Below, piece by piece: positions 1-64,000 of a stretch of DNA of 64,000 bases (position 1 is the first letter of the stretch; each line of letters opens with the position of its first letter). The DNA comes from Phaeosaccion multiseriatum. Lineage: Eukaryota > Protista > Ochrophyta, other classes. The stretch spans positions 3,267,856 to 3,331,855 of the forward strand of contig OZ218962.1 of the NCBI GenBank assembly GCA_965112735.1, in the 5' to 3' direction. A program made the translations under genes and the position numbers. Below the pieces are notes generated by a model, which did no database searches, was not told where the DNA came from, and worked only from the letters and a program-made list of their open reading frames with translations.

Positions 1-390
1 GGGAGACAAAGAGAGGGAGGGGAGAGAAAGAGAGGGAGGGGAGAGAAAGAGAGGGAGGGGAGAGAAAGGGAGGGAGGGGAGAGAAAGGGAGGGAGGGGAG
101 AGAAAGGGAGGGAGGGGAGACAAAGAGAGGGAGGGGAGAGAAAGAGAGGGAGGGGAGAGAAAGAGAGGGAGGGGAGAGAAAGAGAGGGAGGGGAGAGAAA
201 GGGAGGGAGGGGAGAGAAAGGGAGGGAGGGGAGAGAAAGGGAGGGAGGGGAGAGAAAGAGAGGGAGGGGAGAGAAAGGGAGGGAGGGGAGAGAAAGAGAG
301 GGAGGGGAGAAGGTCAAGGGGGGGAGGGGAGAGAAAGGGAGGGAGGGGAGAGAAAGGGAGGGAGGGGAGAAGGTCAAGGGGGGGAGGGGG
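1..390. repeat. GA-rich tandem repeat, ~19-bp unit (GGGAGAGAAAGRGAGGGAG)
   Basis: Unit visibly repeated about 20 times; almost purine-only on the + strand; probably intronic to the ARM gene. Confidence 0.9.
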
Positions 391-467
391 CTGGGGCAGC
401 TCTGCACGGCGGCCTTGGACTACAAAGAGCGCCAAGCAGAGAGCACTTTCAACACCCCTGACACCCC

Positions 468-835
468 TGACACCAGGTACTGACACCAGGTACTGACACC
501 AGGTACTGACACCAGGTACTGACACCAGGTACTGACACCAGGTACTGACACCAGGTACTGACACCAGGTACTGACACCAGGTACTGACACCAGGTACTGA
601 CACCAGGTACTGACACCAGGCACTGACACCAGGTACTGACACCAGGTACTGACACCAGGTACTGACACCAGGTACTGACACCAGGTACTGACACCAGGTA
701 CTGACACCAGGTACTGACACCAGGTACTGACACCAGGTACTGACACCAGGCACTGACACCAGGTACTGAACGCCTGACACCAGGCACTGACACCAGGTAC
801 TGACACCAGGTACTGACACGCCTGACACCAGGCAA
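468..835. repeat. 14-bp minisatellite (CACCAGGTACTGA-core), intronic
   Basis: About 25 near-perfect copies of TGACACCAGGTAC-type units; produces the spurious 'VSVPGVSTWCQYL' ORFs. Confidence 0.9.
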
Positions 836-894
836 CCCCCAAGACAGACACAGCACACCCCCTGCCCTACTCACGCACTCACTCACGCACTCAC

Positions 895-11191
<10,297 letters not shown>

Positions 11192-11369
11192 GGTGTAGCT
11201 TGTTGTCGTCTCTTTCTATGCAGGCACCTTGCTCGGACTAGAAATGCGCACCCCGTCGGTCATGTGGTGGCTCTTGCCTACGCAATGCAGTGGTGCATGC
11301 AGACCTCTGAGCCTCTATCCCTCCTGCTTCTGTTTTTTTTCTCTCTCGCCTCCTCCTTTCCAGAAAACG

Positions 11370-11470
11370 TAACCGTAAAAAAGTGCCAGTTTGATAATTA
11401 AAGGGGTGGTCAAACGTGGTCAAAGTCAGCGTCAAGTGGCATTAATACGAAGCGTCAAAAGTGCCACACA
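11370..11470. mobile_element. Degenerate fragment of the MITE family seen at 24.5-25.4 kb
   Basis: Contains CGTAAAAAAGTGCCA and GCGTCAAAAGTGCCAC, which match the MITE terminal region; AT-rich intergenic context. Confidence 0.5.
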
Positions 11471-11616
11471 ACTCCCCCCCCCCCCCAAAACACATTGGTC
11501 TATAAAATACATAAAATAAATTATCATCTATGCTCTTGGAGCAGTGGCCTGCCCTTATGGCCTGCCCTTACTGACAGCGCCCCTTCTCTCTGCCCATATG
11601 CCTCCTCTGGTTACAG

Positions 11617-13045
11617 TTACAGTCGGTGCAGGATCTTCACCACCTCCTCGAAGGAGGGCCGCACATTCGGGTTCTGAGGGGGGGAGGGGGGGGCAGCAGA
11701 TGGCACCATATGGCAGCAACAGGGAACGTTAGTCGCAGCACTGCTCAGCAGGGGACAGGAGAGCCTACACTTTGCTACATTCACTGCCTTACCGTGTGCC
11801 AGCAGCGCTGCATGAGCTTGGCGGTGTTGGCAGGGCACGACGAGGGGATGCGTGGACGCTCTTGGCGGTTCAGCACCGCCGCCACCACCTGGCAGTGAGC
11901 AGGGCACACAGTAGGGAACAGTCAGTCAGTCAGTCAGTCAGTCAGTCAGTCAGGCCGTGAATCAGGCGTCAGTGACTCAGGCAGCAACGAAGGGCTAGTA
12001 ACTCAGTAAGTCAGTGAATCAGTACCTGCACGGGCTGCATGCCGCCGTAGGGGATTTCGCGTGTGTAAATCTCCCACAGGATGATGCCGAAGCTGAACAC
12101 GTCGGCCTTCTCCGTGTAGTGCTGCGAGTTGATGACTTCTGGTGCCATCCAATGGTACGTGCCCGCCTGCCCCGTCATCTTCTCTGAGGCGGAGGTGGCT
12201 TTGAAGCGGCTCAACCCGAAGTCCGTCACCTGTCGCGGAGAGAGAGAGAGAGAGAGAGAGGTGTGTTGAGGAGACAGAGGTGAATCAACGTGCATGATGC
12301 AACCCAAGCAACACCTCCTCACAAATGGCGTACCTTGGTGACCCAATGCTCGTCGATGAGCACGTTGAGGCTCTTGAGGTCCCTGTGGATGATGACGGGG
12401 TTTTGATTGTGCAAGTAGCGCATGCCCTCCGCAGTGTCCAGTGCCATCCTCCGCTTGTGCACCCACTCGAGCCGTACGTCCCTGTCTGCCAGCAGGGCCA
12501 TGAGGTTCCCTCTGCTGCAGTACTCCATGACGCACGTGACGGGCTGCACGGTGGTGGCCACGAGCGTGATGATGTTCTTGTGCCTGAGGCGGCGCAGGAG
12601 GGCGCACTCGGTCTTGAAGTCCTTGAGAGTCTTCTCAATGGGCCCTCCGCCGCCACCCACAAGCTTCTTCACCGCCACCTCGTTGCCCCTGGGGGGGGAG
12701 GGATCGAGAGAGGAGAGGGGAAGAGAAGAGAAGGGCTTCAGTCATTGGGAAGGACGGGGGTGGGGCAACACGCCACATCAACTAATGCCCTGCGTCTCTT
12801 GCAAGAGCCTCTCCTCTCCTCTCCTCTCCTCTCCTCTCCTCTCCTCTCGCCTCCCTCCCTGCCTCACCTGTAGATTCCCTTGAACACGAGCGCGAACGCC
12901 CCTGCCCCAAGCACCCCTGTGAGGCGCAGCTCGGTATTGAAGTCCACCACCCCGCCCTGCGCATGGAAGAAAGCGACGAGGTCCGTGAAGGCGGCGCGCC
13001 CCCCCGGGGTCAGGCGCTCCTTCCAGGGCTCGTGTCTGGCAGAGG

Positions 13046-13077
<32 letters not shown>

Positions 13078-16000
13078 CAGGGATGGATGGGGAAAGGGGT
13101 GAGGGGGTGAGCTTGCTGACTTGCTCTTACTGACTTGCTCGCAAGCAGCGACGGAGAGAAGACGCCATACACACGCTTTCAGGAAGGAGGTCGGAATTTG
13201 GCTTCAACACATACACACACACTCACGCTCTCTTGCATACAACACACGCGAAGGAAGCGAAGCTCGTACCTCGACATTTGGATGGCAAATGCGTCCTCCG
13301 CAGACAGCCCGGCCTTCTTGGCAGCGGCCACCGCCTCGCTCACAGAGTTCATTCCCTCTCTGCCGTCCGATGCCATCCCGTCCCCGCCCCCTCCCCCAGC
13401 CACAGCGGCGCCCGGGCTAGCCCTGGCCTGAGCACCCCCCTGGGGCTGAGCCTGGGCCTTTTTGGGCTTGGAGATGGCAGCCAACAGGCTCCCTCCGGAG
13501 GGGTCCGGCACCTTCCCGCGCAAGTCGTCCACCGGCAGGGCTTGGGCCGGGGCCTGCTGCTTCTCCGGCGGCTGCGGCTGCACGGGTAGTGGCTTCCTGC
13601 CTCCCTCCCGTCTGCTGCTGCTGCTGCCCTCTCTGCTACTGCTGCCCTCCCGTCTGCTACTGCTGCTGCCGTCTCTGCTGCTGCTGCCCTCTCTGCTACT
13701 GCTGCCGGCTGAGGGCTTTGCGATCTCCACGAAGGCCCCCGGGAACCAGCCCTTCCTGCCGTTGAGCTCCCCCAGCCCCCAGCCCTTCGCGTTGACGCCC
13801 TCGGTCAGCAGGTACAATGTGTCGCCCACCTGCACAATTTGATACGACGGAACGAGTGAGCGACTGGCAACGACACAGACGGGTGGCGCACAAAGGCAGC
13901 AAGTACAGGACAGAAGGCAGCGGAAGGGCGGCAAAGGCCAGAGACAACAACAGACGGACAGCCCACAAGTGTCATATCGATCGAGGGGAGGGGCGCGAGA
14001 GAATGGTGCCTCCCCTCCCGTCAGTCGTCACATCCGCAGTCAGCAGCCTCCCTCCCTCCCTACCCACCTTCAAGGAGAGCTGCTCCGGCCCCTGCTGCTC
14101 ATACGCGAACTTGACCACAGCCTTGATGGGCTTGGACTTGCGTGAGCTGCCATCCCTCCTCCGACTAGAACTTGAACTAGAACTACCCCCCCCGCCCCCG
14201 CTATTAGAGCCGCCGCTGCCGCCACTGCTGCCGCTGCCGCCCCTTACCCTTTCCGCGTCCTCCCCACTCCTTCTACTGCTGCCCCCCTGGCGCTCCTGCC
14301 CCTTCTCCCTCCGCTGCTGCCCCTGCAGCTGGCGCAGATTCTCCCTGTCTTTTTCCGCCGCCTTCTTCTTGTCCCTTTCCTCCTGCGCCGCCTGTCGCTC
14401 TCTCTGCCGCTGCTCCTCCCTCGCTGCCGCCAGTTTCTGTTGTTCCGCCTCATGTTGCTGCTGCTGCCGCTCTGCCCTCTTCCTCTCCTCCTCTTGCTGC
14501 TGCTGGCGCTGCTTGTGCTCCATCTCCTGCCTTCTCTTGAGGCGCTCCGAGAGGAGGAGGCTCTCCGCCTTGAGTCCGTCTTGCAGAGAATTCCGACCTC
14601 CTGGAGAGAGAGAGTGAGTGAGTGAGACAAGGGAGAGAGAGATGAACAAGAGGGGGGGAGAGAAAGGGACGCCCCCCCCCCCCCTCGCATGCACATACAC
14701 ACACACACACACCAACACCAACACACTCCCTCCCTCCCTCCGACTCACCGCCTCTGTGCGCGCCTCTCTTTGGCGGAGTGCTGCCCCCGTCTCGAGGGGG
14801 AAGGGGTGGAGGGGCCTTTCCCACTACTGCCAGCGTGCTACCGCAGCGGTCGGGGCTGTCGCCGTGATTGCTAGTGCCCTGGCCGTTGGCCCTATCCTCC
14901 AACCCTCCTCCCCGGGGGGGCAGAGGGGGTGGGGGCGAATGCGACAAGTCCGCCCCCCTCCCTGCTGGACTCTTGAAGCCTTGCGAGAAGCCTAACCCTA
15001 ACCGCGAGGGCACCGGCGGCCCTTCCACCCCCCCTCCCCCTCTCTCTGCGGTGTCGAAGCCGCTGAGAAGGTCCACCTGGGTCGGCCCGGCGGCGGCAGA
15101 TGGCAGCGTATGACCCGGCCTGGGCTTGGGCGGAGGTGGCGGAGGGGGGGGTGGGTGCGCGGCGGCCACAGATGACGACGACGAAGAAGACAACAGGTCC
15201 ACCGGGGGCTGATGTGCGGCTCTGCCCAAGGGCGATCCCGCTCTCTCTCCGCTTCGCTCTCTGCGGTGCTGCTGCTCCTGCATGGTTTTGTTGTAGGCCG
15301 GCGGCGGCGGGCTGGTGCTGTTGCTGGCGGCCCGCTGCCGCTGCTGTGCCACCATTTGCTGGAGCTGCTGCAGCTGCTGCTTGTCGCCGCTCCTGCCCCG
15401 CTCGGCCCTGCCCCCCCTCAGCCCCGGCACCGCCCCGTGCGCCGCAATAGTGACCGAGTTGTGCCCAGAGGCGGGTGGGATGAGCATCCAGTCGGGCGTC
15501 AGCGTCTGCGAGCCGCCGAGGTGTCGCTCTGAGCGGAACATCTCGTCCATGTCGACTCGGTCTCCCTCGTCGTCGGACACGTCGCTGAGGTCATCGATGT
15601 CGTGATCGTCCTCTGAGTCCCTCACGGCCCCGTCGCTGCCCTTTCCTCTGTCCCCCCCCTCCCCGTCCTTCGCCCCCCTCCCCCCCCCTACAGCCGCCTC
15701 ATCATCGTCGTCGCTTTCTCCGAAATGGTCGGCGTCTGCCAAGTCCGCCCCCGGCACGAAGCGAGGCGAAGACGACGCCCCCCCTCCTCCTGCTCCCGCC
15801 GCTCCTCCCTCCCCTGCCAGGAGGGTGCTCCTCTGCTTGATGAGGCCGCTCATCTTCTCCTCCATCCGCAGAGAGCGCAACGCCTCCATCTTGGAGGGGG
15901 GTCTGCCCAAGCTGCTGCTGCTCCCCCTCCGCCCCGCCCGACTTCCCTCCTCGTTGCCCGCTCCGCCCTCCCTCCCTTTGCCTCTCCTGTCCCTGCCCCT

Positions 16001-19000
16001 GCCTCCTCTTGCCTTGACGCGTCGCCCTCCCTTCCCTTCCTCTCTCTCGATGGCATCGTCTGCCCCCCTCGGGTCCTGGAAGCGTTTCATGCTGCTCTCC
16101 ACAGCGAGGCTGCTCCCCCCCGCCCCGGTCCCCACGGAGCCTCCCGAGCCGGCCCTCTCTGAAGGCGACCCGTCTCCCCTCGCCCTCCCGGCCACCGATG
16201 CATTCACCACCTCTGCCCAGGAAGTCGAGGTCGCTGTCGGTACCGCTGCCGAGGCTCCCTCCGCCGCCCTGGGGGTTGCCCCGCCCACCTCCCTCCCGCT
16301 CTGCAGCAGGCCTGCGATGGCCTCTTGGTTGAAGGGCGTCTCCCGGGGCAGGGAAGGCACTCGGCACAGGATGTACACCTCCGCCACACCTGGGGATGGC
16401 AGCAGACGAGGTGGAGAATGAGAGGAGGAGAAGGTGGAACGTTGCTCCTAAGCCTAACCGCCTATCCCCCCCACGCGCTTGACTGTCGCTGCAAAACGGA
16501 CAAAGACACACACACACACCTGCCGCCCTGTCGTAAAAGTCTCTGAGCACCCCGAGCTGTTCGTTGTACCGCGCGATGAGCTCCACCAGCGAAGGGGAGA
16601 GCTCCCTCTGGCCGCGGCTCGCATTCGCTCCACTGTTCGTCCCGTCGAATTCCACCATGTGCATGAGCAGGCGCGTGGCGGCGTTGACGGTAACGTACGT
16701 CTCCTCCACGAGAGGCAGCAGCATGGCGCCTGCCGTGAGCCGTCCGCTGCCATCCCCCTCCTGCCTGTCGAGCACGAGCCAGGCCTGCCGCTGGGTGGCG
16801 AGCATGCTGCCCTGCAGGTCAAGCAGGCGACGTGCCACCTGGGGAGGGTGGGATGGCAGCAAACGGGGGGGGGCACACAGCAGGCACAAGGGGAGGGGGG
16901 CAGGCACGCGTTGAGAGTGGTGCGGGAGGAGTGTGTCGTTTGTGGCCCTTTGAGCAAAGCAAAACAGACCCTCCCTCCCTTCCGCCCCACACGCCTCTAA
17001 CCTGCTCTGCTCTTTGGTCATCCCCGAAAACGACCCCCTCTTGCCCCTCCCCCTGCCCCTCCTCGCCCTCTGCAGCCGCAGCGGCGGGGTTGTGGCCGGA
17101 GAAAAACGCCGAGTACTCAGGGTGGTGCTGGTGGAATTGAACCTTTAGATGCAGAGGCGTATGGGGAGGGACAAGCGCAGTTTGTGAGAGGGCGAGAGAG
17201 CGGCGGCGGAATGCGAGCAAAAGGGAGCCCGTCCGTCCGCACAACGCACACACAAAACAAACAGACACGCAGAAAGGCCGTTCCTCCGTCCCTCCGTCCC
17301 TCCGTCCCTCCGTCACCCCTCACCTTGAGTACCAGCGCCTGGGCGAATTGCCACACGAGCTGCGCGAAGAGCGGGTCCGTACTGTCCGGCCCGCAGTCCC
17401 CGCCCCCCTGGGACGAGGGCCCCTGGGGGCTGCCCCCTCCGCCCCCCTGGGCATCCCGCGCGCTCCCCGGGTGGTAGTAGGCCCCTCCCCCTCCCGAGCT
17501 CCCGGGGTCGCTGTTGTGGCCGCTTCCCCCCAGGCCGGCCGCCTGAGTCCCCCCTGCTCCCTTCCACATGTCTCCGATCTCCTGCAGCACCCCGCAGTAG
17601 GTGGAGCACTCGGCGAGGCAGTGGGGGGGGCCGTGGCGCAGCACCTTCAAGGTGGTGATGAGGGCCTTGAGGGCCACCACTGATGACTCCGCTAGGGGGC
17701 GGTACCGCAGCAGCTGAGGGGATGGCAGTGGAGTGATTTGAGTTTTAGACGCGGAGGCACTCGCGGTATTGGCGGTAGTGGGGAGTCCGAAGGGATGGCA
17801 GTGAATGGGTGGATGGGGACGCAGGTACTTGGGCTTGGCCTGCACAGATCATGACATCATTACGTGACCTTACGTACAACGCACCTGGAAGTAAAGGGTC
17901 AGTGACAAGTCGCCCTCCCACAGCGCAGCGATTATCATGCGCAGGTACTTGGCCTTGGGCCCCCCCGGGGACCTGATGGCAGTGGATGCGGAGAGAGGAT
18001 GGCAGTGGGTGGAGGCAATGAAATGAGTCCGTCCGTAGGGAGTGTCAAGTATCGAGAGAGTACAGCTCTCTACAGCAGGCCACACGCGCCCCTGTCTGCC
18101 GCGACAAGGCGACATGCTTGCACATGGCAGCAATTCAATTCAATTCAATTCCCTCCTTCTGCCCACCCGGCCGGCAGCGAAACGGTCCTTGTCCTTGCGG
18201 TGGCAAGCACTTAGTCCTTACTTATGGCCCAAGATGCCTCTGCCCTCCCTCGGGCCCTTCCTTGTGCCTCAGCGTCCTTCTCTCCGTGCTTAACTCACTC
18301 ACTCACTCATTCACTCACTCACTCACTCACTCACTCACCTGCTTGTGGTCTTGAGCAGCCACAGCTTGTAGCGCTGCTCCCCCCCGAGGAGCTTGTACCA
18401 CTTGGAGGCAAGCGTCTCCCCCATGCGGTTGCGCCACACCAGAGTGCCGCCCGCCCTGAGGCCATGAGGTGATGAGGCGAGTGTGTGGAGAAGACATGTG
18501 AGGTCAGGACACGCACAGACAGAGACAGACAGACAGACAGACAGGCAGACAGACAGACGGTACAGAGAGGCAGACAGACGGACAGACAGGCAGATAGACC
18601 GGCAGACAGACAGAGACAGGCAGACAGGCAGATTGACACACAGACAGACGCCACAGAGAGGCAGACAGACAGACAGACAGCCAGACAAACAGACAGACAG
18701 ATAGACCGGCAGACAGACAGATAGACAGACAGACAGACAGACAGACCCGGCGCCCTGCATCCACCGCACCCACCTGGGCATGCTGTTGACGCCGCTCCTG
18801 CCGAGAGAGTCTCCGCTGCCCAGCGTCGGCACATCCCGCGTTGGCGTCAGCCCCCCCCCGCCGGGGTACTGTTGCTGCCCATATGACTCTCCGAGGGGGC
18901 TCGGCGCGCGCTCGCTGCCGGTGCGCACCGTCTGGAAGTCTACGGCCTGCCCCTGCCCATATGCCTGCTGCAGCTCCTTGGCCCCGTTGCCCCTCCCATC

Positions 19001-20782
19001 CCCGCCGCCTTTGGGGAAGTGAAAGGCCTTCTCCTCGTCCTTGTACTCCTCCCCCTGTGGCCAGTGCTGCAGCGCCCCGCTCCTATGCATCTCCACGCAG
19101 CGGTGCCACACCTTACGTAACGGCACATGTAAACAGAGCATTGCTCAGGTATGTCTCTGCCGTTGCTCTCTCACAAACACACACACACATTCCTTGGCAC
19201 GCTCGCAAGCACCACACGCACGCACTCACCTCGCTGCACGTGGGCCTCTCATCCGGGTTGGAGGTGAGGCACAGCTGCATGAGCTCGGCCACCCCCCGGG
19301 AGTATCCGCCCCCCTCGGGCACCTTGTCCTCCTTGCTGAAGCCCCCGAGGATGCCCTGCGCGCCCCCCCTGACGCTTCCGTGGCGGTCCTCGAAGGGCGT
19401 GCGGTGGAAGCAGAGCTCGAAGAGAAGCACTCCGAGGGCCCAAATGTCCACCTTCTCGGACACTTTGAAGCCCTGGTACAGGTCCACCTGGAGAGCCATA
19501 CGGGTAGGGCAAAACGCTTTTAGACAGGAAAACTGAAAATTGCATCGCATTGACAACGGACGAGCGCTCGCCCCCCCGCCTGTGCCCGCCCATATGCCCG
19601 CCCATACGCGCCCACAGGTCCGCGGTAAGCACACACATGGCGCCCTCAACTCCCCTAATGCCATACGCCTCTAACCTGCTCCGGCGCCCTGTAGGCCGGT
19701 GTGGTGTGTCTCCGGATGTCCTCCTTGGCGGCCTCCACCTGTCCGGGCCGTGTCCAGTCCCCCAGACAGGCGTGCGTGGTGCTGCAGCTGCTGAAGTCGC
19801 AGAGCTTGACGGCCCCGTCGTGCGCAAGCAGCAAGTTGGACACCTTGAGGTCTCTGTGCGCGATGGGCGGGTCTTGGCTGTGCAGGTGCTGCAGGGCCGA
19901 GAGCGCCTCTCGGAAGATGCGCAGCACCTCTGCTTCCTTCAAGCCGCTGCCGCCGCCCTCTACTGAGCGGCGTAGCTTGGCGAGCACGCTGGAGGGGGTG
20001 CAGAGATGGATGGGGGAGGGGGAGAGATGGAAGGATAGCGAGACGAGAGAGAGAGAGAGAGAGAGGAAAACAGAGAGCGAGAAAGAGAGGGAGGCACAGA
20101 AAAGAGCGAGCACAGTCAAATCCAAATATCATGACAAAGAGCATGGCCGACTACTTGATCCCTCCCCACCGCAATGACGAAAAACACAAAGGTGCGCGCC
20201 GCAATGTACCGCCCCTCGCCCCCCACTCACCTGTCGGGGCAAAACTCGGTGAGTATGTAGTACTCCACCATGCCATTGCCCCTCACGATGCCAGAGTCCT
20301 CGTGCCGCACGATGTGGGGGTGGGGGGCCAGGCTGCTCAACATGGACTGTCGGAGGGGGGGAAGAGACAGCAGTGAGGAGGTGAAGAACACGAATACACA
20401 CCACACGGAGGAAAAAATGATACATTAAACCAGGCAGGCGGCATCGCTCCACTCCCCGGCATGGCGCGTGCAGGCTTGCCACCCTTTATGCCGCAAGAGC
20501 TTGCCCCCCTGTATCGCCCCCTCGCCCCCCCCCCCTCCACAGCTCCCGCTCCCTGCACCGCACTGCACGCACCTGCTCCAGCACCGCCACCTCAGCTACC
20601 TCGGGGCTGGCGAGGTTCCCGTCCTGGTCCCTGGGCACGCGGATCATCTTCAGCGCGAGGTCCTCGCTGGTGCGCTCGTCCTGAACCTTGTAAACATAGC
20701 CATAGCCGCCCGCCGACAGTTCGCCGTGCACGGAGATGCGGCGCGAGTTGAGGGTCACTACGTTGGACTGGCCATTGCCCAT
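11617..20782 (-). CDS. Dual-kinase protein: NAK (AAK1/GAK-like) kinase - ANTH domain - low-complexity/coiled coil - SH3 - TKL (Raf/MLK-like) kinase
   Basis: ATG at 20782 (MGNGQS), stop at 11617. Phase-consistent exons: 20782-20573, 20346-20231, 19988-19676, 19487-19230, 19111-18774, 18455-18339, 17972-17885, 17713-17324, 17142-17002, 16838-16520, 16389-14749, 14600-14068, 13829-13270, 13035-12868, 12688-12334, 12229-12026, 11888-11793, 11673-11617. NAK motifs: GGYGYVY, ALKMI, PPIAHRDLKVSN, TTPAYRAPEQVDLY, DIWALG. ANTH motifs: KTTS..PKAKYLR, VVALKALITTLKVLRHG, VPSLP. SH3: AVVKFAY..LSLKVGD..GW..GWFPGAFVE. TKL: GAGAFA, VAVKK, HRDLKSLN, DFGLSR, GTYHWMAPE, RPSF. Confidence 0.88.
18515..18746. repeat. 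Degenerate (GACA)n microsatellite, intronic
   Basis: Visible run in intron 18773-18456. Confidence 0.85.
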
Positions 20783-21481
20783 CCTCTCCTTTCCTACAGT
20801 GCACCCCCCTCTTTCTTTCCGGCAGGCTCGGCTGTTTGGCCTGCCTTAACTCTGCTCAGTCGGAGGCAGTGTCGCTCTCCCCTGCCCCCCCCGCCGAGCC
20901 AAGCAGTGCGACCGCCGCTTCCTGTCACTTCGTTCAGATCATGGATAAAGTCAAACGCCCTCCCCTTTTCTTGTCTCTCGATATCTCTCGCCCTCCCTCT
21001 CGCGTCCAGCGCTTCCCCGCCCAGTCCCCGCGGATAGGAGCGGGACCTACCACCCGGAATCACTCTCCAGCCCAGGCATTCTCTCTCATGAGACGGGCCC
21101 CTCTTGCAGGGGGGGGGGGGAAGCTTGAAAAATTGGAAAAAAGGGGCAGGGGGCGGACTTTTTCAGTCCTCGCCAGCCGCCCGCGCTGCTGCCACTCTTG
21201 CCGCTGCTCCCACCTCTCTTGGACGGAGGAGCTGCTCCAACCTTGTTTCCTTCCTTGCCCTGTCCTTCAACGGGATTTGCGACGCCTCACCTCAGAAATT
21301 AGTTTGCGTTTCAGGACAATAGCCGCCAACTCCCTCGTTACATCCATCCTGATCATCCTTTCAAGGCTGAACTATAAGTAGGATGAGGAGTGCGATTGAG
21401 TGATTCGCTGAGAGTCTGGTGTGGTGTTGAGGGATCAACGGCCCGACAGAGTAGGAAACTTGAGCATTGGGGGGGGCGGCC
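20783..21481. promoter_or_regulatory. Probable bidirectional promoter region between head-to-head genes
   Basis: About 700 bp between divergent ATGs (20782 on -, 21482 on +); no specific element identified. Confidence 0.4.
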
Positions 21482-22717
21482 ATGCTGCCCCAAGTAGTGG
21501 CAATGGGTGTCCGGTCCAGCCCACAACCCTCTTCGCAAGGGCCGGAGGATGGAGAGGCTGACGCAAGTCAGCAGCAGCAGCCGCAGCAGCTTCAGCAGCC
21601 GCAGCCGCACCCACCTCTTCGCCCTCGTTCGTCCGCCGCGACGAAAGGAGGGAGAGAGGCAGGCGGGGCCAGCACGACTGCTGCAGGCCAGGAGGAGGAG
21701 GAGGAGGAGGCCAGGCGGGGCTGGGAGCAGTACCGGGAGGAGCAGCAGCGACAGGAGCAGGAGCAGGAGCAGAAGAAGAACGAGCAGCGGCAGCAGCAGC
21801 AACAAGAGATGCTGAGGGAGGGCTCTACTCTGATACAGATGGATGAGAAGGTGTTGGTGAGGCCCAACTACACCCCGGACAGCCACGACGCGCTCCCGCA
21901 CTACGTCGCCATGTACAGCTCCAACGCACAGCAGCAACAGACGCAGCAGCAGCAGCAGCAGAAGCAGACGCAGCATCAGCAGCAGCAGCAACAGGGACTG
22001 GGACAGGGACAGAAGAAGGCGCAGGACGTGGCGTTTGGGGTGGGGCTGCTCAAGGCGCTGCTGCCCAACAAGAGATGGACCGACGCTGCGGGCGAGTGGG
22101 TGCAGTCCGTCAGCTCCAGGCAGCTGCAGAGGGAGGAGCTGCTGGCGCTGGGAGACAGGCTGGTCGAGAGGTGAGGACAGGGGGGCACTGTGCAGAGAGT
22201 GATGGGCATGTGGCGCGGTGCCGAGGGGACGCCGGACGAGCGAGAGAGGCCCCTCCCTCATCACACGTGTGTGTGTGTGTGTGTGTGGTGTGTGTGTGTG
22301 TGTGTGTGTGTGTCGTCGCTCCCTGTCGCCCTATGCACCCGACGCCTCAGGCTGGGAGACGCGCAGGCGCGGAGAAAGCCCGTGTGCTCTGTGCGGGAGG
22401 AGGCCTTCTCGCAGATGCTCGACGAGATCATCAGACAGGTGCGTGCGTGTGTGCGTGCGGGGGCTGGGGTGTCGCAGAGTCGACGCCATGTAAGACAGAG
22501 CTCGCTCTTGTTGCTCTCGTGCTCAGTCCGTCGACTGCCATCCGTCCGTCGCATCCAGGTGGCGGTGTCGTGTCCGGAGCGCGGGCTGATGCTGCTTCGC
22601 GTGCGCAACGAGCTGCGCATGAGCCTCGAGCTGCGCGTGGAGCTGCACAGAGACAGCGTCAACTACAGGTGAGCGAGGCAGGGATACGTGGAGGGTGGAG
22701 GGGTAGGCTGCAAAGTG

Positions 22718-22770
<53 letters not shown>

Positions 22771-23319
22771 GATGCCACGGCCACAGCCACAGCCGACCCG
22801 TCCTCTCTCGGGATGAGTCCGTGCCCCTGCCGGTGTTGCTACCACCCTATGACCATCTCCTGCGCAGCACCAACTGCTTCTTCTGCTGCTGTATCACCAA
22901 CTGTACCGCGCCAACTGTACCATCACCAACTGCTCAGCGTGGCCAAGGCTGACTCTGGCTTGCGTGCGCTGGAGAGTCTGGAGGAGGAGGCGCTGTCTTT
23001 GTCGGCCTCTCTGCAGCAGCTACGGAGGGACGTCAAGGCCGTGGAGCACGCCGTCTTGAGCGGTGCGAAGCGGGAGGCAAGCAAACGTCAGGCCCTCGAG
23101 GCAAGCAGGAAGGCGGCCAAAGCCAGGTACACTTACTTAAAACCCCCCTGCCCCCTCTATGTGAGTACCCGCCTAATGTACCGGCACCCCCCTGACGTGT
23201 GCATCGATCGTTTCAGCCTGGAGATGGAGAGGGCCGCGCTGGACATGTGGATCAAGAGCAACGGGGAGGGCGCCTCTCAAACGGCGTCTTCCGCGGGGGG
23301 GGGGGCAAAGGCTGCATAG
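21482..23319 (+). CDS. Axonemal inner-arm dynein light chain p28 (DNALI1/IDA4)-family protein, divergent, with Q-rich N-terminus
   Basis: Exons approx 21482-22170, 22351-22438, 22559-22668, 22938-23126, 23217-23319, phases consistent. Family-like motifs 'LLPNKRW..WVQSVS', 'QAR..VCSVREEAFSQMLDEIIRQVAVSCPERGLMLLRVRNE'. Start codon could be 21482 or 21503. Confidence 0.85.
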
Positions 23320-23764
23320 CCCTTCATAGACTGTCCGTCACCCCCCGGATGGCAGTCTAAGATCCTCTGCAGGACCTGTGGCGTCGCTGCGGACTCCGCC
23401 CACTCACCATGGGGAGGCATATGAGCCGGCCGCTTCGCTCGACACTCCGGCCGCTACGCTGGCCATCCCCGGAGGGCGGAGGTCAGTGAGGGTGAGCAGT
23501 GGCTGCTATCAGCCGTGGATACCACTCCCCCCTGCCCCCTGCTGCTCCCCAGGCGGGCCCGAGAGCCAGAGCTAGAGCCAGAGCCAGACAGCGACTGCTG
23601 CCCACTCGACTTGGGGAGTGTTGGAGAGTGTTGGAGAGCGGGTCCGGTCCCACTGGGGTCGAGGGCGGCGTCGGGGCGGGAGCATGCGAGGCGCGCCCTC
23701 CTCCCTCTGCTGCGAAGCTGAAACGGACAAGAGAGAGCGACAGACACGAGGGAGGGCAAGCTGA

Positions 23765-24470
23765 GCTGCCTGCAGGAGAGCAGTGCAGGACAAGACGTAG
23801 CAGCGGAGTTTGGTGGACCGATTGAGGGGAAATTGTTAGTACCGTATGCCGTAGGAGGGAGAGAATCGAAGAGAAGAAGGGGGGGGGGGATGAAAGTTTG
23901 CACTAAAGATCGGTCCTGGATAAGATTTTCTGATTACTGATTACGGCCGGCGCTGCCGGCCTGATTACTGCTTAGGAGACTGGGTGCGTGCCAGCATTCC
24001 TGTCGTTTGCGGGGGCAGAGCGAGTAATGGAGGAGGCCAAACGCGCTGTGGGCATCTGCCGGCAAACTCCTGACAAGCCTCACGTGTTCTGTGCGCCTAA
24101 CAAGTACATCCCCGACGGGGAAGCCAAGCATGTGGCGCCGGGCAAGACCATCGTGCGCCACAGCTGCCCAGCATCATCCATGCTCAGCTAAACAAACGTG
24201 GTCAGCTGAGCAGGAACATCAAAACCACGGCAGACAAGAAGATGGATTGTTGATCCGCAAAATCAAGTATGCAGGGCGAGAGAAGAGAGCGGCTCCTTTA
24301 GAGACCAGTTCCGCGTCATGAGCTGAAGCTCCTCGACGCGGAGGAGACGACTCCGAAACTCCCGCCCATTCCCCAAACACGAGGGCCAGCTGCAGGAGAG
24401 CAGGAGAAGACGTAGCAGCGGAGTTTGGTGGACCGAGTGAGGGTGCGATGTTAGCATGCCGTAGGAGGTT
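23765..24470. repeat. Pair of imperfect ~90-bp direct repeats (23765-23858 and 24388-24468)
   Basis: Both contain CTGCAGGAGAGCAG..AAGACGTAGCAGCGGAGTTTGGTGGACCGA.TGAGGG..TGTTAG..ATGCCGTAGGAGG. Confidence 0.75.
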
Positions 24471-24508
24471 CGGGAAGTGTTTTTTTGGATTATTTTACTT
24501 GGAAAATA

Positions 24509-24872
24509 CTGTGGTTTCGCGGTTGAGTGGCACTTTTGGGCCACTTTTGACGCCCCGTGATTTTTTTTTGACGCCAAATGACGATTGCTTTGACGACGTT
24601 TGACGACTTTTGAAGCCCTTTTTTACCCCCTTTAAAGCCCTATTTGACGCCCTTTGACGCCCTTTGACGCTCTTTGACGCCCTTTGACGCCCTATTCCGT
24701 AATTTTTTTTTACCTGATTTTTTTTAGACGAAATTAAGGCGAAGTAAGAGAAAAGGGCGTCAAAGGGCGTCAAAGTGCGTCAAACAGGGCTTTAAAGTGG
24801 GTAAACAACGAGATTTGGCGTCAAAAAAAATTCACGGGGCGTCAAAAGTGCCACTCAACCGCGAAATTACAA
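24509..24872. mobile_element. MITE 1 (TA-flanked, Tc1/mariner-like non-autonomous element)
   Basis: TA|CTGTGGTTTCGCGGTTGAGTGGCACTTTT ... AAAAGTGCCACTCAACCGCGAAATTACAA|TA; long imperfect TIRs with internal TTTGACGCCC subrepeats. Confidence 0.8.
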
Positions 24873-24882
24873 TACAATTGTA

Positions 24883-25390
24883 CTGTGATTTCGCGGTTGA
24901 GTGGCACTTTTTACGCCCAATTACGCCCCATTAATTTTTTTTTACGCCAAATGACGACTTTTTTGACGACGTTTGACGACGTTTGACGACGCTTTAGCCC
25001 CCTATTTGACGCCCTTTTACGCCCTTTTGCGCCCTTTTACGCCCTTTTACGCCCTTTTACGCCCTCTTCCGTGATTTTTTTTTACGTGAGTTTTTTTAGA
25101 CGAAATTAAGGCGAATTAAGATAAAAGGGCGTCAAAGAGCGTAAAAGGGCGTACGCCCTCTTCCGTGATTTTTTTTTACGTGAGTTTTTTTAGACGAAAT
25201 TAAGGCGAATTAAGATAAAAGGGCGTCAAAGAGCGTAAAAGGGCGTAAAAGGGCGTAAAAGGGCGTCAAATAGGGGGCTAAAGCGTCGTCAAACGTCGTC
25301 AAACGTCGTCAAAAAAGTCGTCATTTGGCGTAAAAAAAAATTAATGGGGCGTATTGGGCGTAAAAAGTGCCACTCAACCGCGAAATCACA
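24883..25390. mobile_element. MITE 2, same family (TTTTACGCCC variant), with internal duplication
   Basis: TA|CTGTGATTTCGCGGTTGAGTGGCAC ... GTGCCACTCAACCGCGAAATCACA; long near-perfect arms; ~95-bp internal tandem duplication (25058-25152 / 25152-25246). Confidence 0.82.
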
Positions 25391-25889
25391 TTCATTACAA
25401 AGCCCAAAAAAAGAAAAAAACACAGCTTGAAACCGCTGCTTGAAATAAAGCAGCTGAAATAAAGAGACCCGAATCAACAACATACACGAAACATTTCAAA
25501 ACTTTCTTCCTTCGATCCATCAAATGGCCGTCGGATCGTGAACTTGAGAGGGAATCGTGGCCAGGTGTGCAAGAGGCAAGACACGGAGACCGGTGGGGCA
25601 AGGAGCGCCCCACATATACCAGTAATAGCACAGTCTGAAGGGCCAGCCCCCTTGCGGCGCCGGGTGCCCACCTCTGCGGAGGGAAGAAGCGATTGGCAGC
25701 AGGAGAAAAAAAAGGGCGAGGTCCGAAGCGAGCGAGAGACCCCTGACCGCAGCAGCAGGACCAAAACAGAATAGCGGAGACGCGCCCTTGCCGCTTCTTG
25801 GCCGGCCTGGCCGGGGCCCCAGCGGGGGCGCCTTGGTGGGGCGAGGGCGAGTTGCATTGGCGAGTGGCATTGGCGGACGCAGGGCGGCC

Positions 25890-26600
25890 ATGAGGGGGCC
25901 TTTCCCACCCTCATTGGCCGCTCTCCCGTATCTAGTGCTGCTATTAGGAGCAGCGACCAGGGCAGCGGCCACAGGGTCGGAGACGTGGGACAATGCAAAG
26001 GTGCGGGCGCGGCGCGACTGAAGGGCGCAGCTCACTCATTAACTCCTTGTTATTGGTCTCTCTGATTCATCTCTGGCCTCCTCACCCCAATCCCTTCCGC
26101 ACCCCCATGCCCTCAGGTCCAGTTCAAACGCGACTTTTTTGCACAGCACTTGGGGGGCAGAGCATGGACGCCGAAGGTAAGCATAGAGCGACACTCCCAC
26201 TCCCCTCTACGTGCCATGCCCTCTTTTTTGCGTCCCTCTCTTTGGCCGCTCTCCCGTCTTGTTCGCTGACTTTACGCACACGCGAACAGACGGTCGATTG
26301 GGCCCCGTCTGGATAGTTACTTAACCCCATCCTCCCCTCCCTCCCGCCCGATCCCCGCAGGCGTGCAGCGAGGTGGGCGACGAGTGCGATACTTCCGAAC
26401 ACTCGTGCTGCCCCGGAACGCAGTGCGGGTACACATCCAAGAGGTGTGAGTACATCACGTCGTCGCCACACTCATCCTACGAGGACTATAACTATGGCGC
26501 ACAGGTATGTTAGCCGTAGGTGGGTGGACGGGTGGCAGGCCCGGTCGCCAGAGTCCCTCCTGCTGTTCTTCACTCAATTGTTCGTTCGCGTGTGGCGTGC

Positions 26601-26646
<46 letters not shown>

Positions 26647-29600
26647 GCAGCGTGCCCGCGACGGCCGTGGCGCCAGAAGGCCCAGAGCTCTGCAGGAGTG
26701 CCTGCCGGAGAATGAAAAGTGTAAACCAAAGAAGGAAGACGACAGCAGTGACAGCAGCGACAACTATATTTCGTGCTGCGGAGAGTGCGTCGACAAACGC
26801 TGCACGGTAAGCAGCTCTCTAGTGCCCCTCGGGGGCCCATCTGCTGCCTTCGCTGTCTTCCTCCGTTGCCCCGCACGTCTCCATCGTAGGGTGTTCAGAG
26901 CAAGTGGTCTGCTCTCTCCCCTACTCTCTAAGCTGTATCACCAAGTGCTGCATCTCCTCATCCAGCTCTGTCACTCCCATGTCAATTTCTTCTTCCCTCT
27001 CCCTTGGCCAGGCACCCTCCGGGACACCCACACCCACTGCGCCGCCTACACAGGTACGACAGGAGGTGTGGAGGATGCCTCCTTCGGCTTGGCCTTCGAG
27101 GCTGAGCTGCTGGCCTGCTGATTGTGTGACGTGGCTTTTGCTGCAGATGTGGGACTATGGCACGTGTGTCTCTTTCTTGGATAGGCCCTCCTCCCCGTCT
27201 TTGCTGACCTCTTTTGCTGATCACGCTTCTCCCTTGTTGTGTCCAGGAACCATCGGCAGCGCCAATCGCGTGCCCTCTTCCCATTATAAGCCGCAGCCCG
27301 ACGCCGTTGACGTCGGGGCAGTCCATCAGCGACTGCCCAATTGTCACTGATGTCAACGTGGGCGTGACTCTTACCCACGAGTACGTGAGGGACTTGGAAA
27401 TCTCAATCACCAGCCCAGGGGGGACAGTGGTGGAGCTGTTTGATAATCGCGGGGGGTCGGGCGACGATATGACTTTGACAGTATTTGATGATGAAGCGAC
27501 GCAGAACATTCGAAATTGTGACCCGTCCCAGGCACCGTTCACCGGGCGCTGGATTCCCGAAGAGGCTTTGTCGGCTTTCGATGGCGAGAGCGGAGACGGA
27601 GTGTGGACTCTGACCATCACAGATAATTTTCGGCAAGATGATGGGTGCCTGCTGAGCGTGGACCTTGACATTACGTGCAGCGACAGCCTAACCCCAGCGC
27701 CCACGGTGGAGACACCTGCGCCTGCGCCTGTGGCTGAGCCTGATGGTGGACCCGAAGGCTGCTCGCTTCCCATTATTAGCCGAAGCCCGACGCCGTTGAC
27801 GTCGGGGCAGTCCATCAGCGACTGCCCAATTGTCACTGATGTCAACGTGGGCCTTACTGTTACGCACGAGTATGTGGGGGACATGGAAATCTCGATCATC
27901 AGCCCAGGGGGGACAGTGGTGGAGCTGTCAGACAATCGCGGGGGGTCGGGCAACGATATGACTTTGACAGTATTTGATGATGAAGCGACGCAGAGCATTC
28001 GAAATGTAGGATCTTCCTCAGCGCCCTTCACCGGAAGCTGGATTCCCGAAGAGGCTTTGTCGGCTTTCGATGGCGAGAGCGGAGACGGAGTGTGGACCCT
28101 GGCCATCGCAGACACCTGGTCGCAAGATGATGGGTGCCTACTGAGCTTTAACATTGACGTTACGTGCGACGCCGACTCAACCCCAGCTCCAACAGTAGCA
28201 CCAACAGCAGCTCCGACACTAGCTCCGACAGACACCCCCACAGCGACACCCACGGAAGCGCCGGTAGCGGAGACGGAACCGCCAACTGTGGCCCCAACCG
28301 TAGCACCAACAGCAGCTCCGACACTAGCACCAACAGACACCCCCACAGCGACACCCACGGAAGCGCCGGTAGCGGAGACGGAACCGCCAACTGTGGCCCC
28401 AACCGTAGCACCAACAGCAGCTCCGACACTAGCACCAACAGACACCCCCACAGCGACACCCACGGAAGCGCCGGTAGCGGAGACGGAACCGCCAACTGTG
28501 GCCCCAACCGTAGCACCAACAGCAGCTCCGACACTAGCACCAACAGACACCCCCACAGCGACACCCACGGAAGCGCCGGTAGCGGAGACGGAACCGCCAA
28601 CTGTGGCCCCAACCGTAGCACCAACAGCAGCTCCGACACTAGCACCAACAGACACCCCCACAGCGACACCCACGGAAGCGCCGGTAGCGGAGACGGAACC
28701 GCCAACTGTGGCCCCAACAGTAGCACCAACAGACACCCCCACAGCGACACCCACGGAAGCGCCGGTAGCGGAGACGGAACCGCCAACTGTGGCCCCAACC
28801 GTAGCACCAACACCACCTCCAACTGAAGCGCCGGTAGCGGAGACGGAACCGCCAACTGTGGCCCCAACCGTAGCACCAACACCACCTCCAACTGAAGCGC
28901 CGGTAGCGGAGACGGAACCGCCAACTGTGGCCCCAACAGTAGCACCAACACCACCTCCAACTGAAGCGCCGGTAGCGGAGACGGAACCGCCAACTGTGGC
29001 CCCAACAGTAGCACCAACACCACCTCCAACTGAAGCGCCGGTAGCGGAGACGGAACCGCCAACTGTGGCCCCAACAGTAGCACCAACACCACCTCCAACT
29101 GAAGCGCCGGTAGCGGAGACGGAACCGCCAAGTGTGGCCCCAACCGTAGCACCAACACCACCTCCAACTGAAGCGCCGGTAGCGGAGACGGAACCGCCAA
29201 CTGTGGCCCCAACAGTAGCACCAACACCACCTCCAACTGAAGCGCCGGTAGCGGAGACGGAACCGCCAACTGTGGCCCCAACAGTAGCACCAACACCACC
29301 TCCAACTGAAGCGCCGGCAGCGGAGACGGAACCGCCAACTGTGGCCCCAACAGTAGCACCAACACCACCTCCAACTGAAGCGCCAGTAGCGGAGACGGAA
29401 CCGCCAACTGTGGCCCCAACCGTAGCACCAACACCACCTCCAACTGAAGCGCCGGTAGCGGAGACGGAACCGCCAACTGTGGCCCCAACAGTAGCACCAA
29501 CACCACCTCCAACTGAAGCGCCGGTAGCGGAGACGGAACCGCCAACTGTGGCCCCAACCGTAGCACCAACACCGCCTCCAACTGAAGCGCCGGTAGCGGA

Positions 29601-32600
29601 GACGGAACCGCCAACTGTGGCCCCAACAGTAGCACCAACACCACCTCCAACTGAAGCGCCGGTAGCGGAGACGGAACCGCCAACTGTGGCCCCAACAGTA
29701 GCACCAACACCACCTCCAACTGAAGCGCCGGTAGCGGAGACGGAACCGCCAACTGTAGCACCAACACCACCTCCAACTGAAGCGCCGGTAGCGGAGACGG
29801 AACCGCCAACTGTGGCCCCAACCGTAGCACCAACACCACCTCCAACTGAAGCGCCGGTAGCGGAGACGGAACCGCCAACTGTGGCCCCAACAGTAGCACC
29901 AACACCACCTCCAACTGAAGCGCCGGTAGCGGAGACGGAACCGCCAACTGTAGCACCAACACCACCTCCAACTGAAGCGCCGGTAGCGGAGACGGAACCG
30001 CCAACTGTGGCCCCAACAGTAGCACCAACACCACCTCCAACTGAAGCGCCGGTAGCGGAGACGGAACCGCCAACTGTGGCCCCAACAGTAGCACCAACAC
30101 CACCTCCAACTGAAGCGCCGGTAGCGGAGACGGAACCGCCAACTGTGGCCCCAACAGTAGCACCAACACCACCTCCAACTGAAGCGCCGGTAGCGGAGAC
30201 GGAACCGCCAACTGTAGCACCAACACCACCTCCAACTGAAGCGCCGGTAGCGGAGACGGAACCGCCAACTGTGGCCCCAACAGTAGCACCAACACCACCT
30301 CCAACTGAAGCGCCGGTAGCGGAGACGGAACCGCCAACTGTGGCCCCAACAGTAGCACCAACACCACCTCCAACTGAAGCGCCGGTAGCGGAGACGGAAC
30401 CGCCAACTGTGGCCCCAACCGTAGCACCAACACCACCTCCAACTGAAGCGCCGGTAGCGGAGACGGAACCGCCAACTGTGGCCCCAACAGTAGCACCAAC
30501 ACCACCTCCAACTGGAGCGCCAACACCACCTCCAACTGAAGCGCCGGTAGCGGAGACGGAACCGCCAACTGTAGCACCAACACCACCTCCAACTGAAGCG
30601 CCGGTAGCGGAGACGGAACCGCCAACTGTGGCCCCAACAGTAGCACCAACACCACCTCCAACTGAAGCGCCGGTAGCGGAGACGGAACCGCCAACTGTGG
30701 CCCCAACCGTAGCACCAACACCACCTCCAACTGAAGCGCCGGTAGCGGAGACGGAACCGCCAACTGTGGCCCCAACAGTAGCACCAACACCACCTCCAAC
30801 TGAAGCGCCGGTAGCGGAGACGGAACCGCCAACTGTGGCCCCAACAGTAGCACCAACACCACCTCCAACTGAAGCGCCGGTAGCGGAGACGGAACCGCCA
30901 ACTGTGGCCCCAACAGTAGCACCAACACCACCTCCAACTGAAGCGCCAGTAGCGGAGACGGAACCGCTAACTGTGGCCCCAACAGTAGCACCAACACCAC
31001 CTCCAACTGAAGCGCCGGTAGCGGAGACGGAACCGCCAACTGTGGCCCCAACAGTAGCACCAACACCACCTCCAACTGAAGCGCCGGTAGCGGAGACGGA
31101 ACCGCCAACTGTGGCCCCAACAGTAGCACCAACACCACCTCCAACTGAAGCGCCGGTAGCGGAGACGGAACCGCCAACTGTGGCCCCAACAGTAGCACCA
31201 ACACCACCTCCAACTGAAGCGCCGGTAGCGGAGACGGAACCGCCAACTGTGGCCCCAACCGTAGCACCAACACCACCTCCAACTGAAGCGCCGGTAGCGG
31301 AGACGGAACCGCCAACTGTAGCACCAACACCACCTCCAACTGAAGCGCCGGTAGCGGAGACGGAACCGCCAACTGTGGCCCCAACAGTAGCACCAACACC
31401 ACCTCCAACTGAAGCGCCGGTAGCAGAGACGGAACCGCCAACTGTGGCCCCAACAGTAGCACCAACACCACCTCCAACTGAAGCGCCGGCAGCGGAGACG
31501 GAACCGCCAACTGTGGCCCCAACAGTAGCACCAACACCACCTCCAACTGAAGCGCCGGTAGCGGAGACGGAACCGCCAACTGTGGCCCCAACCGTAGCAC
31601 CAACACCACCTCCAACTGAAGCGCCGGTAGCGGAGACGGAACCGCCAACTGTAGCACCAACACCACCTCCAACTGAAGCGCCGGTAGCGGAGACGGAACC
31701 GCCAACTGTGGCCCCAACAGTAGCACCAACACCACCTCCAACTGAAGCGCCGGTAGCGGAGACGGAACCGCCAACTGTAGCACCAACACCACCTCCAACT
31801 GAAGCGCCGGTAGCGGAGACGGAACCGCCAACTGTGGCCCCAACCGTAGCACCAACACCACCTCCAACTGAAGCGCCGGTAGCGGAGACGGAACCGCCAA
31901 CTGTGGCCCCAACAGTAGCACCAACACCACCTCCAACTGAAGCGCCGGTAGCGGAGACGGAACCGCCAACTGTAGCACCAACACCACCTCCAACTGAAGC
32001 GCCGGTAGCGGAGACGGAACCGCCAACTGTGGCCCCAACAGTAGCACCAACACCACCTCCAACTGAAGCGCCGGTAGCGGAGACGGAACCGCCAACTGTA
32101 GCACCAACACCACCTCCAACTGAAGCGCCGGTAGCGGAGACGGAACCGCCAACTGTGGCCCCAACAGTAGCACCAACACCACCTCCAACTGAAGCGCCAG
32201 TAGCGGAGACGGAACCGCCAACTGTGGCCCCAACCGTAGCACCAACACCACCTCCAACTGAAGCGCCGGTAGCGGAGACGGAACCGCCAACTGTGGCCCC
32301 AACAGTAGCACCAACACCACCTCCAACTGAAGCGCCGGTAGCGGAGACGGAACCGCCAACTGTGGCCCCAACCGTAGCACCAACACCACCTCCAACTGAA
32401 GCGCCGGTAGCGGAGACGGAACCGCCAACTGTGGCCCCAACCGTAGCACCAACACCACCTCCAACTGAAGCGCCGGTAGCGGAGACGGAACCGCCAACTG
32501 TGGCCCCAACAGTAGCACCAACACCACCTCCAACTGAAGCGCCGGTAGCGGAGACGGAACCGCCAACTGTGGCCCCAACAGTAGCACCAACACCACCTCC

Positions 32601-35600
32601 AACTGAAGCGCCGGTAGCGGAGACGGAACCGCCAACTGTGGCCCCAACAGTAGCACCAACACCACCTCCAACTGAAGCGCCGGCAGCGGAGACGGAACGG
32701 CCAACTGTGGCCCCAAGCGTAGCACCAACACCACCTCCAACTGAAGCGCCGGTAGCGGAGACAGAACCGCCAACTGTGGCCCCAACTTTAGCACCAACAC
32801 CACCCACGGAGGTATGTGTGGAGTACGCTTTCCTTGCCCTAGCGGATTTTCCTCCATTCTGGTACTGCTCTTACATGGGCTGACTTCTACGGCCAGTCAT
32901 CCTCTGGTTCTCTCACATTATCAATCTTCCCTTATTGTCCTCTTCGCACTCTTTGATCTCGATTCCTTCTCCCCTCTCCCCTTCGCCAGGCACCAACCGC
33001 TGCCCAAACAACAGCAATACCAACCTCAGCCCCAACAGCGCAGACAGAAGTGCCGGTGGTTCTCGATACGCCCACGCCTGTAGCAGAGGAGACGCTTACG
33101 CCTGCGGCGGAGGAGACGCCTACGCCTGTAGCTGTGAAGACGGACGCACCAGTAGCTTTGATTACAGAGGCGCCCGCAGCGATCGAGACGGAAGTGCCGG
33201 TAGCTTTGGAGACGGAAAGACCAGTAGCTGAGGAAACTGAAGCGCCAGTTACTGATGAAGCACCGGTACGTGTGGAGACGGAAGCGCCGGAGGCCGAGGA
33301 GACGCTGGCCCCCCTCTTCGTCGTGACAGGAGGGTCGATAACTGAGGAGACACAAGCCCCAGCAGCTTTGATCACAGAGGTGCCTATCGCTTTGGAGACG
33401 GAAGCACCGGCGACTGAGGAGACGGACGCGCCTGTTGCAGAGGAAACGGAAGCACCAGTAGTTTTGATGACAGAGGCGCCTGTAGGTGTGGAGACAGAAG
33501 CGCCCATGTCAGAGGAGACGCCTACGCCTGTAGCGGAGGAGACGCCTGCGCCTGTAGCAGAGGAGACGCCTACGCCTGTGGCAGAGGTGACAGAGACGCC
33601 TGTGGCAGAGGTGACAGAGACGCCTGTGGCAGAGGTGACAGAGACGCCTGTGGCTGTGGAGACAGAAGCACCTGTGGCTGTGGAGACACCAGCACCTGTG
33701 GCAGAGGTGACAGAGACGCCTGTGGCAGAGGTGACAGAGACGCCTGTGGCTGTGGAAGCAGAAGCACCTGTGGCTGTGGAGACACTGGCACCTGTGGCAG
33801 AGGTGACAGAGACGCCTGTGGCAGAGGTGACAGAGACGCCTGTGGCTGTGGAAACAGAAGCACCTGTGGCTGTGGAGACACCAGCACCTGTGGCAGAGGT
33901 GACAGAGACGCCTGTGGCTGTGGAGACAGAAGCACCTGTGGCTGTGGAAACAGAAGCACCTGTGGCAGAGGTAACAGAGACGCCTGTGGCTGTGGAGACA
34001 GAAGCACCTATGGCAGAGGTGACAGAGACGCCTGTGGCTATGGAAACAGAAGCACCTGTGGCAGAGGAAACACCAGCACCTGTGGCAGAGGTGACAGAGA
34101 CGCCTGTGGCTGTGGAAACAGAAGCACCTGTGGCAGAGGAGACACCAGCACCTGTGGCAGAGGTGACAGAGACGCCTGTGGCTGTGGAAACAGAAGCACC
34201 TGTGGCTGTGGAGACACCAGCACCTGTGGCAGAGGTAACAGAGACGCCTGTGGCTGTGGAGACAGAAGCACCTGTGGCTGTGGAAACAGAAGCACCTGTG
34301 GCAGAGGTAACAGAGACGCCTGTGGCTGTGGAGACAGAAGCACCTATGGCAGAGGTGACAGAGACGCCTGTGGCTATGGAAACAGAAGCACCTGTGGCAG
34401 AGGAGACACCAGCACCTGTGGCAGAGGTGACAGAGACGCCTGTGGCTGTGGAAACAGAAGCACCTGTGGCTGTGGAGACAGAAGCACCTGTGGCAGAGGT
34501 GACAGAGACGCCTGTGGCTGTGGAAACAGAAGCGCCTGTGGCTGTGGAGACACCAGCACCTGTGGAAGAGGTGACAGAGACGCCTGTGGCTGTGGAAACA
34601 GAAGCACCTGTGGCAGAGGAGACACCAGCACCTGTGGCAGAGGTGACAGAGACGCCTGTGGCTGTGGAAACAGAAGCACCTGTGGCTGTGGAGACACCAG
34701 CACCTGTGGCAGAGGTGACAGAGACGCCTGTGGCTGTGGAAACAGAAGCACCTGTGGCTGTGGAGACACCAGCACCTGTGGCAGATGTGACAGAAGCACC
34801 TGTGGCTGTGGAGACACCAGCACCTATGGCAGAGGTGACAGAGACGCCTGTGGCTGTGGAAACAGAAGCGCCTGTGGCTGTGGAGACACCAGCACCTGTG
34901 GAAGAGGTGACAGAGACGCCTGTGGCTGTGGAAACAGAAGCACCTGTGGCTGTGGAGACACCAGCACCTGTAGCAGAGGAGACACCAGCACCTGTGGCAG
35001 AGGTGACAGAGACGCCTGTGGCTGTGGAAACAGAAGCACCTGTGGCTGTGGAGACACCAGCACCTGTGGCAGAGGTGACAGAGACGCCTGTGGCTGTGGA
35101 GACAGAAGCACCTGTGGCTGTGGAAACAGAAGCACCTGTGGCAGAGGTGACAGAGATGCCTGTGGCTGTGGAAACAGAAGCACCTGTGGCTGTGGAGACA
35201 CCAGCACCTGTGGCAGAGGTGACAGAGACGCCTGTGGCTGTGGAAACAGAAGCACCTGTGGCAGAGGTGACAGAGACGCCTGTGGCTGTGGAAACAGAAG
35301 CACCTGTGGCAGAGGTAACAGAGACGCCTGTGGCTGTGGAGACAGAAGCACCTATGGCAGAGGTGACAGAGACGCCTGTGGCTGTGGAAACAGAAGCACC
35401 TGTGGCAGAGGAGACACCAGCACCTGTGGCAGAGGTGACAGAGACGCCTGTGGCTGTGGAAACAGAAGCACCTGTGGCTGTGGAGACACCAGCACCTGTG
35501 ACGGAGGAGACAGAAGCACCGGTACTTGTGGAGACGGAAGCGCCGGATGCCGAGGAGACGCTGGCCCCCCTCTTCGTCGTGACAGGAGGGTCGATAACTG

Positions 35601-38600
35601 AGGAGACACAAGCCCCAGCAGCTTTGATCACAGAGGTGCCTATCGCTTTGGAGACGGAAGCACCGGCGACTGAGGAGACGGACGCGCCTGTTGCAGAGGA
35701 AACGGAAGCACCAGTAGTTTTGATGACAGAGGCGCCTGTAGGTGTGGAGACAGAAGCGCCCATGTCAGAGGTGACGCCTACGCCTGTGGTGGAGACTGAA
35801 GCGCTTACGGAGGTACGTGTCGACGATGCTTGGCATAGGCTGGTGGTATCAGCTGGGAGGGTTTGGTCTAAGAATGGGTTCTGCATCCACTCCTGCTCCG
35901 GCTCTGTCAAATCTAATCCCCCTTTGTTCTGCTCTGCTTATCCTCTGCTCTGTCGTTCCTCTCTCTTGGCCCAGGCACCGACCGCAGCTCCAACAGCACC
36001 TCCAACAGCCGCTCCAACAGCATTTCCAACAGCAGTACCAACAGCAGCTCCTTTTGCTGCCCCCCCTTCCGACTCCAGAGATGCAGAGTTTACGCCAGCA
36101 CCGTCTGAGGTGGCATGCACGGAGGAGACGAGGTCGATTACGACTGTGAGAGGTGAGTCGACACTCGCTCGCTCACTTGATACGCAATGGCGCGGGCCTG
36201 TTTTTTGCCTCTCTTGCGAGTGTGCGCTTTTCCCAAAGTTGACCTCGCTGCCCCCCCACTCTCCTGACTCTCTGTGCTGCAGGTGACGAGTACGTGTACG
36301 GCTGCTGCGGGCGGGTGGTGGACGCCGACAGCGGAGAGGTGTTGCCTGTGCAGGGCAGCACAGACCTGCTCCTGCGGCGGGTGGAGTACGCAGATACCTC
36401 CCGCTCGGACTACACCGTCTTGTCTGAGTACGATGCGGCCCGAGCAGGGGTGAGCGGTTGTGCGGTGGACATGGAGATTGACGAGGCTGGAAACTTTCTG
36501 GTGCTCGCTGTCTCTCAGCCGATATCCGCGGCAGAGGCGCGCCGCAGTCTTCAGGAGCAGGGCGGGGAGGAACGAGAGACGACCCTTCTGTATGTGGACC
36601 CGTCCTTCCGGAGCGTCTGTGGGTTGCAGAATCTCGGGGTCAGCAAGGACGTGGGGGAGGAAGTGAGCGTCGTTACCCAGACAGACAGCGCGTTTGTCGT
36701 CAACGTAAAGTACTCTGGAGCGAGGGACAGGCAGATTGACATGTTGAGCGCAGACGCGTGCCCGGACCTGGGGCCTGCGCAGCAGGACATCAGGGCCGAG
36801 GTTTCCGCGGAGAAGCTGTACCTGTCTGGAAAGACTGCAGGCATCTTCCTCACCTGCGTGGCCGCCGTGGCGCTTACGCTGGTCGCCTTGGTGTCTGTGC
36901 TCGGAGTGTCGGACCCCTGGAGCATGAAGGACGTAGGGCCTCGGCCCTCTTCTCGCTCACCGTCCGCCGGAGGCGCCAAGGTGATGGTACAGCACTTGCA
37001 GACCCTCGCTCTCCTGGCCTTTGTGGTGCCCGCGGAGAGACGCTTCTCCGACTTTGCAGAGGCTTTGTCATGGACGAACCTCTGGTGGACGGCGGAGAGC
37101 TTGATGGCGGGGGACAGAGACTCGACCTGCAGCAGCGACTCGGCAGTGAGCGGCCTCCTCGGCAACTTGGTTCTATCGCTGCTGCTCATCCTCGGCGCGG
37201 TGCTGCTCACCACCTTCCTGGGCAGCTACGTGGAGGCGAGGTGGCGTGCTCGCGAGAGAGCGAAGATGGAGTGGCAAGTGGCGGAGAGGGTGGGCATCAC
37301 GCGAGCAGCTGACATTCGCAGTCATCTCCTAAGAAGAGGCACTGCAGCTGAAAGGGTCAGACGCACGCCGGATTTTCTGTCAAACACTTCGTCTGCTGAA
37401 GGGGTGGTGTTTCGAGAGGAGCTCAGAACCGAGGATGCGTGGGAGAAGATTCAATGGAGACACGACAGGAGGATGCGGGGCCTGCCCGCCAACGTGCCCA
37501 GCCATTATCGCATCAACAGCGTCATTTCCCAGCCTAGGATTGAAGGCTTGGATCCGGGGAAGCGGCAAGAACGGCTCGAGCTGGAGGGGGGTATGGGAAG
37601 CATGTACCAGAGTGAGCAGATCTTTGATGGGGAGGAGAGTGATGAGGAGGAGAGCGATGGGGAGGAGAGCAGCACTACCGACACAGACGTGTCTGTGTTC
37701 GATGCAGGAGCATCCCCCCAGGGGAGTGGCACGGATACGATTCTGTTCTTTTCACGGACAGCCTCTGTCCCCGAGGAGCTGAAGCCCCCCGCGTTCTGGA
37801 GCTACTACCCCCATGTGCTGCTCGTGGCGGCCATGTTCGTGCTAGAGGGGGCGTCGCTGGCGGAGCTGAGGGCGCTGAGCTCGGACTGCGCCTGGGGAGC
37901 GGCGCTGGGCGGCGTGTTCCTCGTCCTACTGCCCCTGCTCATCTTGGGCTACTGCGGCGGGCTGTTGGTGAAGCTGCTCAGGCAGAGGATGGACTCGGCG
38001 CACCAGCTCATCTTCGTGCGCTTCGAGGCAGAGCCCGACGACACTCGCGGGGTGTGGGCCAAGGTGCGGGACTCGTTTTGGGGTACCGTGAACGATGACC
38101 AGCGCTTCCTGGCCTGCTTCGACACAGGTGAGTACGTGTGTGTGTGTGTGTGTGTTGTCTGAGCGTGTGAGGGAGAGAGAGGGGTATGGAGAGAGCTTTC
38201 ATGCCCGTGTGTGTGCTTGTGTGCGTGTGAGAGCGTGTATGTACGAGGGTACCCGTCGACGCGGAAAGATGGCAATGAGGCTCAAGAGGAATGCGCTAAC
38301 CGGCCCCGCTCGCGCTCCCTCCTCCCTTCCCGTCCCTTCCCTCCAGGCGCGTGGATGACGGTATTCTGTCACGAACCGGGCCTGTTCATAGCCGCCTCCC
38401 ACCAACCGTCGTCGGAGCAGGCCCGGCAGGCCAGGAAGCGCGTGGCGGAGGCGGAGATCCTGCGCATCGGCAACGAGCCTGTGTACGCGGACTTTACGGA
38501 CACGGGGCTGCACTACGCGCTGTTCGTGCTGCTGGAGGTGGTGGCCTTGGCCGCGGTCGCCGCCTTTGGTTCAGACAACCCCCCCACGGTGCAGCTGGGC

Positions 38601-41600
38601 GTCTTTCTGGCGTTCATGGCCGCGAGCCTGGTGATGGTGGTGGGCCTCAAGCCCTACTGCAACACGGAGCTGAACTTGATGGCGGCCGTGGGCGCGGCGG
38701 TGAATGTGGTGACGATTACGCTGCTGCTGGGTTTGCAAGTCAGCTCACACGCGGGAAGCGAGTTCGAGAGGAGGGCCACAAATGCCATCTACGTCATGCA
38801 GGTGGGTGGGAGAGTGTTGCTTGCCCTGAGTCGCCCCTCTCTCTGCCTAGACTAGCTCCTCCCTCCCTCCCTCCCTCCCTCCCTCCCTCCCTCCCTCCCT
38901 CCCTCCCTCCCTCTCTCCCTCCCTCCCTCCCTCCCTCCCTCCCTCCCTCCCTCCCTCCCTCCCTCCCTCCCTCCCTCCCTCCCTCCCTCCCTCCCTCCCT
39001 CCCTCCCTCCCTCCCTCCCTCCCTCCCTCCCTCCCTCCCTCCCTCCCTCCCTCCCTCCCTCCCTCCCTCCCTCCCTCCCTCCCTCCCTCCCTCCCTCCCT
39101 CCCTCCCTCCCTCCCTCCCTCCCTCCCTCCCTCTCTCCCTCCCTCCAAGTGCCCACCCCGCCTGACCCTCTTTGGCCCCCTCTGTCCACTGTCCGTGTGT
39201 CCTCTCTGGGCGTTTGTGCGCTGCATGCTGCAGGTTATCTATGTACTGGCGTTGTCGCTGCCGCTGTACATGGATGCCGTGCTGGGTCTGTGGCAAGCCG
39301 CCTGGGCTGGGTGGAGGGCTGAGGCGGGCACGGAAGGAGCGACACTCTACGAGCAAGACAAGAGCAGGCCCGAGGATGCCGTCTCGGCTTCCACTCGGCT
39401 CCAGCGCCAGCGGGAGAGGAGGCAGTTCCTGCGGCAGCGCACCAGTGATAACTGGAGGCCTGCCTACACCAACATGCTGAGAAGGAACTTTCGCCATCTG
39501 TGGTACTGCCTGCGCCTCCCCCTCAAGAACCCCCGCCTTGCGCCTCGGGCAGCAGCAGGGAGTGCAGCAGCAGGGAGTGCGAGTGTGAGTCGCAGTGGCA
39601 GCTCAGCGGAACTGGGTCAGCGTTTGCCGAGAGCAGCCAGTAGGGGTGATATTGGGTGTGACGGCCCAACGGAGGCAAGACCACCACTACACTCGTTGGG
39701 CAGCTTGGGCAGTATCGCATCCCGCGCCATGCAGATGTATCCGTCACGCCGTGCTCGCATACCTCAGGCTGAGGGAGGCGGCTTCCCGTCTGCAGTCAGT
39801 AACAGAGCCCCCCCAGCGGAGGGAAGGGTGCAGGCGGAGGCGGAGGAGAAGGTAGCAGGGGACAGAGCAGGGGAAAGAGTAAAGTCATGGAGGAGCAGCT
39901 CACCCAGCAGTTTGGCCGCCCGCGCGATGCAGTTCTATCCGTCGCATCGTGCTCGCATGCCTGAGCCTGAGCACGAGGGAGGCGTCTTCTCGCCAGCAGC
40001 CAGTGACAGCGGCACTGACACCCCAGGGGAGGGCGAGGGTGAGGTGAAGGCGGAGGTGGAGAGATCACGGGGCAGTCCAGGTGAGTTGCGGCCATCCAGG
40101 AGCATCTCAGCGGGCAGTCTCGTCTCCCTCGCCATGCAGCTCTATCCGGTGAGGCGTGCTCGCATGTCTGAGCCTGAGCACGAGGGAGGCGTCTTCTCGC
40201 CAGCAGCCAGTGACAGCGGCACTGATGACAGTGGCTTTGGTACCCCAGCGAAGGATGAAACGCAGGCGGAGGAGAAGACGCAGAGATCAGGGGGCAGTCC
40301 CGGCGAGCGGCGGCCATCGAGGAGCAGCTCCTCGAACAGTCTCGTCTCCCGGGCTCTGGAGATGTATCCGTCGCGTCGTGCTCGCATGCCTCAGCCTGAG
40401 CACGAGGGAGGCGTCTTCTCGCCAGCAGCCAGTGACAGCGGCACTGATGACAGTGGCTTTGGTACCCCAACGAAGAGTGAGGCGGAGGCGGAGGTGAAGA
40501 CGCAGAGATCAGGGGGCAGTCCCGGCGAGCGGCGGCCATCGAGGAGGATCTCAGCGGGCAGTCTCGCCTCCCTCGCCATGCAGCTCTATCCGGTGAGGCG
40601 TGCTCGCATGTCTGAGCCTGAGCACGAGGGAGGCGTCTTCTCACCAGCAGCCAGTGACAGCGGCACTGATGACAGTGGCTTTGGTACCCCAGCGAAGGAT
40701 GAAACGCAGGCGGAGGAGAAGACGCAGAGATCAGGGGGCAGCCCCGGCGAGCGGCGGCCATCCAGGAGCAGCTCCTCGAACAGTCTCGTCTCCCGGGCTA
40801 TGGAGATGTATCCGTCGCATCGGGCTCGCATGCCTCAGCCTGAGCACGAGGGAGGCGTCTTCTCGCCAGCAGCCAGTGACAGCAGCACTGATGACAGTGG
40901 CTTTGGTACCCCAGCGAAGGATGAAACGCAGGCGGAGGAGAAGGCGCAGAGATCAGGGGGCAGCCCCGGCGAGCGGCGGCCATCCAGGAGCAGCTCCTCG
41001 AACAGTCTCGTCTCCCGGGCTCTGGAGATGTATCCGTCGCGTCGGGGTCGCATGCCTGAGCCTGAGCACGAGGGAGGCGTCTTCTCGCCAGCAGCCAGTG
41101 ACAGCGGCACTGATGACAGTGGCTTTGGTACCCCAGCGAAGGGTGAGGCGGAGGCGGAGGAGAAGGCGCAGAGATCAGGGGGCAGTCCCGGCGAGCGGCG
41201 GCCATCGAGGAGGATCTCAGCGGGCAGTCTCGCCTCCCGGGCTATGGAGATGTATCCGTCGCGTCGTGCTCGCATGTCTGAGCCTGAGCACGAGGGAGGC
41301 GTCTTCTCGCCAGCAGCCAGTGACAGCGGCACTGATGACAGTGGCTTTGGTACCCCAGCGAAGGATGAAACGCAGGCGGAGGAGAAGGCGCAGAGATCAG
41401 GGGGCAGTCCCGGCGAGCAGCGGCCATCCAGGAGCAGCTCCTCGAACAGTCTCGTCTCCCGGGCTATGGAGATGTATCCGTCGCGTCGGGCTCGCATGCC
41501 TCAGCCTGAGCACGAGGGAGGCGTCTTCTCGCCAGCAGCCAGTGACAGCGGCACTGATGACAGTGGCTTTGGTACCCCAACGAAGAGTGAGGCGGAGGGG

Positions 41601-41786
41601 GAGGAGAAGGCGCAGAGATCAGGGGGCAGTCCCGGCGAGCGGCGGCCATCCAGGAGCAGCTCCTCGAACAGTCTCGTCTCCCGGGCTCTGGAGATGTATC
41701 CGTCGCGTCGTGCTCGCATGCCTCAGCCTGAGCACGAGGGAGGCGTCTTCTCACCAGCAGCCAGTGATAGGGGCAGCGAAGGGTGA
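25890..41786 (+). CDS. Giant (~4,600 aa) surface membrane protein A: signal peptide, 2 cystine-knot-like modules, 2 proprotein-convertase P-domains, ~2,500-aa Pro/Thr/Glu mucin stalk, TRP/Pkd2-FLC-like multi-TM domain, 74-aa C-terminal repeats
   Basis: Exons approx 25890-26000 (MRGPFPPSLAALPYLVLLLGAATRAAA), 26117-26176, 26361-26504, 26651-26806, 27012-27053, 27247-32811, 32990-35812, 35975-36152, 36283-38127, 38347-38801, 39234-41786; all GT-AG with consistent phases. TM motifs 'VQHLQTLALL..FSDFAEALSWTNL' and 'PVYADF..HYALF..VQLGVF..LKPYCNTELN'. Confidence 0.8.
27265..28170 (+). other. Two tandem proprotein-convertase P-domain-like modules (no subtilisin domain)
   Basis: 'VTDVNVGVTLTHEYVRDLEISITSPGGTVVEL..GGSGDD..FDDEA..APFTG.WIPEEALSAFDGESGDGVWTL.I.D..DDG.L' occurs twice, with high nucleotide identity. 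Confidence 0.85.
28180..32811 (+). repeat. Coding tandem array, 69-bp unit (TEAPVAETEPPTVAPTVAPTPPP) with 57-bp variants and 93-bp units at the 5' end
   Basis: About 4.6 kb, highly homogeneous; every length variant is a multiple of 3. Confidence 0.95.
33510..35510 (+). repeat. Coding mosaic array of 21/24-bp subunits (VAVETEAP, VAEVTETP, VAVETPAP)
   Basis: Shuffled subunits bracketed by a ~260-bp direct duplication (33255-33515 / 35513-35770). Confidence 0.9.
38856..39147. repeat. (CCCT)n intronic microsatellite
   Basis: Visible; paralogous copy at 48766-49121. Confidence 0.92.
39925..41770 (+). repeat. Coding 222-bp (74-aa) tandem repeat, ~8 copies, in the C-terminal tail
   Basis: 'MYPSRRARMPQPEHEGGVFSPAASDSGTDDSGFGTP..RSGGSPGERRPSRSSSSNSL' recurs every 222 bp. 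Confidence 0.92.
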
Positions 41787-42878
41787 GTTCGAGGCGGAAG
41801 GGGAGATGAGATGACACACCGGACACATCGGGCAGTCGGGCAGTCTCGCCTCATGGGCCATGCACTTGTAGCCCATGCGCCGCGCTCGCATACCCCAGGG
41901 GTTCGAGGCGGGGCTCGGCGAGGCAAAGGGGGACCCGCACACGTAAGGCTGGGGCGAGAGTAAAGGGAGGGCAGGGCAAGGCCAGCACCCTCCCTGCAGC
42001 ATGGCCATGGCCAGGCCAAGACGAGGCTTACTTACGGAGCCTGCGCCGAGCCGTCACTTCCACGCCTTGTGCCCTCGCTGTAGTGGGGTGTGGCGGGGAA
42101 GGGAGGCGGAAGGGCGTTAGGAGGCTCGGCGACGGGTCTCGCTGCTTGTAGATATAGTGATAGAGCCAGTGATAGAGCCAGTGGTAGAGTGGGCCGCCCC
42201 TTGCCTTAAGGCCTTGGCCTTGGCCTGTGGAGTCGACTCGCTTGACACTGGGCGGCATAAGGCGCTGCTCAGCAGTGGGGCCTGCAGCAGAGGGGTCTCC
42301 AGCAGTGAGTGGGCTGGGGCTCGTGCTCTCAGGCGAGGTCGGTGACGACCGAGCAGTGCGCAGCGTCCTTTTTGGGACGACAGTTATTTACACGTTTATA
42401 CAGTAAGGAGGGAGAGTATTAGCAGGTCCTTGGAGCTGCAGCTCTCTATTGTAAATTATAATGCGATAGAGATTGTTACTGAGAAAACTCGATGTTTTCA
42501 TGCTTTTTGTGATCTTTGGGTCAAATATTACTATTAGGTCGCTCCGACGGCGGATCCAGGAGCTTTCGCGTTATTTTGTTTCCAGAGCTTCTCAATCAAA
42601 GAGAAGCTCGCAGCAAGAGGCAATACTACCCTACAGCAGCCAAGTGCTGTGGGAGCCGAGCGAAACGAGCCAGCTTGCTCCTCAGCTCTCTTTCGCTGAG
42701 TCAATTTCGTTCCCCTTTCCTACCACAAGCGTTACACTGCCTGCCTGTCCAGCAGGATAGCAAAGAAGGTGAGCAGCTCAGATCTAGTACCAAAGCGCAC
42801 AGCGACTTGAGTGGCTGCTCTTCCACTCGGTACTGGACGGCTGCTGGACTGGGGACTGCAGCGCCCCAGCAGAGCATC

Positions 42879-45800
42879 ATGGGGAGGCCTGTCGTGTTTG
42901 CTGGTGCTGCTGGGTCTCGTCGGGTGTGCCTTGCCCTTGGTCTGATGCTGGTGGTAGGAGTGGGGGCCAATGCATCAAACGCCCTGGACTATGAGCAGGT
43001 ATGTCCTACGCCGAGCACGCTTTGAGCAAAGAAGTGTGGACGGGGTGAGCACTGGCTTAAGTTGTGGACGCACGGCCCGGGCGCCGGCCGCCAAAGTTAC
43101 TAGTGACTAGTGCCGGCAGGCAGCAGGGAGCGACTCACAGCCAAGTTCAAGACTCACTCACTCACTCACTCACTCACTCACTCACTCACTCACTCACTCA
43201 CTCACTCACTCACTCACTCACTCACTCACTCACTCACTCACTCACTCACTCACTCACTCACTCACTCACTCACTCACTCACTCACTCACTCACTCACTCA
43301 CTCACTCACTCACTCACTCATTTTTCGCTTTTGGTGTGTCACGTGTGTGTTGCAGTATGCCCACACCCTTGCTGGTGGAGGCAGAGCTCTCCAGCGGTGC
43401 TTGCCCGACAACTACAGGTGCGGGGACTCGTCAAGAGACTCCTCCTCGGACTCGTCGTCGGACTCGTCGGACTCAAGAGACAGGTACCCCGAGTGCTGCG
43501 GAGAGTGCGTCAACAACATCTGCACGGTAAGCACCCCTCTACTACCTTCTATGCCCACTGCCCCTCGGCACGCTCCCTCCCTCCCTCTCTCCCTCCCTCC
43601 CTCCCTCCCTCCCTCCCTCCCTCCCTCCCTCCCCCCCTCCCTCCCTCCCTCCCTCCCTCCCTCCCTCCCTTCTTCTGCTCTCTCAGTAGTGTACGTAAAC
43701 CACGCAGCCAGGGCGTCAGCCAGCTTATTCTGCCCACCTCCCTCTATCTTGCTGTACAGTCCTTAGCCCCCTCGGATTGCAAGTACGATGAGTGCCAACA
43801 AGACAATGACTGCCTCTGCGCGGAATACCCGCGGTGCGAGCGATTCCCATCCACCAGCGGAGGAGGGAGCAGGAGAAGGCGGCGCTCGCGCAGCCTGGCG
43901 CACGGATACTGTGCGGTACGTGCAATATCGAGCCGGAGCACTGCCTTGTTGGTTTCAGTCGCACTACCCCCCCCCCCTATTACCAGCCCAGCCCGGTGTG
44001 CCGCCTGCACCTCACAATGCCCTACTACTGTCCTCTGTGTTGCTGCTGCTGCTCCTGCTGCTACTACTACTACTACTACTACTACTACTAATGCTGCTGC
44101 TGCTGTGTCCCAAACTGCTACTGCGTCGGTCGCCTCTGTCCCCAGCGGCGCCTGAACGACTGCGGCCTTGTAGAAGACGTGTGCGGCGGCCCGGCTAGCC
44201 CCTCCTGCTGCCATGGCCTGGCCTGCACCCCGGGGCCCGCTGGGGGCACGTGTATGGCGGTCGAGCCTACAGCAGCGCCGACAGCAACCCACACTCGTCC
44301 GCCAACCTCAGCTCAGGCCCTGTCTCCAACAGCGAGACCCACTCACCCGCCAGCAGCAGCTCCTATCCTGCCTCCGGCAGCAGTTCCCATATCAGCTGTG
44401 GAGACGGAACCGCCGGCGACTGTGGTGACGGGAGAACCTGCAGCGAGGGAGACTGAAGCACCGGTACCTGATTTGACGGAAGGGCCGGTGGCTGTAGAGA
44501 CGGGAGCGTCGGTAGTCGTCGTGACGGAAGCTCCCATAGCAGTAGCTATGGAGACGGGAGCACCAGCAGCGAGAGAAACTGAAGTGCCGGTAGCTGAAGA
44601 GACAGAAGCACCTATAGCTGTCTTGACGGAAGGGTCGGTAGGTCAGGAGACGGGAGCACCTGCAGCTGTGGAGACGGAGGCACCAGCAGCGGTAGAGGTG
44701 GAAGCATCTCCAGCAAACGAGACCAAAGCTCCCGCACCTGTCGTGACGGAAGGACCGGTAGCTTTGGAGGCGGAAGCTGTGGTGACGGGAGCGCCGGTGG
44801 CTGTGCAGACGGAACCTCCAGCATCTCCTGAGGAGACCGAGCCTCCGGCAGCTGTAGTCGTGACGGAAGCGCCTGCAGCGAGAGAGACCGAAGCACCAGT
44901 ACCTGACTTGACGGAAGGGCCGGTGGCTGTAGAGACGGAAGCGTCGGTAGTTGTCGTGACGGAAGCTCCCATAGCAGTAGCTGTGGAGACGGAAGCACCA
45001 GCAGCGAGAGAAACTGAAGTGCCGGCAGCTGTCGTAACCGAAGGGCCGGTAGCTGAGGAGACAGAAGCACCTGTAGTTGCCGTGACGGAAGCGCCGGAGG
45101 TTTTGGAGGTGGACGCACCTGCAGCGGGAGAGACCGGAGCACCAGTAGCTTTGATGACAGAGATGCCTGCAGCTGAGGAGACCGAAGCGCCGGTAGCTGT
45201 TGAGACTGAAGCGCTTACGGAGGTACGTGTCGACGATGCTTGGCATGGGCTGGTGGTCTCAGCTGGGAGGGTTTTGTCTGTGAATTGGTTCTGCATCCAC
45301 TCCTGCTCCGGCTTTGTCAAAACTAGTCCATCCTGATTCCCCTTTTGTTATGCTCTGGGGCCAGGCACCGACCGCGGCTCCAACAACAGCTCCGACCGCT
45401 GCTCCAACAGCAGCTCCAACAGCAGCTCCAACAGCCACAGTCACAACAGCCGCTCCACCAGCGAATGATGAAACGTCTGCGCCTACGGAGGTTGGTGACG
45501 ATGAGTTTCCCCTGGCGCTGTTCGTCCCCCCCGCCCCACTTGAATTGCTTCATGCGATGACTTGTGCTGCTTCTTGTCCTCCGCCTCTCTCACTCCACTC
45601 CGCTTCCCCGTCTTGTCATCCTCATCCTGTTCATCTGTTTCTCTCCTCCTCTTTCTCTCTATATTCTTTATTCTCCTCTCCCTTCGCCAGGCGCCAACCG
45701 TTGCACCCACGCTAGCCCCGACAGAGCATCCACCAACGGGAGCTCCAACAGCAGCACCGACGGCAGCTTTAACAGCATTTCCGACGGCATCTCCGACAGC

Positions 45801-48800
45801 AGTACCAACAGCGGTCCCAACAGTAGCGCCAACAGCCGACTCCAGAGATGCAGAGTATACGCCAGCACCGTCTGAGGTGGCATGCACGGAGGAGACGAGG
45901 TCGATTACGACTGTGAGAGGTGAGTCGACACTCGCTCGCTCACTTGATACGCAATGCCGCCGGCCTGTTTTTTGCCTCTCTTGCGGGTGTGCGCTTTTCC
46001 CAAAGTTGACCTCGCCGCACCCCTCACCCTCCTGACTCTCCGTGCTGCAGGTGACGAGTACGTGTACGGCTGCTGCGGGCGGGTGGTGGACGCCGACAGC
46101 GGAGAGGTGTTGCCTGTGCAGGGCAGCACAGACCTGCTCCTGCGGCGGGTGGAGTACGCAGATACCTCCCGCTCGGACTACACCGTCTTGTCTGAGTACG
46201 ATGCGGCCCGAGCAGGGGTGAGCGGTTGTGCGGTGGACATGGAGATTGACGAGGCTGGAAACTTTCTGGTGCTCGCTGTCTCTCAGCCGATATCCGCGGC
46301 AGAGGCGCGCCGCAGTCTTCAGGAGCAGGGCGGGGAGGAACGAGAGACGACCCTTCTGTATGTGGACCCGTCCTTCCGGAGCGTCTGTGGGTTGCAGAAT
46401 CTCGGGGTCAGCAAGGACGTGGGGGAGGAAGTGAGCGTCGTCACCCAGACAGACAGCGCGTTTGTCGTCAACGTAAAGTACTCTGGAGCGAGGGACAGGC
46501 AGATTGACATGTTGAGCGCAGACGCGTGCCCGGACCTAGGGCCTGCGCAGCAGGACATCAGGGCCGAGGTTTCCGCGGAGAAGCTGTACCTGTCTGGAAA
46601 GACTGCAGGCATCTTCCTCACCTGCGTGGCCGCCGTGGCGCTTACGCTGGTCGCCTTGGTGTCTGTGCTCGGAGTGTCGGACCCCTGGAGCATGAAGGTC
46701 GTAGGACCTCAGCCTTCCTCTCGCTCACCGTCCGCCGGAGGCGCCAAGGTGATGGTACAGCACTTGCAGACCCTCGCTCTCCTGGCCTTTGTGGTGCCCG
46801 CGGAGAGACGCTTCTCCGACTTTGCAGAGGCTTTGTCATGGACGAACCTCTGGTGGACGGCGGAGAGCTTGATGGTGGGGGACAGAGACTCGACCTGCAG
46901 CAGCGACTCGGCAGTGAGCGGCCTCCTCGGCAACTTGGTTCTATCGCTGCTGCTCATCCTCGGCGCGGTGCTGCTCACCACCTTCCTGGGCAGCTACGTA
47001 GAGGCGAGGTGGCGTGCTCGCGAGAGAGCGAAGATGGAGTGGCAAGTGGCGGAGAGGGTGGGCATCACGCGAGCAGCTGACATTCGCAGGCATCTACTGA
47101 CCAACACCACCGGCTTGACAGCGGAGGAGGCAAGCTGCACCTCCAATGTCTTGTCAAGCACTTCGTTTGCTGAAGGGGTGAAGTTTCGAGAGGAGCTCAG
47201 AACCGAGGATGCGTGGGAGAAGATTCAATGGAGACACGACAGGAGGATGCGGGGCTTGCCCGCCAACGTGCCCAGCCATTATCGCGTCAACAGCGTCCTT
47301 GCTCTGGCGCAGGTAGAGAGCTTGAGGTCGGTGACGGACTGGCAAGAGCACCTCGAGATCGAAGGGGGCATGGGAAGCATGTACCAGAGTGAGCAGTTCT
47401 TTGCCGGCAAGGGCAAGGCACCGAGCAGCAGCACCAAAAAAGGGCCTGGCATCGGCTCGGCCGCCACTTCTCCCGAGCCGTGTGAGCCCCCCGCGTTCTG
47501 GAGCTACTACCCCCATGTGCTGCTCGTGGCGGCCATGTTCGTGCTGGAGGGGGCGTCGCTGGCGGAGCTGAGGGCGCTGAGCTCGGACTGCGCCTGGGGA
47601 GCGGCGCTGGGCGGGGTGTTCCTCGTCCTACTGCCCCTGCTCATCTTGGGCTACTGCGGCGGGCTGTTGGTGAAGCTGCTGAGGCAGAGAACGGACTCGG
47701 CGCACCAGCTCATCTTCGTGCGCTTCGAGGCAGAGCCCGACGACACTCGCGGGGTGTGGGCCAAGGTGCGGGACTCGTTGTGGGGTACTGTGAACGACAA
47801 CCAGCGCTTCCTGTCCTGCTTCGACACAGGTGAGCACGTGTGTGTGTGTATGGGAGAGAGCTTCTCTGGCTGTGTATCGATGTAGGGCTTGTACTGAGAG
47901 ACCTTGTTTGTCCGCAAGTGTGTGTGTGTGCCTGAGGGAGATAAAGGGGCGTCGAGAGGCAGAGAGATGGAGTGTGCGTGAGTGAGTGCTGTGAGAGCTT
48001 GATTGTTCGTAGGCACGCGTGTGTGCGTGTGTTTGTGCGAGTGGTATGTGAGAGCGTGTGTGTGCTGACAGACCTTGCTTGTCCATATGTACGTGCGTGT
48101 ATGCGGGTGTGCGCGAGGATGTCAATGTGTTCGCGTGTGCGGTTGTGTGTGCGTGAGAGAGAGGATACCGTGTCCACAGCTTCCTGGTCCCAAGGGGGCA
48201 CGCAGGGCCATTGTTTGATGATGCAAACGTGCCCCGCCCGGGCTCCCTCCTCCCTTACCTTCCCTTCCCTCCAGGCGCGTGGATGACGGTATTCTGTCAC
48301 GAACCGGGCCTGTTCGCAGCCGCCTCGCACCAGCCGTCGTCGGAGCAGGCCCGGCAGGCCAGGAAGCGCGTGGCGGAGGCGGAGATCCTGCGCATCGGCA
48401 ACGAGCCTGTGTACGCGGACTTTACGGACACGGGGTTGCACTACGCGCTGTTCGTGCTGCTGGAGGTGGTGGCCTTGGCCGCGGTCGCCGCCTTTGGTTC
48501 CGACAACCCCACGGTGCAGCTGGGCGTCTTTCTGGCGTTCATGGCCGCGAGCCTGGTGATGGTGGTGGGCCTCAAGCCCTACTGCAACACGGAGCTGAAC
48601 TTGATGGCGGCCGTGGGCGCGGCGGTGAATGTGGTGACGATTACGCTGCTGCTGGGTTTGCAAGTCAGCTCACACGCGGGGAGCGAGTTCGAGAGGAGGG
48701 CCACAAACGCCATCTACGTCACACAGGTGGGTGGGAGAGTGTTGTCTGCCTCTCTGCCTAGACTAGCTCCTCCCTCCCTCCCTCTCTTCCTCCCTCCCTC

Positions 48801-49938
48801 CCTCCCTCCCTCCCTCCCTCCCTCCCTCCCTCCCTCCCTCCCTCCCTCCCTCCCTCCCTCCCTCCCTCCCTCCCTCCCTCCCTCCCTCCCTCCCTCCCTC
48901 CCTCCCTCCCTCCCTCCCTCCCTCCCTCCCTCCCTCCCTCCCTCCCTCCCTCCCTCCCTCCCTCCCTCCCTCCCTCCCTCCCTCCCTCCCTCCCTCCCTC
49001 CCTCCCTCCCTCCCTCCCTCCCTCCCTCCCTCCCTCCCTCCCTCCCTCCCTCCCTCCCTCCCTCCCTCCCTCCCTCCCTCCCTCCCTCCCTCCCTCCCTC
49101 CCTCCCTCCCTCCCTCCCTCCAAGTGCCCACCCCGCCTGACCCTCTTTGACCCCCTCTGTCCTCTGTGCGTGTTTACTGCAGGTTATCTACGTGGTGACG
49201 GTGTCTCTGCCGCTGTACACGGATGCCGTGCTGGGTCTGTGGCAAGCCGCTTGGGCAGGACGGAGGGCAGAAACGGGAGAAGAGGTGCCGAATTCACACG
49301 ACGAGTCCCACGAGGCTAGGGGTACCGGCGGAAACGAGCCAGAGGACGCCGAGGGTGCCTCCGTTCTGCAGCAGCAGCGCCAGCGAGAGAGGGAGCAGTT
49401 CCTGACGCAGCGCACAAAGGAGAGCTGCAGGCCTATGTTCGGCAAGATGCTGAGGAAGAACTTTCGTCACTTCGGCAACTGTCTGCTTCTTCCTCTCAAG
49501 AGCCCGAGACTGACTACGCACGGCGCAACGCCGGAAGCAGCAGAAGTAGCAGCCGCCGAAGTCGCACCAGTAGGAGCAGCGGAAACAGCAGAAACAGCAA
49601 AGGCGCACTTCAAGTCCAAACCCGAGTCCGGGTCAGTGACGAGCTCGACAGAGACAGTGAAGCACGGGCATCGCCCCGAGACACCTCCAGGTGGCGTGAG
49701 ACTGGGTGAAGCCATGCCCACCACGCCCACCACTACCACCAGCATGACCCCTTCAGGACGACGCTGGCAACAAAGCCACCAGTGCCAGCAAGAGCACGTC
49801 CTGCCGCCAATCTTCATGCCCGACACGCCGAGCGGCACGAGCTCGCTGAGCAGTTTCAGTTCCAATGCGATGGGCGCCTTGCAGATCTATCCCAAGCGCA
49901 GCTCACAGGCCCTCCAGTACCCGGAGTACATGGGTTAG
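42879..49938 (+). CDS. Paralogous surface membrane protein B (~1,600 aa): signal peptide, 3 Cys-rich modules, short mucin stalk, same TRP/Pkd2-FLC-like multi-TM domain
   Basis: Exons approx 42879-42998 (MGRPVVF..CLALGLMLVVGVGANA), 43356-43526, 43760-43915, 44146-45222, 45365-45490, 45691-45919, 46051-47829, 48275-48726, 49183-49938; near-identical to gene A over the membrane exons. Confidence 0.82.
43152..43320. repeat. (ACTC)n intronic microsatellite
   Basis: Visible pure run. Confidence 0.92.
48766..49121. repeat. (CCCT)n intronic microsatellite
   Basis: Visible pure run. Confidence 0.92.
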
Positions 49939-50214
49939 GTGTGGGTGGAAGTTACGTACAAATAAATCGACAAATACATACTCTTTGCTAGGTAGCATGC
50001 CATGCATCGGGAGCCACTGGGCAACACTTGAGGGCACTAGCCCGCTACCAACCAGTCAAGTCCTCCCTTGTGGGGGCCTTGTTAATGGTCGTTTAGAATA
50101 CTAGACAAGTGTGTGAGCTTGTTGGTATGTGCAATAGTATCGCTTACCCGAGAGCTAGCCCTCTGCCCGCTCTATCCTTTCACAACCAAGCTCTGAGAGA
50201 GGAGCTCTGGGCCG

Positions 50215-50646
50215 GTGGGGTTGAAATGGTCCTGCCATGGTCGTCATCTGTGAGCCCCGGTGGGTCATCTGGCGCCCGATTTCGACACGGGAGGGTGGAA
50301 GTGTGCTTTCTCTGGACCGGCGAGACTGAAATGATCCCGCCATGGTCGTCATGAGTGGGCCGTGCGTCTCTGGTGTGCTCGGTGTGGTTGTACACTCTGT
50401 TCTGTGGGGTTGAAATGGCCCATCTTTGAGCCCCGGTGGGTCATCTGGCGCCCGATTGCGTCACGGGAGGTTTGAACTGAGCTTTCTCTGGGCCGGCGGG
50501 ACTGAAATGATCCCGCCATGGTCGTCATGAGTCTACCGTGCGTCTCTGGTGTGCCCGGTGTGGTTGTACACTCTGTTCTGTGGGGTTGAAATGGCCCATC
50601 TGTGTGCCCAGGTGGGTCATCTGGCGCCCGATTGCGACACGGGAGG
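50215..50646. repeat. 176-bp subtelomeric tandem repeat (~2.5 copies), interrupted by the retroelement block
   Basis: GGGAGG recurs at 50289, 50465 and 50641; the array resumes in register at 56772. Confidence 0.88.
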
Positions 50647-50954
50647 TGTTAGAAGTCGTACTTTTGCTAGACTGATACCTGCCCTCTGAATTCAGACCGG
50701 GAGGTATCAGTCTAGCAAAAGTACGACTTCTAACAAGACCGTTGCTAGAAGACGAACCCCCCCCCCCCACCGCACATAGTGAAGAGAAGTAACTCGCAGT
50801 CTGAGAATCAGCATCATGGGCCAGCAAGCTGGTAACAGTTTTCGCCGAAAAATACGCTTTTTTCACAAGCGACAGCTAAGGTTCGAACTCACAACTAGCC
50901 TTGTTAGAAGTCGTACTTTTGCTAGACTGATACCTGCCCTCTGAATTCAGACCG
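50647..50954 (+). repeat. Hairpin-bearing ~255-bp unit (copy A, 1.2 units)
   Basis: 89-bp inverted repeat at 50647-50735 (TGTTAGAAG...CTTCTAACA), then a spacer, then a second left arm at 50902-50954 joined directly to pol; diverged from the 59-60 kb copies. Confidence 0.9.
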
Positions 50955-51009
50955 CCCCCATGTACACCAAGCCGCTGGCACGGGTCTGAGCGGCGTTGGG
51001 GACGTTGCT

Positions 51010-54000
51010 GTGGCCGCATGGGCCCAACAGCTCTTGTCGTTGTGGTCTAGTCGCCCATTACAGCAGCAGGAGAAGGTGGAGCAGGATATGACCAATGCGC
51101 TGCTGCTCCTTATCCAATTGCGAACGGTGCTGCAGGAGAGTCGCTGTCTTGGTGGGGGAGTGGAGTCGTGGGATGCAGGAGAGCTTGTGGTGGAGCAGCG
51201 GCGCCGTGCCAAGCTCACTACGGAGAGGGCTCAGTTCTGGCTCAGGGAGCTACCGTCGCCCCTGCACGCTATCACGATTGGCGACGGTGCCTGGACGGAG
51301 GTGCAACGCTGGGGACTGGTGGCGATCCTTCGCGCTCGGTCGCAAGCATTCTGTCAGAGGCCTGGTGACTACGGTCGGACGGATACTCTCTTCTTTGAGT
51401 GGGGACTGAAGGATGCGAATCAGCAGCCCATTCGGAGCTCCGCTCGACGGTATCCTCCACATTTGCGGCGGGGGATTGAGATTGAGATTGACAAGCTTCT
51501 CGCGGCTGCCATCATTCGCCCCAGCACTTCCAGCTGGGCCACTCCGCTGATGGCGGTCTTGAAGACGGACGCAGCTGGCAAAACCAAGTGTCATGAGGAT
51601 GGGACGCCTGTGGTACGTATGACGTGTGACTTGTCTCAGCTGAATGATGCGTGTCGCACGGAGGCCCCTGCGATGCCGGTAATTGATGATCTGCTGGCAG
51701 AGATGCATGGATCCAAGGTGTTCTCGGTGATGGACATCATGTCGGGCTACTTCAATGTGCCGATGGCATCAGCAGCGGAAGAGGATATATCCACCTTTGT
51801 GTGCCACAGTGGTACTTACGCTTGGCGAGTGATGCCGCAGGGCGCGAAGAATGCGCCTGCAGTCTTTGTGCGGCTTATGAATACGGTGCTCAAAGGGCTT
51901 CAGGAGCATGTGGCATGCTTTGTGGACGATATTGCAGTGTTTTCGGCTACGGTGGAGCAGCATCTGGAGCATTTGGATGCGGTGCTTGCGCGGTTGGTGG
52001 AGCACAAGCTCAAGCTGGAGCCGAGTAAGGCAGTGTTGGGTGCACCGGAGGTGCGGTTCTGCGGGCATTTGCTGGATCAGAACGGGGTGCGCACAGACCC
52101 GGCTAAGCATGCGGCGGTGCAAGAGCTGGTCAAGCCGTTGAGGTTACTTGCGAAGGATGGCGGCGTCAATCGAGTTAAGCAGGTGCGGCGTTTCATTGGC
52201 ATGCTCAGCTATTTTCGCCGCTTCATTCCGGAGTTTGCGCGCAAAGTGCGGCCCCTCAATGGGCTACTGCGTAAGGGCGTCGACGTGAGCACCGCCTGGA
52301 ATGCCTCGCACGATGCAGCTTGGGATGGACTCGTCGCCGACTTGTTGTCTTCTCCTGCGCTGGCCTTTCCGGAGTACGGGCCAGAGACGACTTTCACCCT
52401 CAGCACCGATGCTTCGACGGACGGTTTAGCAGGAGTGCTCTCCCAGACAGATGCGACCGGAGAGGAGCGGGTGGTGACATTCATCAGTCGGGCTACCACA
52501 GAGACTGAGGCCCGACTGAGCAGCACGGAGCTGGAGCTGCTGGCAGTGGTGTGGTGCGTGCGTAAACTGGCCATGTACATCTGCCACTACCCCACCACCG
52601 TGGTGACAGACCATCAGCCCTTGTTGTGGTTGGCTGGGCACAAGGATACCAATTCCAAGCTGTTCAGATGGTACGAGCGGCTCTCTACGCACCACTTGCA
52701 GTTTGTGCATCGTCCCGGGAAGCAAATGGTGGTGCCTGACTGCCTCTCTCGCAACGCGCTTCCGGTGCAGGAGTGGGAGACGCATGCGGGGGTAGACTTG
52801 GCCATGGTTGAGTGCGAGTGGCCGTCGCCCTTGCACACCTGGTGTGCTTCGATGGGGGTGCAGTTGAACCTGGTGGAGATGGTAGGGGACGAGTGCAGCC
52901 TTCATTGGGAGGAGCCCACGGAGGGCGCACTGCTTCGCTTTCTCGCAGTGGCGCAACAGCTGCAGGGCGAAGCCGACACACGCCTTCCTATTCCTGTGCC
53001 TGCCGTGACGGCCCAGCAACAGCAGCAACGGTGCCACCACCAGCAGCAGAGCGGAGCGGAGGCCCTACAAGCCTGGCAGACTGCAGAGGTGGACTTGTCG
53101 GCGACGCAGTCACGCAGGGGTACTGCTCGGCGTGCTTGGACACAGCGTCTTCAGCAATGTGGATGGCAGCCTACGCGAGCACCTCAGCTGGGTGTGAAGA
53201 AGGCTGTGATAGAGGCCTGGCAGCCGGGTCAGATGCCGCCATTTGTGAGTCACATCTCCGCAGCGAGGTGCACGTACGTATCTACGCCGAGGCACGTGCA
53301 GGCTCTATCGACTCAGTTGCGCTCAGCCAAAGTGGTCGCTATGGATTCGGAGTGGGCGCGTCACCGACGGCGCGCGTCGCTGCTGCAATTGGCCGTGCAG
53401 GTTGGGCCGCTGCCGGATGTGGCGCGTGACTATGGGCTCTTGATTGATCTAGACGCGCTTCAGAAGGCGGGGGGTATGATGGTACTGGCGCAAGTGTTGC
53501 GGGACCTGTGGGCCGAACCCTCGATTGTGAAGCTGGCTCACCACTGGAGTCACGACCAACGTGCCCTGGGCCGATGGCCGGAGCTCGCGGAGCATGTCCA
53601 GCACATCGTCAACTTGGTGGACACCAGTGACCTCTTTAAGCGCGTGTGCCCCGAACATACTCAGTTCATCGGACTCCAGGACCTTGTCAGCATGTTTTTG
53701 GAGCAACACCTTAGCAAGGAGGAGCGGGCCACCGATTGGACGAAGCGGCCGCTGTCCGCCGCTCAACGGGAGTACGCGTTTGCTGACGCTGCGGCGCTCC
53801 TCCGCCTCTGGCCTCGCATGGCGGAGTGTGTGCCGTTCGTCCATGGTGGCCCGGGGGTGGAGCTTAGCGCGATGAGCCCTGCTCACACCCCTGCGGAGCA
53901 GGAGGAGATGCAAGTCGGCAGGTTCATGCAGGCCGCGGTTGGTTATTGGGGCGATCGCGACCACGTGTCACCGCTCTACATCTTTGGTGTCCACTCCAAG

Positions 54001-56538
54001 ACGTTGGAGGTATTCGACCTGGCCAAACTGCAATTCAAACTGCAGTGCTCGTGGGAGACAATGATGCAGATGGTGGAGCGGTTCACGCGGACATATAAGC
54101 GCCAGCGGAAGGTGGTGGGCGCGTTGGCCAGTCATCTAGATACCATGATCGAGTTGCCATGGAAGCAAGTCCGTCAGGTGTCGCGTGACTACTTCTCGAT
54201 GTGCACACCAGCGGAGGCTCAGCAAACGGGTGCCGCGGCCGCTCATGCGTGGGCTGCATGGGAGGCCGAGCTTGAGGAGGATGCGTCTCGTCTGCCCTCG
54301 GAGGTATGTCCAGCTGCTGTTGCTGGTGCCACCGAGGGTGAGGAGCTTGTTACGGAGGAGGGCCGCATCACCCACCCTGGGGAGCCGCCTGCTGCGGAGT
54401 CGCCGTCGGAGCCTGGTACGGCAGATCTACTGGTCACGGAAGAAGCGGGGGATGCAGGTGATGAAGCTGCGGATGCAGTGGATAATGAAGCTGAGGAGGC
54501 AGTGGATTCAGTTTCCAAGGAGCCGGTGGAGCAGGAGTCCACCTTGCAGCGCGAACTTGATGGGCATCGACGAGAGGCAGAGCGACAGTTTGGGTGGTCT
54601 CTACCAGGCACGGTGCGTGCTGCCGCGGCGCACAGACGAGCGGCTGGAGCTTTGGGTGGCAGTCTGCATGTCGAGGCCGCGTGGTGGGTGCGTGCGCAGC
54701 GGGCTGATGCGGAGCTGGAAGCACTCCGTCGCCGTGTTCAGGCTGGGCCCACCGGCGGCGTGGTGGATGCAGGTGGGGGTGAGTTCTTTGTGGATGAGGA
54801 CGGGCTCTTGATGCGTAAGTGGGCTCCTGGGGGCTTTCGGTGGCGGGTGCGGCACACTCGGCTACAAGTATGTGTGCCCAAGGAGATGCGGCCAGCCTTG
54901 CTGCATGCCGCCCACACCGATGCCATCGCAGGTGGGCACCAAGGCCCGGGACGTATGCTAGACGCGCTGCAAGAGCGCGTATGGTGGGAGAAGATGAATG
55001 CACATGCGCTGTATTGGGCCCGCTCCTGTCTGGCGTGCCAGACCCGCAAGACTCCTCGCCGGCAGCCAAAGCCTGTGCCGCTGTCGTCCATTTCCAAGGT
55101 GGATGGACCTTGGGCGGTCATGGGCGCTGATGTGGCTGGCCCCTTTCCTATGGGCATGGGCGGTGAGGAGTACCTCTTGGTGTTTCAGGATTGGTTCACG
55201 AAGTGGACAGTGGTGGTGCCTTTGAGGGCACAGGACTATACGGCGGAAGGTATTGCTCGGGCCTTCGTGCGGCATGTCGTCACCACCCTGGGTGTGCCCC
55301 GAGTGCTGGTGAGTGATCAAGGCTCGCAGTTCACCAGTGCGCTCATGGGCGATGTGATGCGGGTTCTATCGGCGTCGCAAGTGTTCACGACGCCAATGCA
55401 CCAACAGGCCAATGGGCAGGTGGAGCGCTTCATGGCCACGATCAAGGACATGTTGGCGACGACCGTGGAGTCACAGATGCAGCAGTGGCCAGATTACGTC
55501 GCCGGGCTCACCTATGCGTACAACTGCCGCTCGCAGGAGAGCACGGGGATGGCGCCATTCTACGCCTTGTTCGGTCGGCACCCCCCGGTGCCTCTACAGG
55601 CGATGCTTCCGGCGCTAGTGGAGGACGGGTCGTTTTCGTCTGCCTCGGCATGGGTCCACGAACTGCGGGCACGTCTGGCTGTGGCTGCGGCGGTGGTCAA
55701 TGGGAGGCGCTGCGACTACCACGGGAGATTGCAGCTGAAGAACGCCTCACGCCGTTGGCCGACGCCCCTGCGACCCGGCACCAAGGTGATGTTGTATCGT
55801 CCTGGTGCCGCCGCCCAGCAAGAAGGGGAAGAACTCGAAGGGCCCCCGTCAGCGCAACTCAAGGCTCTGCAGCACTCGTGGGATGGTCCTTATACAGTCT
55901 TGCCTTGGCCATCTCTGGGGGCCTACTGTGCTCAGCATGGGCGGGTGAGTGAAGAGCACTATCAGGTCATGCAGCGCAGCGCAGTGTATCTGTCTATGAA
56001 ACGGGTGCGCGGCAATGGTGTGGAGCAGCTGCAACGGGCGTACCACAGAGACTTGACGAAGCCGTTCATCGATGGGGTGAGCGAGCGGCCCTTCGGTCTC
56101 CCGGAAGGGTTCGCCAGGTATCATATCCGTTGGTGCTCTCCTCAGTGGGCTACCAGCGCAATGCAGGAGCAGCGTAGCTTAGAGCTGGACGAGGTGAGTG
56201 AAGGGAAAGTGCCCACGCTGGCGAGGATTGTGAAGTTCCGCTGGCGCAAAGCCACGGGGCTGCCACTGCGGCGAGAGTATAACGTGCGGTGGGCGGTGTC
56301 GGACGGCGGCACTTTCCAGACCTGGGAATGGGCTGAGTGGTTACTGGAGCGGGGACACGCCAAGGCCATAGAGGCGTTCGAGAACGCCCTCCCGCACACT
56401 GCCCTTGATCCAGGAGTGAATGTCAAAAGAGGGCATAGGTCTAAACGGGAAAGCACGATCCGTCTGCGGCAACATGAGAAGTGGGGCAGCGGGCTGGCGC
56501 ACGAGACGCAATTCTATCGCTCGCATCTCGGCTTCTGA
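51010..56538 (+). CDS. pol: Pol polyprotein (5'-truncated): RT, RNase H, DEDDy 3'-5' exonuclease, integrase (H2C2, DDE, GPY/F), chromodomain
   Basis: RT: SSWATP, MDIMSGY, VMPQGAKNAP, FVDDIAVFS. RH: TDAS, ELELLAV, TDH, PDCLSR. Exonuclease: MDSEW, HHWSHD, REYAFAD. IN: H..GGH..CLAC, ADVAGP, SDQGSQF, GQVER, WDGPY. Chromodomain: RIVKFR..EYNVRW..TWE. The frame is open back to 50926 with no ATG at its 5' end. Confidence 0.93.
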   Translation: MAAWAQQLLSLWSSRPLQQQEKVEQDMTNALLLLIQLRTVLQESRCLGGGVESWDAGELVVEQRRRAKLTTERAQFWLRELPSPLHAITIGDGAWTEVQRWGLVAILRARSQAFCQRPGDYGRTDTLFFEWGLKDANQQPIRSSARRYPPHLRRGIEIEIDKLLAAAIIRPSTSSWATPLMAVLKTDAAGKTKCHEDGTPVVRMTCDLSQLNDACRTEAPAMPVIDDLLAEMHGSKVFSVMDIMSGYFNVPMASAAEEDISTFVCHSGTYAWRVMPQGAKNAPAVFVRLMNTVLKGLQEHVACFVDDIAVFSATVEQHLEHLDAVLARLVEHKLKLEPSKAVLGAPEVRFCGHLLDQNGVRTDPAKHAAVQELVKPLRLLAKDGGVNRVKQVRRFIGMLSYFRRFIPEFARKVRPLNGLLRKGVDVSTAWNASHDAAWDGLVADLLSSPALAFPEYGPETTFTLSTDASTDGLAGVLSQTDATGEERVVTFISRATTETEARLSSTELELLAVVWCVRKLAMYICHYPTTVVTDHQPLLWLAGHKDTNSKLFRWYERLSTHHLQFVHRPGKQMVVPDCLSRNALPVQEWETHAGVDLAMVECEWPSPLHTWCASMGVQLNLVEMVGDECSLHWEEPTEGALLRFLAVAQQLQGEADTRLPIPVPAVTAQQQQQRCHHQQQSGAEALQAWQTAEVDLSATQSRRGTARRAWTQRLQQCGWQPTRAPQLGVKKAVIEAWQPGQMPPFVSHISAARCTYVSTPRHVQALSTQLRSAKVVAMDSEWARHRRRASLLQLAVQVGPLPDVARDYGLLIDLDALQKAGGMMVLAQVLRDLWAEPSIVKLAHHWSHDQRALGRWPELAEHVQHIVNLVDTSDLFKRVCPEHTQFIGLQDLVSMFLEQHLSKEERATDWTKRPLSAAQREYAFADAAALLRLWPRMAECVPFVHGGPGVELSAMSPAHTPAEQEEMQVGRFMQAAVGYWGDRDHVSPLYIFGVHSKTLEVFDLAKLQFKLQCSWETMMQMVERFTRTYKRQRKVVGALASHLDTMIELPWKQVRQVSRDYFSMCTPAEAQQTGAAAAHAWAAWEAELEEDASRLPSEVCPAAVAGATEGEELVTEEGRITHPGEPPAAESPSEPGTADLLVTEEAGDAGDEAADAVDNEAEEAVDSVSKEPVEQESTLQRELDGHRREAERQFGWSLPGTVRAAAAHRRAAGALGGSLHVEAAWWVRAQRADAELEALRRRVQAGPTGGVVDAGGGEFFVDEDGLLMRKWAPGGFRWRVRHTRLQVCVPKEMRPALLHAAHTDAIAGGHQGPGRMLDALQERVWWEKMNAHALYWARSCLACQTRKTPRRQPKPVPLSSISKVDGPWAVMGADVAGPFPMGMGGEEYLLVFQDWFTKWTVVVPLRAQDYTAEGIARAFVRHVVTTLGVPRVLVSDQGSQFTSALMGDVMRVLSASQVFTTPMHQQANGQVERFMATIKDMLATTVESQMQQWPDYVAGLTYAYNCRSQESTGMAPFYALFGRHPPVPLQAMLPALVEDGSFSSASAWVHELRARLAVAAAVVNGRRCDYHGRLQLKNASRRWPTPLRPGTKVMLYRPGAAAQQEGEELEGPPSAQLKALQHSWDGPYTVLPWPSLGAYCAQHGRVSEEHYQVMQRSAVYLSMKRVRGNGVEQLQRAYHRDLTKPFIDGVSERPFGLPEGFARYHIRWCSPQWATSAMQEQRSLELDEVSEGKVPTLARIVKFRWRKATGLPLRREYNVRWAVSDGGTFQTWEWAEWLLERGHAKAIEAFENALPHTALDPGVNVKRGHRSKRESTIRLRQHEKWGSGLAHETQFYRSHLGF
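53270..53825 (+). other. DEDDy 3'-5' exonuclease domain (Mut-7/EXD3/WRN/RNase D-like) inside Pol
   Basis: ExoI VVAMDSEW, SLLQLA, ExoII KLAHHWSHDQRAL, VDTSDL, GLQDLVSMFLEQHLSKEERATDWTKRPLSAAQREYAFADA (ExoIII). Confidence 0.9.
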
Positions 56539-56576
56539 GGGAGCTAGCGGAAGAAGCGGGGGTGTAGTGAGGGGGA

Positions 56577-56771
56577 TGTTAGAAGTGGCCTAGTTGGGGT
56601 CCCTTGGGGACCCAATCAGTAGTGTAACGGCCGGAAAACGGGCCAACTAGACGGTAAATCAGTAATAAAGAAAGGAAGCGCAGCCTGCGTGTGGGCTGGC
56701 TTCCGGGTGCTTGCTTCAGCTTCTGCTCTGCTCTAGCTTGGCTTTGAGGCTAGCTGTCGGTAGTTTCGACT
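56577..56771 (+). repeat. Putative 3' LTR (~195 bp)
   Basis: Starts TGTTAGAAG immediately after GAGGGGGA; AATAAA at 56664; 3' end is ambiguous (..TTTCGACT, no CA) and there is no partner LTR. Confidence 0.6.
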
Positions 56772-56925
56772 GAGGGTGGAAGTGTGCTTTCTCTGGACCG
56801 GCGAGACTGAAATGATCCCGCCATGGTCGTCATGAGTGGGCCGTGCGTCTCTGGTGTGCCCGGTGTGGTTGTACACTCTGTTCTGTTAGGTTGAAATGGC
56901 CCATCTGTGAGCCCCGGTGGGTCTT
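56772..56925. repeat. Continuation of the 176-bp repeat
   Basis: Near-identical to 50291-50445. Confidence 0.88.
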
Positions 56926-58012
56926 CGTCCGAGGCCTCAGGACTCGAGAACCAGTGGAGCCCCACAACGTCCGAGACCTCAAGACTCGAGAACCACTTGA
57001 GAACCACTTCGTCCGCGGCCTCAGGACTCGAGAACCAGTGGAGAACCACTTCGTCCGAGGCCTCAGGACTCGAGAACCAGTGGAGAACCACTTCGTCCGA
57101 GGCCTCAGGACGCGAGAACCACTTGAGAACCACTTCGTCCGAGGCCTCAGGACTCGAGAACCACTTGAGAACCACTTCGTCCGAGGCCTCAGGACTCGAG
57201 AACCACTTGAGAACCACTTCGTCCAAGGCCTCAGGACTCGAGAACCACTTGAGAACCACTTCGTCCGCGGCCTCAGGACGCGAGAACCACTTGAGAACCA
57301 CTTCGTCCGAGGCCTCAGGACTCGAGAACCACTTGAGAACCACTTCGTCCGCGGCCTCAGGACTCGAGAACCACTTGAGAACCACTTCGTCCGAGGCCTC
57401 AGGACGCGAGAACCACTTGAGAACCACTTCGTCCGCGGCCTCAGGACTCGAGAACCACTTGAGAACCACTTCGTCCGAGGCCTCAGGACGCGAGAACCAG
57501 TGCAGAACCACTTCGTCCGAGGCCTCAGGACGCGAGAACCAGTGGAGAACCACTTCGTCCGAGGCCTCAGGACGCGAGAACCACTTGAGAACCACTTCGT
57601 CCGAGGCCTCAGGACTCGAGAACCAGTGGAGAACCACTTCGTCCGAGGCCTCAGGACTCGAGAAGCAGTGGAGAACCACCTTGTCCGAGGCCTCAGGACG
57701 CGAGAACCAGTGGAGAACCACTTCGTCCGAGGCCTCAGGACTCGAGAACCACTTGAGAACCACTTCGTCCGAGGCCTCAGGACTCGAGAACCACTTGAGA
57801 ACCACTTCGTCCGCGGCCTCAGGACTCGAGAACCACTTGAGAACCACTTCGTCCGAGGCCTCAGGACGCGAGAACCAGTGGAGAACCACTTCGTCCGAGG
57901 CCTCAGGACGCGAGAACCAGTGGAGAACCACTTCGTCCGAGGCCTCAGGACTCGAGAACCACCTGAGAACCACTTCGGCCGAGGCCTCAGGACTCGAGAA
58001 CCAGTGGAGAAT
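56922..58012. repeat. 42-bp subtelomeric minisatellite, ~26 copies
   Basis: GAACCACTTCGTCCGAGGCCTCAGGACTCGAGAACCACTTGA with a few recurring biallelic positions; no spacers. Confidence 0.95.
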
Positions 58013-58373
58013 GTGCTATTGTCCTACACAGTGTTGGTCATACATTCAGGGGTCACAGAAATATGAGTGTAACCTTCATGGACACCCCTGACCCAGGGGG
58101 GATAGATAGAAAGCGTGTGGAGAGCACTCTTTTTCTTGCAAGCTCTAAGTGAGTAGTAAAGACTTAATACGGACACCGACGCCCCACCAGAGGCGCGGCG
58201 AATACTTGGTCCAAACCCCTTAAGCTTTTCTACGTCAGCTTAGCACAGAACTAGTTCTCGCATAAAGAGTTGCGAAAGAAGAATAACAGCAGTTGCAGGA
58301 GTTCTGAGGAGACGTCCAACGAGACTTCAGCAGCGACAGACATCAGTGCAGTCTTCTAGGGGAACCTAGGAGG

Positions 58374-59225
58374 ATGGTTACGCCTTCAGAGCAGGATAAG
58401 TATGACACCAGCGATTGGAGAGGAGATTGGCCGATTCTTAAAGGGCAGAAGACTCCGATCAGAGTGAACACCTTTGTGTATGGCTATGAGAGGTGCGCAG
58501 AGAGAATGAGACTCGCTAGACAGCAAGCTCGCATTCCCGACATGGCTACTTTGTTGGACCCTGTTCTGAGAACGCAAGCCAGCGTTGAGTTAAAGGTACA
58601 GGTAACAGAGCTGAACACTGAGAACGTGAAGAAATGGCTCAAGGATTGGTAAAAGGAACATTCTGAGAGCGACGTGCAAGGAGAGACACTTGCATCTATT
58701 GCCGACGAGATCACGATAGAATGTGCGAATCGTGAGAACGCCGGAGCGCTGAAGGAGGCTTTAATATATGCCCACACGGAGTTTTTGGGTATGATCAAGA
58801 ACAGCTCCTTCAGCTCCCTCTTGCAGACGGAGGATGGCACTGCAGACAATTGGTGGCTGCCCAAGGATAAGGCGGCTACGAAGTCCATCAGGTTTGCTTT
58901 CAACAGTGTCTTGAGCCGATTTGATTCCAATATGGTGAAGCTCATTAAAGATGCCGAGAGACAGTGGCAGAGCTCGATTGATTGGGACAAGAACTACAAG
59001 CAGTGGTTTGAGCTCGTGCTTGATATCCACATGGGGTGGGCTAATGCTCGAGCTGCTGCCGCGCGAGCGAATCTCACGGCGGAACAGGCCTTGCCCAACT
59101 TGAAGAAGACGGGAGGAGGCGGCTCTGCTAATTCTGGAAAGGGGGGAGAGCCCGCCTGGAAGAAGAAGAAGCAAGAGCAGGCGGCGGCCAAGAATGGTGC
59201 AGCTGCGAGTGGTGGTCCGTGTTAG
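58374..59225 (+). pseudogene. Disrupted intronless ORF, probably retroelement gag-like
   Basis: ORFs 58374-58652 and 58674-59225 share a frame and are separated by one TAA. A helical-looking body is followed by a G/K-rich tail ending 'GGPC', where the hairpin unit truncates it (the position where a zinc knuckle would begin). Lower GC than the host genes. Confidence 0.5.
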
Positions 59226-59518
59226 AAGTCGTGCTTTTGCTAGACTGGTACCTACCCTCTGAATTCAGACCGGGAGGTACCAGTCTAGCAAAAGCACGAC
59301 TTCTAACAAGCCCTAATGCTAGAAGTCGAACCCCCCCCCCCCCACCGCACATAGTGGAGAGAAGTAACTCGCAGTCTGGGAATCAGACTAATGGGTGCCA
59401 GCCGGTACCAGTTTTCGCCGAAAAACACACTTTTTTCACAAGCTACAGCCAGGATTCGAACTCGCAATGGCCTTGTTAGAAGTCGTGCTTTTGCTAGACT
59501 GGTACCTACCCTCTGAAT
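59220..59518 (+). repeat. Hairpin-bearing 254-bp unit (copy B, 1.2 units)
   Basis: Hairpin at 59220-59308; second left arm at 59474-59518 ending at the palindrome centre. Confidence 0.92.
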
Positions 59519-59737
59519 ATATTATAAGGGAAACGCATCAGTGAGCGAGGCCTCACACACGTCCTCGCAGCGTGCTACAATCGCCAGGTTGGTCTGAGGT
59601 AGAGAAGGGAAGGGAATGATGTGCTTTGTGTTGGCAAAAGAGCTAAAGCAACACAGCGAACACTGCCCCCCCTCGTATTTCCCGTACGTGCCGAGTCCGA
59701 TGCTTAACTTCCTCCCCCCCTCCCTCCCTAATATTAT

Positions 59738-60176
59738 ATTCAGAGGGTAGGTACCAGTCTAGCAAAAGCACGACTTCTAACAAGGCCATTGCGAGTTCGA
59801 ATCCTGGCTGTAGCTTGTGAAAAAAGTGTGTTTTTCGGCGAAAACTGGTACCGGCTGGCACCCATTAGTCTGATTCCCAGACTGCGAGTTACTTCTCTCC
59901 ACTATGTGCGGTGGGGGGGGGGGTTCGACTTCTAGCATTAGGGCTTGTTAGAAGTCGTGCTTTTGCTAGACTGGTACCTCCCGGTCTGAATTCAGAGGGT
60001 AGGTACCAGTCTAGCAAAAGCACGACTTCTAACAAGGCCATTGCGAGTTCGAATCCTGGCTGTAGCTTGTGAAAAAAGTGTGTTTTTCGGCGAAAACTGG
60101 TACCGGCTGGCACCCATTAGTCTGATTCCCAGACTGCGAGTTACTTCTCTCCACTATGTGCGGTGGGGGGGGGGGG
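59738..60176 (-). repeat. Inverted array of the same unit (copy C, ~1.7 units) abutting the telomere
   Basis: Reverse complement of copy B; full hairpin at 59946-60034. Confidence 0.92.
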
Positions 60177-63100
60177 TTAGGGTTAGGGTTAGGGTTAGGG
60201 TTAGGGTTAGGGTTAGGGTTAGGGTTAGGGTTAGGGTTAGGGTTAGGGTTAGGGTTAGGGTTAGGGTTAGGGTTAGGGTTAGGGTTAGGGTTAGGGTTAG
60301 GGTTAGGGTTAGGGTTAGGGTTAGGGTTAGGGTTAGGGTTAGGGTTAGGGTTAGGGTTAGGGTTAGGGTTAGGGTTAGGGTTAGGGTTAGGGTTAGGGTT
60401 AGGGTTAGGGTTAGGGTTAGGGTTAGGGTTAGGGTTAGGGTTAGGGTTAGGGTTAGGGTTAGGGTTAGGGTTAGGGTTAGGGTTAGGGTTAGGGTTAGGG
60501 TTAGGGTTAGGGTTAGGGTTAGGGTTAGGGTTAGGGTTAGGGTTAGGGTTAGGGTTAGGGTTAGGGTTAGGGTTAGGGTTAGGGTTAGGGTTAGGGTTAG
60601 GGTTAGGGTTAGGGTTAGGGTTAGGGTTAGGGTTAGGGTTAGGGTTAGGGTTAGGGTTAGGGTTAGGGTTAGGGTTAGGGTTAGGGTTAGGGTTAGGGTT
60701 AGGGTTAGGGTTAGGGTTAGGGTTAGGGTTAGGGTTAGGGTTAGGGTTAGGGTTAGGGTTAGGGTTAGGGTTAGGGTTAGGGTTAGGGTTAGGGTTAGGG
60801 TTAGGGTTAGGGTTAGGGTTAGGGTTAGGGTTAGGGTTAGGGTTAGGGTTAGGGTTAGGGTTAGGGTTAGGGTTAGGGTTAGGGTTAGGGTTAGGGTTAG
60901 GGTTAGGGTTAGGGTTAGGGTTAGGGTTAGGGTTAGGGTTAGGGTTAGGGTTAGGGTTAGGGTTAGGGTTAGGGTTAGGGTTAGGGTTAGGGTTAGGGTT
61001 AGGGTTAGGGTTAGGGTTAGGGTTAGGGTTAGGGTTAGGGTTAGGGTTAGGGTTAGGGTTAGGGTTAGGGTTAGGGTTAGGGTTAGGGTTAGGGTTAGGG
61101 TTAGGGTTAGGGTTAGGGTTAGGGTTAGGGTTAGGGTTAGGGTTAGGGTTAGGGTTAGGGTTAGGGTTAGGGTTAGGGTTAGGGTTAGGGTTAGGGTTAG
61201 GGTTAGGGTTAGGGTTAGGGTTAGGGTTAGGGTTAGGGTTAGGGTTAGGGTTAGGGTTAGGGTTAGGGTTAGGGTTAGGGTTAGGGTTAGGGTTAGGGTT
61301 AGGGTTAGGGTTAGGGTTAGGGTTAGGGTTAGGGTTAGGGTTAGGGTTAGGGTTAGGGTTAGGGTTAGGGTTAGGGTTAGGGTTAGGGTTAGGGTTAGGG
61401 TTAGGGTTAGGGTTAGGGTTAGGGTTAGGGTTAGGGTTAGGGTTAGGGTTAGGGTTAGGGTTAGGGTTAGGGTTAGGGTTAGGGTTAGGGTTAGGGTTAG
61501 GGTTAGGGTTAGGGTTAGGGTTAGGGTTAGGGTTAGGGTTAGGGTTAGGGTTAGGGTTAGGGTTAGGGTTAGGGTTAGGGTTAGGGTTAGGGTTAGGGTT
61601 AGGGTTAGGGTTAGGGTTAGGGTTAGGGTTAGGGTTAGGGTTAGGGTTAGGGTTAGGGTTAGGGTTAGGGTTAGGGTTAGGGTTAGGGTTAGGGTTAGGG
61701 TTAGGGTTAGGGTTAGGGTTAGGGTTAGGGTTAGGGTTAGGGTTAGGGTTAGGGTTAGGGTTAGGGTTAGGGTTAGGGTTAGGGTTAGGGTTAGGGTTAG
61801 GGTTAGGGTTAGGGTTAGGGTTAGGGTTAGGGTTAGGGTTAGGGTTAGGGTTAGGGTTAGGGTTAGGGTTAGGGTTAGGGTTAGGGTTAGGGTTAGGGTT
61901 AGGGTTAGGGTTAGGGTTAGGGTTAGGGTTAGGGTTAGGGTTAGGGTTAGGGTTAGGGTTAGGGTTAGGGTTAGGGTTAGGGTTAGGGTTAGGGTTAGGG
62001 TTAGGGTTAGGGTTAGGGTTAGGGTTAGGGTTAGGGTTAGGGTTAGGGTTAGGGTTAGGGTTAGGGTTAGGGTTAGGGTTAGGGTTAGGGTTAGGGTTAG
62101 GGTTAGGGTTAGGGTTAGGGTTAGGGTTAGGGTTAGGGTTAGGGTTAGGGTTAGGGTTAGGGTTAGGGTTAGGGTTAGGGTTAGGGTTAGGGTTAGGGTT
62201 AGGGTTAGGGTTAGGGTTAGGGTTAGGGTTAGGGTTAGGGTTAGGGTTAGGGTTAGGGTTAGGGTTAGGGTTAGGGTTAGGGTTAGGGTTAGGGTTAGGG
62301 TTAGGGTTAGGGTTAGGGTTAGGGTTAGGGTTAGGGTTAGGGTTAGGGTTAGGGTTAGGGTTAGGGTTAGGGTTAGGGTTAGGGTTAGGGTTAGGGTTAG
62401 GGTTAGGGTTAGGGTTAGGGTTAGGGTTAGGGTTAGGGTTAGGGTTAGGGTTAGGGTTAGGGTTAGGGTTAGGGTTAGGGTTAGGGTTAGGGTTAGGGTT
62501 AGGGTTAGGGTTAGGGTTAGGGTTAGGGTTAGGGTTAGGGTTAGGGTTAGGGTTAGGGTTAGGGTTAGGGTTAGGGTTAGGGTTAGGGTTAGGGTTAGGG
62601 TTAGGGTTAGGGTTAGGGTTAGGGTTAGGGTTAGGGTTAGGGTTAGGGTTAGGGTTAGGGTTAGGGTTAGGGTTAGGGTTAGGGTTAGGGTTAGGGTTAG
62701 GGTTAGGGTTAGGGTTAGGGTTAGGGTTAGGGTTAGGGTTAGGGTTAGGGTTAGGGTTAGGGTTAGGGTTAGGGTTAGGGTTAGGGTTAGGGTTAGGGTT
62801 AGGGTTAGGGTTAGGGTTAGGGTTAGGGTTAGGGTTAGGGTTAGGGTTAGGGTTAGGGTTAGGGTTAGGGTTAGGGTTAGGGTTAGGGTTAGGGTTAGGG
62901 TTAGGGTTAGGGTTAGGGTTAGGGTTAGGGTTAGGGTTAGGGTTAGGGTTAGGGTTAGGGTTAGGGTTAGGGTTAGGGTTAGGGTTAGGGTTAGGGTTAG
63001 GGTTAGGGTTAGGGTTAGGGTTAGGGTTAGGGTTAGGGTTAGGGTTAGGGTTAGGGTTAGGGTTAGGGTTAGGGTTAGGGTTAGGGTTAGGGTTAGGGTT

Positions 63101-64000
63101 AGGGTTAGGGTTAGGGTTAGGGTTAGGGTTAGGGTTAGGGTTAGGGTTAGGGTTAGGGTTAGGGTTAGGGTTAGGGTTAGGGTTAGGGTTAGGGTTAGGG
63201 TTAGGGTTAGGGTTAGGGTTAGGGTTAGGGTTAGGGTTAGGGTTAGGGTTAGGGTTAGGGTTAGGGTTAGGGTTAGGGTTAGGGTTAGGGTTAGGGTTAG
63301 GGTTAGGGTTAGGGTTAGGGTTAGGGTTAGGGTTAGGGTTAGGGTTAGGGTTAGGGTTAGGGTTAGGGTTAGGGTTAGGGTTAGGGTTAGGGTTAGGGTT
63401 AGGGTTAGGGTTAGGGTTAGGGTTAGGGTTAGGGTTAGGGTTAGGGTTAGGGTTAGGGTTAGGGTTAGGGTTAGGGTTAGGGTTAGGGTTAGGGTTAGGG
63501 TTAGGGTTAGGGTTAGGGTTAGGGTTAGGGTTAGGGTTAGGGTTAGGGTTAGGGTTAGGGTTAGGGTTAGGGTTAGGGTTAGGGTTAGGGTTAGGGTTAG
63601 GGTTAGGGTTAGGGTTAGGGTTAGGGTTAGGGTTAGGGTTAGGGTTAGGGTTAGGGTTAGGGTTAGGGTTAGGGTTAGGGTTAGGGTTAGGGTTAGGGTT
63701 AGGGTTAGGGTTAGGGTTAGGGTTAGGGTTAGGGTTAGGGTTAGGGTTAGGGTTAGGGTTAGGGTTAGGGTTAGGGTTAGGGTTAGGGTTAGGGTTAGGG
63801 TTAGGGTTAGGGTTAGGGTTAGGGTTAGGGTTAGGGTTAGGGTTAGGGTTAGGGTTAGGGTTAGGGTTAGGGTTAGGGTTAGGGTTAGGGTTAGGGTTAG
63901 GGTTAGGGTTAGGGTTAGGGTTAGGGTTAGGGTTAGGGTTAGGGTTAGGGTTAGGGTTAGGGTTAGGGTTAGGGTTAGGGTTAGGGTTAGGGTTAGGGTT
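60177..64000 (+). repeat. Telomere (TTAGGG)n
   Basis: About 637 repeats with no variants seen; G-rich strand runs 5'->3' to the sequence end. Confidence 0.99.

Follow-up and report, generated by a model that had tools for sequence, protein, structure and literature searches.

The genome of the ochrophyte Phaeosaccion multiseriatum harbours a recently active, giant, chromovirus-like Ty3/Gypsy LTR retrotransposon lineage in which Pol follows the order reverse transcriptase (RT), RNase H (RH) and integrase (IN), and in which RH and IN are separated by a domain that is almost certainly a DEDDy 3'-5' exonuclease. Sequence comparison and structural modelling show the domain to be a genuine in-frame part of Pol that is under selection and apparently competent for catalysis. 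Our preferred reading, to which we assign a probability of about one half, is that a selected in-Pol exonuclease acts in the particle on the 3' ends of replication intermediates.

We analysed a 64,000-nucleotide stretch of contig OZ218962.1, hereafter the window, which holds a 5'-truncated copy of this element in a subtelomeric location. The copy is 99.2% identical over 5818 nt (BLASTN) to a full-length copy on contig C1. It lacks gag, the 5' LTR and the first ~1400 aa of pol, any protease included, and of the LTRs only the 3' one is retained. The 1842-aa frame is thus what truncation has left of pol, and the GTG with which it opens is no genuine start. A TTAGGG telomere tract is present in the window from ~60177. 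The ORF at 51010-56538 had been read in the initial annotation as RT, RNase H, exonuclease, integrase and chromodomain. Pfam recovers the first four on the plus strand and in that order, with the rve core of integrase at 28.2 bits, under the curated cut-off of 32.6 bits; the chromodomain is reduced to a weak, chromodomain-like tail, for which Pfam gives no Chromo match in the window ORF C-terminus and which aligns with a Haematococcus Gypsy protein (P0151) over the Chromo-positive part of the latter (E 5e-4, pairwise BLASTP). The native RNase H does keep its motifs, as had been proposed: TDAS, ELELLA, TDHQ and VPDCLSR are all in the window ORF, where the Pfam RT_RNaseH match covers aa 458-559.

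Table 1. Features of the retrotransposon copy, in positions of the window; residue numbers refer to the 1842-aa frame.
Feature	Position	Strand	Basis or remark
Family-A LTR retrotransposon copy, 5'-truncated	50953..56770	+	Positions 6751-12568 of the 12,569-bp full-length copy
pol frame remnant, 1842 aa, uninterrupted	51010..56538	+	ORF listing
Reverse transcriptase, RVT_1, aa 207-353	51628..52068	+	Pfam E 2.6e-27
RNase H, Ty3/Gypsy type, aa 430-559	52297..52686	+	Pfam PF17919 + PF17917; motifs located
Linker 1	52687..53274	+	Weakly conserved; 32-38% identity, family A vs B
DEDDy 3'-5' exonuclease, PF01612 DNA_pol_A_exo1, aa 756-938	53275..53823	+	Pfam, AF2, Foldseek
ExoI motif, D779-S-E781	53344..53352	+	Invariant columns D40, E42 of alignment A1; codons confirmed
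ExoII aspartate, D849	53554..53556	+	Alignment A1; codons
ExoIII motif, Y922-x3-D926	53773..53787	+	Alignment A1; codons
Linker 2	53824..54873	+	Weakly conserved, no Pfam match; Pfam and A/B comparison
Integrase: H2C2 zinc-binding, aa 1289-1348, and rve core, aa 1373-1459	54874..55386	+	Pfam
Chromodomain-like C-terminal module (weak)	56227..56382	+	BLASTP E 5e-4
Polypurine-rich tract just 5' of the 3' LTR	56540..56575	+	Direct reading
3' LTR, TGTTAGAAGT...TTTCGAC, terminal A absent at junction	56577..56770	+	100% identical to the LTR of the full-length copy

The exonuclease, originally placed at 53270-53825, coincides with a PF01612 match in the window ORF (E 7.7e-21; 75.1 bits against a cut-off of 23.6). 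All of the catalytic positions claimed for it are found: D779, E781, D849, Y922 and D926 are invariant in a 24-sequence alignment (A1) that covers both element families described below, the metagenome fragment P0001 and cellular homologues, and the same five residues are retained in a second lineage, group P, which is ~23% identical. The AF2 model of the domain (pLDDT 91, pTM 0.87) has the RNase H-like alpha/beta fold of DEDD nucleases, and its best Foldseek matches are the Nibbler EXO domain, Rrp6, the WRN exonuclease and RNase D (E 1e-11 to 1e-9, probability 1.00). Family and fold thus bear out the initial assignment to the Mut-7/Nibbler/WRN/RNase D type, as well as the statement that the domain is no archaeal-type RNase H. 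The nearest cellular relatives in sequence are Mut-7-type proteins that combine PF01612 with Mut7-C; Mut7-C (PF01927) follows PF01612 in the cellular matches P0014, P0018, P0020 and P0110, whereas Pfam finds none in the window ORF or the full-length pols.

The full-length copy on C1 spans 12,569 bp and has TG...CA LTRs of 196 bp, a 4-bp CACA target-site duplication and a purine tract; its LTRs are 100% identical, and the insertion is therefore recent. Its ORF1 (gag) encodes 619 aa with a CCHC zinc knuckle (C-x2-C-x4-H-x4-C), and a pol frame of ~3250 aa sits 3' of the gag stop codon. For an aspartic protease 5' of RT, Pfam gives a weak gag-asp_proteas match only (E 0.009, family B); the protease may correspond to the island of conservation seen at pol aa 701-950. 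The elements measure 12.6-13.7 kb, with a gag-plus-pol coding capacity of ~3900 aa. No tRNA-type primer-binding site (PBS; TGG...) was found 3' of the 5' LTR, and the elements appear to self-prime from the transcript 5' end rather than via tRNA.

The RH-exonuclease-IN layout is common to two families, A and B, whose exonucleases are 59% identical to each other and in both of which Pfam detects PF01612 in full-length copies. A search of the genome returned 45 exonuclease matches, ~20 at 94-100% identity and ~10 at 59%, all within long pol frames, so the architecture noted in one copy recurs in sister copies of family A (~20) and family B (~10). Copies bearing the exonuclease number 30 or more, on 11 contigs, and subtelomeric copies occur in both orientations. 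RT copies at 80% identity or more all belong to families A or B; each of the intact ones (~20) has an exonuclease match 1.1-1.7 kb downstream, and the genome search revealed no intact-frame copy devoid of the exonuclease. Terminon-like attachment to telomeres was rejected on the strength of the integrase, the target-site duplication and the mixed copy orientations.

Comparison of families A and B gives dN/dS values of 0.21-0.23 for the exonuclease, 0.05-0.08 for RT, RH and IN, and ~0.3 for the linkers. The exonuclease value of ~0.22, a quantity that the initial annotation had singled out as informative across copies, indicates purifying selection on the domain, which stands out as a local identity peak (46-72%) between linkers at 24-40% and evolves 3-4 times faster than RT or IN. 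Within families, dN/dS is uninformative, since substitutions are too few and individual copies combine stretches of different subfamilies.

Outside this genome, an intact DEDDy domain occupies the same RH-IN position in 11 distant giant Gypsy pols from metagenome and Logan assemblies (2253-4065 aa, plus partial frames of 1703 and 1978 aa), 5 of which also have an rve call. Independent Logan contigs from two studies span both the RH-exonuclease and the exonuclease-IN junctions, on which the initial annotation had made its claim depend. The sole close relative, P0001, shares 47% identity; its contig measures 917 bp and hence offers no gene context. Scanning metagenome contigs with the A/B/P0001 alignment yielded distant matches only (29-43% identity), again without context; a protein homologue search with the window exonuclease region, subject to length and word-sharing limits and to the seeming absence of host proteins from the database, gave no match; and an Atlas feature search returned nothing beyond generic plant-type PF01612 clusters. 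Relative to cellular Mut-7/EXD3/Nibbler, WRN, RNase D and Rrp6, the domain forms its own clade (SH-aLRT 99). In the exonuclease tree as in the RT tree, the exonuclease bearers fall into two clades with good support, over a backbone that is not resolved. By RT, the window lineage is closest to P0154, whose RH-IN spacer of 305 aa contains no detectable exonuclease. Either one acquisition or two fits these trees, and the exonuclease may thus have been gained once or twice. Recent capture from the present host was rejected: none of its ~10 cellular PF01612 loci is closely related to the element exonuclease.

Our best guess is that, inside the particle, the exonuclease trims or edits replication intermediates at their 3' ends. 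It would be translated within Gag-Pol, between RNase H and integrase, and as part of Gag-Pol it is therefore expected to be packaged with RT and IN. Within the replication particle it would work on the free 3' ends of intermediates, its likeliest task being to clear cDNA 3' ends of nucleotides that are mismatched or non-templated, and so to polish them ahead of strand transfer and integration. Catalytic activity, packaging and substrate are what we infer here. A replicative role within the particle seems reasonably probable, even if protease cleavage could free the domain to act outside it; cDNA editing specifically is a more tentative proposal. A-family DNA polymerases also carry a fused proofreading domain from the PF01612 family, but the Mut-7-type sequence relatives and the top structural match, Nibbler, act on RNA, not DNA, and the fast evolution of the exonuclease compared with RT or IN also counts against our preferred reading. 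We consider it unlikely that the domain is an RT-associated proofreading or end-editing counterpart of nidovirus ExoN whose acquisition between RH and IN let gag-plus-pol of these Gypsy lineages grow to ~2800-4000 aa; there are large LTR elements that lack an exonuclease, and size therefore does not require proofreading.

Kinship with Nibbler, whose EXO domain is the best structural match, and with cellular homologues that pair PF01612 with Mut7-C would also suit a counter-silencing nuclease that trims or degrades host siRNA or piRNA-like RNAs or disturbs the host Mut-7 pathway. We judge this improbable, as Mut7-C is missing, in two deep lineages the domain is kept precisely at the RH-IN junction and not as an ORF of its own, and an in-Pol position 3' of the gag stop implies low yield and probable sequestration in the particle, which would make for a poor cytoplasmic suppressor. 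A part in the element's own replication as an RNA 3'-end processor, which might trim the 3' end of genomic RNA or of a primer, is in keeping with the RNase D, Rrp6 and Mut-7 relatives, which are RNA 3' processors, with the apparently unusual self-priming scheme, and with the 3'-end processing of retrotransposon RNAs proposed by Rodriguez et al. (PMC5408684). Since no tRNA-type PBS follows the 5' LTR, trimming of a tRNA CCA end is unlikely. In Tf1-type self-priming, moreover, the RNase H cut itself already leaves a usable 3'-OH, and RNA processing as a whole strikes us as distinctly doubtful.

A captured host fragment without a role, inactive or neutral, or a structural spacer alone, could account for a domain that evolves faster than RT and IN with a dN/dS near the linker value, and within genomes the rotifer ORFs did not clearly deviate from neutral evolution (Rodriguez et al., PMC5408684). 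Such a passenger is nevertheless very improbable here: the five catalytic residues are held across the 59%-identical families, P0001 and the ~23%-identical group P, the domain forms a discrete conservation peak with a dN/dS of 0.22, and every intact-frame copy has it. For an artefact, be it a chimeric assembly, a single copy with a host exon inside it or an archaeal-type second RNase H called wrongly, nothing speaks except the RNase H-like superfold common to DEDDy nucleases and RNase H. This reading is refuted by the copy number, by the independent contigs that bridge the junctions, and by Pfam and Foldseek matches that are all DEDDy exonucleases and never RNase H; the host cellular PF01612 loci, which are not closely related to the domain, also argue against it.

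Reverse transcriptases are the textbook polymerases without proofreading, and the layout described here raises the possibility of an element that reverse-transcribes and also edits or trims the ends of its own nucleic acids. With an intact DEDDy domain covalently joined to RT, RNase H and integrase, retroelement cDNA editing becomes testable, as does the alternative of a retroelement nuclease set against small-RNA silencing. Young full-length copies with identical LTRs and two diverged families in one genome provide entry points, and the second deep lineage in environmental assemblies indicates that the RH-exonuclease-IN layout is not a one-off.

DEDDy exonucleases were known before in LTR elements of bdelloid rotifers, as a separate ORF3 (Rodriguez, Kenefick & Arkhipova 2017, PMC5408684) carried by the Juno and Vesta LTR elements and by Athena Terminons (PMC5408684; Arkhipova & Yushenova 2019, PMC6431247). 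The initial view that there was no described precedent does not hold as written; in the literature searched, this ORF3 is the only related case, an exonuclease goes unmentioned in the Troyka paper, and no precedent was found for the in-Pol arrangement. The DEDDy exonuclease inside a Gypsy Pol extends the rotifer observation: an accessory ORF there, it is a fixed domain of Pol here. Both systems place an RNase D/Mut-7/WRN-type DEDDy enzyme, gained more than once in rotifers and perhaps here too, in LTR retroelements, often near telomeres. In rotifers, however, it lies 3' of pol in Juno and Vesta and has its DEDD motif changed to DEED, whereas here it is in frame between RH and IN, keeps a canonical DEDDy motif, shows measurable purifying selection and belongs to chromovirus-like elements whose host is not an animal. 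Terminon/Athena elements further differ in their Penelope-like RT, lack of integrase and fixed 3'-to-telomere orientation, compared with a Gypsy RT, an integrase and both orientations here. Tat (plant) and Chronos/Archon (oomycete) Gypsy elements likewise carry an extra nuclease of the RNase H superfold 3' of the native RNase H, but theirs is an archaeal-type RNase H. Tf1/Sushi-group chromoviruses share the Gypsy RT-RH-IN order, the chromodomain-like IN C-terminus, weak in the present elements, and the apparent self-priming, yet are ~5 kb long and have no exonuclease. Cellular Mut-7/EXD3/Nibbler, WRN, RNase D and Rrp6, the nearest relatives both in sequence (30-36% identity) and in structure, have the same Pfam family, fold and five catalytic residues, whereas the domain here is embedded in a retroelement polyprotein without Mut7-C, HRDC or helicase partners. 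Although nidovirus nsp14 ExoN is a DEDDh enzyme of RNA viruses, and proofreading is a hypothesis for the present elements, ExoN and the proofreading domain of A-family polymerases are, as here, DEDD-superfamily exonucleases linked to a replicative polymerase, and nidoviruses with ExoN share with these elements a large coding capacity.

An ORF scan of the window recovered a single unbroken forward-strand frame of 1842 aa (51010-56538), along which Pfam places RT, RNase H, a PF01612 3'-5' exonuclease and integrase in that order (see table). The initial annotation had added a chromodomain at the end of this frame; the first four domains are borne out, whereas the fifth is only weakly suggested by a pairwise alignment (E 5e-4) of the C-terminus, which has no Pfam Chromo match, with that segment of a Haematococcus Gypsy protein in which Chromo is detected. 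The exonuclease match nearly coincides with the span first assigned to it (53270-53825), and the native RNase H does retain its residues, in the motifs TDAS, ELELLA, TDHQ and VPDCLSR. The catalytic set read from the sequence is likewise complete (ExoI D779-S-E781, ExoII D849, ExoIII Y922-x3-D926), with all five acidic and Tyr positions invariant in a 24-sequence alignment that includes cellular homologues. An AlphaFold2 model of aa 740-960 (pLDDT 91, pTM 0.87) has as its top Foldseek matches the Nibbler EXO domain, Trypanosoma and yeast Rrp6, WRN exonuclease, RNase D and EXD2, each with a probability of 1.00. Comparing the sequence with solved structures points to the same group at weaker scores (E 1e-5 to 1e-2). 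The domain thus belongs with the Mut-7/Nibbler/WRN/RNase D enzymes, as proposed, rather than with the additional RNase H of Tat/Chronos elements.

Features of the exonuclease-bearing element, contigs bridging its domain junctions, and copies near contig ends
Feature	Position	Strand	Basis
RVT_1	aa 207-353 of 1842-aa frame	+	Pfam
Ty3/Gypsy-type RNase H	aa 430-559 of 1842-aa frame	+	Pfam
PF01612 DNA_pol_A_exo1	aa 756-938 = nt 53275-53823	+	Pfam, E 7.7e-21, 75 bits vs 23.6-bit cut-off
Integrase_H2C2	aa 1289-1348 of 1842-aa frame	+	Pfam
rve	aa 1373-1459 of 1842-aa frame	+	Pfam, 28.2 bits, below 32.6-bit cut-off
3' LTR of window copy	56577-56770	+	identity to full-length copy, junction read
RT-RH-exo bridge	51000-53849		Logan contig, run X1 record 1
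exo-linker-IN bridge	53748-55198		Logan contig, run X4 record 13
exo-linker-IN bridge	53608-54469		Logan contig, run X5 record 21
End-proximal copies	C5 both ends, C11 both ends, C13 end, C16 end	both	genome search

Two independent studies of the organism supply Logan contigs spanning both the RH-exo and the exo-IN junctions, which rules out an assembly artefact; the in-Pol exonuclease layout is a real feature. A plant-associated metagenome (run X6) contains pieces 90-95% alike to window 51000-56800, so a related strain or species carrying the element lives on or in plants.

The layout is not private to one copy. Searching the host genome (67 Mb, 22 contigs) with the exonuclease gave 45 matches, ~20 at 94-100% identity (family A), ~10 at ~59% (family B) and the remainder fragments, and full-length copies of the annotated architecture exist, RT - RH - Exo - IN being common to both families. 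One family-A copy on contig C1 spans 12,569 bp. Its LTRs (196 bp, TG...CA) are 100% identical and its target duplication is CACA (4 bp); a gag ORF of 619 aa encodes a CCHC knuckle, and the in-frame pol runs to about 3250-3274 aa. The window copy corresponds to positions 6751-12568 of this element at 99.2% identity and is truncated at 50953, where it meets a subtelomeric hairpin repeat; its 1842-aa frame is thus an intact-looking remnant without gag, pol N-terminus or promoter, and the GTG 'start' has no meaning. TTAGGG telomere begins near 60177, ~3.4 kb past the element. Subtelomeric hairpin units (50245-50995 and 59219-60175) open with TGTTAGAAGT, which is also found at the LTR terminus; one adjoins the truncation point, and inverted units extend to the telomere. 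Downstream of the element lie a tandem array of ~32 42-nt units (56797-58146) and, before the telomere-proximal hairpins, a stretch of lower GC (~51%; 58374-59225) with two ORFs (92 and 183 aa).

Of the 30 best copies, nine are found no more than 30 kb from a contig end, against ~2% expected by chance, and roughly a dozen further copies cluster in 0.4 Mb of C14 (2.3-2.74 Mb), possibly a centromere or heterochromatin island. This clustering fits chromodomain-guided heterochromatin targeting; the mixed orientation of copies relative to the telomere argues against Terminon-like end attachment. Another subtelomeric Gypsy-type RT (C10:8283-9338, reverse strand; 34% identical) sits in a 4622-aa open frame with no PF01612 match nearby. 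Family-A copies (L001-L016) are mosaic: L003 and L011 share an identical RT yet have dS 0.27 in linker 1, and L003 and L016 show the reverse, suggesting recombination between subfamilies.

Between families A and B, dN/dS is 0.21-0.23 for the exonuclease, 0.05 for RT, 0.06 for RNase H, 0.08 for integrase and about 0.3 for the linkers flanking the exonuclease, which stands out as a discrete peak of identity (46-72%) flanked by linkers at 24-40%. These values argue against neutral evolution of the domain; within-family comparisons gave no informative signal. All host RTs at >=80% identity belong to the two families, the intact ones (~20) each followed by an exonuclease match 1.1-1.7 kb further on, and no other RT exceeds 37% identity; the RT search of this genome therefore yielded no close sister element without the exonuclease.

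HMMER, run exhaustively against 1.84 billion representatives, returned just 18 matches at E 1e-10 or better: the best, a 186-aa metagenome fragment on a 917-bp contig (47% identity), and otherwise cellular exonucleases at <=36%. Among eight long cellular relatives scanned, four carry Mut7-C and none RT or IN. About ten host cellular PF01612 loci were found, none close, which rules out recent capture from the host genome. A whole-Pol search led to P0211, a single distant Gypsy protein (2793 aa; RT - RH - PF01612 - IN - Chromo), whose exonuclease retrieved ten further giant pols of ENA and Logan assemblies (1703-4065 aa); a precomputed PF01612 call exists for nine, and one, P0237, matches below cut-off (20.5 bits). 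In group P, the second lineage formed by these proteins, D-x-E, D and Y-x3-D are likewise kept. The bearers have 720-1440 aa between RH and IN, compared with 25-320 aa for most other Gypsy relatives. Each bearer group is monophyletic in both exonuclease and RT trees (SH-aLRT 99-100) over an unresolved backbone, compatible with either a single ancient gain or two separate ones at the same junction. On a group-P metagenome contig (L049:7201-9864), a NADAR-domain ORF of 887 aa directly precedes the exonuclease-bearing pol and is possibly part of that element.

A TGA closes gag in the full-length copy, with pol reading on in frame behind it (L031:5520-5580) and a GC-rich hairpin (GGGCTGCT..AGCAGCCC) starting 8 nt 3' of the stop, which suggests Gag-Pol expression by stop-codon readthrough, as in gammaretroviruses. 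The exonuclease would then be translated only within Gag-Pol, and we favour a role inside the particle, acting on replication intermediates at their 3' ends; the likeliest task is to edit or polish the 3' ends of cDNA. A-family polymerases have a proofreading module from the same Pfam family, and two deep lineages keep the domain exactly between the enzymes that make cDNA and the integrase that processes its ends. Trimming of tRNA primers, suggested in the initial annotation, is unlikely: the families A and B sequences read have no TGG-type PBS after the 5' LTR, and the PBS there has its complement in the LTR, ~25 nt 3' of a TATA-like box (A, L031:3038-3262; B, C9 copy, L063-L065). The pair differs in a compensatory manner (CTTCCGGGT/ACCCGGAAG in A, AAACGGGT/ACCCGTTT in B), the pattern expected for Tf1-type self-priming, so that priming looks to be of this kind rather than from a tRNA. 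The main rival is counter-silencing, in which the exonuclease would trim small RNAs; its Mut-7/Nibbler affinity speaks for this, but its in-Pol position speaks against it. Function is directly amenable to testing.

The initial annotation knew of no described precedent for the domain but allowed that one might exist. DEDDy ORFs, RNase D-like with a DEED motif, are in fact known as ORF3 of the bdelloid-rotifer LTR elements Juno and Vesta and from Athena Terminons, acquired at least twice and of unknown function according to the authors (Rodriguez, Kenefick and Arkhipova 2017, PMC5408684). In contrast to that separate ORF, the lineage described here carries the full DEDDy set in frame between RNase H and integrase, a placement for which we found no report in the literature searched (Repbase, GyDB and REXdb lay outside this search). 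The unusually large coding capacity of all bearers parallels, as a correlation only, that associated with nidovirus ExoN.
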